NCBI GenBank assembly: GCA_000004985.1
Contig: GG738894.1
From: Naegleria gruberi
Taxonomy: Eukaryota
Reading direction: 5' to 3' (one strand)
Length of the DNA: 64,000 bases
The notes below the pieces were generated by a model. That model saw only the letters and a program-made list of their open reading frames with translations, did no database searches and was not told where the DNA came from. The position numbers and the translations under genes were made by a program. Shown here one piece after another: positions 1-64,000 of this stretch. How positions within the stretch are numbered: position 1 is the first letter of the stretch; each line of letters opens with the position of its first letter.

Positions 1-1
1 T

Positions 2-577
2 ATTATTTGTAAACATTGTGGACATGTTTCATCAACTATGGAACCAATACTCGATGTTTCTCTTGCTCTTAAGGGAAAGAGTGGAAAGGAATGGATTGAT
101 TTAGAATCATTGGAGGAATGTTTGGAAAAGTATACGAATGACGAAAGTTTGGAAATTAATGATTATTCATGTTCCAGTTGCAAAACCAAAGCCACCATTA
201 CCAAACAGCTCAAATTTTCAAAATTGCCAAAACTTGTATGTTTCCATCTGAAACGTTTTGAACACAATGAAGGAGTTGGAAGAAAATCAGCATCCAGTTC
301 CAAAATTGATGAACACATTTCATTCCCATTCACTTTAAATATGACACCTTACATGTCAAGATCATCACAAACGAAGGACAATAACTCACCAACAACGGAG
401 GAGTACTCACTCTTTTCTGTGGTTTGTCACACTGGAGATATGAGTGGAGGTCACTATACTTGTTTCGTTAAGCATGATGTTCAATGGTATTTGTGTAATG
501 ACTCGTCCGTTTACTATGCCATGGAGGAAGATGTTGCCGATAGTGAAGCTTACTGTTTGTTTTACATGAAGAAATAA
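2..577 (+). CDS. Ubiquitin-specific protease (USP/UBP family) C-terminal part, 5'-truncated at the window edge
   Basis: The open frame runs from nt 2 (…IICKHCGHVSSTMEPILDVSLAL…). It has the zinc-ribbon-like CxxC…CSSCKTK segment, a KLPKLVCFHLKRFEH motif and the His box GGHYTCFVKHD..WYLCNDSSV typical of USP catalytic domains. Stop TAA at 575-577. Confidence 0.8.
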   Translation: MICKHCGHVSSTMEPILDVSLALKGKSGKEWIDLESLEECLEKYTNDESLEINDYSCSSCKTKATITKQLKFSKLPKLVCFHLKRFEHNEGVGRKSASSSKIDEHISFPFTLNMTPYMSRSSQTKDNNSPTTEEYSLFSVVCHTGDMSGGHYTCFVKHDVQWYLCNDSSVYYAMEEDVADSEAYCLFYMKK

Positions 578-580
578 TTA

Positions 581-604
581 ATATGATATTCTTCAATATC
601 ATAT
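581..604. other. Perfect hairpin (10-bp stem atatgatatt/aatatcatat, 4-nt loop cttc) 4 nt after the USP stop codon
   Basis: Read directly from the sequence. Possible 3'-end element, function unknown. Confidence 0.5.
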
Positions 605-938
605 CATATTACGAGATGTGTTGATAAATAATTCCTAGAGAAATGTTGGCAAGCCAATTTTGCAAGTCGTGGCTTGTGCAATAAATTCTTTAAAAGTGTA
701 TGTTTTTCACATGATGTTAAAATTAATTATTGAATATGATGCTGAAACAAAATAGAAATGCAAGATGTTGTTTTCAAATTGAATCCTGTGCGATAGTTTT
801 TATTGTCAGGTGAGAATTGATGAAGAAGGTTGATAATTTTTTTCCCTCTACCTTCCCTTCAAAAATATTCATTGTAAACAACGTGCAAACTAGTTAACCG
901 GCAAAAAATAAAAAGTTTTGTTGAAAAAAAATATCGAA

Positions 939-1398
939 ATGTCTACTCAAACAAAGCAAACCACCCAACAACAAGGAAAGGTAAGCATATCTAGAACAAC
1001 AAATACTTAACATTCTTCCTCTCTATTATTATTCACCCAATTCATAAATACTTGTGGAAATAACATTATTACAGAAGAAGACTTCTGAAAACATCAATGC
1101 TCGTCTTCAATTGGTCATGAAGAGCGGTAAATACACTTTGGGTTATGCTGAAACCATGAAGAACTTGAGACAAGCTAAGGCTAAACTCATCATTGTTTCT
1201 AACAACATTCCTCCAATCAGAAAGTCAGAAATCGAATATTACTCCATGTTGTCCCACGCTGATATTTACTTCTATCCTGGTAACAATATTGAACTCGGTA
1301 CTGCTTGTGGTAGATATCACTCTGTTGGTGTCATGTCTGTTTTGGAAGCCGGTGACTCTGATATCGTTAGAGCTGTCAAGATGATGCAAAATCAATAA
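939..1398 (+). CDS. rpl30: 60S ribosomal protein L30e; exon 1 939-980, intron 981-1074 (94 nt, GTAAGC…TTACAG), exon 2 1075-1398
   Basis: Exon 2 translates to [24 protein letters not shown]…[26 protein letters not shown], near-identical in pattern to eukaryotic L30e. Phase-0 intron; ATG at 939 sits in an A-rich context, and a pyrimidine tract lies at 835-863 upstream. Alternative unspliced start at ATG 1054 (MEITLLQKK…) cannot be excluded. Confidence 0.85.
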
Positions 1399-1554
1399 AT
1401 TTAAAAATTAAAATTATTAATTAATTCATTAACTTCAATGTTTTTCACTACCATAAAAAACGTTGGTATCTTATCCAACTACATTTTTCTCTCCTAGACT
1501 CAGATATTCATCTGATTGAAGTGGTAGAAAGAGTAAAAAAACAATTTTTAAAAA

Positions 1555-2136
1555 ATGTCTTCAAATAATAATCAAAGATTGCCACCAATTCATGAATTGG
1601 CTCCATTGATGAGAAATCCGAATAACCCTGTTGTATTCTTTGATGTTAGCATTGGTGGTCATGCAGTTGGTAGAATTAAAATTGAATTATTTGCTGATGT
1701 TACACCAAAGACTGCTGAAAACTTCCGACAATTCTGCACAGGGGAACATTTAAAGAATGGAGTGCCTGTTGGATACAAGGGTTGTGCTTTTCATAGAGTT
1801 ATTAAAGATTTTATGATTCAGGGAGGTGATTTTGTTTCTGGAGATGGAACTGGATCTTACTCAACATTTGGAACTGATCAATTCAATGATGAGAATTTTA
1901 CTTTAAAACATGATAGACCTGGAATTCTTTCAATGGCCAACAGTGGTCCAAATTCAAATGGTTGTCAATTCTTTTTAACAACAACTAAAACACCATGGTT
2001 GGATGGAAAACACGTTGTTTTTGGAGCTGTATTGAAAGGATTTGAAGTTGTGAAAAAAGTTGAAGCTGTAGCAGTTTTTGGTTCATCAAACAAACCAAAA
2101 ATGTCATGTCTCATTACTGAATGTGGAGAGTTGTAA
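1555..2136 (+). CDS. PPIH: Cyclophilin-type peptidyl-prolyl cis-trans isomerase, PPIH (U4/U6 snRNP USA-CyP/SnuCyp-20)-like, single exon
   Basis: [41 protein letters not shown]…[21 protein letters not shown]…[17 protein letters not shown]…[10 protein letters not shown] matches PPIH along its whole length. It has a ~16-aa N-terminal extension. Confidence 0.9.
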
Positions 2137-2352
2137 GATGTGAAATGAGGATTAGTGACAAGTATGATAGTTAACATGATATTTCAATTATAATAATTTA
2201 AGACTTGGATTTATTCTATCATACATTTAACACTCGCTTAATTGAGTTATTTCATATTCGATTATTGAATAATTGAGACATTTGTAAAGAAAACAAACTC
2301 TATGTACAACAGTTTTAACAGAATATATTCAAGATTTGTAAAGTAAAGTTAT

Positions 2353-3633
2353 TTAATTTTTCAAAATGAAATCTCTGAGACGATTTTGGCTAGAGGCAAA
2401 GGATAAACAAGAGACAAGGGTTTCACAATTTTGTCTACGATCCCAAATGAATGGGCACAAGTCACGAATGATAGTGTCCTTATTATTATCGTGTGCAAAT
2501 GATCTTACAAGTAAACATGTCGAAGAGCAATCCATTGTTGCAATATTATTGGTCTTCTTCAATTGTTGAACGGCTTTTACCTTATCAGATTCAAAATTGA
2601 ATAATGAAATAATTCTGATAAGATCACTATTACCCATTGGAGAAATTTGAGATGTGGAGTATGTTACAAGAATCTTCATCTTGTCACTATCAAAACTCTT
2701 TCCTTGACAAGCAGTAATTATTGTATTGGCAAGTGAGCTCGATGTAACTGGCGTTGTTTGCATATAAACTTGAGGTTGACCATATGGTTGTGGTTGAGAG
2801 AATGGTTGTGGTTGTCCAAATGGCTGTGGTCGACCGAATGGTTGTGGAGGAGTAAATGGTTGAGGTTGGCTAAAAGGTTGTTGAGGTGGATAATTTGGAT
2901 TCATTGGTGGATTATAGGTTGGGGGAATAATAGTGCTTGGAGTTGTAAATGAAACACTAATACCAGAATTTCCAATAGAAACACCATATCCAGTATTCAC
3001 AGTAGTTGGTTGCATGGATTGCATGGTGCATCTGAAAACATCACCATTTGAAAGTGGAATATTGTTCATATCATATGTTTCAGCTCTCAAAGGATGTTGA
3101 GTTCCTTGGAATTGAATATACATGGTATGCTTATTCGAGGAGATATCTTTGATAACATAGAATTCTGCACTTCTTCCATCTTGTTGATTTCTCATCGTGA
3201 AATATCCAGCATGTGGACAAGAAGTGATGGTCCAGGATTTGCCAGAATTTTCAGTATAAGTAGTATTGACATTTTGTTGATTCATTACGGAAGAGGCCAC
3301 CATTCCATGATTCAATCCATTAACATTATAGACACTTGGTTGGGAAAAGTTGGCACTACTTGAAGCTCTATAAAAGTTATCACCCATTCCGTACAATGTA
3401 TTTCCATCTGGGCTAGAAGTGAGTCTCCAATGCACATTTCCATCAAATGTAATGTGAATTGCCCAATCACTTACACTTGTTGGTGATACCTTAGTTGAGA
3501 CCAGTGTACCTGTGGCCATTCTATTGGTTCCCTGTTGAATCCATTGAAAGGAATTTCCATTTTGTGTTGACTGCCAAATTCTACCACTTCCCTCTCTCCA
3601 GGAACCTCCAATACTTGGTGTGACGTTACCCAT
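2353..3633 (-). CDS. Trp/Gly-rich lectin-like N-terminal region + (PQPF)n Pro/Gln-rich linker + conserved C-terminal domain; no signal peptide; single exon
   Basis: 426-aa ORF with ATG at 3633 and an in-frame stop just upstream. The N-terminal ~230 aa has repeated W-containing motifs (GSWREG…IWQ…FQWIQ…VHWRL). The linker is PQQPFSQPQPFTPPQPFGRPQPFGQPQPFSQPQPYGQPQ. Resemblance to dictyostelid ricin-B/Cup-like or discoidin-like cytosolic lectins is recalled from memory, not verified. Confidence 0.6.
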   Translation of the reverse strand: MGNVTPSIGGSWREGSGRIWQSTQNGNSFQWIQQGTNRMATGTLVSTKVSPTSVSDWAIHITFDGNVHWRLTSSPDGNTLYGMGDNFYRASSSANFSQPSVYNVNGLNHGMVASSVMNQQNVNTTYTENSGKSWTITSCPHAGYFTMRNQQDGRSAEFYVIKDISSNKHTMYIQFQGTQHPLRAETYDMNNIPLSNGDVFRCTMQSMQPTTVNTGYGVSIGNSGISVSFTTPSTIIPPTYNPPMNPNYPPQQPFSQPQPFTPPQPFGRPQPFGQPQPFSQPQPYGQPQVYMQTTPVTSSSLANTIITACQGKSFDSDKMKILVTYSTSQISPMGNSDLIRIISLFNFESDKVKAVQQLKKTNNIATMDCSSTCLLVRSFAHDNNKDTIIRDLCPFIWDRRQNCETLVSCLSFASSQNRLRDFILKN

Positions 3634-4130
3634 TCTCTTAATGATTTATGGTGGTGATTATTAATACTTGTTTGTGATTTTTCTTTGTTTTCCTTGTTAC
3701 TAGTTGGTAAAGTGGAATGCGAAGAAATGATCAATTTACAGTGTTACAACTCATTGAGTGGAATTTAAGGAAGAACACATGCTTGGAGTTGAATGATTCA
3801 TCAATAGCTAGAGCATGATGGATCGGAAGAGGTAATACTACTTGTGGTATCATTCCTTGAAGCATCTTTTGCAATTGTCTAACATATGGATACGGAAATG
3901 CTGTAACCCTTAATGAAACACTTGGTGCAATTGGAGAAACAACTAAGGAATTTAGTAGTTCTTTAATCCTCATTGGATTCTAATAACTCCTTACTCAAGG
4001 TCATCTCAGTTGGTCTTTGTCAAATGAAAAGAAATGTTGCGTGTAACTGCTTTCAAATTGTTCAACATTCAAACTATCACATTTCAGAAGCATATTACAA
4101 CAAAAAAAATTTAAACGTTTATTAATCGTA

Positions 4131-4369
4131 TGAACCCGACGGGTTCGTCTTGATGATATTACGAATATTAAATAATAAATTCTTTCTTGTTGGGATTGCT
4201 TTGTTCATTTCTTGTAACTCTGTGGACACAAATACTTGGCTTGAACACCCTATGCTGGAACCCCGGGTAGTATAGGGTACGGTGACTTAACCCGACGTAA
4301 GTATTGCGGCAACACACTGTGGTCTCAGGGTCAACAGTGTAGTTACTGGGTGGTACGACATTTTTTTTG
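4131..4369 (+). ncRNA. Candidate structured small RNA (GC-rich island ending in T8); possibly Pol III-transcribed; identity and strand unresolved
   Basis: A ~50% GC block stands out from the AT-rich surroundings. Hairpins: gaacccg-acg-ggttc (4132-4146), accctat…atagggt around cccggg, and cactgt…acagtg. It ends in …ggtacgACAtttttttt (T8 at 4362-4369); an A8 run at 4102-4109 would terminate a minus-strand transcript. No confident family match by eye (not 5S, tRNA, U6 or U1). Confidence 0.3.
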
Positions 4370-4388
4370 AGACGTTACAACAAAAAAA

Positions 4389-5420
4389 ATGGATGATTAC
4401 GATGCAATTAATAATCTAGATGTAGGGACACCCCATGATAGGACGGACATTGATCTGGTTCCACTTGCAATTACTGACAATTTGGATGAATTGACTATAA
4501 AGGAATTTGATGAATTACAATCAGCCTTGATTATTCGAGCAGATACATCAGAACCTGCCCACTTTATGCAATGTATTGAAGAGAGATTGTGTTATTATGT
4601 TAAAAATCCAAAATTATTCAAGACTTCGGAGGAGTCCACTGAATCACATTGGACGAGATTCATGCTCGATCAGAAATGTATATTCAAGAAGGTGGATAGG
4701 ATTAATGAATCCAGTTTTTGTAGCTTGCAACCTCAAGTGATGAGGAGCTTTCTGAGAGGATATAATATTGTTTTCTTCACGTTATATTCTGGAACTTATA
4801 CGGGATTTGATTCAGTTGTTGTAGGTGTGATTAATGATTTAATCAACAGTGGAGAGTTGTCTGTAGTGTTTTTGAGAGGAGCAGGACGATCAGTTCCAAT
4901 GAGACTTGGTTTTGTGAGAAGAAAGGACGCAAATGATGGTTATGTGGAGTATACAGATGGAACTTATGTACAACTCTTGCTTCAAAATATTAAGCAATTG
5001 GATAATCAGAGCTTGACTATATTTGTGAATAAGTGTATGAACAAATTAGAAAATAGAGTTCAAACAATTGGTGAAGTGGAAGAGACTATTGAGGATTGTT
5101 TGAAATTGGATGATTTATACATTTGTGGAGTTTGTGACACCACCTTGAGTAATGTAAATGATTGGCATTTACTTGCTAGGAGTGTAAGTGAAAGGGAGAA
5201 ATATCCATGGGTTATTCACAAAACTAAGAAGGTAATGTTCACTCCATGGTATGGATATAGTCATGGAAATGAAAACCAATGCCTACTGACCTTGTATGCA
5301 TTGAGATATCTTTTGTATGAACATATGAAGCACTTCCACAATATCAATAGTTTCAAATCTAATTTATTGATCAAAATAATTAACAATCAACTCTCTGATA
5401 TCTCAATAGATTTTGAATAA
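4389..5420 (+). CDS. Hypothetical protein (343 aa), no recognisable domain
   Basis: Long ORF with an A-rich ATG context (caaaaaaaATGg) and codon usage similar to neighbouring genes. No family recognised by reading. Confidence 0.5.
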   Translation: MDDYDAINNLDVGTPHDRTDIDLVPLAITDNLDELTIKEFDELQSALIIRADTSEPAHFMQCIEERLCYYVKNPKLFKTSEESTESHWTRFMLDQKCIFKKVDRINESSFCSLQPQVMRSFLRGYNIVFFTLYSGTYTGFDSVVVGVINDLINSGELSVVFLRGAGRSVPMRLGFVRRKDANDGYVEYTDGTYVQLLLQNIKQLDNQSLTIFVNKCMNKLENRVQTIGEVEETIEDCLKLDDLYICGVCDTTLSNVNDWHLLARSVSEREKYPWVIHKTKKVMFTPWYGYSHGNENQCLLTLYALRYLLYEHMKHFHNINSFKSNLLIKIINNQLSDISIDFE

Positions 5421-5482
5421 ATTCTATTTATCAAGAACATTTTGAACGCAACTTTCAATGTTTTGACTCTATGTATCATCTG

Positions 5483-5502
5483 TTTCTTGGGTACCCAAGA
5501 AA
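5483..5502. other. 20-bp perfect palindrome tttcttgggtacccaagaaa between two + strand ORFs
   Basis: Read directly from the sequence; the reverse complement is identical. Centred on GGTACC. Confidence 0.6.
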
Positions 5503-5630
5503 TGTTGTTCAAAAAGTTATTTTTGTAATATGTAACACACAAATAACTTTAATTCCTTTTTCAAAATTCTTTTAATAGCACAAAAATCTCATGCCAATCA
5601 ATGAATTCAACACAAAAAGAATAACACAAC

Positions 5631-6026
5631 ATGAATAACAATAATTTTAACAATAATAGTAACAACATGATGAATAATAATAGAAGAGTAGGAGATCAAG
5701 ATTTAAATCCATTGCCTTGTTTTCAACCTTTACATGGAAATGCTCCTTCCTCAATGAGTGGTGGATTTGGTGGCAATCAAGTTGGACCAAATAATCCAAT
5801 TTTCAATGATCGTTCGAATTTTCCTTCTGCTTCTTCAATAATGGGAGGAGATATGAAACCTCCTCAGATGTTACCAGGTTCTCGATTTGATCCAGTTTAT
5901 CCTACCATTGAACCATTTGGAGGTTCTGGAAGTGGAAATAGAGGAGGTAATTCTTCATCATCTTCATTTGGAAATGTTAATCCAGATCATCACAAACCTC
6001 CACAATTTGAAGATGAAGATTTGTAA
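5631..6026 (+). CDS. N-rich low-complexity protein (131 aa) with PI31 (proteasome inhibitor, PSMF1)-like C-terminal motifs; may be a terminal exon of a longer gene
   Basis: MNNNNFNNNSNN… start. The C-terminal half is Gly/Pro-rich with …GSRFDPVYP…NPDHHKPPQFEDEDL, resembling the PI31 tail (…ARFDPFGP…NPDHLPPPGYDDMYL, recalled from memory). No FP domain is visible upstream, and a terminal HbYX Tyr is absent. Confidence 0.4.
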   Translation: MNNNNFNNNSNNMMNNNRRVGDQDLNPLPCFQPLHGNAPSSMSGGFGGNQVGPNNPIFNDRSNFPSASSIMGGDMKPPQMLPGSRFDPVYPTIEPFGGSGSGNRGGNSSSSSFGNVNPDHHKPPQFEDEDL

Positions 6027-6070
6027 TTATTTCTAAAGATTGAAACAAGAGATTCAACAATATAGCCCGA

Positions 6071-6148
6071 GTTAATATGTAAAATGAATAAATTTCTGCA
6101 TCCAATTATTTAAATATTCTTTATATTCATTGTATTAAGGAAATGAAT
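6071..6148 (+). promoter_or_regulatory. Conserved 5' flank shared by 5S copies 1 and 3 (putative upstream promoter element or repeat-unit sequence)
   Basis: …tgtaaaatgaataaattt(c/t)tgc(a/c)t(c/t)ccaattatt(t/a)aaatattctttatattcattgtattaaggaaatgaatgg is near-identical at 6071-6148 and 16964-17041. It is absent upstream of copy 2. Confidence 0.6.
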
Positions 6149-6266
6149 GGCTACGGCCATATCACGATGAATGCACCTCATCCCGTCCGATTTGAGAAGT
6201 TAAGCATCGTCGAGCCACATCAGTACTGAGGTTGGAGACAACTTGGGAACCTGTGGTGCTGTAGTC
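6149..6266 (+). rRNA. 5S rRNA gene, copy 1 (118 nt)
   Basis: ggctacggccatatcac…catcccgtccgatttgagaagttaagc…agtactgaggttggagacaacttgggaacctgtggtgctgtagtc. Helix I 5'/3' ends are complementary, loop C and box-A/box-C regions are conserved, and it is followed by TTTTT. It resembles dictyostelid 5S (GGUUGGAGACAAC…GGGAAC). Confidence 0.9.
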
Positions 6267-6271
6267 TTTTT
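6267..6271 (+). terminator. Pol III T5 terminator after 5S copy 1
   Basis: A ttttt run immediately 3' of the 5S end. Confidence 0.7.
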
Positions 6272-6803
6272 AATTTCAATTTAATTTCAAGCTTATTGTT
6301 TTTACAGCTTTAAATATTGAAATGTAGAGAACATTGAAATGGAAATGTTCAAATATGTGAAGAAAATTAAATACAAATCATTTGACATTTAAAGAACTTT
6401 ATTGAAAAACTTGTAAATTCAATCTTATCCAAATTGTTTGGGTTGTTGTTTACTATTAAGGAGACTCTTTTAACTGCTGTGGATTCACATTACTGCAAAT
6501 ACTTGGTTACAATCAGGGATTCCCTCCCTCTACATTAATTATCAGCCCTCTCGCCACTCTTTCTAGAACGATTTGATTGGACAAGAGGGCTCAATGAATC
6601 TATGAAAATACTCGACTGAAGATTCATTGCAGTAGGTTTCTTTTTTAATTGAACAAGAGACAATTTTCACATTCAAGCCAGCTCTCTTTCTATTCATATT
6701 TTAGGAAATGCCACTTTCAAACTTTTGAAGCAAACATTGATGAATGAAATTTTCATTTGATCAACAAGTTCATAGAAGGATCAATATCAGTTATATCTGT
6801 CTT

Positions 6804-6850
6804 CTACGGCCATATCACCTCATCTCAATTAGGAACCTGTCTTTTTGTCT
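6804..6850 (+). pseudogene. Internally deleted 5S rRNA relic
   Basis: ctacggccatatcac|ctcatc…aggaacctgt|ctttttgtc retains the 5S 5' end, part of loop C and the 3' end with a T-run, but lacks ~80 internal nt. Confidence 0.45.
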
Positions 6851-7934
6851 TATTGATTTTTCAAGGGTAAGTTGGCCTAGTTGTCCACTTCCATTTCACA
6901 GATTATTATAGCATTTGTGCAAGGAATGAGGAAATTCTCCACTTAATTAGTTGTTTCTTACAACTTCGGGAGGAAGTTCTTAAAAATTGTGAGCTGATCT
7001 TGAAGCCATGATGGAAATTGCTCCACCTCAATAATTTAATCAAGTCAACATTCAATTATTTTCTTGAATTGAAATTTATATTTTTCACACATAAAAGTAC
7101 CACAATTTTTTAACCTCACTTTTCACACATTCAAAACCAATATCACAAACCTCACAAATCAAACTAGATAAAACCATTGACTGTACTTCTACAGGATCTT
7201 TTCTGTAGGAATACATAAACTCGACTTTTTTGAGTCAATCTGACCTTTGAGGTTAACCAAGATGAAGACTCTGTAGTCATATATCTTGAGCATGATATCG
7301 AACTGGAAACATGCTTCGTTGTAGGTTTCCTCGTTCATAGATGATTGCTGCATTCCTTACCAGCCATGGTTTGTGAATGGGGGATTTGTGAACATGCAGA
7401 TTGGTACCTTAATTTTTTTAATAATTAATAGAAACTTAAACAATTTCAATGAACCTATGTTTCTTTTGTTGATTTTCACTCATCATGTGAACATGCAGAT
7501 CTATTAGATCTATTTGGAACTTTCTTTGCATTTTAGGTACATAAATGAAAGAGTTCTTCACTACCTTGGCCAACAGATTGAAATTTATAAGGAAATTCAA
7601 AAAGATCAGTTATCAAATTTTGTCACCCCTTTAATTGAAACTTCCATTTCAGAGTTGGATCTATTTTTAAAGAAAGAATTATACCATAATGAAATGAATG
7701 TTTTCAATTCTAACATCACGATCAGCTCATTTCTCTGAAGTGTTGGTGGCGAAACTCCATCCATGCCTTTTTTACCTCCTGTTAAAATTTCATTAAGAAT
7801 TTGAATGGAACTTTGGTATTAGTTTTATCTGGTTCAAAACCATCAATTTTCGAATGGTGTTTTAGTACTCACTCACAAATTAAACTATAACAAATTAAGA
7901 GATAGCTCATTATCTTAATTTTTATAACAACAAT

Positions 7935-8052
7935 GGCTACGGCCATATCACGATGAATGTACCTCATCCCGTCCGATTTGAGAAGTTAAGCATCGTCGAG
8001 CCACATCAGTACTGAGGTTGGAGACAACTTGGGAACCTGTGGTGCTGTAGTC
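7935..8052 (+). rRNA. 5S rRNA gene, copy 2 (118 nt; one substitution, c->t, relative to copies 1 and 3; different 5' flank)
   Basis: Same sequence as copy 1 except gaatgTacctc. Followed by ttttta. Confidence 0.9.
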
Positions 8053-8057
8053 TTTTT
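8053..8057 (+). terminator. Pol III T5 terminator after 5S copy 2
   Basis: A ttttt run. Confidence 0.7.
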
Positions 8058-8245
8058 ATATTTTCCAAAACGAATGTCAAATTTCCTTTTTAGAGTCTAT
8101 TGAAAATGCATTTAATTTGTCAACTACATCATTTGTCATAGTGTTTGTCAATTCTAACAACAAAAAATACCACACGCATCCATTTTCAATAATAAATTAA
8201 ATAATACCACAGGATCACTACAGTCAACACATCATTATCATCATC

Positions 8246-8764
8246 ATGGTCAAACACTCCGTCAAGAAACTCATTCCACTGAGTAGAGAAGAATATTGGA
8301 AAATAATATTTACTGATGATTTTGATAAATTCACAGCTCCTCTGCTCAAATTCAACAAAGTTGAAACTGAAACACTTCCAAGTGAAGATGTTAATATTGT
8401 CAAGAGAACTGCCAAAGTCTTTCCAGATTATGACATTCCCCATGCATTGTTGCACTTGTTAGGTCAGGAAGAATTTCACTATGTCGATCATCAGGAAAAG
8501 AATTTATTGAACTATACCATGAATAGTAATACTATGCCTCCACTGAGTCATCACGATATTCTAAAGATCAGTACTCATCAACATATTGAACCAATTGACG
8601 AACATAGTTGTTATCATGTTTTGGAAACAGAAATTCACTGTTCTGTGTTGTTACTTGGTCACTTGGTTGAGAAGGCAATTATTCATGGTGTTGAGAATGG
8701 TTATGATTTATTACCAAAAGCCGTGGAAGCTTACATTGCTCACTTGAATTCGGAAGTAAAATAA
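8246..8764 (+). CDS. Hypothetical protein (172 aa)
   Basis: ORF with ATG after an in-frame TAA upstream. No clear family; a faint resemblance of the N-terminus (MVK…YWKIIF) to PRELI/MSF1-type lipid-binding proteins is not reliable. Confidence 0.4.
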   Translation: MVKHSVKKLIPLSREEYWKIIFTDDFDKFTAPLLKFNKVETETLPSEDVNIVKRTAKVFPDYDIPHALLHLLGQEEFHYVDHQEKNLLNYTMNSNTMPPLSHHDILKISTHQHIEPIDEHSCYHVLETEIHCSVLLLGHLVEKAIIHGVENGYDLLPKAVEAYIAHLNSEVK

Positions 8765-8849
8765 TTTGAATTTGAACCACTCTATTTTTAAATTATGCAA
8801 ATAATATGAAAATAGTTATGAAAATGAATGTGCATTTATGAAATTGAAG

Positions 8850-8925
8850 AAGAGGTTCATTTTCGTAAGTGAATCAGAGGTTCAAATTCAAACAAGTCTG
8901 AAAATGAAGCTGTGGAGGTTCAAGT
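8850..8925 (+). promoter_or_regulatory. Three direct repeats of (A/G)GAGGTTCA spaced ~25-35 bp apart, ~150-220 bp upstream of the EF-2-like ATG
   Basis: gaagaagaggttcatttt / cagaggttcaaattc / ggaggttcaagttg, read directly from the sequence. Confidence 0.3.
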
Positions 8926-9068
8926 TGAAAGCAAGCAAATTTAGCTCTATTTAAACACCTCTCAAAAGTATTCTCACTCCATCAAACAAACAAAAAAAAA
9001 CAACAAATTAACTAACAGCTCATTCAATAGCTCAATATTCAAATACAGATTATTTAAATAATTACAAT

Positions 9069-11633
9069 ATGGTCAAGTTCAGTAAAGAAATACTCGAAAG
9101 GCTCTTACTCGACAGTAACAAGATTCGTAACATTAGTATTATTGCTCACGTTGATCATGGTAAATCAACACTCACTGATCAATTGGCTTTAGCAGCTGGT
9201 TTAGTGGATGAAGATGCTGCAGGTGAGAAGAGAGTTTGCGACGTAGATAAGAATGAAATTGAAAAGGGTATTACCATTAAATCAACAAGTTTGAGTATGG
9301 TTTTGGAAAATCCAGACAAGGAGAATGATCATCATTTGGTTAATTTGATCGATTGTCCAGGTCACATTGATTTCTCATCTGAAGTTAGTACAGCTTTGAG
9401 AATTACTGATGGTGCAGTGTTGATTGTAGATGCTGCTGAAGGTTGTAGAGGTCAAACTGAAACAGTAATTAGACAATCTCTTCAAGAAAGAATTCGTCCA
9501 GTTCTCTTCATTAACAAGGTTGACCGTTTAATTGAAGAAATGCAATTTACTGAAGAAGAAAGTTATCAAAACTTTTTAAGAATTATCGAGTCTGTGAATG
9601 CTCTATTATCAACTTATTCTGATGAGTCAGTTTCTGTTGATCCAGTTGATTGTAACATTGCTTTTGGATCAGGTAAGATGGGTTGGGCTTTCACTTTGGA
9701 GCAATTCGCTCAATTATATAGCAAGAAGTTTAAACTTCCTGTAGAGAAGGTTATTAACAAATTATGGGGTGAAAATTATTATGATCACTCAACTAAGAAG
9801 TTTACCACTGAACCTTATTCATCGACAAGTGGTCAACAATTGAAGCACACTTTCTGTGAATTCATTTTAGAACCTATTTTCAAGATTTTCAAGTTGGTTA
9901 GAGAACATGAAATTTCGAGTGAAGGTATTTTGTCAACAGATTTGGAAAATATCATTAGTGCATTGTCTATACCTCTGACGAAAGAAGAAAAGAGAAAAGA
10001 GCCGAAACTTTTAGCTAAATCAATCATGAGAAAGTTCCTCCCAGCTCACAAACCTCTAGTTCAAATGATTATCAACCATTTACCTTCTCCTAAGGAAGCT
10101 CAAAAGGTCAGATATGATAGCCTCTACACTGGTGAAGATTTGACAGATCCATACGCTACTGGTATTAAGGAATGTGATCCAAATGCACCACTGGTTGTCT
10201 ATGTCAGTAAGATGGTACCTATGCACTCTAATACTAGCTCTAGTATGAGTAATAATGTTGGTCGTTTTATTGCTCTAGCTCGTATATTCTCTGGTAGTTT
10301 GACTCAATCAACTAAGGTGAGAATTTTGGGTCCTAACTATGATCCAATTGCTAAGAAAGATGTTTTCCATACAAGTATTCAAAGATTGTTAGTCATGATT
10401 GGTAAAAATACTGAAAGCATCACTCAAGCTTCTTGTGGTGCCATCGTAGGTATTGTTGGTCTTGACAAGTACATTATCAAATCATGTACATTGACAGAAG
10501 AAGGACAAGTTGCATGCATGCCAATTAAGAATATGAAATACTCTGTGAGTCCTGTAGTTCAAATGGGAGTTGAGCCAGTCAATCCAGCAGATTTATCTCG
10601 ATTTGTTGAAGGTTTGAAACGTCTCGTTCAAAGTGATCCTCTATTGGAATGTAAGCAAAATGATAGTGGTCAACATATTCTTGGAACAGCAGGTGAATTG
10701 CATTTGGAAATTTGTTTAAAGAATTTAGAAGAAGAATATGCAAGAGGAATTCAAATTAAAAAGTCTCCTCCTGTTGTCACTTTCCACGAAACAGTTTCAA
10801 ATAAGAATGGTGACATGGTCATGGCAAGAAGTGCTAACGGCCACAATCGTTTATATATGCAAGCTGAACCAATCAGTGAGGAATTAATTGAAATGATTAA
10901 GGAAGGTCAATTGCCAATGGATGATCAAAATAAGAGAGCAAAGATTTTAGAAATTGACTTTGAATGGGATCCTAGCATAACAAAGAGAATTTGGAGTTTT
11001 GGACCTGAAGCTGATAAGGGTAGTAACATTTTGGTAAATGCAACCAAGTCAGTTGACTATATTAATGAAATTCAACAATATGTGGTCACTAGCTTCCAAC
11101 AAAGCAGTTCTTCAGGAGGTTTATGTGACGAAGCAATGAGAGGTGTTTTATTCAAATTTAATGATTGTAATCTTCATGCAGATTCTATCCATCGTGGAGC
11201 TGGTCAAATTCTCCAAGCAACATCTCGTGTCATGACTGCTAGTCAATTGAGAGCTGATCCAAAGTTAGTTGAACCAATGTATCTTGTTGAAGTTCAATGT
11301 CCTCAATCAGTGATGGGTTCTGTCTATAGTGTCATTTCTAATAGAAGAGGTGTTATCAAATCTACTGAAATGGTAATTGGTACTCCTCTCGTTAGTATAA
11401 CTGGTAATTTACCTGTGCTGGAAAGTTTCGGTTTAACAGAAGAGTTGAGAGGTGTTACTCAAGGACAAGCTTTCCCTCAATGTAGTTTCAGTCACTGGAA
11501 AGTTATGGAAGACAATGTTTATGATCCTCAATCTAAAGTTCACAAACTCATCAAATCTATCAGAAAGAGAAAGGGTCTTAAGGAAGATATACCACTCTAC
11601 ACAGATTACTGTGATACAATGCCTAAACAATAA
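9069..11633 (+). CDS. Elongation factor 2 family GTPase, EF-2 paralog (854 aa, intronless)
   Basis: N-terminus MVKFSKEILERLLLDSNKIRNISIIAHVDHGKSTLTD, the G-domain motifs NLIDCPGHIDFSSEV and NKVDR, domain IV LHADSIHRGAGQ (diphthamide His kept) and a C-terminus …ESFGLTEELRGVTQGQAFPQCSFSHWKVM…RKRKGLKEDIP collinear with EF-2. It diverges from canonical EF-2, while the neighbouring RPL30 and PPIH are highly conserved, so it is likely a paralog rather than the translational EF-2. Confidence 0.85.
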   Translation: MVKFSKEILERLLLDSNKIRNISIIAHVDHGKSTLTDQLALAAGLVDEDAAGEKRVCDVDKNEIEKGITIKSTSLSMVLENPDKENDHHLVNLIDCPGHIDFSSEVSTALRITDGAVLIVDAAEGCRGQTETVIRQSLQERIRPVLFINKVDRLIEEMQFTEEESYQNFLRIIESVNALLSTYSDESVSVDPVDCNIAFGSGKMGWAFTLEQFAQLYSKKFKLPVEKVINKLWGENYYDHSTKKFTTEPYSSTSGQQLKHTFCEFILEPIFKIFKLVREHEISSEGILSTDLENIISALSIPLTKEEKRKEPKLLAKSIMRKFLPAHKPLVQMIINHLPSPKEAQKVRYDSLYTGEDLTDPYATGIKECDPNAPLVVYVSKMVPMHSNTSSSMSNNVGRFIALARIFSGSLTQSTKVRILGPNYDPIAKKDVFHTSIQRLLVMIGKNTESITQASCGAIVGIVGLDKYIIKSCTLTEEGQVACMPIKNMKYSVSPVVQMGVEPVNPADLSRFVEGLKRLVQSDPLLECKQNDSGQHILGTAGELHLEICLKNLEEEYARGIQIKKSPPVVTFHETVSNKNGDMVMARSANGHNRLYMQAEPISEELIEMIKEGQLPMDDQNKRAKILEIDFEWDPSITKRIWSFGPEADKGSNILVNATKSVDYINEIQQYVVTSFQQSSSSGGLCDEAMRGVLFKFNDCNLHADSIHRGAGQILQATSRVMTASQLRADPKLVEPMYLVEVQCPQSVMGSVYSVISNRRGVIKSTEMVIGTPLVSITGNLPVLESFGLTEELRGVTQGQAFPQCSFSHWKVMEDNVYDPQSKVHKLIKSIRKRKGLKEDIPLYTDYCDTMPKQ

Positions 11634-11684
11634 GAGTTTTAACATTTAGTAATAAATTACCTTTTTCTCCAATCTTGCCATAGC

Positions 11685-12680
11685 TTATTTTCTTAGTGAT
11701 ATTAATTGTTTCATTTCACTTATGAATTTTGCTCCTTCACCACCAATTCGATTGCCAGCAATATCAAGTGATGTCAATTGTTTCATTTCACTAATGAATT
11801 TAGCTCCTGCATTACCAATTTCATTGCGAGTAATATTAAGTGATGTTAACTGCTTCATTTCATTGATGTATTTTGCTCCTTCATCACCAATTACATTGTA
11901 AGAAATATTAAGTGATGTTAATTGTTTCATATCACCTATGAATTTAGCTCCTGCATCACCAATTACATTGTTAGCAATATTAAGTGATGTTAATTGTTTC
12001 ATTTCACTTATCAATTTTACTTCTTCATCACCAATTTGATTTCCACCAATATCAAGTGATATTAATTGTTTCATTTCACTAATGTATTTTGCTCCTTCAC
12101 CACCAATTCTATTATTATATATATAAAGTGATGTTAATTGTTTCATTCCACTGATGAATTTTGCTCCTTCACCACCAATTACATTGCCATTAATATTAAG
12201 TGATGTTAATTGTTTCATTTCACTTATCAATTTTGCTCCTTCACCATCAATTCGATTGTAACTAATATCGAGTGATATTAATTGTTTCATTTCACTGATA
12301 AATTTGAGTTTTTCTATGCCTCCAAGCAAATATCCCAAAAATTTAAGATTAACAATACTATTCATAAATTGACTTTTCATGAATAATTCAACTCGTTTCT
12401 CTGTAAATTTTTTTTTAAATTGAATAACAAGTTTTGAACGTTCCTTGATCACATTAAAGAATTGTTTTGAAATTAAAGTACAATTATTTAAAATAAACCA
12501 CGAATCATCAATCATGCAAATTATTTCAAAACAAATATCATCTGAAAATGTTTCTTGTTCGAGTTTCACATGCTTTTTTACTTTCTCTTCCATAATATTA
12601 TTATTATTATTGTTAGTGAATATTTCATCCGAACTAATTAATTGATGATTTTCAAAATCTTGTCTGTTTCGTTTGCTCAT
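11685..12680 (-). CDS. Leucine-rich repeat protein (RNI-like 24-aa LRRs, ~8-9 units) with a weak F-box-like N-terminal region
   Basis: Repeats such as ISEMKQLTSLNI.NNVIGDEGAKFI, each 24 aa. The N-terminus …DDICFEIICMIDDSWFILNNCTLISKQFFNVI is loosely F-box-like. Confidence 0.8.
   Translation of the reverse strand: MSKRNRQDFENHQLISSDEIFTNNNNNNIMEEKVKKHVKLEQETFSDDICFEIICMIDDSWFILNNCTLISKQFFNVIKERSKLVIQFKKKFTEKRVELFMKSQFMNSIVNLKFLGYLLGGIEKLKFISEMKQLISLDISYNRIDGEGAKLISEMKQLTSLNINGNVIGGEGAKFISGMKQLTSLYIYNNRIGGEGAKYISEMKQLISLDIGGNQIGDEEVKLISEMKQLTSLNIANNVIGDAGAKFIGDMKQLTSLNISYNVIGDEGAKYINEMKQLTSLNITRNEIGNAGAKFISEMKQLTSLDIAGNRIGGEGAKFISEMKQLISLRK
11698..12300. repeat. Tandem array of ~8 near-identical 72-bp units (coding for the LRRs)
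   Basis: The unit …attaattgtttcatttcact(t/a)atgaatttt/agctcct(t/g)ca(c/t)caccaatt… recurs with 72-bp periodicity and high nucleotide identity. Confidence 0.85.
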
Positions 12681-12864
12681 TTTTTTTTAAATTCATGTTA
12701 AGGCTTTGATTCATGGCTAATTTGGATTCAATCTCAGAAACAAAATTGAAATAGCACCGTTCTGAAAGTAGCTTCTCCCATTCATTGATAGAAGAGTTCT
12801 TATTGGTACTCAAAATACTTTCCTGAAACATTTGTGGATAACGTATATTCTTTGTGAATGTAAA

Positions 12865-12937
12865 GGGGATGTAGCTCACATGGTAGAGCGCTTCTTTAGC
12901 ATGGAAGAGGTACGGGGATCGATACCCCGCATCTCCA
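12865..12937 (+). tRNA. tRNA-Ala(AGC): tRNA-Ala (anticodon AGC), 73 nt
   Basis: ggggatgtagctcacatggtagagcgcttctttagcatggaagaggtacggggatcgataccccgcatctcca. The cloverleaf folds, with a G3:U70 identity pair and discriminator A73. Nearly identical to metazoan tRNA-Ala-AGC. Followed by T6. Confidence 0.95.
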
Positions 12938-12944
12938 CTCTATC

Positions 12945-12950
12945 TTTTTT
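12945..12950 (+). terminator. Pol III T6 terminator 3' of tRNA-Ala
   Basis: A tttttt run 8 nt after the tRNA end. Confidence 0.7.
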
Positions 12951-13411
12951 ACGGCATTCAAAATAATTCAATATGGCATATGTGATTTGCTAAACGAAAA
13001 GTTAAAAACATGCACACCAGCTTACGATTTCATTGGTGTTGTGTTTGGTTCAACGACAATAAATGTTGCTTTTAATAATTAACCACAAGTGTCATTTTTA
13101 AAATGATCAAAATTCAAAAGTGATAAATAGATGGTGATCAAGCTAGATCTATTTCTTCAACAACCTGTTTCGCATTGAACAAAACAAGATTCGTCAAAAG
13201 AACTCTTGAATTCACTGTTCATACAGTCAAAGACTGTAGCGGGATTGTCGCCATATTCCTGGCAGGCTTCCCGTCCAAATTATTAATTGAATCTTATTAG
13301 AACATTCTTCCTCATTTACTTGACAAACAAAAAAAACTTTAGTTTGTTCTTGATATTTATTTAGCTCTTGAGGGATTGAGTGCAATTAACTCAAGGAATT
13401 GGCTTTCTAAA

Positions 13412-16400
13412 CTAGGCCAATTCAACATCAGTGGCACCAGCCATAATTAAATCTTTTGCCAATGAAGCAGATGCTTTCTTCTTCATCATGATTACAATAG
13501 TTGTAATCAATACAGCAACACCACCTCCAATAACTGCAACAGAAACAATTGGAACAACAACTGCTGCAACAATCACTCCTGTATTCTCACTGTGTACTGA
13601 GTCAATAGCAAGGAAAGGAAGCGAAGTCAATCTTGCTGAAATCTGAGGAATGTTTTTTAGTTGAAGAGAAAGAGCTGTTTCAGTTTCAACTCTGAAGGAA
13701 ATGAGCGTCGAGTTGAGGGAAAGAGCTGCCTTAGCTGTTAAGGAACCTGTTTTGGAAAGAGAGGCTGGTAGATTAAATGGAATGGAAGATGTCAGCTGTT
13801 GGTGGACAGTTGAAGAGGAATCAAATTGACCATCTAATAGGAATTCAATAAAAATGTTAATGGATTGGTTGACATAATAATCAAGAAATGAAGAATCTTG
13901 AATGGAAAGAGAAATAATGGTTGAAATATCTCCAACAATATCACTAGTATTGTTGAATGATAACTTCATTGCTTGGGAAAGGAATTTAAATTGACACTTA
14001 TTGCCAATGAAATCCTTCTTACAATGACAGGTGTCATAATTAACACAATCACCTTGAGAGGAGCAAACTTTTGAATCAACAGATGTTTCACCATAACAAT
14101 AGGTAATGTTACATTGTGGTCCGAACCATTTGCTTTCATTCACACATTTACAGTAATCAAATGAACGACAAGTTCCATTTCCAAGATTGCAAACTTGTGA
14201 GCTTTCTTGTTCTATGCCAAAACATGAAGTAAATTGACAATTTGATCCACTGTATCCATATTCACATTCACATTGATCTACATTAAGGCATGTTCCTCTT
14301 CCACTACATACAGAGCTTGAACTTTCCAATATTCCATTGCATTCCACTAGTTCACAATTGTTTCCTCCAAATCCATTCTCACAAATGCAAGTATTCAAGA
14401 ATTTGCAAACACCATGAGAATTACAAACTCTTGTTGAATTGAATTCGACACCATTACATTTAAAGTATTGACATTCTTCACCAAAATAATTGAAATCACA
14501 TTTACAATAATCAGTTGACAAACATTTTCCATTTCCAGAACAAGATCTATTATCCAACTTTTCAATGCCAAAGCAGATTGGATTTTTAAGCTTGCATTCA
14601 TTTGGTGCATCGCAATACTGTTCAGTATCATTGCAGACACTGCTGTCATTTGCCAATTTACCAAAACAAATTGGAAATTGACACGTTGTCGAAGGTCCAT
14701 ATCCATCTGAACAATTACAATTGTTATAGGAAATGCATTTTCCATTTCCAAAGCAAACATTGCTGTCATCAGAAGGTACAGAATTACAAGTAGTTTTTTC
14801 ACAATTAGTTCCATAATAATTCGAATCACATTTACAATAGTTTGGATTCGTACATTGACCATTCGAAGAACAAGCTCTGGAATTGTTGGAAGGAACTCCG
14901 TGACAGATAGGTATCTCACAATTCAATCCAGTCCATCCACTGTTGCAGCTGCAAGTATCTGGAGCTAGGCAAGTACCGTTTCCTTGATTACAGATTTGAT
15001 TAGTTTGATTCGAATAGATACCAAAACAGTTAATCAATTCACATTCAGATCCATCATACCCACTCATGCATTGACACTGATTCGGTGCTGTACAATTTCC
15101 ATGAGAATTACAAACCAATGGATCTGTACCAAGTTTCGTATTACAAAAAGGAATTTCACATTGAGATCCTCCATATTTGGAATTACATTGACACTGATCA
15201 ACTGAAATGCAATTTCCTTGTCCTGAACATACACTCAATGATTGATTTGCTAAAATTCCAAAACAAATTGGAATTTCACAAAAACTGCCAGAGTACATTG
15301 AGGAATTAAAACATTGACAAGTGTCATATTCAAGACAATTGCCATTTCCAGAACAAACAGATGGATCATTAGAGAGTGTACCATTACATTTTGATATATT
15401 GCAAAATGTTCCTTCGTAATTTTCATTGCATTCACAAATATTGTAATCAACGCATGTTCCATGATTCGAACAAGTATTTGAATTATTCGAAAACTTTCCA
15501 TCACAAGTAGTGACATTACACTCAATTCCATAATAATTGGAATTACATGAACAATTATTCACATCTATACATTCACCATTCATACTACAATATAAAGTTG
15601 AATTCTTTCCAAAACATTTTGGCAGTTCACATGCCATACCATAATAATTATTGTTACATTGACAGGTGTCCACATCAATACATAATCCATGTGATGGGCC
15701 TCCACATGCTTCATTCCCAGACTTTGTGAAACACAATGGATTGCATAATCTTCCATCAGAGCTCAATACTAAACCATCCTCACAGTATGGATATAATTTC
15801 CTAACAGTTCCAGAAGCAATCATTTCAGTAATGTAAACTTCATTCTTTCCACTCACAAAAATTCCATTTGTATTGCTTATTAAACAAGTAAGCGCATCTG
15901 AATCGTCTGGACAACTGGAGCCAATTAGTCCAACACCAGCAATTTGCCTTAACGTTCCATTATAAACCTTAACTCTACCTGATGATTCAGCAATATAGAA
16001 TTCATTCTTACTTGTTCTAAATATACCCTTTGGAGAGGAAAGATTCTTGAGAAAGTAAGTTCCAGAACTAGCAGAGCCATAAGCTCCTGGTTTACCAATG
16101 CAATCAAACGAACTGAAATAAATATCTGATGGGAAAGAAAGTGCCACTCCAACGGGTTTATCGAAAACATCTAATACATAATAATTTTGTGAGGCCAAGT
16201 TGAAAATTCCAATATCACCATTTCCAAATATTCCATAAATGGCAAAAACTAATTGATTTAATCTCTTGTCTAAAATTAAAAATCTTACATTACCAACACC
16301 AGTTTTTAGTGTTGTAATGGTATTGGAAATTTCATCAACAACCCGTATATTGCCATTATCTTCGCCAATGTAAATTTTTCGGCTAGTTTCGTCCACCCAA

Positions 16401-16803
16401 ATATAAGGTCTTGCTATTTAAAGTTATAACAGAGGAATTATATTTTGATAACCTACTTAATTGTGCTTGTGTAGGAACCATCACTGCACTACTAGTATCA
16501 GAGCCTCCACCAGCCACAATTACTTTCGTTCCATTAGTATAAATTCTAATAGAGAATCATGATCATATTGAACATAAACAGGACGAAACAACAACACACT
16601 TACTTGCTCACGACACTCTCTTCAGCTACATAAATATCTCCATTCTCAAACACGCTGACTGAAGTTGGTTTTACCAATGAATCAACCACTGTTCTAATCT
16701 TGAATTTCACATCTGCAGATTTTGTCAAGTGGGGAAACACGAAAAGCAAGCTAAAAATTAACACAATTGAGTTGATGACTACCCATTTGTTGTTGTTGAG
16801 CAT
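13412..16803 (-). CDS. Type I membrane protein: signal peptide + NHL/beta-propeller-like region + ~two dozen tenascin/laminin-type EGF repeats + single TM + short tail. Three exons (16803-16604, 16545-16457, 16413-13412)
   Basis: Exon 1 starts MLNNNKWVVINSIVLIFSLLFVFPHLTKS (signal peptide) and ends with donor agcaa|gtaagt; intron 1 is 58 nt. Exon 2 is 89 nt (…IYTNGTKVIVAGGGSDTS…); intron 2 is 43 nt (gtaggt…aaatag) and is needed to avoid an in-frame TAG. The large exon has repeated C.C…Y.G..C EGF motifs throughout and a C-terminal TM VIVAAVVVPIVSVAVIGGGVAVLITTIVIMM followed by KKK. Splice phases are consistent. Confidence 0.8.
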
Positions 16804-16963
16804 TTTGTTTTTGCGGTAAGATTAATTTGTTGTGAAAAAAGAAACTGTCAAGTCCATCAAAATATTCATAAAAGATGTGTTTCCTTTTTCAAACAATTAT
16901 GAATAAATTAAGCAAAAAATGGACCAATATACAGGCTAAGATGTAATTTCACTCTTTGTTCCT

Positions 16964-17041
16964 AGTTATTTGTAAAATGAATAAATTTTGCCTTCCAATT
17001 ATTAAAATATTCTTTATATTCATTGTATTAAGGAAATGAAT
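16964..17041 (+). promoter_or_regulatory. Conserved 5' flank of 5S copy 3 (same element as 6071-6148)
   Basis: Near-identical to the copy-1 flank. Confidence 0.6.
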
Positions 17042-17159
17042 GGCTACGGCCATATCACGATGAATGCACCTCATCCCGTCCGATTTGAGAAGTTAAGCAT
17101 CGTCGAGCCACATCAGTACTGAGGTTGGAGACAACTTGGGAACCTGTGGTGCTGTAGTC
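17042..17159 (+). rRNA. 5S rRNA gene, copy 3 (identical to copy 1)
   Basis: 118-nt sequence identical to copy 1, followed by ttttta. Confidence 0.9.
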
Positions 17160-17164
17160 TTTTT
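17160..17164 (+). terminator. Pol III T5 terminator after 5S copy 3
   Basis: A ttttt run. Confidence 0.7.
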
Positions 17165-17267
17165 ATCAAATTATACATAATACATTCGAAATCATTTTAT
17201 TGGAAAGGTATTCTGGTATTGCACTTTAAAGTTTACAAAATGTTCGAACAAAAAATCAACAAAAAAA

Positions 17268-19424
17268 ATGGCACAACATCAATACCACTACATTCTCAAT
17301 ACACAAGAAGAATTTAATTATTCAAATTATGTTCCGAATAATGTTCGTCCAGAGACAAAACTTCAGGAAATTAAGAAAATTTTCAAGGAATGTTTCGGAA
17401 ATGTAGAGTTAATTGTTGAATGTTTGAAGGGATTTGATGAGAAAACTTATGCCAACTTGTGTTATACCGAGTGGAAAGAGTCGAATTTCTTATCGAGAAT
17501 ATCTAAATGGTTATTCCTGGGATTCGGAAAAGAAGAAGAACAATCAGAATTGTTAAATAATAGTAGTAGTAGTGGTCGTAGTAGTGCAGTAAAATATGAT
17601 ACAAGAATTGTTGGGGAGTATTTTAAAATTTTGGATATGGCAATTATGCGTGATCTTACCTATAGTAATGTGATCAATTCTTATTCCTTATTCCCTTCAA
17701 AGAATGAACGAGTGTGGAATGAAATTGTTAATTATTGTCTTTATTTGATAGATTTGGCTGATTCTGCAGATAGAGGTTTGACAATTTCGTATGCTCTGAG
17801 GAGATTTATTCAGAGAGACAATAGAATTAAAGATCTTGTTGCAGAAAAGAGAGAAAACTTGATTCAAATGATGATTAGATTGACTAGATTTCCAACCAAT
17901 CAAACATTATTGACGAGTAATCATTCTCTGATGGTTTATTGGACTCTCAAGTTGCTCGAATTGAGTGGTGTAGAGAAATGGAATGGAATAATTGAATACG
18001 AAACAACTTTGGAGAAAATTCAGGGATTTTACTTGAAAGCATTAGTTAGCACTCTTCCTGAAAACTTGCTTGATAGGCATTGCGCTAAATATCATATTGA
18101 ACCTTATGAAATTGTAACAGAGGTGTTTAATCTTTCCAATTCTTGCTATTTGAAGAACGGTGACTCTGTTTCTTGTCTATTTGATGATCAATTGATTTGT
18201 ATGAGAGAATTTACAATAGTTTCTATGGCAAATACTATCATGAATAGATCAGGGATTGAAATCGATGAGTTAATGCTTAATTCCTTAGCTAGAGCTCTCA
18301 AGTTGCAAAATGACAATAATGCGTGTAAGCTTTTCAGCGCGACGATTTCTTCCTTCTTTGAGCAAAATCCCAAACAACCGATTTCTGAGCTCAATTACTC
18401 CATAATTAATCTATACTGTTCCATAAGAATGCAATCTACCTTCAAATTATATTGTGAAATATTCAATAGTAATGAACAAAGAGTATTCATTTCCAATACT
18501 ATTATGGATCCTTTTCTCGACCATTTTATGGAAATAAGGAAAGGAAAAGACTATACTGATTTGAAGAATATTATAGACTGTTTTGATGCATTTGGGGAGA
18601 GTAGTTCGTTTCTTGATGAGAGAATGGTGACCCTGTTTGTGGATTTTGGTCAAACATATAGTGTATTGGGGGCTTTTGCATCTATTATTCAAAATAGAGG
18701 AGCTGAGCTGATGAACATCATGGATGGAGCAATGTGCAATCGTTTAGAAAAACGGTTAGAAATACGTATTTCAAGGTATTGTGACGGTGGTTGGTTTGCT
18801 GTTTTATGCTCAGCACTGGAAAGTGGATTATTTTGGAATATTATTGAAAAATCGAGGCAATTAACTGAGCCAAACTTTACAATAACTGAGAAATTCAAAC
18901 AAGGCTACACTTTAGAACTTGTGAAAAAAGTGAGACAAGAACATGAAGGTGGCACTGCTGATCCTCCTTTCTACATTCTCTACTGTTTGTGGTTCCTCTT
19001 AATGGAGAACATTGAAAAATCTAACAAGGTTAGTAGAGGAAAGAAAAATGAAATGTACAGAGCTCTCGTTAAACTATCTTTGATTCCAAGAGATTATGAC
19101 TGTGGCAGTCCTTTTGATTCTGTGTTTGCCTTCTTCCTACTTGCAGAACTTGAGGAAAATGTGGAAGAAAACATGAGTATTATTTTGGAAAATATGGATG
19201 CAATCATTAATAGTATGTATGAACAATCAAACAGAAGCACAAGCTTTTTAAGCTTTGCAATAAGTAGATTATTGGAAAACATTGAAAGATTCCTCTATCA
19301 CTACAGTGGAAGAGATGAATTGCAAAATGCAATTCGATTCGAATTAAAACAGGCCTTAATTCACTTGCCAACAGATGAGCATCCAAAACTTTTAGAAGCC
19401 ATTCACAAGCTTATCGATAATTAA
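17268..19424 (+). CDS. Hypothetical protein (718 aa), no recognisable domain
   Basis: Long uninterrupted ORF with an A-rich ATG context (caaaaaaaATGgca) and a likely helical composition. No family recognised. Confidence 0.6.
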   Translation: MAQHQYHYILNTQEEFNYSNYVPNNVRPETKLQEIKKIFKECFGNVELIVECLKGFDEKTYANLCYTEWKESNFLSRISKWLFLGFGKEEEQSELLNNSSSSGRSSAVKYDTRIVGEYFKILDMAIMRDLTYSNVINSYSLFPSKNERVWNEIVNYCLYLIDLADSADRGLTISYALRRFIQRDNRIKDLVAEKRENLIQMMIRLTRFPTNQTLLTSNHSLMVYWTLKLLELSGVEKWNGIIEYETTLEKIQGFYLKALVSTLPENLLDRHCAKYHIEPYEIVTEVFNLSNSCYLKNGDSVSCLFDDQLICMREFTIVSMANTIMNRSGIEIDELMLNSLARALKLQNDNNACKLFSATISSFFEQNPKQPISELNYSIINLYCSIRMQSTFKLYCEIFNSNEQRVFISNTIMDPFLDHFMEIRKGKDYTDLKNIIDCFDAFGESSSFLDERMVTLFVDFGQTYSVLGAFASIIQNRGAELMNIMDGAMCNRLEKRLEIRISRYCDGGWFAVLCSALESGLFWNIIEKSRQLTEPNFTITEKFKQGYTLELVKKVRQEHEGGTADPPFYILYCLWFLLMENIEKSNKVSRGKKNEMYRALVKLSLIPRDYDCGSPFDSVFAFFLLAELEENVEENMSIILENMDAIINSMYEQSNRSTSFLSFAISRLLENIERFLYHYSGRDELQNAIRFELKQALIHLPTDEHPKLLEAIHKLIDN

Positions 19425-19526
19425 ATAATGTAAGTAAAATATTTTGATTTGTCAAAAGGATGGTCAAGGTTGATTTACTTTTAATTTATTATACAATATG
19501 TACAATTTCTAATATATGAATGATAT

Positions 19527-21772
19527 TTAAACCATACTTTGTTTGGCAGCAAGTGATCTATAAATGCCATTTGGATTTCTAATCAATTCTTCATGAGAAC
19601 CACGTTCTCTAATGACACCATGATCCATGACACAAATTTCATCTGAATTCTTAATGGTTGCCAATCTGTGAGCTACACAAATGGTTGTTCTTCCCTTCAT
19701 TAAACGATCGAGGGCTTCTTGAACTAGGCCTTCAGATTCAGCATCGAGAGCAGAAGTAGCTTCGTCCAAAAGGAGAATTTGTGGATTTTGTAAAATAGCT
19801 CTGGCAATAGCAATTCTTTGCTTTTGACCACCAGATAAGGAAACACCCTTTTCTCCCAATCTTGTATTGTATCCATTAGGAAGTTCCATAATAAAGTTGT
19901 GTGCATTGGCAGCTTTGGCAGCTTCTTCAATTTGACTTTGCTTGGCATCTTTCTTACTTCCAGTCAATCCACCAATTGAGTAGGCAATATTTTCCTTAAT
20001 AGTTCCTTGGAATAGAGTTGGTTCCTGAGTGACGATACCAATAACTTGATGGAGCCATTCAGTGTCCAATTCTTTAATATCCACACCATCCAAGAGAACT
20101 CTACCTTTTTGAGGAGCATAGAATCTTTCCATAAGACCAATAATTGTTGATTTACCAGATCCTGAACCACCAACCAAAGCAACGGAGCTACCTGCCTTAA
20201 TCTTCAAATTAAAGTCTTTCAAAATGGTCAAGTGTGGACGAGATGGATAAGCAAATTCAATTCCTTCAACTGTAATTTCACCTCTGAGATCGTCAACCTT
20301 TTTACCATTGAGTGGTTCAGTAATTTCTGGTTCTCTCAAAATGACCTTCAAGAGAGCTTGTTGACTGGCGTTTGCCTTGGCAAAGTATGGAAGATTGTCA
20401 GCAGCTTGATTCAAACCTAAAATACTAAGCAACTGTTTTTACAATAATTGTAAATGAAACAAATTGTTAATTAACTTACCATAATACCAAAGACTTTGAC
20501 CATTTCACCAAGAGTTGCATCACCATCAATGACAATAGAACCTCTACAATATGTGAAAATATATTGCGCCATTCGAATAATTAATTACTGAACTAGTGAA
20601 ACGCAAACTAACTTACCCATACCAAAAAGTCAAAGCAAAGAAACCATTGATAACCATATAAGAATTACCCATAGCAATACCTTGAGAAACTCCCTTTCCA
20701 ATAATTGAGAATGGAGCTCCAGCAAGTGCCTTACCAAAACGTGCCTTCTCACGTCTATCTCCGGCCATTGAACGAATTGTCTTGATTGAGCTAGAAACTT
20801 CACCAGCAACACCAGCAGCTCTCATCACTGCATTATTAATTCTATTTGTGAAAACTTCAATACACTTGGTACAAATGACAATGACAATCACAACGAGTGG
20901 ACTGCAACTAATCAAAATCAATGTCATTTTCCAATTGGTTGTCAGAGCCATGATAACTCCTGCAATGGCAGTTGCAACGTGAGTGCAAACTAAACTGAGT
21001 TTCATAGTGTAGGCATCTTGAATCTTGGCTACATCTTCAAAGATTGGAGCAGTTAATGCACCAGATGACTTGATGTCGAAAAATCCCATTTCTTGTGAGA
21101 TTAGTGCATTGAAATAGGTTCTTCTTAAACGAATGGCTAAACGGTCACCTGCAATATTCATGAACATTTGTGAGAGAAAGCTGGATAAACCACCACCGAC
21201 ACCAATACAGGCAAAACCAATTGTGTAATTGACAATATTGTCTCTCCTAATTGAATTCGAATAGAAAAAAAACAGTTTCGTATACGAAAAGAAACTAAAA
21301 CTTACAATTCCTGAGCAGAAATATCCAACTTGGCATAATCAATAGCATCATCAACAAAGGTACCAAAAATCAAATAAAACACCAAAGGCATGACACCATA
21401 AACAGCTGAAGAAAGCATTCCACACAAAATTAAAATCCATTCCCAACTGAAAGTTTTCAAAATCTTAAAGTTGTGTTTTCCCTTCAATTGTGGTTCTCTT
21501 GCATCCTTGTAAGTTTGTTTCTCTTGTTCTGAAAGGGATTTTCTACGATTTTTTAACATGTCAGCAATTGACTGATCGTAATCTCTATTTAAAGAAGATG
21601 CATATGGAAGAGCAGTTGGTGGAGGGAGAACCTTGTTAGGAAGATGTTCAGTTGATTGTGGTTGTTGAGCTGCATCAAATTCCTTTTGTTTGAGCATTCT
21701 GGCGAAGAGTTCTTGATCTTCGTTGGTTGTGGCAATTGGCACAAATTGCTTGGTTGGGTTTTGCGGATTCAT
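19527..21772 (-). CDS. ABC transporter, B-subfamily half-transporter (TMD-NBD). Four exons approx. 21772-21306, 21246-20617, 20543-20480, 20432-19527
   Basis: The NBD has Walker A GGSGSGKST, signature LSGGQKQRIAIARA, Walker B ILLLDEATSALD and an H-loop CVAHRL. The TMD exons (…RDNIVNYTIGFACIGVGGGLSSFLSQMFMNIAGDRLAIRLRRTYFNALISQEMGFFD…) join in frame through three introns of 59, 73 and 47 nt with GTAAGT donors. Boundaries are ±1 nt. Confidence 0.85.
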
Positions 21773-22812
21773 CTTTCCGTTATTTGTTAAATGTTATGTT
21801 GCTATTATCTATTGCTATTTGAGAAGTGCAGTGTTGAATTGTTACTATTGGTGTGGAGGATGAATATTGTGGAACGACAAGTTAGGGATTTTGTTTTAGT
21901 TTGAATTAGTTTGACTTTCGTCTCTGTGAGTGTGATAGAGAACATTCATCCATGTATCTTCTAGTAGGTGGGTTGGAATGTTTCCTCATGTGAAACCACA
22001 AAACATGAACCAACTGGAAACTTTTTCTTGGTGATGTTTGATGGCGATTACTTTCAAGAACGCCAAATTGCTTCCATCTGGATATTAAAATCGTTGCTGT
22101 CAGATCTTGTACTGATCCTGTCCATGTCAACTACCTGTAATGCATGCCAGTAATAGAATGTTAAATGATTTATCATGATAAACCCTAAAAAATTGATTGT
22201 ATTGAAATTTTGAAAAGAATGTGTGGAAGAAAGTTTGCTAATGGAAAGCAATTACAATAATTGTGATTTTTCAATGGTAATGTTGGAATGGATGGTGAAC
22301 GTGGAAAAGAATTTGGGATGTAAATCATGGATAGAGTGTGTGAGGATGGATGCTTGGTTGTATATCCATAGTCTGTCTCAAGATTCTAACACAGTCCCAA
22401 CTGTCCAGATTAGCATAATAGGGATCTTCGGATGTGACATTGATAAGGTTGACATCTTCTCATGTGTGATAATCGAGGAAATTTCCTCTAAAGCACTTGT
22501 ACACTTTTGACCTTAATATATTATCAAATAATCAAAATGATGATGAAGATTCATTTGATACTGATGAAATTACTTACATGATCCGAAGGAATTAGAACCA
22601 ACTCCCCAATCTTTTCAAGTAACTATTTGATATCATGTTCTTCCTGATCAATACGGTCGGACGACACTTTTCCAATTCGCTTTCAATCATTTACTCAAAG
22701 GTCTTTGAAGAGATAACAAGAGCTTGACCATAGTGAGGCAGACATTGTTCGATTTTTTTTTGAGAACTTTTGATCATTTCACAAATAGAGAAAGAGATTG
22801 AGGAAATTGAAT

Positions 22813-24508
22813 TTATTGTTGGAATGAACATTTCTTAACTATTAATTGTTTTTGGAGACATTGATGGATTGTGATTGTGGAAAATGAGGATTTTCCACTC
22901 AATTGATATCTTTTCCTATCTAATTCAATTAAGGATTTAAGAGTTTCTCTGTTTTTTGGTTTTTTAACAATTGCAGACTTATNNNNNNNNNNNNNNNNNN
23001 NNNNNNNNNNNNNNNNNNNNNNNNNNNNNNNNCCATATATAGATCAAATAAATAAACCACACAAACGATTAGTGACATGGCCATGACAAAGGAAAATACT
23101 GAACCTGCCATAATATCTGTATATTCAATACTTGAAATATTCTGAGATAGACGCAATCCAAGGAAAATTGCATAAAAGGCAATGAAAATAATTGAAAATA
23201 CCAAGTTGAGTATTACAATAAATGCCTTACTTGTGAGAACAAACTTGATCCATTTAAATCTCTTTTCAAGAGTCATATCAACCTTATTTTCATCCAATTT
23301 TGCCATAATTTCGTACACATATCTGAAGGCAACAAATCTCACATTTAGAATCGTATAATTTAAAATTGCTAAACAATAGAACAAGCAAGAAATGAAAGAT
23401 GAAACATATTTGACAACAGTAGAAGCTTCAGAATTACTTTCTAATAAAATTGCATTGGAAATAATGAATAAAAATACCAATTCTATCAAAATAGATATCA
23501 ATGATAAATATGGAATGATTCCTCTACTTTTGGTTGGAGTTTTTCTATGAGTGGAAATGACACCAATTAGGGTACAGATAGTAAATAGGATTAATAAGGA
23601 TCCAATAACAATCGATGCAATGGCAATGTTCTTATCTGTTACCGTGTTGAGTTTGGACTCTACAAACGCAGAGAAAGTTGTTGTGTGATTACAGAGACAG
23701 TTGACTGTCGAAGATGCAGCATCAATTTGTGTGGTACATCCATTAGAGAGCCATTCATTTTTTGTTTCATTGAAATATCTACAAGTAATTTTCAAGGTTG
23801 ATGATGAAATTGTTGAATTATCCACTGTAAATGTCATTTTGATTGGATTAATGAGTTCACTAACTTGTAAAAAGTTTCCATTTGAAATATACTTCAAATC
23901 TATTGGATTTACAATATTGACCAATGTAGAGTTTGATAGATAGGTTGAAGTATTTGTGAAATTATTGGTCAACTTGGTGCTACTTGAGGAATCAAAAATT
24001 TTAGCCAACTTTTCAACATTCAAATAATTGACACTGGAAATTGAAACTCCTTCCAATAGTAACAACTCACTTGGAGTTTCAATTGATGTATTTCCATTAC
24101 TGACCAATAAAATGTTGGCATTTCTGACAACTGACACAACAAATGAGCTAGTACTTGCAGAAAACACATTATCTTTAACAGAACTTGCTTTGGATGAAAC
24201 AATTAACATGTTATCAATAACTTCTGTTGAATTAGCAATGTAATTATTTGAACTGAGAATATTAGAAAAGGTGTTCAAAACTTGACTGACAGTTGTGTCA
24301 ATTGTGGAAGAAGCTTGCAATGAGGAAGATGATAATTTTGTTAAATCTGTTGATATTTCATTCACCATTGAGGAAACAGTTGAAATAATAGATGAAGTGA
24401 CAGCTGACATGGATGAAATAACATTCAATGCCTTAGTTACCTTTGAGGTTTCGTCAAGATTTGTAGTATTTCTTTCACTTGTTGCCAAAGCATTGGTAAC
24501 TAAAGTAA
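22813..24508 (-). CDS. GPS-domain-containing multi-TM receptor (adhesion-GPCR/latrophilin-like, lrlA-like), truncated 5' by the N run and interrupted by the 50-N gap
   Basis: The open frame runs from the gap at 24508. A Ser/Thr-rich extracellular region is followed by a GPS motif …EWLSNGCTT…VNCLCNHTTTFSAFV (approx. 23660-23815) and then at least 5 hydrophobic TM helices before the 22983-23032 gap. After the gap, the ORF-track frame stops at 22929, while another frame continues as a Lys-rich tail to a TAA at 22813-22815. The frame across the gap is unknown. Confidence 0.7.
22983..23032. other. Assembly gap (50 N)
   Basis: An N run in the sequence. Confidence 1.
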
Positions 24509-27500
24509 NNNNNNNNNNNNNNNNNNNNNNNNNNNNNNNNNNNNNNNNNNNNNNNNNNNNNNNNNNNNNNNNNNNNNNNNNNNNNNNNNNNNNNNNNNNN
24601 NNNNNNNNNNNNNNNNNNNNNNNNNNNNNNNNNNNNNNNNNNNNNNNNNNNNNNNNNNNNNNNNNNNNNNNNNNNNNNNNNNNNNNNNNNNNNNNNNNNN
24701 NNNNNNNNNNNNNNNNNNNNNNNNNNNNNNNNNNNNNNNNNNNNNNNNNNNNNNNNNNNNNNNNNNNNNNNNNNNNNNNNNNNNNNNNNNNNNNNNNNNN
24801 NNNNNNNNNNNNNNNNNNNNNNNNNNNNNNNNNNNNNNNNNNNNNNNNNNNNNNNNNNNNNNNNNNNNNNNNNNNNNNNNNNNNNNNNNNNNNNNNNNNN
24901 NNNNNNNNNNNNNNNNNNNNNNNNNNNNNNNNNNNNNNNNNNNNNNNNNNNNNNNNNNNNNNNNNNNNNNNNNNNNNNNNNNNNNNNNNNNNNNNNNNNN
25001 NNNNNNNNNNNNNNNNNNNNNNNNNNNNNNNNNNNNNNNNNNNNNNNNNNNNNNNNNNNNNNNNNNNNNNNNNNNNNNNNNNNNNNNNNNNNNNNNNNNN
25101 NNNNNNNNNNNNNNNNNNNNNNNNNNNNNNNNNNNNNNNNNNNNNNNNNNNNNNNNNNNNNNNNNNNNNNNNNNNNNNNNNNNNNNNNNNNNNNNNNNNN
25201 NNNNNNNNNNNNNNNNNNNNNNNNNNNNNNNNNNNNNNNNNNNNNNNNNNNNNNNNNNNNNNNNNNNNNNNNNNNNNNNNNNNNNNNNNNNNNNNNNNNN
25301 NNNNNNNNNNNNNNNNNNNNNNNNNNNNNNNNNNNNNNNNNNNNNNNNNNNNNNNNNNNNNNNNNNNNNNNNNNNNNNNNNNNNNNNNNNNNNNNNNNNN
25401 NNNNNNNNNNNNNNNNNNNNNNNNNNNNNNNNNNNNNNNNNNNNNNNNNNNNNNNNNNNNNNNNNNNNNNNNNNNNNNNNNNNNNNNNNNNNNNNNNNNN
25501 NNNNNNNNNNNNNNNNNNNNNNNNNNNNNNNNNNNNNNNNNNNNNNNNNNNNNNNNNNNNNNNNNNNNNNNNNNNNNNNNNNNNNNNNNNNNNNNNNNNN
25601 NNNNNNNNNNNNNNNNNNNNNNNNNNNNNNNNNNNNNNNNNNNNNNNNNNNNNNNNNNNNNNNNNNNNNNNNNNNNNNNNNNNNNNNNNNNNNNNNNNNN
25701 NNNNNNNNNNNNNNNNNNNNNNNNNNNNNNNNNNNNNNNNNNNNNNNNNNNNNNNNNNNNNNNNNNNNNNNNNNNNNNNNNNNNNNNNNNNNNNNNNNNN
25801 NNNNNNNNNNNNNNNNNNNNNNNNNNNNNNNNNNNNNNNNNNNNNNNNNNNNNNNNNNNNNNNNNNNNNNNNNNNNNNNNNNNNNNNNNNNNNNNNNNNN
25901 NNNNNNNNNNNNNNNNNNNNNNNNNNNNNNNNNNNNNNNNNNNNNNNNNNNNNNNNNNNNNNNNNNNNNNNNNNNNNNNNNNNNNNNNNNNNNNNNNNNN
26001 NNNNNNNNNNNNNNNNNNNNNNNNNNNNNNNNNNNNNNNNNNNNNNNNNNNNNNNNNNNNNNNNNNNNNNNNNNNNNNNNNNNNNNNNNNNNNNNNNNNN
26101 NNNNNNNNNNNNNNNNNNNNNNNNNNNNNNNNNNNNNNNNNNNNNNNNNNNNNNNNNNNNNNNNNNNNNNNNNNNNNNNNNNNNNNNNNNNNNNNNNNNN
26201 NNNNNNNNNNNNNNNNNNNNNNNNNNNNNNNNNNNNNNNNNNNNNNNNNNNNNNNNNNNNNNNNNNNNNNNNNNNNNNNNNNNNNNNNNNNNNNNNNNNN
26301 NNNNNNNNNNNNNNNNNNNNNNNNNNNNNNNNNNNNNNNNNNNNNNNNNNNNNNNNNNNNNNNNNNNNNNNNNNNNNNNNNNNNNNNNNNNNNNNNNNNN
26401 NNNNNNNNNNNNNNNNNNNNNNNNNNNNNNNNNNNNNNNNNNNNNNNNNNNNNNNNNNNNNNNNNNNNNNNNNNNNNNNNNNNNNNNNNNNNNNNNNNNN
26501 NNNNNNNNNNNNNNNNNNNNNNNNNNNNNNNNNNNNNNNNNNNNNNNNNNNNNNNNNNNNNNNNNNNNNNNNNNNNNNNNNNNNNNNNNNNNNNNNNNNN
26601 NNNNNNNNNNNNNNNNNNNNNNNNNNNNNNNNNNNNNNNNNNNNNNNNNNNNNNNNNNNNNNNNNNNNNNNNNNNNNNNNNNNNNNNNNNNNNNNNNNNN
26701 NNNNNNNNNNNNNNNNNNNNNNNNNNNNNNNNNNNNNNNNNNNNNNNNNNNNNNNNNNNNNNNNNNNNNNNNNNNNNNNNNNNNNNNNNNNNNNNNNNNN
26801 NNNNNNNNNNNNNNNNNNNNNNNNNNNNNNNNNNNNNNNNNNNNNNNNNNNNNNNNNNNNNNNNNNNNNNNNNNNNNNNNNNNNNNNNNNNNNNNNNNNN
26901 NNNNNNNNNNNNNNNNNNNNNNNNNNNNNNNNNNNNNNNNNNNNNNNNNNNNNNNNNNNNNNNNNNNNNNNNNNNNNNNNNNNNNNNNNNNNNNNNNNNN
27001 NNNNNNNNNNNNNNNNNNNNNNNNNNNNNNNNNNNNNNNNNNNNNNNNNNNNNNNNNNNNNNNNNNNNNNNNNNNNNNNNNNNNNNNNNNNNNNNNNNNN
27101 NNNNNNNNNNNNNNNNNNNNNNNNNNNNNNNNNNNNNNNNNNNNNNNNNNNNNNNNNNNNNNNNNNNNNNNNNNNNNNNNNNNNNNNNNNNNNNNNNNNN
27201 NNNNNNNNNNNNNNNNNNNNNNNNNNNNNNNNNNNNNNNNNNNNNNNNNNNNNNNNNNNNNNNNNNNNNNNNNNNNNNNNNNNNNNNNNNNNNNNNNNNN
27301 NNNNNNNNNNNNNNNNNNNNNNNNNNNNNNNNNNNNNNNNNNNNNNNNNNNNNNNNNNNNNNNNNNNNNNNNNNNNNNNNNNNNNNNNNNNNNNNNNNNN
27401 NNNNNNNNNNNNNNNNNNNNNNNNNNNNNNNNNNNNNNNNNNNNNNNNNNNNNNNNNNNNNNNNNNNNNNNNNNNNNNNNNNNNNNNNNNNNNNNNNNNN

Positions 27501-30500
27501 NNNNNNNNNNNNNNNNNNNNNNNNNNNNNNNNNNNNNNNNNNNNNNNNNNNNNNNNNNNNNNNNNNNNNNNNNNNNNNNNNNNNNNNNNNNNNNNNNNNN
27601 NNNNNNNNNNNNNNNNNNNNNNNNNNNNNNNNNNNNNNNNNNNNNNNNNNNNNNNNNNNNNNNNNNNNNNNNNNNNNNNNNNNNNNNNNNNNNNNNNNNN
27701 NNNNNNNNNNNNNNNNNNNNNNNNNNNNNNNNNNNNNNNNNNNNNNNNNNNNNNNNNNNNNNNNNNNNNNNNNNNNNNNNNNNNNNNNNNNNNNNNNNNN
27801 NNNNNNNNNNNNNNNNNNNNNNNNNNNNNNNNNNNNNNNNNNNNNNNNNNNNNNNNNNNNNNNNNNNNNNNNNNNNNNNNNNNNNNNNNNNNNNNNNNNN
27901 NNNNNNNNNNNNNNNNNNNNNNNNNNNNNNNNNNNNNNNNNNNNNNNNNNNNNNNNNNNNNNNNNNNNNNNNNNNNNNNNNNNNNNNNNNNNNNNNNNNN
28001 NNNNNNNNNNNNNNNNNNNNNNNNNNNNNNNNNNNNNNNNNNNNNNNNNNNNNNNNNNNNNNNNNNNNNNNNNNNNNNNNNNNNNNNNNNNNNNNNNNNN
28101 NNNNNNNNNNNNNNNNNNNNNNNNNNNNNNNNNNNNNNNNNNNNNNNNNNNNNNNNNNNNNNNNNNNNNNNNNNNNNNNNNNNNNNNNNNNNNNNNNNNN
28201 NNNNNNNNNNNNNNNNNNNNNNNNNNNNNNNNNNNNNNNNNNNNNNNNNNNNNNNNNNNNNNNNNNNNNNNNNNNNNNNNNNNNNNNNNNNNNNNNNNNN
28301 NNNNNNNNNNNNNNNNNNNNNNNNNNNNNNNNNNNNNNNNNNNNNNNNNNNNNNNNNNNNNNNNNNNNNNNNNNNNNNNNNNNNNNNNNNNNNNNNNNNN
28401 NNNNNNNNNNNNNNNNNNNNNNNNNNNNNNNNNNNNNNNNNNNNNNNNNNNNNNNNNNNNNNNNNNNNNNNNNNNNNNNNNNNNNNNNNNNNNNNNNNNN
28501 NNNNNNNNNNNNNNNNNNNNNNNNNNNNNNNNNNNNNNNNNNNNNNNNNNNNNNNNNNNNNNNNNNNNNNNNNNNNNNNNNNNNNNNNNNNNNNNNNNNN
28601 NNNNNNNNNNNNNNNNNNNNNNNNNNNNNNNNNNNNNNNNNNNNNNNNNNNNNNNNNNNNNNNNNNNNNNNNNNNNNNNNNNNNNNNNNNNNNNNNNNNN
28701 NNNNNNNNNNNNNNNNNNNNNNNNNNNNNNNNNNNNNNNNNNNNNNNNNNNNNNNNNNNNNNNNNNNNNNNNNNNNNNNNNNNNNNNNNNNNNNNNNNNN
28801 NNNNNNNNNNNNNNNNNNNNNNNNNNNNNNNNNNNNNNNNNNNNNNNNNNNNNNNNNNNNNNNNNNNNNNNNNNNNNNNNNNNNNNNNNNNNNNNNNNNN
28901 NNNNNNNNNNNNNNNNNNNNNNNNNNNNNNNNNNNNNNNNNNNNNNNNNNNNNNNNNNNNNNNNNNNNNNNNNNNNNNNNNNNNNNNNNNNNNNNNNNNN
29001 NNNNNNNNNNNNNNNNNNNNNNNNNNNNNNNNNNNNNNNNNNNNNNNNNNNNNNNNNNNNNNNNNNNNNNNNNNNNNNNNNNNNNNNNNNNNNNNNNNNN
29101 NNNNNNNNNNNNNNNNNNNNNNNNNNNNNNNNNNNNNNNNNNNNNNNNNNNNNNNNNNNNNNNNNNNNNNNNNNNNNNNNNNNNNNNNNNNNNNNNNNNN
29201 NNNNNNNNNNNNNNNNNNNNNNNNNNNNNNNNNNNNNNNNNNNNNNNNNNNNNNNNNNNNNNNNNNNNNNNNNNNNNNNNNNNNNNNNNNNNNNNNNNNN
29301 NNNNNNNNNNNNNNNNNNNNNNNNNNNNNNNNNNNNNNNNNNNNNNNNNNNNNNNNNNNNNNNNNNNNNNNNNNNNNNNNNNNNNNNNNNNNNNNNNNNN
29401 NNNNNNNNNNNNNNNNNNNNNNNNNNNNNNNNNNNNNNNNNNNNNNNNNNNNNNNNNNNNNNNNNNNNNNNNNNNNNNNNNNNNNNNNNNNNNNNNNNNN
29501 NNNNNNNNNNNNNNNNNNNNNNNNNNNNNNNNNNNNNNNNNNNNNNNNNNNNNNNNNNNNNNNNNNNNNNNNNNNNNNNNNNNNNNNNNNNNNNNNNNNN
29601 NNNNNNNNNNNNNNNNNNNNNNNNNNNNNNNNNNNNNNNNNNNNNNNNNNNNNNNNNNNNNNNNNNNNNNNNNNNNNNNNNNNNNNNNNNNNNNNNNNNN
29701 NNNNNNNNNNNNNNNNNNNNNNNNNNNNNNNNNNNNNNNNNNNNNNNNNNNNNNNNNNNNNNNNNNNNNNNNNNNNNNNNNNNNNNNNNNNNNNNNNNNN
29801 NNNNNNNNNNNNNNNNNNNNNNNNNNNNNNNNNNNNNNNNNNNNNNNNNNNNNNNNNNNNNNNNNNNNNNNNNNNNNNNNNNNNNNNNNNNNNNNNNNNN
29901 NNNNNNNNNNNNNNNNNNNNNNNNNNNNNNNNNNNNNNNNNNNNNNNNNNNNNNNNNNNNNNNNNNNNNNNNNNNNNNNNNNNNNNNNNNNNNNNNNNNN
30001 NNNNNNNNNNNNNNNNNNNNNNNNNNNNNNNNNNNNNNNNNNNNNNNNNNNNNNNNNNNNNNNNNNNNNNNNNNNNNNNNNNNNNNNNNNNNNNNNNNNN
30101 NNNNNNNNNNNNNNNNNNNNNNNNNNNNNNNNNNNNNNNNNNNNNNNNNNNNNNNNNNNNNNNNNNNNNNNNNNNNNNNNNNNNNNNNNNNNNNNNNNNN
30201 NNNNNNNNNNNNNNNNNNNNNNNNNNNNNNNNNNNNNNNNNNNNNNNNNNNNNNNNNNNNNNNNNNNNNNNNNNNNNNNNNNNNNNNNNNNNNNNNNNNN
30301 NNNNNNNNNNNNNNNNNNNNNNNNNNNNNNNNNNNNNNNNNNNNNNNNNNNNNNNNNNNNNNNNNNNNNNNNNNNNNNNNNNNNNNNNNNNNNNNNNNNN
30401 NNNNNNNNNNNNNNNNNNNNNNNNNNNNNNNNNNNNNNNNNNNNNNNNNNNNNNNNNNNNNNNNNNNNNNNNNNNNNNNNNNNNNNNNNNNNNNNNNNNN

Positions 30501-33500
30501 NNNNNNNNNNNNNNNNNNNNNNNNNNNNNNNNNNNNNNNNNNNNNNNNNNNNNNNNNNNNNNNNNNNNNNNNNNNNNNNNNNNNNNNNNNNNNNNNNNNN
30601 NNNNNNNNNNNNNNNNNNNNNNNNNNNNNNNNNNNNNNNNNNNNNNNNNNNNNNNNNNNNNNNNNNNNNNNNNNNNNNNNNNNNNNNNNNNNNNNNNNNN
30701 NNNNNNNNNNNNNNNNNNNNNNNNNNNNNNNNNNNNNNNNNNNNNNNNNNNNNNNNNNNNNNNNNNNNNNNNNNNNNNNNNNNNNNNNNNNNNNNNNNNN
30801 NNNNNNNNNNNNNNNNNNNNNNNNNNNNNNNNNNNNNNNNNNNNNNNNNNNNNNNNNNNNNNNNNNNNNNNNNNNNNNNNNNNNNNNNNNNNNNNNNNNN
30901 NNNNNNNNNNNNNNNNNNNNNNNNNNNNNNNNNNNNNNNNNNNNNNNNNNNNNNNNNNNNNNNNNNNNNNNNNNNNNNNNNNNNNNNNNNNNNNNNNNNN
31001 NNNNNNNNNNNNNNNNNNNNNNNNNNNNNNNNNNNNNNNNNNNNNNNNNNNNNNNNNNNNNNNNNNNNNNNNNNNNNNNNNNNNNNNNNNNNNNNNNNNN
31101 NNNNNNNNNNNNNNNNNNNNNNNNNNNNNNNNNNNNNNNNNNNNNNNNNNNNNNNNNNNNNNNNNNNNNNNNNNNNNNNNNNNNNNNNNNNNNNNNNNNN
31201 NNNNNNNNNNNNNNNNNNNNNNNNNNNNNNNNNNNNNNNNNNNNNNNNNNNNNNNNNNNNNNNNNNNNNNNNNNNNNNNNNNNNNNNNNNNNNNNNNNNN
31301 NNNNNNNNNNNNNNNNNNNNNNNNNNNNNNNNNNNNNNNNNNNNNNNNNNNNNNNNNNNNNNNNNNNNNNNNNNNNNNNNNNNNNNNNNNNNNNNNNNNN
31401 NNNNNNNNNNNNNNNNNNNNNNNNNNNNNNNNNNNNNNNNNNNNNNNNNNNNNNNNNNNNNNNNNNNNNNNNNNNNNNNNNNNNNNNNNNNNNNNNNNNN
31501 NNNNNNNNNNNNNNNNNNNNNNNNNNNNNNNNNNNNNNNNNNNNNNNNNNNNNNNNNNNNNNNNNNNNNNNNNNNNNNNNNNNNNNNNNNNNNNNNNNNN
31601 NNNNNNNNNNNNNNNNNNNNNNNNNNNNNNNNNNNNNNNNNNNNNNNNNNNNNNNNNNNNNNNNNNNNNNNNNNNNNNNNNNNNNNNNNNNNNNNNNNNN
31701 NNNNNNNNNNNNNNNNNNNNNNNNNNNNNNNNNNNNNNNNNNNNNNNNNNNNNNNNNNNNNNNNNNNNNNNNNNNNNNNNNNNNNNNNNNNNNNNNNNNN
31801 NNNNNNNNNNNNNNNNNNNNNNNNNNNNNNNNNNNNNNNNNNNNNNNNNNNNNNNNNNNNNNNNNNNNNNNNNNNNNNNNNNNNNNNNNNNNNNNNNNNN
31901 NNNNNNNNNNNNNNNNNNNNNNNNNNNNNNNNNNNNNNNNNNNNNNNNNNNNNNNNNNNNNNNNNNNNNNNNNNNNNNNNNNNNNNNNNNNNNNNNNNNN
32001 NNNNNNNNNNNNNNNNNNNNNNNNNNNNNNNNNNNNNNNNNNNNNNNNNNNNNNNNNNNNNNNNNNNNNNNNNNNNNNNNNNNNNNNNNNNNNNNNNNNN
32101 NNNNNNNNNNNNNNNNNNNNNNNNNNNNNNNNNNNNNNNNNNNNNNNNNNNNNNNNNNNNNNNNNNNNNNNNNNNNNNNNNNNNNNNNNNNNNNNNNNNN
32201 NNNNNNNNNNNNNNNNNNNNNNNNNNNNNNNNNNNNNNNNNNNNNNNNNNNNNNNNNNNNNNNNNNNNNNNNNNNNNNNNNNNNNNNNNNNNNNNNNNNN
32301 NNNNNNNNNNNNNNNNNNNNNNNNNNNNNNNNNNNNNNNNNNNNNNNNNNNNNNNNNNNNNNNNNNNNNNNNNNNNNNNNNNNNNNNNNNNNNNNNNNNN
32401 NNNNNNNNNNNNNNNNNNNNNNNNNNNNNNNNNNNNNNNNNNNNNNNNNNNNNNNNNNNNNNNNNNNNNNNNNNNNNNNNNNNNNNNNNNNNNNNNNNNN
32501 NNNNNNNNNNNNNNNNNNNNNNNNNNNNNNNNNNNNNNNNNNNNNNNNNNNNNNNNNNNNNNNNNNNNNNNNNNNNNNNNNNNNNNNNNNNNNNNNNNNN
32601 NNNNNNNNNNNNNNNNNNNNNNNNNNNNNNNNNNNNNNNNNNNNNNNNNNNNNNNNNNNNNNNNNNNNNNNNNNNNNNNNNNNNNNNNNNNNNNNNNNNN
32701 NNNNNNNNNNNNNNNNNNNNNNNNNNNNNNNNNNNNNNNNNNNNNNNNNNNNNNNNNNNNNNNNNNNNNNNNNNNNNNNNNNNNNNNNNNNNNNNNNNNN
32801 NNNNNNNNNNNNNNNNNNNNNNNNNNNNNNNNNNNNNNNNNNNNNNNNNNNNNNNNNNNNNNNNNNNNNNNNNNNNNNNNNNNNNNNNNNNNNNNNNNNN
32901 NNNNNNNNNNNNNNNNNNNNNNNNNNNNNNNNNNNNNNNNNNNNNNNNNNNNNNNNNNNNNNNNNNNNNNNNNNNNNNNNNNNNNNNNNNNNNNNNNNNN
33001 NNNNNNNNNNNNNNNNNNNNNNNNNNNNNNNNNNNNNNNNNNNNNNNNNNNNNNNNNNNNNNNNNNNNNNNNNNNNNNNNNNNNNNNNNNNNNNNNNNNN
33101 NNNNNNNNNNNNNNNNNNNNNNNNNNNNNNNNNNNNNNNNNNNNNNNNNNNNNNNNNNNNNNNNNNNNNNNNNNNNNNNNNNNNNNNNNNNNNNNNNNNN
33201 NNNNNNNNNNNNNNNNNNNNNNNNNNNNNNNNNNNNNNNNNNNNNNNNNNNNNNNNNNNNNNNNNNNNNNNNNNNNNNNNNNNNNNNNNNNNNNNNNNNN
33301 NNNNNNNNNNNNNNNNNNNNNNNNNNNNNNNNNNNNNNNNNNNNNNNNNNNNNNNNNNNNNNNNNNNNNNNNNNNNNNNNNNNNNNNNNNNNNNNNNNNN
33401 NNNNNNNNNNNNNNNNNNNNNNNNNNNNNNNNNNNNNNNNNNNNNNNNNNNNNNNNNNNNNNNNNNNNNNNNNNNNNNNNNNNNNNNNNNNNNNNNNNNN

Positions 33501-36500
33501 NNNNNNNNNNNNNNNNNNNNNNNNNNNNNNNNNNNNNNNNNNNNNNNNNNNNNNNNNNNNNNNNNNNNNNNNNNNNNNNNNNNNNNNNNNNNNNNNNNNN
33601 NNNNNNNNNNNNNNNNNNNNNNNNNNNNNNNNNNNNNNNNNNNNNNNNNNNNNNNNNNNNNNNNNNNNNNNNNNNNNNNNNNNNNNNNNNNNNNNNNNNN
33701 NNNNNNNNNNNNNNNNNNNNNNNNNNNNNNNNNNNNNNNNNNNNNNNNNNNNNNNNNNNNNNNNNNNNNNNNNNNNNNNNNNNNNNNNNNNNNNNNNNNN
33801 NNNNNNNNNNNNNNNNNNNNNNNNNNNNNNNNNNNNNNNNNNNNNNNNNNNNNNNNNNNNNNNNNNNNNNNNNNNNNNNNNNNNNNNNNNNNNNNNNNNN
33901 NNNNNNNNNNNNNNNNNNNNNNNNNNNNNNNNNNNNNNNNNNNNNNNNNNNNNNNNNNNNNNNNNNNNNNNNNNNNNNNNNNNNNNNNNNNNNNNNNNNN
34001 NNNNNNNNNNNNNNNNNNNNNNNNNNNNNNNNNNNNNNNNNNNNNNNNNNNNNNNNNNNNNNNNNNNNNNNNNNNNNNNNNNNNNNNNNNNNNNNNNNNN
34101 NNNNNNNNNNNNNNNNNNNNNNNNNNNNNNNNNNNNNNNNNNNNNNNNNNNNNNNNNNNNNNNNNNNNNNNNNNNNNNNNNNNNNNNNNNNNNNNNNNNN
34201 NNNNNNNNNNNNNNNNNNNNNNNNNNNNNNNNNNNNNNNNNNNNNNNNNNNNNNNNNNNNNNNNNNNNNNNNNNNNNNNNNNNNNNNNNNNNNNNNNNNN
34301 NNNNNNNNNNNNNNNNNNNNNNNNNNNNNNNNNNNNNNNNNNNNNNNNNNNNNNNNNNNNNNNNNNNNNNNNNNNNNNNNNNNNNNNNNNNNNNNNNNNN
34401 NNNNNNNNNNNNNNNNNNNNNNNNNNNNNNNNNNNNNNNNNNNNNNNNNNNNNNNNNNNNNNNNNNNNNNNNNNNNNNNNNNNNNNNNNNNNNNNNNNNN
34501 NNNNNNNNNNNNNNNNNNNNNNNNNNNNNNNNNNNNNNNNNNNNNNNNNNNNNNNNNNNNNNNNNNNNNNNNNNNNNNNNNNNNNNNNNNNNNNNNNNNN
34601 NNNNNNNNNNNNNNNNNNNNNNNNNNNNNNNNNNNNNNNNNNNNNNNNNNNNNNNNNNNNNNNNNNNNNNNNNNNNNNNNNNNNNNNNNNNNNNNNNNNN
34701 NNNNNNNNNNNNNNNNNNNNNNNNNNNNNNNNNNNNNNNNNNNNNNNNNNNNNNNNNNNNNNNNNNNNNNNNNNNNNNNNNNNNNNNNNNNNNNNNNNNN
34801 NNNNNNNNNNNNNNNNNNNNNNNNNNNNNNNNNNNNNNNNNNNNNNNNNNNNNNNNNNNNNNNNNNNNNNNNNNNNNNNNNNNNNNNNNNNNNNNNNNNN
34901 NNNNNNNNNNNNNNNNNNNNNNNNNNNNNNNNNNNNNNNNNNNNNNNNNNNNNNNNNNNNNNNNNNNNNNNNNNNNNNNNNNNNNNNNNNNNNNNNNNNN
35001 NNNNNNNNNNNNNNNNNNNNNNNNNNNNNNNNNNNNNNNNNNNNNNNNNNNNNNNNNNNNNNNNNNNNNNNNNNNNNNNNNNNNNNNNNNNNNNNNNNNN
35101 NNNNNNNNNNNNNNNNNNNNNNNNNNNNNNNNNNNNNNNNNNNNNNNNNNNNNNNNNNNNNNNNNNNNNNNNNNNNNNNNNNNNNNNNNNNNNNNNNNNN
35201 NNNNNNNNNNNNNNNNNNNNNNNNNNNNNNNNNNNNNNNNNNNNNNNNNNNNNNNNNNNNNNNNNNNNNNNNNNNNNNNNNNNNNNNNNNNNNNNNNNNN
35301 NNNNNNNNNNNNNNNNNNNNNNNNNNNNNNNNNNNNNNNNNNNNNNNNNNNNNNNNNNNNNNNNNNNNNNNNNNNNNNNNNNNNNNNNNNNNNNNNNNNN
35401 NNNNNNNNNNNNNNNNNNNNNNNNNNNNNNNNNNNNNNNNNNNNNNNNNNNNNNNNNNNNNNNNNNNNNNNNNNNNNNNNNNNNNNNNNNNNNNNNNNNN
35501 NNNNNNNNNNNNNNNNNNNNNNNNNNNNNNNNNNNNNNNNNNNNNNNNNNNNNNNNNNNNNNNNNNNNNNNNNNNNNNNNNNNNNNNNNNNNNNNNNNNN
35601 NNNNNNNNNNNNNNNNNNNNNNNNNNNNNNNNNNNNNNNNNNNNNNNNNNNNNNNNNNNNNNNNNNNNNNNNNNNNNNNNNNNNNNNNNNNNNNNNNNNN
35701 NNNNNNNNNNNNNNNNNNNNNNNNNNNNNNNNNNNNNNNNNNNNNNNNNNNNNNNNNNNNNNNNNNNNNNNNNNNNNNNNNNNNNNNNNNNNNNNNNNNN
35801 NNNNNNNNNNNNNNNNNNNNNNNNNNNNNNNNNNNNNNNNNNNNNNNNNNNNNNNNNNNNNNNNNNNNNNNNNNNNNNNNNNNNNNNNNNNNNNNNNNNN
35901 NNNNNNNNNNNNNNNNNNNNNNNNNNNNNNNNNNNNNNNNNNNNNNNNNNNNNNNNNNNNNNNNNNNNNNNNNNNNNNNNNNNNNNNNNNNNNNNNNNNN
36001 NNNNNNNNNNNNNNNNNNNNNNNNNNNNNNNNNNNNNNNNNNNNNNNNNNNNNNNNNNNNNNNNNNNNNNNNNNNNNNNNNNNNNNNNNNNNNNNNNNNN
36101 NNNNNNNNNNNNNNNNNNNNNNNNNNNNNNNNNNNNNNNNNNNNNNNNNNNNNNNNNNNNNNNNNNNNNNNNNNNNNNNNNNNNNNNNNNNNNNNNNNNN
36201 NNNNNNNNNNNNNNNNNNNNNNNNNNNNNNNNNNNNNNNNNNNNNNNNNNNNNNNNNNNNNNNNNNNNNNNNNNNNNNNNNNNNNNNNNNNNNNNNNNNN
36301 NNNNNNNNNNNNNNNNNNNNNNNNNNNNNNNNNNNNNNNNNNNNNNNNNNNNNNNNNNNNNNNNNNNNNNNNNNNNNNNNNNNNNNNNNNNNNNNNNNNN
36401 NNNNNNNNNNNNNNNNNNNNNNNNNNNNNNNNNNNNNNNNNNNNNNNNNNNNNNNNNNNNNNNNNNNNNNNNNNNNNNNNNNNNNNNNNNNNNNNNNNNN

Positions 36501-39500
36501 NNNNNNNNNNNNNNNNNNNNNNNNNNNNNNNNNNNNNNNNNNNNNNNNNNNNNNNNNNNNNNNNNNNNNNNNNNNNNNNNNNNNNNNNNNNNNNNNNNNN
36601 NNNNNNNNNNNNNNNNNNNNNNNNNNNNNNNNNNNNNNNNNNNNNNNNNNNNNNNNNNNNNNNNNNNNNNNNNNNNNNNNNNNNNNNNNNNNNNNNNNNN
36701 NNNNNNNNNNNNNNNNNNNNNNNNNNNNNNNNNNNNNNNNNNNNNNNNNNNNNNNNNNNNNNNNNNNNNNNNNNNNNNNNNNNNNNNNNNNNNNNNNNNN
36801 NNNNNNNNNNNNNNNNNNNNNNNNNNNNNNNNNNNNNNNNNNNNNNNNNNNNNNNNNNNNNNNNNNNNNNNNNNNNNNNNNNNNNNNNNNNNNNNNNNNN
36901 NNNNNNNNNNNNNNNNNNNNNNNNNNNNNNNNNNNNNNNNNNNNNNNNNNNNNNNNNNNNNNNNNNNNNNNNNNNNNNNNNNNNNNNNNNNNNNNNNNNN
37001 NNNNNNNNNNNNNNNNNNNNNNNNNNNNNNNNNNNNNNNNNNNNNNNNNNNNNNNNNNNNNNNNNNNNNNNNNNNNNNNNNNNNNNNNNNNNNNNNNNNN
37101 NNNNNNNNNNNNNNNNNNNNNNNNNNNNNNNNNNNNNNNNNNNNNNNNNNNNNNNNNNNNNNNNNNNNNNNNNNNNNNNNNNNNNNNNNNNNNNNNNNNN
37201 NNNNNNNNNNNNNNNNNNNNNNNNNNNNNNNNNNNNNNNNNNNNNNNNNNNNNNNNNNNNNNNNNNNNNNNNNNNNNNNNNNNNNNNNNNNNNNNNNNNN
37301 NNNNNNNNNNNNNNNNNNNNNNNNNNNNNNNNNNNNNNNNNNNNNNNNNNNNNNNNNNNNNNNNNNNNNNNNNNNNNNNNNNNNNNNNNNNNNNNNNNNN
37401 NNNNNNNNNNNNNNNNNNNNNNNNNNNNNNNNNNNNNNNNNNNNNNNNNNNNNNNNNNNNNNNNNNNNNNNNNNNNNNNNNNNNNNNNNNNNNNNNNNNN
37501 NNNNNNNNNNNNNNNNNNNNNNNNNNNNNNNNNNNNNNNNNNNNNNNNNNNNNNNNNNNNNNNNNNNNNNNNNNNNNNNNNNNNNNNNNNNNNNNNNNNN
37601 NNNNNNNNNNNNNNNNNNNNNNNNNNNNNNNNNNNNNNNNNNNNNNNNNNNNNNNNNNNNNNNNNNNNNNNNNNNNNNNNNNNNNNNNNNNNNNNNNNNN
37701 NNNNNNNNNNNNNNNNNNNNNNNNNNNNNNNNNNNNNNNNNNNNNNNNNNNNNNNNNNNNNNNNNNNNNNNNNNNNNNNNNNNNNNNNNNNNNNNNNNNN
37801 NNNNNNNNNNNNNNNNNNNNNNNNNNNNNNNNNNNNNNNNNNNNNNNNNNNNNNNNNNNNNNNNNNNNNNNNNNNNNNNNNNNNNNNNNNNNNNNNNNNN
37901 NNNNNNNNNNNNNNNNNNNNNNNNNNNNNNNNNNNNNNNNNNNNNNNNNNNNNNNNNNNNNNNNNNNNNNNNNNNNNNNNNNNNNNNNNNNNNNNNNNNN
38001 NNNNNNNNNNNNNNNNNNNNNNNNNNNNNNNNNNNNNNNNNNNNNNNNNNNNNNNNNNNNNNNNNNNNNNNNNNNNNNNNNNNNNNNNNNNNNNNNNNNN
38101 NNNNNNNNNNNNNNNNNNNNNNNNNNNNNNNNNNNNNNNNNNNNNNNNNNNNNNNNNNNNNNNNNNNNNNNNNNNNNNNNNNNNNNNNNNNNNNNNNNNN
38201 NNNNNNNNNNNNNNNNNNNNNNNNNNNNNNNNNNNNNNNNNNNNNNNNNNNNNNNNNNNNNNNNNNNNNNNNNNNNNNNNNNNNNNNNNNNNNNNNNNNN
38301 NNNNNNNNNNNNNNNNNNNNNNNNNNNNNNNNNNNNNNNNNNNNNNNNNNNNNNNNNNNNNNNNNNNNNNNNNNNNNNNNNNNNNNNNNNNNNNNNNNNN
38401 NNNNNNNNNNNNNNNNNNNNNNNNNNNNNNNNNNNNNNNNNNNNNNNNNNNNNNNNNNNNNNNNNNNNNNNNNNNNNNNNNNNNNNNNNNNNNNNNNNNN
38501 NNNNNNNNNNNNNNNNNNNNNNNNNNNNNNNNNNNNNNNNNNNNNNNNNNNNNNNNNNNNNNNNNNNNNNNNNNNNNNNNNNNNNNNNNNNNNNNNNNNN
38601 NNNNNNNNNNNNNNNNNNNNNNNNNNNNNNNNNNNNNNNNNNNNNNNNNNNNNNNNNNNNNNNNNNNNNNNNNNNNNNNNNNNNNNNNNNNNNNNNNNNN
38701 NNNNNNNNNNNNNNNNNNNNNNNNNNNNNNNNNNNNNNNNNNNNNNNNNNNNNNNNNNNNNNNNNNNNNNNNNNNNNNNNNNNNNNNNNNNNNNNNNNNN
38801 NNNNNNNNNNNNNNNNNNNNNNNNNNNNNNNNNNNNNNNNNNNNNNNNNNNNNNNNNNNNNNNNNNNNNNNNNNNNNNNNNNNNNNNNNNNNNNNNNNNN
38901 NNNNNNNNNNNNNNNNNNNNNNNNNNNNNNNNNNNNNNNNNNNNNNNNNNNNNNNNNNNNNNNNNNNNNNNNNNNNNNNNNNNNNNNNNNNNNNNNNNNN
39001 NNNNNNNNNNNNNNNNNNNNNNNNNNNNNNNNNNNNNNNNNNNNNNNNNNNNNNNNNNNNNNNNNNNNNNNNNNNNNNNNNNNNNNNNNNNNNNNNNNNN
39101 NNNNNNNNNNNNNNNNNNNNNNNNNNNNNNNNNNNNNNNNNNNNNNNNNNNNNNNNNNNNNNNNNNNNNNNNNNNNNNNNNNNNNNNNNNNNNNNNNNNN
39201 NNNNNNNNNNNNNNNNNNNNNNNNNNNNNNNNNNNNNNNNNNNNNNNNNNNNNNNNNNNNNNNNNNNNNNNNNNNNNNNNNNNNNNNNNNNNNNNNNNNN
39301 NNNNNNNNNNNNNNNNNNNNNNNNNNNNNNNNNNNNNNNNNNNNNNNNNNNNNNNNNNNNNNNNNNNNNNNNNNNNNNNNNNNNNNNNNNNNNNNNNNNN
39401 NNNNNNNNNNNNNNNNNNNNNNNNNNNNNNNNNNNNNNNNNNNNNNNNNNNNNNNNNNNNNNNNNNNNNNNNNNNNNNNNNNNNNNNNNNNNNNNNNNNN

Positions 39501-42500
39501 NNNNNNNNNNNNNNNNNNNNNNNNNNNNNNNNNNNNNNNNNNNNNNNNNNNNNNNNNNNNNNNNNNNNNNNNNNNNNNNNNNNNNNNNNNNNNNNNNNNN
39601 NNNNNNNNNNNNNNNNNNNNNNNNNNNNNNNNNNNNNNNNNNNNNNNNNNNNNNNNNNNNNNNNNNNNNNNNNNNNNNNNNNNNNNNNNNNNNNNNNNNN
39701 NNNNNNNNNNNNNNNNNNNNNNNNNNNNNNNNNNNNNNNNNNNNNNNNNNNNNNNNNNNNNNNNNNNNNNNNNNNNNNNNNNNNNNNNNNNNNNNNNNNN
39801 NNNNNNNNNNNNNNNNNNNNNNNNNNNNNNNNNNNNNNNNNNNNNNNNNNNNNNNNNNNNNNNNNNNNNNNNNNNNNNNNNNNNNNNNNNNNNNNNNNNN
39901 NNNNNNNNNNNNNNNNNNNNNNNNNNNNNNNNNNNNNNNNNNNNNNNNNNNNNNNNNNNNNNNNNNNNNNNNNNNNNNNNNNNNNNNNNNNNNNNNNNNN
40001 NNNNNNNNNNNNNNNNNNNNNNNNNNNNNNNNNNNNNNNNNNNNNNNNNNNNNNNNNNNNNNNNNNNNNNNNNNNNNNNNNNNNNNNNNNNNNNNNNNNN
40101 NNNNNNNNNNNNNNNNNNNNNNNNNNNNNNNNNNNNNNNNNNNNNNNNNNNNNNNNNNNNNNNNNNNNNNNNNNNNNNNNNNNNNNNNNNNNNNNNNNNN
40201 NNNNNNNNNNNNNNNNNNNNNNNNNNNNNNNNNNNNNNNNNNNNNNNNNNNNNNNNNNNNNNNNNNNNNNNNNNNNNNNNNNNNNNNNNNNNNNNNNNNN
40301 NNNNNNNNNNNNNNNNNNNNNNNNNNNNNNNNNNNNNNNNNNNNNNNNNNNNNNNNNNNNNNNNNNNNNNNNNNNNNNNNNNNNNNNNNNNNNNNNNNNN
40401 NNNNNNNNNNNNNNNNNNNNNNNNNNNNNNNNNNNNNNNNNNNNNNNNNNNNNNNNNNNNNNNNNNNNNNNNNNNNNNNNNNNNNNNNNNNNNNNNNNNN
40501 NNNNNNNNNNNNNNNNNNNNNNNNNNNNNNNNNNNNNNNNNNNNNNNNNNNNNNNNNNNNNNNNNNNNNNNNNNNNNNNNNNNNNNNNNNNNNNNNNNNN
40601 NNNNNNNNNNNNNNNNNNNNNNNNNNNNNNNNNNNNNNNNNNNNNNNNNNNNNNNNNNNNNNNNNNNNNNNNNNNNNNNNNNNNNNNNNNNNNNNNNNNN
40701 NNNNNNNNNNNNNNNNNNNNNNNNNNNNNNNNNNNNNNNNNNNNNNNNNNNNNNNNNNNNNNNNNNNNNNNNNNNNNNNNNNNNNNNNNNNNNNNNNNNN
40801 NNNNNNNNNNNNNNNNNNNNNNNNNNNNNNNNNNNNNNNNNNNNNNNNNNNNNNNNNNNNNNNNNNNNNNNNNNNNNNNNNNNNNNNNNNNNNNNNNNNN
40901 NNNNNNNNNNNNNNNNNNNNNNNNNNNNNNNNNNNNNNNNNNNNNNNNNNNNNNNNNNNNNNNNNNNNNNNNNNNNNNNNNNNNNNNNNNNNNNNNNNNN
41001 NNNNNNNNNNNNNNNNNNNNNNNNNNNNNNNNNNNNNNNNNNNNNNNNNNNNNNNNNNNNNNNNNNNNNNNNNNNNNNNNNNNNNNNNNNNNNNNNNNNN
41101 NNNNNNNNNNNNNNNNNNNNNNNNNNNNNNNNNNNNNNNNNNNNNNNNNNNNNNNNNNNNNNNNNNNNNNNNNNNNNNNNNNNNNNNNNNNNNNNNNNNN
41201 NNNNNNNNNNNNNNNNNNNNNNNNNNNNNNNNNNNNNNNNNNNNNNNNNNNNNNNNNNNNNNNNNNNNNNNNNNNNNNNNNNNNNNNNNNNNNNNNNNNN
41301 NNNNNNNNNNNNNNNNNNNNNNNNNNNNNNNNNNNNNNNNNNNNNNNNNNNNNNNNNNNNNNNNNNNNNNNNNNNNNNNNNNNNNNNNNNNNNNNNNNNN
41401 NNNNNNNNNNNNNNNNNNNNNNNNNNNNNNNNNNNNNNNNNNNNNNNNNNNNNNNNNNNNNNNNNNNNNNNNNNNNNNNNNNNNNNNNNNNNNNNNNNNN
41501 NNNNNNNNNNNNNNNNNNNNNNNNNNNNNNNNNNNNNNNNNNNNNNNNNNNNNNNNNNNNNNNNNNNNNNNNNNNNNNNNNNNNNNNNNNNNNNNNNNNN
41601 NNNNNNNNNNNNNNNNNNNNNNNNNNNNNNNNNNNNNNNNNNNNNNNNNNNNNNNNNNNNNNNNNNNNNNNNNNNNNNNNNNNNNNNNNNNNNNNNNNNN
41701 NNNNNNNNNNNNNNNNNNNNNNNNNNNNNNNNNNNNNNNNNNNNNNNNNNNNNNNNNNNNNNNNNNNNNNNNNNNNNNNNNNNNNNNNNNNNNNNNNNNN
41801 NNNNNNNNNNNNNNNNNNNNNNNNNNNNNNNNNNNNNNNNNNNNNNNNNNNNNNNNNNNNNNNNNNNNNNNNNNNNNNNNNNNNNNNNNNNNNNNNNNNN
41901 NNNNNNNNNNNNNNNNNNNNNNNNNNNNNNNNNNNNNNNNNNNNNNNNNNNNNNNNNNNNNNNNNNNNNNNNNNNNNNNNNNNNNNNNNNNNNNNNNNNN
42001 NNNNNNNNNNNNNNNNNNNNNNNNNNNNNNNNNNNNNNNNNNNNNNNNNNNNNNNNNNNNNNNNNNNNNNNNNNNNNNNNNNNNNNNNNNNNNNNNNNNN
42101 NNNNNNNNNNNNNNNNNNNNNNNNNNNNNNNNNNNNNNNNNNNNNNNNNNNNNNNNNNNNNNNNNNNNNNNNNNNNNNNNNNNNNNNNNNNNNNNNNNNN
42201 NNNNNNNNNNNNNNNNNNNNNNNNNNNNNNNNNNNNNNNNNNNNNNNNNNNNNNNNNNNNNNNNNNNNNNNNNNNNNNNNNNNNNNNNNNNNNNNNNNNN
42301 NNNNNNNNNNNNNNNNNNNNNNNNNNNNNNNNNNNNNNNNNNNNNNNNNNNNNNNNNNNNNNNNNNNNNNNNNNNNNNNNNNNNNNNNNNNNNNNNNNNN
42401 NNNNNNNNNNNNNNNNNNNNNNNNNNNNNNNNNNNNNNNNNNNNNNNNNNNNNNNNNNNNNNNNNNNNNNNNNNNNNNNNNNNNNNNNNNNNNNNNNNNN

Positions 42501-45500
42501 NNNNNNNNNNNNNNNNNNNNNNNNNNNNNNNNNNNNNNNNNNNNNNNNNNNNNNNNNNNNNNNNNNNNNNNNNNNNNNNNNNNNNNNNNNNNNNNNNNNN
42601 NNNNNNNNNNNNNNNNNNNNNNNNNNNNNNNNNNNNNNNNNNNNNNNNNNNNNNNNNNNNNNNNNNNNNNNNNNNNNNNNNNNNNNNNNNNNNNNNNNNN
42701 NNNNNNNNNNNNNNNNNNNNNNNNNNNNNNNNNNNNNNNNNNNNNNNNNNNNNNNNNNNNNNNNNNNNNNNNNNNNNNNNNNNNNNNNNNNNNNNNNNNN
42801 NNNNNNNNNNNNNNNNNNNNNNNNNNNNNNNNNNNNNNNNNNNNNNNNNNNNNNNNNNNNNNNNNNNNNNNNNNNNNNNNNNNNNNNNNNNNNNNNNNNN
42901 NNNNNNNNNNNNNNNNNNNNNNNNNNNNNNNNNNNNNNNNNNNNNNNNNNNNNNNNNNNNNNNNNNNNNNNNNNNNNNNNNNNNNNNNNNNNNNNNNNNN
43001 NNNNNNNNNNNNNNNNNNNNNNNNNNNNNNNNNNNNNNNNNNNNNNNNNNNNNNNNNNNNNNNNNNNNNNNNNNNNNNNNNNNNNNNNNNNNNNNNNNNN
43101 NNNNNNNNNNNNNNNNNNNNNNNNNNNNNNNNNNNNNNNNNNNNNNNNNNNNNNNNNNNNNNNNNNNNNNNNNNNNNNNNNNNNNNNNNNNNNNNNNNNN
43201 NNNNNNNNNNNNNNNNNNNNNNNNNNNNNNNNNNNNNNNNNNNNNNNNNNNNNNNNNNNNNNNNNNNNNNNNNNNNNNNNNNNNNNNNNNNNNNNNNNNN
43301 NNNNNNNNNNNNNNNNNNNNNNNNNNNNNNNNNNNNNNNNNNNNNNNNNNNNNNNNNNNNNNNNNNNNNNNNNNNNNNNNNNNNNNNNNNNNNNNNNNNN
43401 NNNNNNNNNNNNNNNNNNNNNNNNNNNNNNNNNNNNNNNNNNNNNNNNNNNNNNNNNNNNNNNNNNNNNNNNNNNNNNNNNNNNNNNNNNNNNNNNNNNN
43501 NNNNNNNNNNNNNNNNNNNNNNNNNNNNNNNNNNNNNNNNNNNNNNNNNNNNNNNNNNNNNNNNNNNNNNNNNNNNNNNNNNNNNNNNNNNNNNNNNNNN
43601 NNNNNNNNNNNNNNNNNNNNNNNNNNNNNNNNNNNNNNNNNNNNNNNNNNNNNNNNNNNNNNNNNNNNNNNNNNNNNNNNNNNNNNNNNNNNNNNNNNNN
43701 NNNNNNNNNNNNNNNNNNNNNNNNNNNNNNNNNNNNNNNNNNNNNNNNNNNNNNNNNNNNNNNNNNNNNNNNNNNNNNNNNNNNNNNNNNNNNNNNNNNN
43801 NNNNNNNNNNNNNNNNNNNNNNNNNNNNNNNNNNNNNNNNNNNNNNNNNNNNNNNNNNNNNNNNNNNNNNNNNNNNNNNNNNNNNNNNNNNNNNNNNNNN
43901 NNNNNNNNNNNNNNNNNNNNNNNNNNNNNNNNNNNNNNNNNNNNNNNNNNNNNNNNNNNNNNNNNNNNNNNNNNNNNNNNNNNNNNNNNNNNNNNNNNNN
44001 NNNNNNNNNNNNNNNNNNNNNNNNNNNNNNNNNNNNNNNNNNNNNNNNNNNNNNNNNNNNNNNNNNNNNNNNNNNNNNNNNNNNNNNNNNNNNNNNNNNN
44101 NNNNNNNNNNNNNNNNNNNNNNNNNNNNNNNNNNNNNNNNNNNNNNNNNNNNNNNNNNNNNNNNNNNNNNNNNNNNNNNNNNNNNNNNNNNNNNNNNNNN
44201 NNNNNNNNNNNNNNNNNNNNNNNNNNNNNNNNNNNNNNNNNNNNNNNNNNNNNNNNNNNNNNNNNNNNNNNNNNNNNNNNNNNNNNNNNNNNNNNNNNNN
44301 NNNNNNNNNNNNNNNNNNNNNNNNNNNNNNNNNNNNNNNNNNNNNNNNNNNNNNNNNNNNNNNNNNNNNNNNNNNNNNNNNNNNNNNNNNNNNNNNNNNN
44401 NNNNNNNNNNNNNNNNNNNNNNNNNNNNNNNNNNNNNNNNNNNNNNNNNNNNNNNNNNNNNNNNNNNNNNNNNNNNNNNNNNNNNNNNNNNNNNNNNNNN
44501 NNNNNNNNNNNNNNNNNNNNNNNNNNNNNNNNNNNNNNNNNNNNNNNNNNNNNNNNNNNNNNNNNNNNNNNNNNNNNNNNNNNNNNNNNNNNNNNNNNNN
44601 NNNNNNNNNNNNNNNNNNNNNNNNNNNNNNNNNNNNNNNNNNNNNNNNNNNNNNNNNNNNNNNNNNNNNNNNNNNNNNNNNNNNNNNNNNNNNNNNNNNN
44701 NNNNNNNNNNNNNNNNNNNNNNNNNNNNNNNNNNNNNNNNNNNNNNNNNNNNNNNNNNNNNNNNNNNNNNNNNNNNNNNNNNNNNNNNNNNNNNNNNNNN
44801 NNNNNNNNNNNNNNNNNNNNNNNNNNNNNNNNNNNNNNNNNNNNNNNNNNNNNNNNNNNNNNNNNNNNNNNNNNNNNNNNNNNNNNNNNNNNNNNNNNNN
44901 NNNNNNNNNNNNNNNNNNNNNNNNNNNNNNNNNNNNNNNNNNNNNNNNNNNNNNNNNNNNNNNNNNNNNNNNNNNNNNNNNNNNNNNNNNNNNNNNNNNN
45001 NNNNNNNNNNNNNNNNNNNNNNNNNNNNNNNNNNNNNNNNNNNNNNNNNNNNNNNNNNNNNNNNNNNNNNNNNNNNNNNNNNNNNNNNNNNNNNNNNNNN
45101 NNNNNNNNNNNNNNNNNNNNNNNNNNNNNNNNNNNNNNNNNNNNNNNNNNNNNNNNNNNNNNNNNNNNNNNNNNNNNNNNNNNNNNNNNNNNNNNNNNNN
45201 NNNNNNNNNNNNNNNNNNNNNNNNNNNNNNNNNNNNNNNNNNNNNNNNNNNNNNNNNNNNNNNNNNNNNNNNNNNNNNNNNNNNNNNNNNNNNNNNNNNN
45301 NNNNNNNNNNNNNNNNNNNNNNNNNNNNNNNNNNNNNNNNNNNNNNNNNNNNNNNNNNNNNNNNNNNNNNNNNNNNNNNNNNNNNNNNNNNNNNNNNNNN
45401 NNNNNNNNNNNNNNNNNNNNNNNNNNNNNNNNNNNNNNNNNNNNNNNNNNNNNNNNNNNNNNNNNNNNNNNNNNNNNNNNNNNNNNNNNNNNNNNNNNNN

Positions 45501-48500
45501 NNNNNNNNNNNNNNNNNNNNNNNNNNNNNNNNNNNNNNNNNNNNNNNNNNNNNNNNNNNNNNNNNNNNNNNNNNNNNNNNNNNNNNNNNNNNNNNNNNNN
45601 NNNNNNNNNNNNNNNNNNNNNNNNNNNNNNNNNNNNNNNNNNNNNNNNNNNNNNNNNNNNNNNNNNNNNNNNNNNNNNNNNNNNNNNNNNNNNNNNNNNN
45701 NNNNNNNNNNNNNNNNNNNNNNNNNNNNNNNNNNNNNNNNNNNNNNNNNNNNNNNNNNNNNNNNNNNNNNNNNNNNNNNNNNNNNNNNNNNNNNNNNNNN
45801 NNNNNNNNNNNNNNNNNNNNNNNNNNNNNNNNNNNNNNNNNNNNNNNNNNNNNNNNNNNNNNNNNNNNNNNNNNNNNNNNNNNNNNNNNNNNNNNNNNNN
45901 NNNNNNNNNNNNNNNNNNNNNNNNNNNNNNNNNNNNNNNNNNNNNNNNNNNNNNNNNNNNNNNNNNNNNNNNNNNNNNNNNNNNNNNNNNNNNNNNNNNN
46001 NNNNNNNNNNNNNNNNNNNNNNNNNNNNNNNNNNNNNNNNNNNNNNNNNNNNNNNNNNNNNNNNNNNNNNNNNNNNNNNNNNNNNNNNNNNNNNNNNNNN
46101 NNNNNNNNNNNNNNNNNNNNNNNNNNNNNNNNNNNNNNNNNNNNNNNNNNNNNNNNNNNNNNNNNNNNNNNNNNNNNNNNNNNNNNNNNNNNNNNNNNNN
46201 NNNNNNNNNNNNNNNNNNNNNNNNNNNNNNNNNNNNNNNNNNNNNNNNNNNNNNNNNNNNNNNNNNNNNNNNNNNNNNNNNNNNNNNNNNNNNNNNNNNN
46301 NNNNNNNNNNNNNNNNNNNNNNNNNNNNNNNNNNNNNNNNNNNNNNNNNNNNNNNNNNNNNNNNNNNNNNNNNNNNNNNNNNNNNNNNNNNNNNNNNNNN
46401 NNNNNNNNNNNNNNNNNNNNNNNNNNNNNNNNNNNNNNNNNNNNNNNNNNNNNNNNNNNNNNNNNNNNNNNNNNNNNNNNNNNNNNNNNNNNNNNNNNNN
46501 NNNNNNNNNNNNNNNNNNNNNNNNNNNNNNNNNNNNNNNNNNNNNNNNNNNNNNNNNNNNNNNNNNNNNNNNNNNNNNNNNNNNNNNNNNNNNNNNNNNN
46601 NNNNNNNNNNNNNNNNNNNNNNNNNNNNNNNNNNNNNNNNNNNNNNNNNNNNNNNNNNNNNNNNNNNNNNNNNNNNNNNNNNNNNNNNNNNNNNNNNNNN
46701 NNNNNNNNNNNNNNNNNNNNNNNNNNNNNNNNNNNNNNNNNNNNNNNNNNNNNNNNNNNNNNNNNNNNNNNNNNNNNNNNNNNNNNNNNNNNNNNNNNNN
46801 NNNNNNNNNNNNNNNNNNNNNNNNNNNNNNNNNNNNNNNNNNNNNNNNNNNNNNNNNNNNNNNNNNNNNNNNNNNNNNNNNNNNNNNNNNNNNNNNNNNN
46901 NNNNNNNNNNNNNNNNNNNNNNNNNNNNNNNNNNNNNNNNNNNNNNNNNNNNNNNNNNNNNNNNNNNNNNNNNNNNNNNNNNNNNNNNNNNNNNNNNNNN
47001 NNNNNNNNNNNNNNNNNNNNNNNNNNNNNNNNNNNNNNNNNNNNNNNNNNNNNNNNNNNNNNNNNNNNNNNNNNNNNNNNNNNNNNNNNNNNNNNNNNNN
47101 NNNNNNNNNNNNNNNNNNNNNNNNNNNNNNNNNNNNNNNNNNNNNNNNNNNNNNNNNNNNNNNNNNNNNNNNNNNNNNNNNNNNNNNNNNNNNNNNNNNN
47201 NNNNNNNNNNNNNNNNNNNNNNNNNNNNNNNNNNNNNNNNNNNNNNNNNNNNNNNNNNNNNNNNNNNNNNNNNNNNNNNNNNNNNNNNNNNNNNNNNNNN
47301 NNNNNNNNNNNNNNNNNNNNNNNNNNNNNNNNNNNNNNNNNNNNNNNNNNNNNNNNNNNNNNNNNNNNNNNNNNNNNNNNNNNNNNNNNNNNNNNNNNNN
47401 NNNNNNNNNNNNNNNNNNNNNNNNNNNNNNNNNNNNNNNNNNNNNNNNNNNNNNNNNNNNNNNNNNNNNNNNNNNNNNNNNNNNNNNNNNNNNNNNNNNN
47501 NNNNNNNNNNNNNNNNNNNNNNNNNNNNNNNNNNNNNNNNNNNNNNNNNNNNNNNNNNNNNNNNNNNNNNNNNNNNNNNNNNNNNNNNNNNNNNNNNNNN
47601 NNNNNNNNNNNNNNNNNNNNNNNNNNNNNNNNNNNNNNNNNNNNNNNNNNNNNNNNNNNNNNNNNNNNNNNNNNNNNNNNNNNNNNNNNNNNNNNNNNNN
47701 NNNNNNNNNNNNNNNNNNNNNNNNNNNNNNNNNNNNNNNNNNNNNNNNNNNNNNNNNNNNNNNNNNNNNNNNNNNNNNNNNNNNNNNNNNNNNNNNNNNN
47801 NNNNNNNNNNNNNNNNNNNNNNNNNNNNNNNNNNNNNNNNNNNNNNNNNNNNNNNNNNNNNNNNNNNNNNNNNNNNNNNNNNNNNNNNNNNNNNNNNNNN
47901 NNNNNNNNNNNNNNNNNNNNNNNNNNNNNNNNNNNNNNNNNNNNNNNNNNNNNNNNNNNNNNNNNNNNNNNNNNNNNNNNNNNNNNNNNNNNNNNNNNNN
48001 NNNNNNNNNNNNNNNNNNNNNNNNNNNNNNNNNNNNNNNNNNNNNNNNNNNNNNNNNNNNNNNNNNNNNNNNNNNNNNNNNNNNNNNNNNNNNNNNNNNN
48101 NNNNNNNNNNNNNNNNNNNNNNNNNNNNNNNNNNNNNNNNNNNNNNNNNNNNNNNNNNNNNNNNNNNNNNNNNNNNNNNNNNNNNNNNNNNNNNNNNNNN
48201 NNNNNNNNNNNNNNNNNNNNNNNNNNNNNNNNNNNNNNNNNNNNNNNNNNNNNNNNNNNNNNNNNNNNNNNNNNNNNNNNNNNNNNNNNNNNNNNNNNNN
48301 NNNNNNNNNNNNNNNNNNNNNNNNNNNNNNNNNNNNNNNNNNNNNNNNNNNNNNNNNNNNNNNNNNNNNNNNNNNNNNNNNNNNNNNNNNNNNNNNNNNN
48401 NNNNNNNNNNNNNNNNNNNNNNNNNNNNNNNNNNNNNNNNNNNNNNNNNNNNNNNNNNNNNNNNNNNNNNNNNNNNNNNNNNNNNNNNNNNNNNNNNNNN

Positions 48501-51500
48501 NNNNNNNNNNNNNNNNNNNNNNNNNNNNNNNNNNNNNNNNNNNNNNNNNNNNNNNNNNNNNNNNNNNNNNNNNNNNNNNNNNNNNNNNNNNNNNNNNNNN
48601 NNNNNNNNNNNNNNNNNNNNNNNNNNNNNNNNNNNNNNNNNNNNNNNNNNNNNNNNNNNNNNNNNNNNNNNNNNNNNNNNNNNNNNNNNNNNNNNNNNNN
48701 NNNNNNNNNNNNNNNNNNNNNNNNNNNNNNNNNNNNNNNNNNNNNNNNNNNNNNNNNNNNNNNNNNNNNNNNNNNNNNNNNNNNNNNNNNNNNNNNNNNN
48801 NNNNNNNNNNNNNNNNNNNNNNNNNNNNNNNNNNNNNNNNNNNNNNNNNNNNNNNNNNNNNNNNNNNNNNNNNNNNNNNNNNNNNNNNNNNNNNNNNNNN
48901 NNNNNNNNNNNNNNNNNNNNNNNNNNNNNNNNNNNNNNNNNNNNNNNNNNNNNNNNNNNNNNNNNNNNNNNNNNNNNNNNNNNNNNNNNNNNNNNNNNNN
49001 NNNNNNNNNNNNNNNNNNNNNNNNNNNNNNNNNNNNNNNNNNNNNNNNNNNNNNNNNNNNNNNNNNNNNNNNNNNNNNNNNNNNNNNNNNNNNNNNNNNN
49101 NNNNNNNNNNNNNNNNNNNNNNNNNNNNNNNNNNNNNNNNNNNNNNNNNNNNNNNNNNNNNNNNNNNNNNNNNNNNNNNNNNNNNNNNNNNNNNNNNNNN
49201 NNNNNNNNNNNNNNNNNNNNNNNNNNNNNNNNNNNNNNNNNNNNNNNNNNNNNNNNNNNNNNNNNNNNNNNNNNNNNNNNNNNNNNNNNNNNNNNNNNNN
49301 NNNNNNNNNNNNNNNNNNNNNNNNNNNNNNNNNNNNNNNNNNNNNNNNNNNNNNNNNNNNNNNNNNNNNNNNNNNNNNNNNNNNNNNNNNNNNNNNNNNN
49401 NNNNNNNNNNNNNNNNNNNNNNNNNNNNNNNNNNNNNNNNNNNNNNNNNNNNNNNNNNNNNNNNNNNNNNNNNNNNNNNNNNNNNNNNNNNNNNNNNNNN
49501 NNNNNNNNNNNNNNNNNNNNNNNNNNNNNNNNNNNNNNNNNNNNNNNNNNNNNNNNNNNNNNNNNNNNNNNNNNNNNNNNNNNNNNNNNNNNNNNNNNNN
49601 NNNNNNNNNNNNNNNNNNNNNNNNNNNNNNNNNNNNNNNNNNNNNNNNNNNNNNNNNNNNNNNNNNNNNNNNNNNNNNNNNNNNNNNNNNNNNNNNNNNN
49701 NNNNNNNNNNNNNNNNNNNNNNNNNNNNNNNNNNNNNNNNNNNNNNNNNNNNNNNNNNNNNNNNNNNNNNNNNNNNNNNNNNNNNNNNNNNNNNNNNNNN
49801 NNNNNNNNNNNNNNNNNNNNNNNNNNNNNNNNNNNNNNNNNNNNNNNNNNNNNNNNNNNNNNNNNNNNNNNNNNNNNNNNNNNNNNNNNNNNNNNNNNNN
49901 NNNNNNNNNNNNNNNNNNNNNNNNNNNNNNNNNNNNNNNNNNNNNNNNNNNNNNNNNNNNNNNNNNNNNNNNNNNNNNNNNNNNNNNNNNNNNNNNNNNN
50001 NNNNNNNNNNNNNNNNNNNNNNNNNNNNNNNNNNNNNNNNNNNNNNNNNNNNNNNNNNNNNNNNNNNNNNNNNNNNNNNNNNNNNNNNNNNNNNNNNNNN
50101 NNNNNNNNNNNNNNNNNNNNNNNNNNNNNNNNNNNNNNNNNNNNNNNNNNNNNNNNNNNNNNNNNNNNNNNNNNNNNNNNNNNNNNNNNNNNNNNNNNNN
50201 NNNNNNNNNNNNNNNNNNNNNNNNNNNNNNNNNNNNNNNNNNNNNNNNNNNNNNNNNNNNNNNNNNNNNNNNNNNNNNNNNNNNNNNNNNNNNNNNNNNN
50301 NNNNNNNNNNNNNNNNNNNNNNNNNNNNNNNNNNNNNNNNNNNNNNNNNNNNNNNNNNNNNNNNNNNNNNNNNNNNNNNNNNNNNNNNNNNNNNNNNNNN
50401 NNNNNNNNNNNNNNNNNNNNNNNNNNNNNNNNNNNNNNNNNNNNNNNNNNNNNNNNNNNNNNNNNNNNNNNNNNNNNNNNNNNNNNNNNNNNNNNNNNNN
50501 NNNNNNNNNNNNNNNNNNNNNNNNNNNNNNNNNNNNNNNNNNNNNNNNNNNNNNNNNNNNNNNNNNNNNNNNNNNNNNNNNNNNNNNNNNNNNNNNNNNN
50601 NNNNNNNNNNNNNNNNNNNNNNNNNNNNNNNNNNNNNNNNNNNNNNNNNNNNNNNNNNNNNNNNNNNNNNNNNNNNNNNNNNNNNNNNNNNNNNNNNNNN
50701 NNNNNNNNNNNNNNNNNNNNNNNNNNNNNNNNNNNNNNNNNNNNNNNNNNNNNNNNNNNNNNNNNNNNNNNNNNNNNNNNNNNNNNNNNNNNNNNNNNNN
50801 NNNNNNNNNNNNNNNNNNNNNNNNNNNNNNNNNNNNNNNNNNNNNNNNNNNNNNNNNNNNNNNNNNNNNNNNNNNNNNNNNNNNNNNNNNNNNNNNNNNN
50901 NNNNNNNNNNNNNNNNNNNNNNNNNNNNNNNNNNNNNNNNNNNNNNNNNNNNNNNNNNNNNNNNNNNNNNNNNNNNNNNNNNNNNNNNNNNNNNNNNNNN
51001 NNNNNNNNNNNNNNNNNNNNNNNNNNNNNNNNNNNNNNNNNNNNNNNNNNNNNNNNNNNNNNNNNNNNNNNNNNNNNNNNNNNNNNNNNNNNNNNNNNNN
51101 NNNNNNNNNNNNNNNNNNNNNNNNNNNNNNNNNNNNNNNNNNNNNNNNNNNNNNNNNNNNNNNNNNNNNNNNNNNNNNNNNNNNNNNNNNNNNNNNNNNN
51201 NNNNNNNNNNNNNNNNNNNNNNNNNNNNNNNNNNNNNNNNNNNNNNNNNNNNNNNNNNNNNNNNNNNNNNNNNNNNNNNNNNNNNNNNNNNNNNNNNNNN
51301 NNNNNNNNNNNNNNNNNNNNNNNNNNNNNNNNNNNNNNNNNNNNNNNNNNNNNNNNNNNNNNNNNNNNNNNNNNNNNNNNNNNNNNNNNNNNNNNNNNNN
51401 NNNNNNNNNNNNNNNNNNNNNNNNNNNNNNNNNNNNNNNNNNNNNNNNNNNNNNNNNNNNNNNNNNNNNNNNNNNNNNNNNNNNNNNNNNNNNNNNNNNN

Positions 51501-54500
51501 NNNNNNNNNNNNNNNNNNNNNNNNNNNNNNNNNNNNNNNNNNNNNNNNNNNNNNNNNNNNNNNNNNNNNNNNNNNNNNNNNNNNNNNNNNNNNNNNNNNN
51601 NNNNNNNNNNNNNNNNNNNNNNNNNNNNNNNNNNNNNNNNNNNNNNNNNNNNNNNNNNNNNNNNNNNNNNNNNNNNNNNNNNNNNNNNNNNNNNNNNNNN
51701 NNNNNNNNNNNNNNNNNNNNNNNNNNNNNNNNNNNNNNNNNNNNNNNNNNNNNNNNNNNNNNNNNNNNNNNNNNNNNNNNNNNNNNNNNNNNNNNNNNNN
51801 NNNNNNNNNNNNNNNNNNNNNNNNNNNNNNNNNNNNNNNNNNNNNNNNNNNNNNNNNNNNNNNNNNNNNNNNNNNNNNNNNNNNNNNNNNNNNNNNNNNN
51901 NNNNNNNNNNNNNNNNNNNNNNNNNNNNNNNNNNNNNNNNNNNNNNNNNNNNNNNNNNNNNNNNNNNNNNNNNNNNNNNNNNNNNNNNNNNNNNNNNNNN
52001 NNNNNNNNNNNNNNNNNNNNNNNNNNNNNNNNNNNNNNNNNNNNNNNNNNNNNNNNNNNNNNNNNNNNNNNNNNNNNNNNNNNNNNNNNNNNNNNNNNNN
52101 NNNNNNNNNNNNNNNNNNNNNNNNNNNNNNNNNNNNNNNNNNNNNNNNNNNNNNNNNNNNNNNNNNNNNNNNNNNNNNNNNNNNNNNNNNNNNNNNNNNN
52201 NNNNNNNNNNNNNNNNNNNNNNNNNNNNNNNNNNNNNNNNNNNNNNNNNNNNNNNNNNNNNNNNNNNNNNNNNNNNNNNNNNNNNNNNNNNNNNNNNNNN
52301 NNNNNNNNNNNNNNNNNNNNNNNNNNNNNNNNNNNNNNNNNNNNNNNNNNNNNNNNNNNNNNNNNNNNNNNNNNNNNNNNNNNNNNNNNNNNNNNNNNNN
52401 NNNNNNNNNNNNNNNNNNNNNNNNNNNNNNNNNNNNNNNNNNNNNNNNNNNNNNNNNNNNNNNNNNNNNNNNNNNNNNNNNNNNNNNNNNNNNNNNNNNN
52501 NNNNNNNNNNNNNNNNNNNNNNNNNNNNNNNNNNNNNNNNNNNNNNNNNNNNNNNNNNNNNNNNNNNNNNNNNNNNNNNNNNNNNNNNNNNNNNNNNNNN
52601 NNNNNNNNNNNNNNNNNNNNNNNNNNNNNNNNNNNNNNNNNNNNNNNNNNNNNNNNNNNNNNNNNNNNNNNNNNNNNNNNNNNNNNNNNNNNNNNNNNNN
52701 NNNNNNNNNNNNNNNNNNNNNNNNNNNNNNNNNNNNNNNNNNNNNNNNNNNNNNNNNNNNNNNNNNNNNNNNNNNNNNNNNNNNNNNNNNNNNNNNNNNN
52801 NNNNNNNNNNNNNNNNNNNNNNNNNNNNNNNNNNNNNNNNNNNNNNNNNNNNNNNNNNNNNNNNNNNNNNNNNNNNNNNNNNNNNNNNNNNNNNNNNNNN
52901 NNNNNNNNNNNNNNNNNNNNNNNNNNNNNNNNNNNNNNNNNNNNNNNNNNNNNNNNNNNNNNNNNNNNNNNNNNNNNNNNNNNNNNNNNNNNNNNNNNNN
53001 NNNNNNNNNNNNNNNNNNNNNNNNNNNNNNNNNNNNNNNNNNNNNNNNNNNNNNNNNNNNNNNNNNNNNNNNNNNNNNNNNNNNNNNNNNNNNNNNNNNN
53101 NNNNNNNNNNNNNNNNNNNNNNNNNNNNNNNNNNNNNNNNNNNNNNNNNNNNNNNNNNNNNNNNNNNNNNNNNNNNNNNNNNNNNNNNNNNNNNNNNNNN
53201 NNNNNNNNNNNNNNNNNNNNNNNNNNNNNNNNNNNNNNNNNNNNNNNNNNNNNNNNNNNNNNNNNNNNNNNNNNNNNNNNNNNNNNNNNNNNNNNNNNNN
53301 NNNNNNNNNNNNNNNNNNNNNNNNNNNNNNNNNNNNNNNNNNNNNNNNNNNNNNNNNNNNNNNNNNNNNNNNNNNNNNNNNNNNNNNNNNNNNNNNNNNN
53401 NNNNNNNNNNNNNNNNNNNNNNNNNNNNNNNNNNNNNNNNNNNNNNNNNNNNNNNNNNNNNNNNNNNNNNNNNNNNNNNNNNNNNNNNNNNNNNNNNNNN
53501 NNNNNNNNNNNNNNNNNNNNNNNNNNNNNNNNNNNNNNNNNNNNNNNNNNNNNNNNNNNNNNNNNNNNNNNNNNNNNNNNNNNNNNNNNNNNNNNNNNNN
53601 NNNNNNNNNNNNNNNNNNNNNNNNNNNNNNNNNNNNNNNNNNNNNNNNNNNNNNNNNNNNNNNNNNNNNNNNNNNNNNNNNNNNNNNNNNNNNNNNNNNN
53701 NNNNNNNNNNNNNNNNNNNNNNNNNNNNNNNNNNNNNNNNNNNNNNNNNNNNNNNNNNNNNNNNNNNNNNNNNNNNNNNNNNNNNNNNNNNNNNNNNNNN
53801 NNNNNNNNNNNNNNNNNNNNNNNNNNNNNNNNNNNNNNNNNNNNNNNNNNNNNNNNNNNNNNNNNNNNNNNNNNNNNNNNNNNNNNNNNNNNNNNNNNNN
53901 NNNNNNNNNNNNNNNNNNNNNNNNNNNNNNNNNNNNNNNNNNNNNNNNNNNNNNNNNNNNNNNNNNNNNNNNNNNNNNNNNNNNNNNNNNNNNNNNNNNN
54001 NNNNNNNNNNNNNNNNNNNNNNNNNNNNNNNNNNNNNNNNNNNNNNNNNNNNNNNNNNNNNNNNNNNNNNNNNNNNNNNNNNNNNNNNNNNNNNNNNNNN
54101 NNNNNNNNNNNNNNNNNNNNNNNNNNNNNNNNNNNNNNNNNNNNNNNNNNNNNNNNNNNNNNNNNNNNNNNNNNNNNNNNNNNNNNNNNNNNNNNNNNNN
54201 NNNNNNNNNNNNNNNNNNNNNNNNNNNNNNNNNNNNNNNNNNNNNNNNNNNNNNNNNNNNNNNNNNNNNNNNNNNNNNNNNNNNNNNNNNNNNNNNNNNN
54301 NNNNNNNNNNNNNNNNNNNNNNNNNNNNNNNNNNNNNNNNNNNNNNNNNNNNNNNNNNNNNNNNNNNNNNNNNNNNNNNNNNNNNNNNNNNNNNNNNNNN
54401 NNNNNNNNNNNNNNNNNNNNNNNNNNNNNNNNNNNNNNNNNNNNNNNNNNNNNNNNNNNNNNNNNNNNNNNNNNNNNNNNNNNNNNNNNNNNNNNNNNNN

Positions 54501-57500
54501 NNNNNNNNNNNNNNNNNNNNNNNNNNNNNNNNNNNNNNNNNNNNNNNNNNNNNNNNNNNNNNNNNNNNNNNNNNNNNNNNNNNNNNNNNNNNNNNNNNNN
54601 NNNNNNNNNNNNNNNNNNNNNNNNNNNNNNNNNNNNNNNNNNNNNNNNNNNNNNNNNNNNNNNNNNNNNNNNNNNNNNNNNNNNNNNNNNNNNNNNNNNN
54701 NNNNNNNNNNNNNNNNNNNNNNNNNNNNNNNNNNNNNNNNNNNNNNNNNNNNNNNNNNNNNNNNNNNNNNNNNNNNNNNNNNNNNNNNNNNNNNNNNNNN
54801 NNNNNNNNNNNNNNNNNNNNNNNNNNNNNNNNNNNNNNNNNNNNNNNNNNNNNNNNNNNNNNNNNNNNNNNNNNNNNNNNNNNNNNNNNNNNNNNNNNNN
54901 NNNNNNNNNNNNNNNNNNNNNNNNNNNNNNNNNNNNNNNNNNNNNNNNNNNNNNNNNNNNNNNNNNNNNNNNNNNNNNNNNNNNNNNNNNNNNNNNNNNN
55001 NNNNNNNNNNNNNNNNNNNNNNNNNNNNNNNNNNNNNNNNNNNNNNNNNNNNNNNNNNNNNNNNNNNNNNNNNNNNNNNNNNNNNNNNNNNNNNNNNNNN
55101 NNNNNNNNNNNNNNNNNNNNNNNNNNNNNNNNNNNNNNNNNNNNNNNNNNNNNNNNNNNNNNNNNNNNNNNNNNNNNNNNNNNNNNNNNNNNNNNNNNNN
55201 NNNNNNNNNNNNNNNNNNNNNNNNNNNNNNNNNNNNNNNNNNNNNNNNNNNNNNNNNNNNNNNNNNNNNNNNNNNNNNNNNNNNNNNNNNNNNNNNNNNN
55301 NNNNNNNNNNNNNNNNNNNNNNNNNNNNNNNNNNNNNNNNNNNNNNNNNNNNNNNNNNNNNNNNNNNNNNNNNNNNNNNNNNNNNNNNNNNNNNNNNNNN
55401 NNNNNNNNNNNNNNNNNNNNNNNNNNNNNNNNNNNNNNNNNNNNNNNNNNNNNNNNNNNNNNNNNNNNNNNNNNNNNNNNNNNNNNNNNNNNNNNNNNNN
55501 NNNNNNNNNNNNNNNNNNNNNNNNNNNNNNNNNNNNNNNNNNNNNNNNNNNNNNNNNNNNNNNNNNNNNNNNNNNNNNNNNNNNNNNNNNNNNNNNNNNN
55601 NNNNNNNNNNNNNNNNNNNNNNNNNNNNNNNNNNNNNNNNNNNNNNNNNNNNNNNNNNNNNNNNNNNNNNNNNNNNNNNNNNNNNNNNNNNNNNNNNNNN
55701 NNNNNNNNNNNNNNNNNNNNNNNNNNNNNNNNNNNNNNNNNNNNNNNNNNNNNNNNNNNNNNNNNNNNNNNNNNNNNNNNNNNNNNNNNNNNNNNNNNNN
55801 NNNNNNNNNNNNNNNNNNNNNNNNNNNNNNNNNNNNNNNNNNNNNNNNNNNNNNNNNNNNNNNNNNNNNNNNNNNNNNNNNNNNNNNNNNNNNNNNNNNN
55901 NNNNNNNNNNNNNNNNNNNNNNNNNNNNNNNNNNNNNNNNNNNNNNNNNNNNNNNNNNNNNNNNNNNNNNNNNNNNNNNNNNNNNNNNNNNNNNNNNNNN
56001 NNNNNNNNNNNNNNNNNNNNNNNNNNNNNNNNNNNNNNNNNNNNNNNNNNNNNNNNNNNNNNNNNNNNNNNNNNNNNNNNNNNNNNNNNNNNNNNNNNNN
56101 NNNNNNNNNNNNNNNNNNNNNNNNNNNNNNNNNNNNNNNNNNNNNNNNNNNNNNNNNNNNNNNNNNNNNNNNNNNNNNNNNNNNNNNNNNNNNNNNNNNN
56201 NNNNNNNNNNNNNNNNNNNNNNNNNNNNNNNNNNNNNNNNNNNNNNNNNNNNNNNNNNNNNNNNNNNNNNNNNNNNNNNNNNNNNNNNNNNNNNNNNNNN
56301 NNNNNNNNNNNNNNNNNNNNNNNNNNNNNNNNNNNNNNNNNNNNNNNNNNNNNNNNNNNNNNNNNNNNNNNNNNNNNNNNNNNNNNNNNNNNNNNNNNNN
56401 NNNNNNNNNNNNNNNNNNNNNNNNNNNNNNNNNNNNNNNNNNNNNNNNNNNNNNNNNNNNNNNNNNNNNNNNNNNNNNNNNNNNNNNNNNNNNNNNNNNN
56501 NNNNNNNNNNNNNNNNNNNNNNNNNNNNNNNNNNNNNNNNNNNNNNNNNNNNNNNNNNNNNNNNNNNNNNNNNNNNNNNNNNNNNNNNNNNNNNNNNNNN
56601 NNNNNNNNNNNNNNNNNNNNNNNNNNNNNNNNNNNNNNNNNNNNNNNNNNNNNNNNNNNNNNNNNNNNNNNNNNNNNNNNNNNNNNNNNNNNNNNNNNNN
56701 NNNNNNNNNNNNNNNNNNNNNNNNNNNNNNNNNNNNNNNNNNNNNNNNNNNNNNNNNNNNNNNNNNNNNNNNNNNNNNNNNNNNNNNNNNNNNNNNNNNN
56801 NNNNNNNNNNNNNNNNNNNNNNNNNNNNNNNNNNNNNNNNNNNNNNNNNNNNNNNNNNNNNNNNNNNNNNNNNNNNNNNNNNNNNNNNNNNNNNNNNNNN
56901 NNNNNNNNNNNNNNNNNNNNNNNNNNNNNNNNNNNNNNNNNNNNNNNNNNNNNNNNNNNNNNNNNNNNNNNNNNNNNNNNNNNNNNNNNNNNNNNNNNNN
57001 NNNNNNNNNNNNNNNNNNNNNNNNNNNNNNNNNNNNNNNNNNNNNNNNNNNNNNNNNNNNNNNNNNNNNNNNNNNNNNNNNNNNNNNNNNNNNNNNNNNN
57101 NNNNNNNNNNNNNNNNNNNNNNNNNNNNNNNNNNNNNNNNNNNNNNNNNNNNNNNNNNNNNNNNNNNNNNNNNNNNNNNNNNNNNNNNNNNNNNNNNNNN
57201 NNNNNNNNNNNNNNNNNNNNNNNNNNNNNNNNNNNNNNNNNNNNNNNNNNNNNNNNNNNNNNNNNNNNNNNNNNNNNNNNNNNNNNNNNNNNNNNNNNNN
57301 NNNNNNNNNNNNNNNNNNNNNNNNNNNNNNNNNNNNNNNNNNNNNNNNNNNNNNNNNNNNNNNNNNNNNNNNNNNNNNNNNNNNNNNNNNNNNNNNNNNN
57401 NNNNNNNNNNNNNNNNNNNNNNNNNNNNNNNNNNNNNNNNNNNNNNNNNNNNNNNNNNNNNNNNNNNNNNNNNNNNNNNNNNNNNNNNNNNNNNNNNNNN

Positions 57501-60500
57501 NNNNNNNNNNNNNNNNNNNNNNNNNNNNNNNNNNNNNNNNNNNNNNNNNNNNNNNNNNNNNNNNNNNNNNNNNNNNNNNNNNNNNNNNNNNNNNNNNNNN
57601 NNNNNNNNNNNNNNNNNNNNNNNNNNNNNNNNNNNNNNNNNNNNNNNNNNNNNNNNNNNNNNNNNNNNNNNNNNNNNNNNNNNNNNNNNNNNNNNNNNNN
57701 NNNNNNNNNNNNNNNNNNNNNNNNNNNNNNNNNNNNNNNNNNNNNNNNNNNNNNNNNNNNNNNNNNNNNNNNNNNNNNNNNNNNNNNNNNNNNNNNNNNN
57801 NNNNNNNNNNNNNNNNNNNNNNNNNNNNNNNNNNNNNNNNNNNNNNNNNNNNNNNNNNNNNNNNNNNNNNNNNNNNNNNNNNNNNNNNNNNNNNNNNNNN
57901 NNNNNNNNNNNNNNNNNNNNNNNNNNNNNNNNNNNNNNNNNNNNNNNNNNNNNNNNNNNNNNNNNNNNNNNNNNNNNNNNNNNNNNNNNNNNNNNNNNNN
58001 NNNNNNNNNNNNNNNNNNNNNNNNNNNNNNNNNNNNNNNNNNNNNNNNNNNNNNNNNNNNNNNNNNNNNNNNNNNNNNNNNNNNNNNNNNNNNNNNNNNN
58101 NNNNNNNNNNNNNNNNNNNNNNNNNNNNNNNNNNNNNNNNNNNNNNNNNNNNNNNNNNNNNNNNNNNNNNNNNNNNNNNNNNNNNNNNNNNNNNNNNNNN
58201 NNNNNNNNNNNNNNNNNNNNNNNNNNNNNNNNNNNNNNNNNNNNNNNNNNNNNNNNNNNNNNNNNNNNNNNNNNNNNNNNNNNNNNNNNNNNNNNNNNNN
58301 NNNNNNNNNNNNNNNNNNNNNNNNNNNNNNNNNNNNNNNNNNNNNNNNNNNNNNNNNNNNNNNNNNNNNNNNNNNNNNNNNNNNNNNNNNNNNNNNNNNN
58401 NNNNNNNNNNNNNNNNNNNNNNNNNNNNNNNNNNNNNNNNNNNNNNNNNNNNNNNNNNNNNNNNNNNNNNNNNNNNNNNNNNNNNNNNNNNNNNNNNNNN
58501 NNNNNNNNNNNNNNNNNNNNNNNNNNNNNNNNNNNNNNNNNNNNNNNNNNNNNNNNNNNNNNNNNNNNNNNNNNNNNNNNNNNNNNNNNNNNNNNNNNNN
58601 NNNNNNNNNNNNNNNNNNNNNNNNNNNNNNNNNNNNNNNNNNNNNNNNNNNNNNNNNNNNNNNNNNNNNNNNNNNNNNNNNNNNNNNNNNNNNNNNNNNN
58701 NNNNNNNNNNNNNNNNNNNNNNNNNNNNNNNNNNNNNNNNNNNNNNNNNNNNNNNNNNNNNNNNNNNNNNNNNNNNNNNNNNNNNNNNNNNNNNNNNNNN
58801 NNNNNNNNNNNNNNNNNNNNNNNNNNNNNNNNNNNNNNNNNNNNNNNNNNNNNNNNNNNNNNNNNNNNNNNNNNNNNNNNNNNNNNNNNNNNNNNNNNNN
58901 NNNNNNNNNNNNNNNNNNNNNNNNNNNNNNNNNNNNNNNNNNNNNNNNNNNNNNNNNNNNNNNNNNNNNNNNNNNNNNNNNNNNNNNNNNNNNNNNNNNN
59001 NNNNNNNNNNNNNNNNNNNNNNNNNNNNNNNNNNNNNNNNNNNNNNNNNNNNNNNNNNNNNNNNNNNNNNNNNNNNNNNNNNNNNNNNNNNNNNNNNNNN
59101 NNNNNNNNNNNNNNNNNNNNNNNNNNNNNNNNNNNNNNNNNNNNNNNNNNNNNNNNNNNNNNNNNNNNNNNNNNNNNNNNNNNNNNNNNNNNNNNNNNNN
59201 NNNNNNNNNNNNNNNNNNNNNNNNNNNNNNNNNNNNNNNNNNNNNNNNNNNNNNNNNNNNNNNNNNNNNNNNNNNNNNNNNNNNNNNNNNNNNNNNNNNN
59301 NNNNNNNNNNNNNNNNNNNNNNNNNNNNNNNNNNNNNNNNNNNNNNNNNNNNNNNNNNNNNNNNNNNNNNNNNNNNNNNNNNNNNNNNNNNNNNNNNNNN
59401 NNNNNNNNNNNNNNNNNNNNNNNNNNNNNNNNNNNNNNNNNNNNNNNNNNNNNNNNNNNNNNNNNNNNNNNNNNNNNNNNNNNNNNNNNNNNNNNNNNNN
59501 NNNNNNNNNNNNNNNNNNNNNNNNNNNNNNNNNNNNNNNNNNNNNNNNNNNNNNNNNNNNNNNNNNNNNNNNNNNNNNNNNNNNNNNNNNNNNNNNNNNN
59601 NNNNNNNNNNNNNNNNNNNNNNNNNNNNNNNNNNNNNNNNNNNNNNNNNNNNNNNNNNNNNNNNNNNNNNNNNNNNNNNNNNNNNNNNNNNNNNNNNNNN
59701 NNNNNNNNNNNNNNNNNNNNNNNNNNNNNNNNNNNNNNNNNNNNNNNNNNNNNNNNNNNNNNNNNNNNNNNNNNNNNNNNNNNNNNNNNNNNNNNNNNNN
59801 NNNNNNNNNNNNNNNNNNNNNNNNNNNNNNNNNNNNNNNNNNNNNNNNNNNNNNNNNNNNNNNNNNNNNNNNNNNNNNNNNNNNNNNNNNNNNNNNNNNN
59901 NNNNNNNNNNNNNNNNNNNNNNNNNNNNNNNNNNNNNNNNNNNNNNNNNNNNNNNNNNNNNNNNNNNNNNNNNNNNNNNNNNNNNNNNNNNNNNNNNNNN
60001 NNNNNNNNNNNNNNNNNNNNNNNNNNNNNNNNNNNNNNNNNNNNNNNNNNNNNNNNNNNNNNNNNNNNNNNNNNNNNNNNNNNNNNNNNNNNNNNNNNNN
60101 NNNNNNNNNNNNNNNNNNNNNNNNNNNNNNNNNNNNNNNNNNNNNNNNNNNNNNNNNNNNNNNNNNNNNNNNNNNNNNNNNNNNNNNNNNNNNNNNNNNN
60201 NNNNNNNNNNNNNNNNNNNNNNNNNNNNNNNNNNNNNNNNNNNNNNNNNNNNNNNNNNNNNNNNNNNNNNNNNNNNNNNNNNNNNNNNNNNNNNNNNNNN
60301 NNNNNNNNNNNNNNNNNNNNNNNNNNNNNNNNNNNNNNNNNNNNNNNNNNNNNNNNNNNNNNNNNNNNNNNNNNNNNNNNNNNNNNNNNNNNNNNNNNNN
60401 NNNNNNNNNNNNNNNNNNNNNNNNNNNNNNNNNNNNNNNNNNNNNNNNNNNNNNNNNNNNNNNNNNNNNNNNNNNNNNNNNNNNNNNNNNNNNNNNNNNN

Positions 60501-63500
60501 NNNNNNNNNNNNNNNNNNNNNNNNNNNNNNNNNNNNNNNNNNNNNNNNNNNNNNNNNNNNNNNNNNNNNNNNNNNNNNNNNNNNNNNNNNNNNNNNNNNN
60601 NNNNNNNNNNNNNNNNNNNNNNNNNNNNNNNNNNNNNNNNNNNNNNNNNNNNNNNNNNNNNNNNNNNNNNNNNNNNNNNNNNNNNNNNNNNNNNNNNNNN
60701 NNNNNNNNNNNNNNNNNNNNNNNNNNNNNNNNNNNNNNNNNNNNNNNNNNNNNNNNNNNNNNNNNNNNNNNNNNNNNNNNNNNNNNNNNNNNNNNNNNNN
60801 NNNNNNNNNNNNNNNNNNNNNNNNNNNNNNNNNNNNNNNNNNNNNNNNNNNNNNNNNNNNNNNNNNNNNNNNNNNNNNNNNNNNNNNNNNNNNNNNNNNN
60901 NNNNNNNNNNNNNNNNNNNNNNNNNNNNNNNNNNNNNNNNNNNNNNNNNNNNNNNNNNNNNNNNNNNNNNNNNNNNNNNNNNNNNNNNNNNNNNNNNNNN
61001 NNNNNNNNNNNNNNNNNNNNNNNNNNNNNNNNNNNNNNNNNNNNNNNNNNNNNNNNNNNNNNNNNNNNNNNNNNNNNNNNNNNNNNNNNNNNNNNNNNNN
61101 NNNNNNNNNNNNNNNNNNNNNNNNNNNNNNNNNNNNNNNNNNNNNNNNNNNNNNNNNNNNNNNNNNNNNNNNNNNNNNNNNNNNNNNNNNNNNNNNNNNN
61201 NNNNNNNNNNNNNNNNNNNNNNNNNNNNNNNNNNNNNNNNNNNNNNNNNNNNNNNNNNNNNNNNNNNNNNNNNNNNNNNNNNNNNNNNNNNNNNNNNNNN
61301 NNNNNNNNNNNNNNNNNNNNNNNNNNNNNNNNNNNNNNNNNNNNNNNNNNNNNNNNNNNNNNNNNNNNNNNNNNNNNNNNNNNNNNNNNNNNNNNNNNNN
61401 NNNNNNNNNNNNNNNNNNNNNNNNNNNNNNNNNNNNNNNNNNNNNNNNNNNNNNNNNNNNNNNNNNNNNNNNNNNNNNNNNNNNNNNNNNNNNNNNNNNN
61501 NNNNNNNNNNNNNNNNNNNNNNNNNNNNNNNNNNNNNNNNNNNNNNNNNNNNNNNNNNNNNNNNNNNNNNNNNNNNNNNNNNNNNNNNNNNNNNNNNNNN
61601 NNNNNNNNNNNNNNNNNNNNNNNNNNNNNNNNNNNNNNNNNNNNNNNNNNNNNNNNNNNNNNNNNNNNNNNNNNNNNNNNNNNNNNNNNNNNNNNNNNNN
61701 NNNNNNNNNNNNNNNNNNNNNNNNNNNNNNNNNNNNNNNNNNNNNNNNNNNNNNNNNNNNNNNNNNNNNNNNNNNNNNNNNNNNNNNNNNNNNNNNNNNN
61801 NNNNNNNNNNNNNNNNNNNNNNNNNNNNNNNNNNNNNNNNNNNNNNNNNNNNNNNNNNNNNNNNNNNNNNNNNNNNNNNNNNNNNNNNNNNNNNNNNNNN
61901 NNNNNNNNNNNNNNNNNNNNNNNNNNNNNNNNNNNNNNNNNNNNNNNNNNNNNNNNNNNNNNNNNNNNNNNNNNNNNNNNNNNNNNNNNNNNNNNNNNNN
62001 NNNNNNNNNNNNNNNNNNNNNNNNNNNNNNNNNNNNNNNNNNNNNNNNNNNNNNNNNNNNNNNNNNNNNNNNNNNNNNNNNNNNNNNNNNNNNNNNNNNN
62101 NNNNNNNNNNNNNNNNNNNNNNNNNNNNNNNNNNNNNNNNNNNNNNNNNNNNNNNNNNNNNNNNNNNNNNNNNNNNNNNNNNNNNNNNNNNNNNNNNNNN
62201 NNNNNNNNNNNNNNNNNNNNNNNNNNNNNNNNNNNNNNNNNNNNNNNNNNNNNNNNNNNNNNNNNNNNNNNNNNNNNNNNNNNNNNNNNNNNNNNNNNNN
62301 NNNNNNNNNNNNNNNNNNNNNNNNNNNNNNNNNNNNNNNNNNNNNNNNNNNNNNNNNNNNNNNNNNNNNNNNNNNNNNNNNNNNNNNNNNNNNNNNNNNN
62401 NNNNNNNNNNNNNNNNNNNNNNNNNNNNNNNNNNNNNNNNNNNNNNNNNNNNNNNNNNNNNNNNNNNNNNNNNNNNNNNNNNNNNNNNNNNNNNNNNNNN
62501 NNNNNNNNNNNNNNNNNNNNNNNNNNNNNNNNNNNNNNNNNNNNNNNNNNNNNNNNNNNNNNNNNNNNNNNNNNNNNNNNNNNNNNNNNNNNNNNNNNNN
62601 NNNNNNNNNNNNNNNNNNNNNNNNNNNNNNNNNNNNNNNNNNNNNNNNNNNNNNNNNNNNNNNNNNNNNNNNNNNNNNNNNNNNNNNNNNNNNNNNNNNN
62701 NNNNNNNNNNNNNNNNNNNNNNNNNNNNNNNNNNNNNNNNNNNNNNNNNNNNNNNNNNNNNNNNNNNNNNNNNNNNNNNNNNNNNNNNNNNNNNNNNNNN
62801 NNNNNNNNNNNNNNNNNNNNNNNNNNNNNNNNNNNNNNNNNNNNNNNNNNNNNNNNNNNNNNNNNNNNNNNNNNNNNNNNNNNNNNNNNNNNNNNNNNNN
62901 NNNNNNNNNNNNNNNNNNNNNNNNNNNNNNNNNNNNNNNNNNNNNNNNNNNNNNNNNNNNNNNNNNNNNNNNNNNNNNNNNNNNNNNNNNNNNNNNNNNN
63001 NNNNNNNNNNNNNNNNNNNNNNNNNNNNNNNNNNNNNNNNNNNNNNNNNNNNNNNNNNNNNNNNNNNNNNNNNNNNNNNNNNNNNNNNNNNNNNNNNNNN
63101 NNNNNNNNNNNNNNNNNNNNNNNNNNNNNNNNNNNNNNNNNNNNNNNNNNNNNNNNNNNNNNNNNNNNNNNNNNNNNNNNNNNNNNNNNNNNNNNNNNNN
63201 NNNNNNNNNNNNNNNNNNNNNNNNNNNNNNNNNNNNNNNNNNNNNNNNNNNNNNNNNNNNNNNNNNNNNNNNNNNNNNNNNNNNNNNNNNNNNNNNNNNN
63301 NNNNNNNNNNNNNNNNNNNNNNNNNNNNNNNNNNNNNNNNNNNNNNNNNNNNNNNNNNNNNNNNNNNNNNNNNNNNNNNNNNNNNNNNNNNNNNNNNNNN
63401 NNNNNNNNNNNNNNNNNNNNNNNNNNNNNNNNNNNNNNNNNNNNNNNNNNNNNNNNNNNNNNNNNNNNNNNNNNNNNNNNNNNNNNNNNNNNNNNNNNNN

Positions 63501-64000
63501 NNNNNNNNNNNNNNNNNNNNNNNNNNNNNNNNNNNNNNNNNNNNNNNNNNNNNNNNNNNNNNNNNNNNNNNNNNNNNNNNNNNNNNNNNNNNNNNNNNNN
63601 NNNNNNNNNNNNNNNNNNNNNNNNNNNNNNNNNNNNNNNNNNNNNNNNNNNNNNNNNNNNNNNNNNNNNNNNNNNNNNNNNNNNNNNNNNNNNNNNNNNN
63701 NNNNNNNNNNNNNNNNNNNNNNNNNNNNNNNNNNNNNNNNNNNNNNNNNNNNNNNNNNNNNNNNNNNNNNNNNNNNNNNNNNNNNNNNNNNNNNNNNNNN
63801 NNNNNNNNNNNNNNNNNNNNNNNNNNNNNNNNNNNNNNNNNNNNNNNNNNNNNNNNNNNNNNNNNNNNNNNNNNNNNNNNNNNNNNNNNNNNNNNNNNNN
63901 NNNNNNNNNNNNNNNNNNNNNNNNNNNNNNNNNNNNNNNNNNNNNNNNNNNNNNNNNNNNNNNNNNNNNNNNNNNNNNNNNNNNNNNNNNNNNNNNNNNN
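24509..64000. other. Assembly gap or padding (39,492 N); no sequence information
   Basis: A continuous N run to the end of the window. Confidence 1.

Follow-up and report, generated by a model that had tools for sequence, protein, structure and literature searches.

Scattered families of 5S rRNA genes reportedly have their primary descriptions in Selker 1981, Metzenberg 1985, Morzycka-Wroblewska 1985, Mao 1982 and Zwick 1991. In Neurospora and fission yeast, the function of a box upstream of the gene has been demonstrated by experiment, and the corresponding box of Naegleria is a candidate defined by sequence. Rooney and Ward 2005 are said to have described birth-and-death evolution with purifying selection, or else concerted evolution, for the dispersed 5S genes of filamentous fungi, and the linkage of 5S genes to SL RNA, snRNA and tRNA genes has reportedly been reviewed by Drouin and Tsang 2012. 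The scattered families of Neurospora crassa, Schizosaccharomyces pombe and Acanthamoeba castellanii are covered in a review (PMC1635290), and array units of tRNA and 5S genes have been treated in Entamoeba (PMC2652664). For Naegleria gruberi, Feng et al. (2012, PLoS One; PMC3369914, Table S1 and Figure 2) listed 279 putative 5S genes, among them all three considered here, which are thus genes already known and catalogued in 2012. The same paper reported an internal control region (ICR) together with an upstream TATA box for these genes, found no detectable TFIIIA in N. gruberi, and scored the 5S genes as unlinked to the rDNA unit; its catalogue holds no description of shared flanks, of a 5S relic, or of linkage to U3 or tRNA genes.

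We analyzed a stretch of 64,000 nucleotides (the window), in which positions 1-24509 hold sequence letters and the remainder is N. The three 5S copies are spaced 1786 and 9107 nt apart, exactly as are the scaffold_50 entries starting at 134152, 135938 and 145045 in Table S1, and exact protein matches in the window span EFC40134-40139 of N. gruberi NEG-M. The window is very probably scaffold_50 of this strain at approximately 128-192 kb, and the expectation that the 5S organization would be informative about the organism was borne out, the organism being N. gruberi.

Table 1 Features of the 5S loci and their surroundings, in window positions
Feature	Position	Strand	Evidence
5S rRNA copy 1	6149-6267	+	RF00001 full-length, 105.4 bits, E=4e-22; Table S1 (PMC3369914) scaffold_50:134152-134268
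5S rRNA copy 2	7935-8053	+	RF00001, 103.0 bits; Table S1 (PMC3369914) scaffold_50:135938-136054
5S rRNA copy 3	17042-17160	+	RF00001, 105.4 bits; Table S1 (PMC3369914) scaffold_50:145045-145161
Upstream block, copy 1	6067-6148 (-82 to -1)	+	BLAST, global alignment; holds TATATTC at -27 to -21
Upstream block, copy 3	16961-17041 (-81 to -1)	+	Repeat finder, BLAST, global alignment
5S relic	6804-6847	+	Exact 15-mer CTACGGCCATATCAC; alignment to 5S gene
U3 snoRNA gene	7177-7405	+	RF00012 full-length, 75 bits, E=2e-14; between 5S copies 1 and 2
tRNA-Ala(AGC) gene	12865-12937	+	ARAGORN; RF00005, 53.6 bits

All three 5S genes cover positions 1-120 of the 120 in the RF00001 model (gathering score, 38), with no non-canonical pairs flagged. 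The initial annotation had described three 118-nt genes on the plus strand; Rfam confirmed their positions and strand and gave a length of 119 nt by the model, the two lengths differing because the last T is counted either with the gene or with the T-run. Sequence comparison upheld the identity of copies 1 and 3 and the single substitution in copy 2, a C26 to T change at window position 7960 that is wobble-compatible and that cmscan keeps as a paired position. Directly 3' of all three genes lies GTCTTTTTA, a Pol III terminator by the criterion of four or more consecutive T; the T5 of copy 1 occupies 6267-6271, and T5 also ends copies 2 and 3. By eye, 5S positions 50-64 and 80-97 look like the Xenopus boxes, in bases that are also constrained by RNA structure. 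The three loci are probably ordinary, self-contained 5S genes that would be transcribed by Pol III.

Reanalysis of Table S1, in which entries of at least 110 nt were kept, left 264 genes on 113 scaffolds. The smallest spacing genome-wide was 1104 bp, with no tandem pair, although the arrangement was scored as 'tandem' in the catalogue whose own coordinates these are (no spacing below 1.1 kb); within the window, no head-to-tail 5S family was found among the direct repeats. A neighbor within 10 kb was observed for 73 of the 264 entries (28%), in comparison to an expected 32 (12%; p ~7e-12). The N. gruberi 5S family (approximately 264-279 copies) is scattered and loosely clustered, without tandem arrays, and this genome-wide arrangement, like the identity and integrity of the three genes, is a matter of observation.

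The intervals between the 5S copies hold intron-free open reading frames with exact matches to N. gruberi proteins, including EFC40137 and EFC40138 (EF2), confirming that the copies are separated by protein-coding genes and form no tandem array. The start codon of EFC40137 lies 193 nt downstream of copy 2 and that of EFC40139 lies 108 nt downstream of copy 3. A location outside an rDNA repeat, likewise claimed in the initial annotation, was borne out by Rfam, which at both the gathering and E<=1 thresholds detected no SSU, LSU or 5.8S sequence in the window. As in Neurospora, S. pombe and Acanthamoeba, near-identical single 5S genes thus sit among protein-coding genes, outside arrays and the rDNA unit, and their coding sequences are uniform despite dispersal. 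Unlike in those organisms, the Naegleria family is loosely clustered, includes at least one pair with a common 82-bp flank, and belongs to another supergroup (Heterolobosea, Discoba).

Three features listed in Table 1, namely the U3 snoRNA gene, the tRNA-Ala gene and the relic, had been overlooked in the initial annotation. A T7 run at 7413-7419 lies 3' of the U3 gene. The tRNA-Ala(AGC) gene, which represents a second kind of Pol III gene within the same 11-kb stretch, is followed 7 nt beyond its end by a T6 run. The relic retains what correspond to 5S positions 3-17, 27-35, 97-103 and 115-119, as well as a T5 run; box A, the intermediate element (IE) and the greater part of box C are missing from it. 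Its 15-mer had 0 chance matches in 100 shuffles. Judged by the alignment to the 5S gene, it is an internally deleted 5S pseudogene fragment. The loci resemble filamentous-fungal 5S genes in that a stretch of 11 kb contains intact genes alongside a decayed relic and a pair of young duplicates, and in that the coding sequence is conserved while the flanks turn over. They also recall the linkage of 5S to small-RNA genes in protists, since N. gruberi 5S genes lie near U3 and tRNA-Ala genes, and a 5S gene in a metagenome contig (L019, considered below) lies close to tRNA-Met and tRNA-Glu genes. In contrast to the Entamoeba array units, the Naegleria linkage is loose and locus-variable, with no fixed repeat unit or tandem array. 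No further Rfam match was found in the window at E<=1, and the region 6430-6655, a candidate for a structured RNA, was discarded as such (z=-1.84). A scan of bacterial-type promoters and terminators, which is not relevant to a eukaryote, returned nothing. The search for orthologues of EFC40139 yielded one N. gruberi paralogue only, and so gave no cross-species footprint of the copy 3 locus.

The near-identical 5' flank of about 75 bp that had been noted on copies 1 and 3 was recovered at a length of 74-82 bp, depending on the program. A repeat finder matched 6075-6272 to 16968-17165 at 97% identity, and BLAST matched 6067-6272 to 16961-17165, a unit of 206 nt (-82 to +124) at 96.1% identity. 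The initial annotation had named membership of the flank in a larger segmental duplication as the first of two objections to its reading. Self-BLAST similarity ended at 6067/16961 and 6272/17165, and the neighboring genes were unrelated; since the sequence on either side of the 206-bp unit is unrelated, the flank is no part of a larger segmental duplication, and this objection falls away.

The differences between copies 1 and 3 are unevenly placed. All 8 fall between -38 and -85, whereas -37 to +124 is 100% identical, so that the distal 48 nt of the flank are approximately 17% diverged (approximately 83% identical). The probability of finding all 8 within the distal 48 of 209 aligned columns is 5e-6, and for the flank alone that of finding zero of 8 in the proximal 37 nt is 0.008. 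The suggestion that a ~200-bp unit was recently duplicated was accordingly upheld as regards the bounded unit, which runs from -82 to the T5A terminator, while the word 'recent' needs qualifying in light of the distal divergence. One simple duplication event of 206 bp, fairly recent and followed by no homogenization, with the distal differences due to chance or to local variation in mutation rate, would fit the sharp edges, the overall identity of 96% and the absence of similarity beyond them. We nevertheless regard it as unlikely, because divergence confined to the distal part, with -37 to +124 identical, does not suit a single clock-like event; selection on the RNA accounts for part of the pattern but not for 37 identical non-coding nucleotides.

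Another reading is that 5S transcripts were retroposed, or that a mobile element carried the 5S gene. An 8-nt direct repeat, TTTTTATA, lies on either side of copy 2 (7919 and 8053), and the truncated relic lies close by, both of which could be expected of such an origin. The repeat overlaps the terminator, however, and has a chance probability of approximately 0.03; copies 1 and 3 are flanked neither by a target-site duplication nor by any direct repeat of 6 nt or longer. Moreover, 82 bp of non-transcribed upstream sequence would not travel with Pol III transcripts, there is no A-tail, nor any other tail beyond T5, and no transposon-like open reading frame or terminal repeat lies nearby. Retroposition or mobile-element transport is therefore highly improbable.

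We then considered the shared flank in relation to other 5S loci. Local alignment of the copy 2 flank with the shared block was no better than with shuffles (p=0.87), in agreement with the earlier statement that this flank is unrelated. A metagenome scan yielded 14 loci, of which 1 (L007) had a Naegleria-type 5S, 11 came from an uncultured relative whose 5S is approximately 78-82% identical, and 2 from other organisms. The protein database was also searched for spurious open reading frames running through 5S genes; concatenated open frames within the 5S gene led to three ENA contigs (L017, L018 and L019), of which only L019 has an upstream flank, since the other two, L017 and L018, break off within the gene or at its edge. 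The reverse open reading frame that extends from the 5S gene into the shared block gave no match in that database. Neither a bacterial and archaeal genome collection, scanned with two 5S patterns, nor a viral collection gave any match. The upstream flank is known for 5 of approximately 270 Naegleria 5S loci, namely copies 1-3, L007 and L019, the latter two from metagenome assemblies; L007 is placed in Naegleria solely on a 5S sequence differing by 1 nt.

The initial annotation had asked whether the flank recurs at other 5S loci, and within these five loci it does not do so outside copies 1 and 3. The 82-bp block was absent upstream of L007 and L019 (shuffle p>0.15), and neither the rest of the window nor any other locus retrieved contains it (approximately 80 kb of Naegleria-type sequence). 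Among the flanks of copy 1, copy 2, L007 and L019, no pair exceeded shuffles, leaving copies 1 and 3 as the sole similar pair. As in Neurospora, S. pombe and Acanthamoeba, homology between copies is for the most part confined to the transcribed region and its terminator. A by-eye resemblance of the L019 flank to the block (GTATTAAG, TTCTTAT) did not exceed shuffles (p=0.15-0.19) and was rejected. The proposal that the block of about 75 bp is a promoter element required for transcription was not sustained, since it is missing at copy 2, L007 and L019, albeit in a small sample, and so is no general promoter. L019 is weaker as evidence that functional genes do without it, because its 5S is a 121-nt variant and may be a pseudogene. 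As the sample is 5 flanks of approximately 270, the block may yet turn out to mark a 5S subfamily of considerable size.

In a rival reading, the 82-bp block, or at least its proximal 37 bp, is a subfamily-specific promoter module kept by selection, such that flank subfamilies mark differently regulated 5S genes. Consistent with it, -37 to -1 is fully identical against 8 differences in -38 to -85, the heptamer TATATTC of the block also occurs 5' of the tRNA-Ala gene, and the lack of detectable TFIIIA (PMC3369914) would raise the weight of upstream elements. Yet the 5S genes of copy 2, L007 and L019 are intact or nearly so, and their flanks are unrelated, with only a few anchored positions in common; evidently a wide range of sequences will do, and one would not expect all 37 positions to be held fixed by selection. 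The lack of any further copy of the block in approximately 80 kb of Naegleria-type sequence also argues against it, and we hold such a module to be improbable.

What the independent flanks do have in common is a short signature anchored at the start of the gene: T-32, T-28, A-26, T-22 and AT at -2/-1. Across four independent Naegleria flanks, 8 invariant start-anchored columns were observed in comparison to 1.9 expected (P ~0.001), and copy 2 also carries the signature. In the uncultured relative, whose 5S genes are likewise scattered, at least 6 of 8 flanks that show no other relationship carry TATa at -26 to -23. The idea of an upstream promoter element is not supported for the long block but may hold for the short signature at -32 to -22 with AT at -2/-1, whose conservation is statistically supported. 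The signature is of the TATA-like type known upstream of 5S genes in Neurospora and fission yeast and would act as a promoter element; a short TATA-like box about 25-30 nt upstream is a further likeness to Neurospora, S. pombe and Acanthamoeba.

If N. gruberi truly has no TFIIIA (PMC3369914), upstream sequence would matter more than our preferred explanation assumes. In that case the main promoter of the 5S genes might be an upstream one of the TBP/Brf type, made up of the -32 to -22 signature and the AT|G start, with -37 to -1 of copies 1 and 3 as a strong version and these copies as a candidate preferentially expressed subfamily; we put this forward as a rather doubtful extension.

We consider it likely, on balance, that copies 1-3 are ordinary 5S genes of a scattered family, and that the flank shared by copies 1 and 3 arose by a small duplication at the DNA level and was later kept uniform near the gene. 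Each gene would appear to be self-sufficient, with an internal control region, a T5 terminator and the short upstream signature. A unit of approximately 206 bp, from -82 to the terminator, may have been copied by DNA-level duplication or ectopic copying, giving rise to copies 1 and 3, after which the distal flank would have drifted by approximately 17% while -37 to +124 stayed, or was made again, identical. The divergence gradient suggests gene conversion as the homogenizing force, most likely together with the purifying selection that would keep the family near-identical. The identical stretch from -37 to -1 is equally expected from purifying selection on a functional core promoter, which counts against this explanation.

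In summary, the dispersed 5S arrangement seen at this locus is the genome-wide rule in N. gruberi and has little import beyond housekeeping. The published 'tandem' scoring is corrected by the paper's own coordinates to a scattered and loosely clustered arrangement. Naegleria is thereby added to the small set of eukaryotes with scattered 5S genes, alongside Neurospora, fission yeast and Acanthamoeba. We know of no experimental study of Pol III promoters in Heterolobosea, for which the start-anchored signature provides a cheap and testable candidate Pol III upstream promoter.

Real sequence occupies only positions 1-24509 of the window; positions 24510-64000 are ~39.5 kb of N, representing a scaffold gap or masking, and sequence thus makes up 38% of the window. 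An Rfam scan of the window identified five + strand genes for small RNAs, and a more permissive Rfam scan added none. 5S copies 1 and 3 were identical, and copy 2 carried one change, C26T at 7960, at a position still scored as paired by cmscan. All three 5S genes end at the 3' side in GTCTTTTTA, a Pol III terminator.

Small-RNA genes of the window and the decayed 5S copy
Feature	Position	Strand	Support
5S rRNA copy 1	6149-6267	+	Rfam, 105.4 bits
5S relic	6804-6847	+	
U3 snoRNA	7177-7405	+	Rfam, 75 bits
5S rRNA copy 2	7935-8053	+	Rfam, 103.0 bits
tRNA-Ala(AGC)	12865-12937	+	Rfam; ARAGORN concurs
5S rRNA copy 3	17042-17160	+	Rfam, 105.4 bits

All six features (window 6149-17160) share one strand, with same-strand protein-coding starts 193 nt downstream of copy 2 and 108 nt downstream of copy 3. 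The U3 gene lies between two 5S genes inside a 2.2-kb stretch without protein-coding ORFs; it showed no TATA-like box near -25, and a T7 run starting 8 nt past its end would be compatible with termination by Pol III, the situation in plants and trypanosomatids.

Six intron-free window ORFs exactly matched N. gruberi NEG-M proteins EFC40134-EFC40139, which are encoded on a 499,907-bp contig. Feng et al. 2012 (PMC3369914) tabulated 279 putative 5S genes of this species (Table S1); among these, the scaffold_50 entries 134152, 135938 and 145045 are spaced by 1786 and 9107 nt, exactly as in the window. The window therefore corresponds to approximately scaffold_50:128,001-192,000; its three 5S genes are already tabulated, and neither their type of organisation nor the genome is new. 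In the same region (window 4389-11633), EFC40135/40136, EFC40137 and EF2 (EFC40138) have >90% identical paralogues on the same scaffold (EFC40217, 40216 and 40215), with more near-identical EF2 copies on other scaffolds. An ENA contig bearing an EFC40216-type copy showed window homology limited to 8177-8916, and no 5S was found in the 172 nt upstream of the homologous part. Tandem repeats of 72 nt (~83% identity, 11623-12414; ORF 11685-12680, - strand) encode 24-residue leucine-rich repeats (GEGAKFISEMKQLTSL...), and this ORF is adjoined by a 994-residue cysteine-rich protein with EGF-like repeats (13412-16396, - strand).

We reanalysed the Table S1 coordinates using entries of >=110 nt (n=264), which were spread over 113 scaffolds with a minimum neighbour distance of 1104 bp and a median of 33 kb. 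Although N. gruberi 5S is scored 'tandem arrangement: yes' in Table 1 of PMC3369914, that paper's own coordinate list contradicts the score, containing no tandem array and no two entries less than 1.1 kb apart. Of the 264 copies, 73 had another within 10 kb, compared with ~32 expected under random placement in 41 Mb (p ~7e-12). The 5S genes are thus scattered yet form loose clusters, one of which is seen in the window. According to a review (PMC1635290), scattered 5S genes are rare, the named cases being Neurospora, S. pombe and Acanthamoeba; Naegleria joins these in its 5S arrangement.

Rfam, the repeat finder and BLAST bore out the initial annotation's description of dispersed 5S genes, of which copies 1 and 3 are identical with a common flank. 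For that flank it had offered two explanations, a ~75-bp promoter element or a duplicated unit of ~200 bp, and the latter proved the better. Segments 6067-6272 and 16961-17165 form a sharp-edged unit of 206 nt with 96.1% identity (repeat finder and BLAST agree), starting at -82 relative to the gene's first base and ending with the A that follows the T5 run. A larger segmental duplication would have carried neighbouring sequence along; past either edge the alignment was indistinguishable from noise, and the genes adjoining the two units are unrelated. The eight differences between the units all fall within -38 to -85, and -37 to +124 is identical (P=0.008 for 0/8 in the proximal 37 of 85 flank columns; P=5e-6 for 8/8 within the distal 48 of 209 columns). 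The picture is one of an older copy event, after which the gene-proximal part was kept, or again made, uniform.

The 75-bp promoter element was left unsupported. Five Naegleria-type loci have a known flank: the three window genes, L007 (a metagenome-scan locus whose 5S differs by 1 nt) and L019 (ENA ERZ929261), an N. gruberi-like contig on which genes for tRNA-Met and tRNA-Glu flank a variant 5S of 121 nt. L019 emerged from a search for spurious ORFs that run across 5S genes, which yielded three ENA contigs; of the others, L017 has an identical 5S and stops at -2, and L018 is from another species and cut. The 82-bp flank shared by copies 1 and 3 recurred neither in the rest of the window nor in any collected locus, and similarity to it was no better than in shuffles for copy 2 (p=0.87), L007 (p=0.77-0.90) and L019 (p=0.15-0.19). 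It is thus lacking at 3/5 loci, albeit a small sample, and is not a general requirement. The L019 variant itself (T33C plus a 2-nt insertion, 92 bits) sits in a dense Pol III cluster of 1.35 kb (1-1354: tRNA-Glu, tRNA-Met, variant 5S, tRNA-Glu, partial tRNA).

What stood of the upstream-promoter proposal was a much shorter signature. Alignment of four independent flanks (copies 1 and 2, L007, L019) on the first gene base revealed eight invariant columns in -60 to -1 (A-58, T-32, T-28, A-26, T-22, T-14, A-2, T-1), compared with a mean of 1.9 in random intergenic draws (P ~0.001), and seven in -40 to -1, compared with 1.2 expected (P ~0.0005). In copies 1 and 3 the TATA-like box is TATATTC at -27 to -21, a heptamer also found upstream of the tRNA-Ala gene (-21 to -15). 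Copy 2 is flanked by an 8-nt direct repeat, TTTTTATA (7919-7926 and 8053-8060, the right-hand copy overlapping the terminator), which may be a coincidence (chance probability ~0.03) or simply the TATA-like box. In an uncultured relative (L003-L015), TATa occupies -26 to -23 in at least 6/8 scattered 5S genes with otherwise unrelated flanks. The 5S genes of this relative, a protist (L003-L006, L008-L012, L014, L015; metagenome contigs VFQM/VFQO), ~78-82% identical to Naegleria's, are likewise single within unique sequence, preceded by a pyrimidine-rich stretch ending in TTC and followed by TTTTACT. In Neurospora, fission yeast and Arabidopsis, 5S genes combine an internal control region with a short TATA-like box ~25-30 nt upstream; the Naegleria upstream architecture is the same, and the signature is a candidate promoter element. 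For N. gruberi 5S genes, an upstream TATA box has been reported (PMC3369914). One residual possibility is a 5S promoter driven mostly from upstream, in a lineage poor in TFIIIA.

A decayed copy makes a fourth 5S locus, 540 nt downstream of copy 1; the published list of 279 copies (PMC3369914) omits it. Positions 3-17 of 5S are preserved exactly, as a 15-mer absent from all shuffles, together with positions 27-35, 97-103 and 115-119 and the T5 run; both ends are present, and three internal segments, including the central part, are missing.

In the favoured scenario, each 5S gene is an autonomous, presumably transcribed Pol III unit. Retroposition of 5S could also scatter copies, but non-transcribed upstream sequence was copied along, there is no tail, and no direct repeat of >=6 nt surrounds the unit of copy 1 or copy 3 as a target-site duplication; these features argue against retroposition and place dispersal at the DNA level. 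The 1/3 pair would represent the birth of copies, conversion and selection may maintain uniformity in and near the gene, and the relic would represent their death.

Follow-up and report, generated by a model that had tools for sequence, protein, structure and literature searches.

The gene at positions 9069..11633 (+) of the 64,000-nucleotide stretch of Naegleria gruberi contig GG738894.1 analyzed here (the window) is one copy of a distinct, conserved subfamily of eEF2 paralogs that exists beside a slowly evolving canonical eEF2. The usual view of eEF2 is of one housekeeping factor under extreme conservation. Several divergent eEF2 versions in N. gruberi were previously mentioned in passing, as a species-specific duplication and without analysis (Atkinson, 2015; PMC4342817), and these are the same genes as the divergent N. 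gruberi copies described below. What is new relative to that report is that the 854-aa family is older than the species and is under purifying selection, the greater age following from orthologs that Willaertia, Acrasis, and further Naegleria species also carry.

The Gene and Its Predicted Product

The coding sequence is a single uninterrupted open reading frame (ORF) that begins with ATG and encodes 854 amino acids followed by a stop codon. Its product is identical to the N. gruberi NEG-M protein XP_002672882.1 (D2VSK3), which GenBank labels "elongation factor 2." The protein aligns collinearly with eEF2 from residue 1 to approximately residue 850, and the gene therefore lacks introns. Pfam detects GTP_EFTU, domain 2, EFG_III, EFG_IV, and EFG_C, all above threshold. 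Thus the ORF, the domain content, and the collinearity bear out a first-pass annotation, made from the DNA letters alone, that described an intronless 854-aa EF-2-like ORF at 9069-11633. The N terminus reads MVKFS, as in Naegleria canonical EF-2, with no extension or presequence, and the C-terminal RKRKGLKE tail of eEF2 is present. Real sequence occupies the first 24,508 bases of the window, the remainder being N, and neighboring genes include an L7Ae/L30e-family ORF (1054-1398) and a cyclophilin (1555-2136).

An AlphaFold model of the protein (pLDDT 80.7) superimposes on yeast apo-eEF2 (1n0v_C) with a TM-score of 0.84-0.86. Small insertions relative to canonical eEF2 occur in G'' and domain II. 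A seven-residue insertion in domain II (SSMSNNV, 391-397) is common to the N. fowleri paralog and is found neither in canonical eEF2 nor in the Acrasis paralog, and it falls within a low-confidence loop (residues 387-397, 10227..10259, +) with pLDDT below 50.

Placement Within the EF-2 Superfamily

Snu114 and EFL1 are eukaryotic EF-2 offshoots that are older than the last eukaryotic common ancestor and no longer participate in translation elongation. Snu114 (EFTUD2), the GTPase of the U5 snRNP, is likewise eukaryotic and EF-2-derived and shares its core domains with the window protein, but carries an acidic N-terminal EFTUD2 domain (PF16004). The window protein gave no Pfam match to PF16004, and its P-loop already begins at residue 26. 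EFL1 (Ria1), a ribosome-binding GTPase of 60S maturation that is also eukaryotic and EF-2-derived, exceeds 1000 aa and is marked by PF25118 and by a large insertion, whereas the window protein has 854 aa and no Pfam match to PF25118 at E-values up to 0.001. Bit scores for the window protein are 837 against eEF2, about 494 against Snu114, and 383 against EFL1. In rooted neighbor-joining (NJ) trees, the phylogeny being built by distance methods only, the paralog and canonical eEF2 are monophyletic with respect to Snu114, EFL1, and archaeal EF-2 (aEF2), with bootstrap support of 99% under one distance correction and 91% under the other. The Snu114, EFL1, and aEF2 outgroups were drawn from a 50%-representative search and verified with Pfam; a scan of genome contigs for an archaeal EF-2 outgroup found no confirmed relative. 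Another NJ tree, of ~60 highly divergent EF-2-like representatives, was dominated by long branches and was left out of inference.

A Snu114 identity is excluded by the missing PF16004 (present in four of four Snu114 outgroups), the score of 494 versus 837 bits, and the separate clade. An EFL1 identity is excluded by the 854-aa length, the missing PF25118 (which the EFL1 outgroups do carry), the 383-bit score, and again a separate clade, and an organellar EF-G by the lack of a presequence and the presence of an eEF2-type G'' insert. The subfamily belongs to eEF2 and branches apart from Snu114, EFL1, and aEF2. The original call of an EF-2 paralog that is neither Snu114 nor EFL1 agrees with the bit scores, the Pfam results, and the rooted NJ tree. 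Canonical eEF2 (yeast EFT1/2, PDB 1N0U/1N0V) is the best match in both sequence and fold, sharing with the window protein its length class, five-domain fold, G'' insert, G1, G3, and G4 motifs, catalytic His, G2 Thr, and HxDxxHRG loop.

A further comparison is archaeal aEF-2p which, like the Naegleria paralog, is a second divergent EF-2 encoded beside a bona fide EF-2 and keeps its GTPase motifs. In aEF-2p, however, both domain IV loops are unconserved, including the diphthamide His, and the lineages that carry the protein lack dph genes (Narrowe et al., 2018; PMC6143161), whereas the Naegleria-type paralog retains its domain IV loops. Because the Naegleria paralog branches within eukaryotic eEF2, the two proteins are of independent origin.

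Divergence From the Canonical EF-2 of N. gruberi

A search for a canonical EF-2 elsewhere in the genome, proposed with the first annotation, identified XP_002674553 (D2VMW0), a protein of 837 aa that is 48% identical to the window protein and >90% identical to EF-2 of N. fowleri and N. lovaniensis. D2VMW0 is unlikely to be an assembly contaminant, because its >90%-identical orthologs occupy syntenic loci in N. fowleri and N. lovaniensis. Both EF-2 types occur together in N. fowleri, N. lovaniensis, and Acrasis as well as in N. gruberi, and this coexistence in four genomes refutes a fast-evolving sole EF-2.

As a reference for conserved sites, we used 338 positions with at least 93% invariance among 156 canonical eEF2s. 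The canonical sequences depart from this reference at 5 positions in the median case and never at more than 18, and the N. gruberi canonical EF-2 departs at 9, whereas the window protein departs at 80. Together with the 48% identity, these counts uphold the initial impression that the protein is more diverged than a housekeeping EF-2. The changes are distributed across all domains, with no single domain decayed, and affect the Lys in SPNKHN as well as three invariant positions in switch I. Because 80 of 338 near-invariant positions are changed, including those in switch I and the SPNKHN Lys, classical translocation may be impaired.

The GenBank name and the retention of all hallmark motifs would fit a window gene that is simply the fast-evolving housekeeping EF-2 of N. 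gruberi. Against this stands D2VMW0 in the same genome, with >90% identity across Naegleria species, strong codon bias in its N. fowleri and N. lovaniensis orthologs, and only 9 of 338 positions changed, and we regard a housekeeping assignment as scarcely credible.

A Conserved Subfamily Under Purifying Selection

N. gruberi encodes nine proteins of the eEF2 class. Among them are three further 854-aa copies that are 99% identical to the window protein, giving at least four near-identical copies, whose relationships are drawn from protein accessions and scaffold lengths only. Orthologs are found in N. fowleri, N. lovaniensis, Willaertia, and Acrasis, along with about 9 environmental sequences; one clade member is located on a contig resembling cDNA. 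The named hosts are all Heterolobosea (three Naegleria species, Willaertia, and Acrasis). The paralog clade has 100% bootstrap, and in a clade-profile search its members score 1420-1508 bits, compared with no more than 1292 for normal-length canonical eEF2.

The clade is marked by five signatures, EGCR[GST]Q, (G/A)KxG(W/F) (GSGKMGW in the window protein), KGITI, (G)QH in domain III (SGQH), and ESFGL, all of which are found in the window protein. C135, R136, K215, Q527, and L780 agree in 14 of 14 members, and R66 is replaced by Lys in 13 of 14. Unlike canonical eEF2, the clade thus combines VCV135-137 to CR(G/S), L215K, R66K, E527Q, and F780L with a remodeled switch I. N. gruberi also encodes an offshoot, XP_002681727 (P0007), in which switch I is deleted and DxPGH destroyed; the composition of this GTPase-dead protein shows that any function it has would have to be independent of GTP hydrolysis.

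Between N. fowleri and N. lovaniensis, dN/dS is 0.097 for the paralog (dN 0.059, dS 0.61) and 0.040 for canonical EF-2 (dN 0.010, dS 0.25). The paralog subfamily is under purifying selection, and its protein evolves about 6 times as fast as the canonical one. Codon bias is weaker in the paralogs of N. fowleri and N. lovaniensis, where the effective number of codons (ENC) is 42-45, against 32 for canonical EF-2; the N. gruberi paralog has an ENC of 36.8, within the window background of 34-45, and the contrast with canonical EF-2 comes from the sister species only.

These data also bear on whether the gene is a redundant duplicate drifting toward a pseudogene, as high divergence and the existence of one degenerate relative (P0007) in N. 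gruberi might suggest. Yet four copies have an intact 854-aa ORF, dN/dS between N. fowleri and N. lovaniensis is 0.10, and the genes persist, their catalytic residues unchanged, in genera whose paralogs share only about 50% identity. The intact ORFs, the dN/dS value, and the cross-genus retention disfavor a pseudogene and make such drift very improbable.

Retained GTPase Motifs and a Remodeled Switch I

The G motifs AHVDHGKST, GITIKST, DCPGH, and NKVD are present in the window protein and invariant in the paralog clade. The G1 P-loop AHVDHGKST (residues 26-34, 9144..9170, +) is the same as in canonical eEF2; G3/switch II is DCPGH (residues 95-99, 9351..9365, +), with the catalytic His (yeast H108) kept; and G4 is NKVD (residues 149-152, 9513..9524, +). 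The motif KGITIKST (residues 66-73, 9264..9287, +) contains the G2 Thr and, as in 13 of 14 clade members, has Lys in place of the universal Arg of RGITI. Two of the clade signatures flank these elements: EGCRGQ (residues 124-129, 9438..9455, +) stands in place of the invariant canonical EGVCVQ, and FGSGKMGW (residues 199-206, 9663..9686, +), which adjoins G5, replaces canonical FGSGLHGW.

Switch I is remodeled to AGEKRVCDVDKNE (residues 51-63, 9219..9257, +), the translation of the segment that the first-pass annotation had singled out as an altered regulatory region at nt 9219-9257. That annotation went on to propose that the Thr targets of eEF2 kinase had been lost. The positions of T57 and T59 (yeast numbering) are indeed Cys and Val here, but a loss special to the paralog is not supported: Met occupies the site of human Thr56 (yeast T57) in canonical EF-2 of both N. 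gruberi and N. fowleri, and in 36 of the 156 canonical eEF2s sampled. Since the main target Thr is missing even from Naegleria canonical EF-2, the altered switch I Thr residues do not count as evidence of lost eEF2-kinase control. The replacements R60D, D62N, and R66K, at residues invariant in 156 of 156 canonical sequences, are the more telling switch I changes.

The Domain IV Tip

In domain IV, the clade shows no variation at H694, D696, H699, R700, N581, or N584. The loop SANGHN (residues 588-593, 10830..10847, +) corresponds to canonical SPNKHN and keeps N590, H592, and N593, while its Lys is changed to Gly. The diphthamide loop HADSIHRGAGQ (residues 703-713, 11175..11207, +) contains the H, D, H, and R that are shared by 14 of 14 members of the paralog clade. 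Its diphthamide-site His708 had been recognized as retained from the outset, and the codon lies at 11190-11192, one base from the ~11191-11193 first given.

Variation surrounds these fixed residues. Leu occurs at yeast H583 in 6 of 14 clade members, and Asn at G701, invariant in 156 of 156 canonical sequences, in 2 of 14. The N. fowleri and N. lovaniensis paralogs read HRNAGQ, and the flanks of the diphthamide His vary among species while the His is kept. In N. gruberi, the loop of the window protein, HADSIHRGAGQIL, is almost the same as that of its canonical EF-2, HTDAIHRGAGQIL.

Possible Functions of the Divergent eEF2

The most likely role for the window protein, judging from its residues and fold, is that of a specialized, less expressed ribosome-dependent GTPase or translocase isoform. 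The five-domain fold, the retained G1, G3, and G4 motifs, catalytic His, G2 Thr, HxDxxHR, and N..N residues, and the absence of a presequence lead us to infer that the divergent eEF2 most likely binds the factor site of the cytosolic 80S ribosome and hydrolyzes GTP there. It could then serve as a second, less abundant translocase-type factor for particular conditions or life stages, and its remodeled switch I and G3/G5 flanks (R60D, D62N, R66K, VCV to CRG, and L215K) may change how its nucleotide state is coupled to the ribosome. A conserved divergent eEF2 subfamily that acts on ribosomes as a second translocase-type factor, with a rewired switch I, is probably the best explanation of the data, and the description "specialized translocase" is plausible. 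Literature and accession searches found no expression, ribosome-association, or activity results for any subfamily member. The text of an N. fowleri cyst RNA-seq study does not mention EF-2, no hit came from the 19 supplements to the N. fowleri genome paper, and no EF-2 is among the rows listed in a Cu-proteomics supplement.

An alternative is that the paralog still associates with ribosomes as a GTPase but has lost translocation. It might sit in the factor site of 80S ribosomes that stand idle when cells encyst or starve, or might serve in rescue or in quality control. A parallel is offered by Tet and EF4, paralogs of EF-G in bacteria, and by archaeal aEF-2p, all of which have taken on new roles. 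Such a change of function would be consistent with the 80 of 338 canonical-invariant sites changed, the altered switch I, the loss of the SPNKHN Lys, and Leu at H583 in 6 of 14 members, and the weak codon bias is as expected outside the bulk translation machinery. In addition, the GTPase-dead offshoot could act by binding only, and canonical eEF2 is seen on hibernating ribosomes in solved structures (e.g., 8q87 and 9rvu). However, the domain IV tip, which contacts the decoding center in translocation, is the best-kept part of the protein, the catalytic His and G motifs are intact, and aEF-2p and Tet lose exactly those tip residues (PMC6143161). We consider a factor that has given up translocation unlikely.

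A third explanation concerns toxins. Bacterivorous soil amoebae are exposed to diphthamide-targeting ADP-ribosyltransferases and to natural products that bind eEF2, and the paralog could be a resistant backup translocase that keeps translation going or serves as a decoy. Fast protein evolution under overall purifying selection and the expanded copy number in N. gruberi would fit this role, as would the variable flanks of the diphthamide His, with HRNAGQ in N. fowleri and N. lovaniensis; the same Gly-to-Asn change has been described in parabasalid EF-2 without diphthamide (PMC6143161). Yet the divergence extends over all domains rather than concentrating on the toxin-contact surface, and the N. 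gruberi loop remains close to its canonical counterpart. Moreover, Acanthamoeba is reported to be uninhibited by diphtheria toxin, an insensitivity put down to weak binding or defective transport (review, PMC8402458). A toxin-resistant backup is, in our estimate, quite improbable.

A broader version of the preferred reading, that of a second translocase-type factor, may be offered tentatively. Heterolobosea might possess a second, functionally distinct translocase system, in which the active divergent eEF2 would be used at a life stage, under stress, or under toxin or inhibitor attack, and the GTPase-dead XP_002681727 would regulate N. gruberi ribosomes by binding alone. We hold this to be possible but doubtful.

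Significance for Heterolobosea and the eEF2 Family

The subfamily is a lineage-restricted, selectively maintained paralog that keeps all catalytic and decoding-tip residues while about a quarter of the "untouchable" positions are changed, and thus lets nature's own mutagenesis show which eEF2 residues are truly required. More speculatively, should the NJ tree be right in making it the sister of every canonical eEF2 sampled, rather than reflecting long-branch attraction, the paralog might even stem from an ancient duplication of eukaryotic eEF2, with losses in nearly all other lineages. The subfamily is, in addition, a candidate factor for translation that is condition-specific or toxin-resistant in amoebae, including the pathogen N. 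fowleri, whose copy is unlike the human and canonical proteins at an otherwise invariant Gly beside the diphthamide site.

A Divergent EF-2 Gene and Its Canonical Partner

The EF-2 gene proposed by the first-pass annotation is an uninterrupted ORF at nt 9069–11633 (+) encoding 854 aa, and its switch-I peptide (AGEKRVCDVDKNE, nt 9219–9257, +) and diphthamide-loop peptide (HADSIHRGAGQ, nt 11175–11207, +; His708 codon 11190–11192) translate where they had been quoted. The product matches N. gruberi NEG-M XP_002672882.1 (D2VSK3) at every residue, lacks a targeting extension, and carries the full EF-G/EF-2 Pfam set (GTP_EFTU, domain 2, EFG_III, EFG_IV, and EFG_C). Real sequence in the window amounts to 24,508 bases (~24.5 kb, GC ~0.33, with a 50-N gap at 22983–23032); positions 24509–64000 are N padding, which presumably starts at the end of the scaffold. 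Adjoining genes are ordinary eukaryotic ones: a UCH-family fragment, an L7Ae/L30e-family ORF (1054–1398), a cyclophilin (1555–2136), a PI31-like ORF, a 331-aa LRR protein (11685–12680, −) tail-to-tail with the paralog 51 bp past its stop codon, a 994-aa protein with teneurin-type EGF repeats (13412–16396, −), ABC-transporter pieces, and an ORF crossing the N gap that joins a GPS (GPCR proteolysis site) motif to a 7TM region (22929–24488, −). The LRR protein is built of ~24-residue repeats (GxxGAKxISEMKQLTSLxI), and the GPS–7TM and EGF-repeat ORFs are both adhesion-receptor-like, in an amoeboflagellate.

Three more full-length 854-aa proteins (D2VH01, D2VUK9, and D2VSM3), with 4–7 residue differences, and a 246-aa fragment (XP_002668580) share the 90%-identity cluster of D2VSK3, making four full-length N. 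gruberi copies with the window's gene. The source gives the same longest contig (499,907 bp) for D2VSK3 and D2VSM3, which suggests that both lie on one scaffold and hence are separate loci. The four near-identical copies point to recent copy-number expansion or unresolved haplotypes. The genome also encodes a canonical EF-2 (XP_002674553/D2VMW0, 837 aa), which shares 48% identity with the window protein and clusters at 90% with the EF-2s of N. fowleri and N. lovaniensis. The first-pass annotation let its paralog call turn partly on whether such a housekeeping copy exists; because D2VMW0 is present, the window gene is a paralog by that measure. A four-residue deletion is common to the canonical EF-2s of N. 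gruberi, N. fowleri, and Acrasis and absent from the paralogs.

A Heterolobosean Subfamily Within the eEF2 Lineage

The paralog type is a conserved subfamily and no species-specific oddity. Orthologs occur in N. lovaniensis (65% identity to the window protein), N. fowleri (63%), Willaertia magna (57%), Acrasis kona (49%), and ~9 metagenome- or SRA-derived sequences (49–65%), and a canonical EF-2 accompanies the paralog in Acrasis, N. fowleri, and N. lovaniensis. The N. fowleri (L002:10001–12607) and N. lovaniensis (L003:10001–12586) genes are intronless, single-copy in the retrieved loci, and mutually syntenic. Kelch, Tet/JBP, and hAT-type genes accompany one environmental member on a eukaryote-like contig; another member lies on a contig of cDNA-like appearance.

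The clade receives 100% bootstrap in neighbor-joining (NJ) trees, and is marked by changes at positions ≥93% invariant across 156 canonical eEF2s (yeast numbering, checked against PDB 1n0u): V135C, C136R, and V137G/S/T (EGVCVQ to EGCRxQ), L215K (GSGLHGW to GSGKMGW), R66K (RGITI to KGITI, 13 of 14 members), E527Q, and F780L. A clade-built profile scores members at 1420–1508 bits and canonical eEF2s of normal length at no more than 1292; three over-long predictions, fused or duplicated (P0005, P0008, and P0011), score 1383–1744 bits, and P0028, a 749-aa fragment that is probably part of a member, 1340.

That the protein is neither Snu114 nor EFL1, as first proposed, is borne out by similarity and phylogeny. 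Its best solved-structure matches are end-to-end eEF2 chains (7old_C, E = 1.8e-250, 837 bits), whereas Snu114 reaches ~494 bits and EFL1 383. Against Pfam-verified Snu114, EFL1, and archaeal-type outgroups, paralog and canonical eEF2 form one group with NJ bootstraps of 99% and 91% under two distance corrections. The paralog clade is tentatively placed sister to all sampled canonical eEF2s with 96% and 41% support, on long branches and by distance methods only, and nesting with heterolobosean canonical EF-2 receives 1–6%. The underlying duplication predates, at the least, the Naegleria–Acrasis split. The canonical set was drawn from the matches closest to the query and spans fungi, red and green algae, Anaeramoeba, and jakobid-related and heterolobosean sequences. 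Many full-length (~800–870 aa) EF-2-like proteins, 33–45% identical to the query, appear in a 50%-identity library (P0184–P0333), many with changes in the P-loop, G5 region, or diphthamide loop. Their tree positions are unreliable, and divergent eEF2-like proteins may be common among environmental eukaryotes.

Constraint, Divergence, and Switch I

Invariant in all 14 clade members are G1 (AHVDHGKST), the G2 Thr, G3 (DCPGH, with the catalytic His), G4 (NKVD), and the domain-IV residues H694, D696, R700, N581, N584, and H699, the diphthamide-site His that the first-pass annotation reported as retained. Between N. fowleri and N. lovaniensis, Nei–Gojobori estimates are dN 0.059, dS 0.61, and dN/dS 0.097 for the paralog (ENC 42–45) vs. 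0.010, 0.25, and 0.040 for canonical EF-2 (ENC 32). The dN/dS ratio and the invariant catalytic and tip residues thus indicate a constrained, functional gene under purifying selection, its protein sequence evolving roughly six-fold faster than the canonical one. In these two species the paralog shows less codon bias and a higher dS than the canonical factor, suggesting that it is expressed at a lower level. The greater divergence first noted is large: the window protein alters 80 of 338 near-invariant canonical positions (clade range 55–80), scattered over all domains, whereas canonical sequences alter a median of 5 and never more than 18 (9 in N. gruberi EF-2). The closest structural superposition of its AlphaFold model (pLDDT 80.7) is with apo yeast eEF2 (1n0v_C, TM 0.84–0.86), and model confidence is low in switch I, switch II, and a domain II loop (residues 387–397) holding a 7-residue insertion.

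Replacement of all three regulatory-segment Thr residues, taken earlier as loss of eEF2-kinase targets, is correct as observed but is no special trait at the main target. The human Thr56 position (yeast T57) is already Met in canonical N. gruberi and N. fowleri EF-2 (RFMDTR for the usual RFTDTR) and in 36 of 156 canonical sequences, so its loss fails to separate the paralog from its housekeeping partner. R60, D62, and R66 are each invariant in 156/156 canonical sequences; R60D and D62N are confined to the Naegleria/Willaertia subgroup, and R66K is clade-wide. These substitutions suggest that nucleotide state is coupled to the ribosome in a different way, rather than that phospho-regulation was lost.

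A Likely GTPase-Dead Offshoot and Possible Roles

An N. gruberi-specific offshoot (XP_002681727.1/D2V235, 830 aa) branches as the sister of the window protein (bootstrap 100%). It has lost most of switch I, including the GITI threonine, reads DCPAF for DxPGH without the catalytic His, and alters 144 of the 338 sites, while keeping the P-loop, NKID, and the HADSIHRGAGQ loop; it is likely a pseudo-GTPase. A near-identical 834-aa variant lies on a 2.6-kb ENA contig. Nine eEF2-class proteins have been listed for N. gruberi (Atkinson, 2015; PMC4342817), and our literature search found no further analysis of them beyond that study. Judged from sequence, what is new here is that the paralog family spans heterolobosean genera, bears diagnostic signatures, is under selection, keeps translocase hallmarks, and gave rise to a predicted dead-GTPase derivative.

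The existence of this offshoot, like the heavy divergence of the paralog, would suit a non-translocating ribosome binder serving hibernation or rescue; however, the paralog preserves its tip-loop residues, the very ones missing from archaeal aEF-2p and from Tet (PMC6143161). We hypothesize instead that the paralog binds the 80S factor site, hydrolyzes GTP there, and acts as a second, lower-abundance translocase-type factor for particular conditions. Less probably, the paralog would be a toxin- or inhibitor-resistant backup; fast evolution and copy expansion are suggestive of this, as is the diphthamide loop in N. lovaniensis and in the pathogen N. fowleri, whose paralogs read H-R-N-A-G-Q from the diphthamide His onward. 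The Gly replaced is invariant in 156/156 canonical eEF2s, and the same Gly-to-Asn change is described in parabasalid EF-2 lacking diphthamide (PMC6143161).
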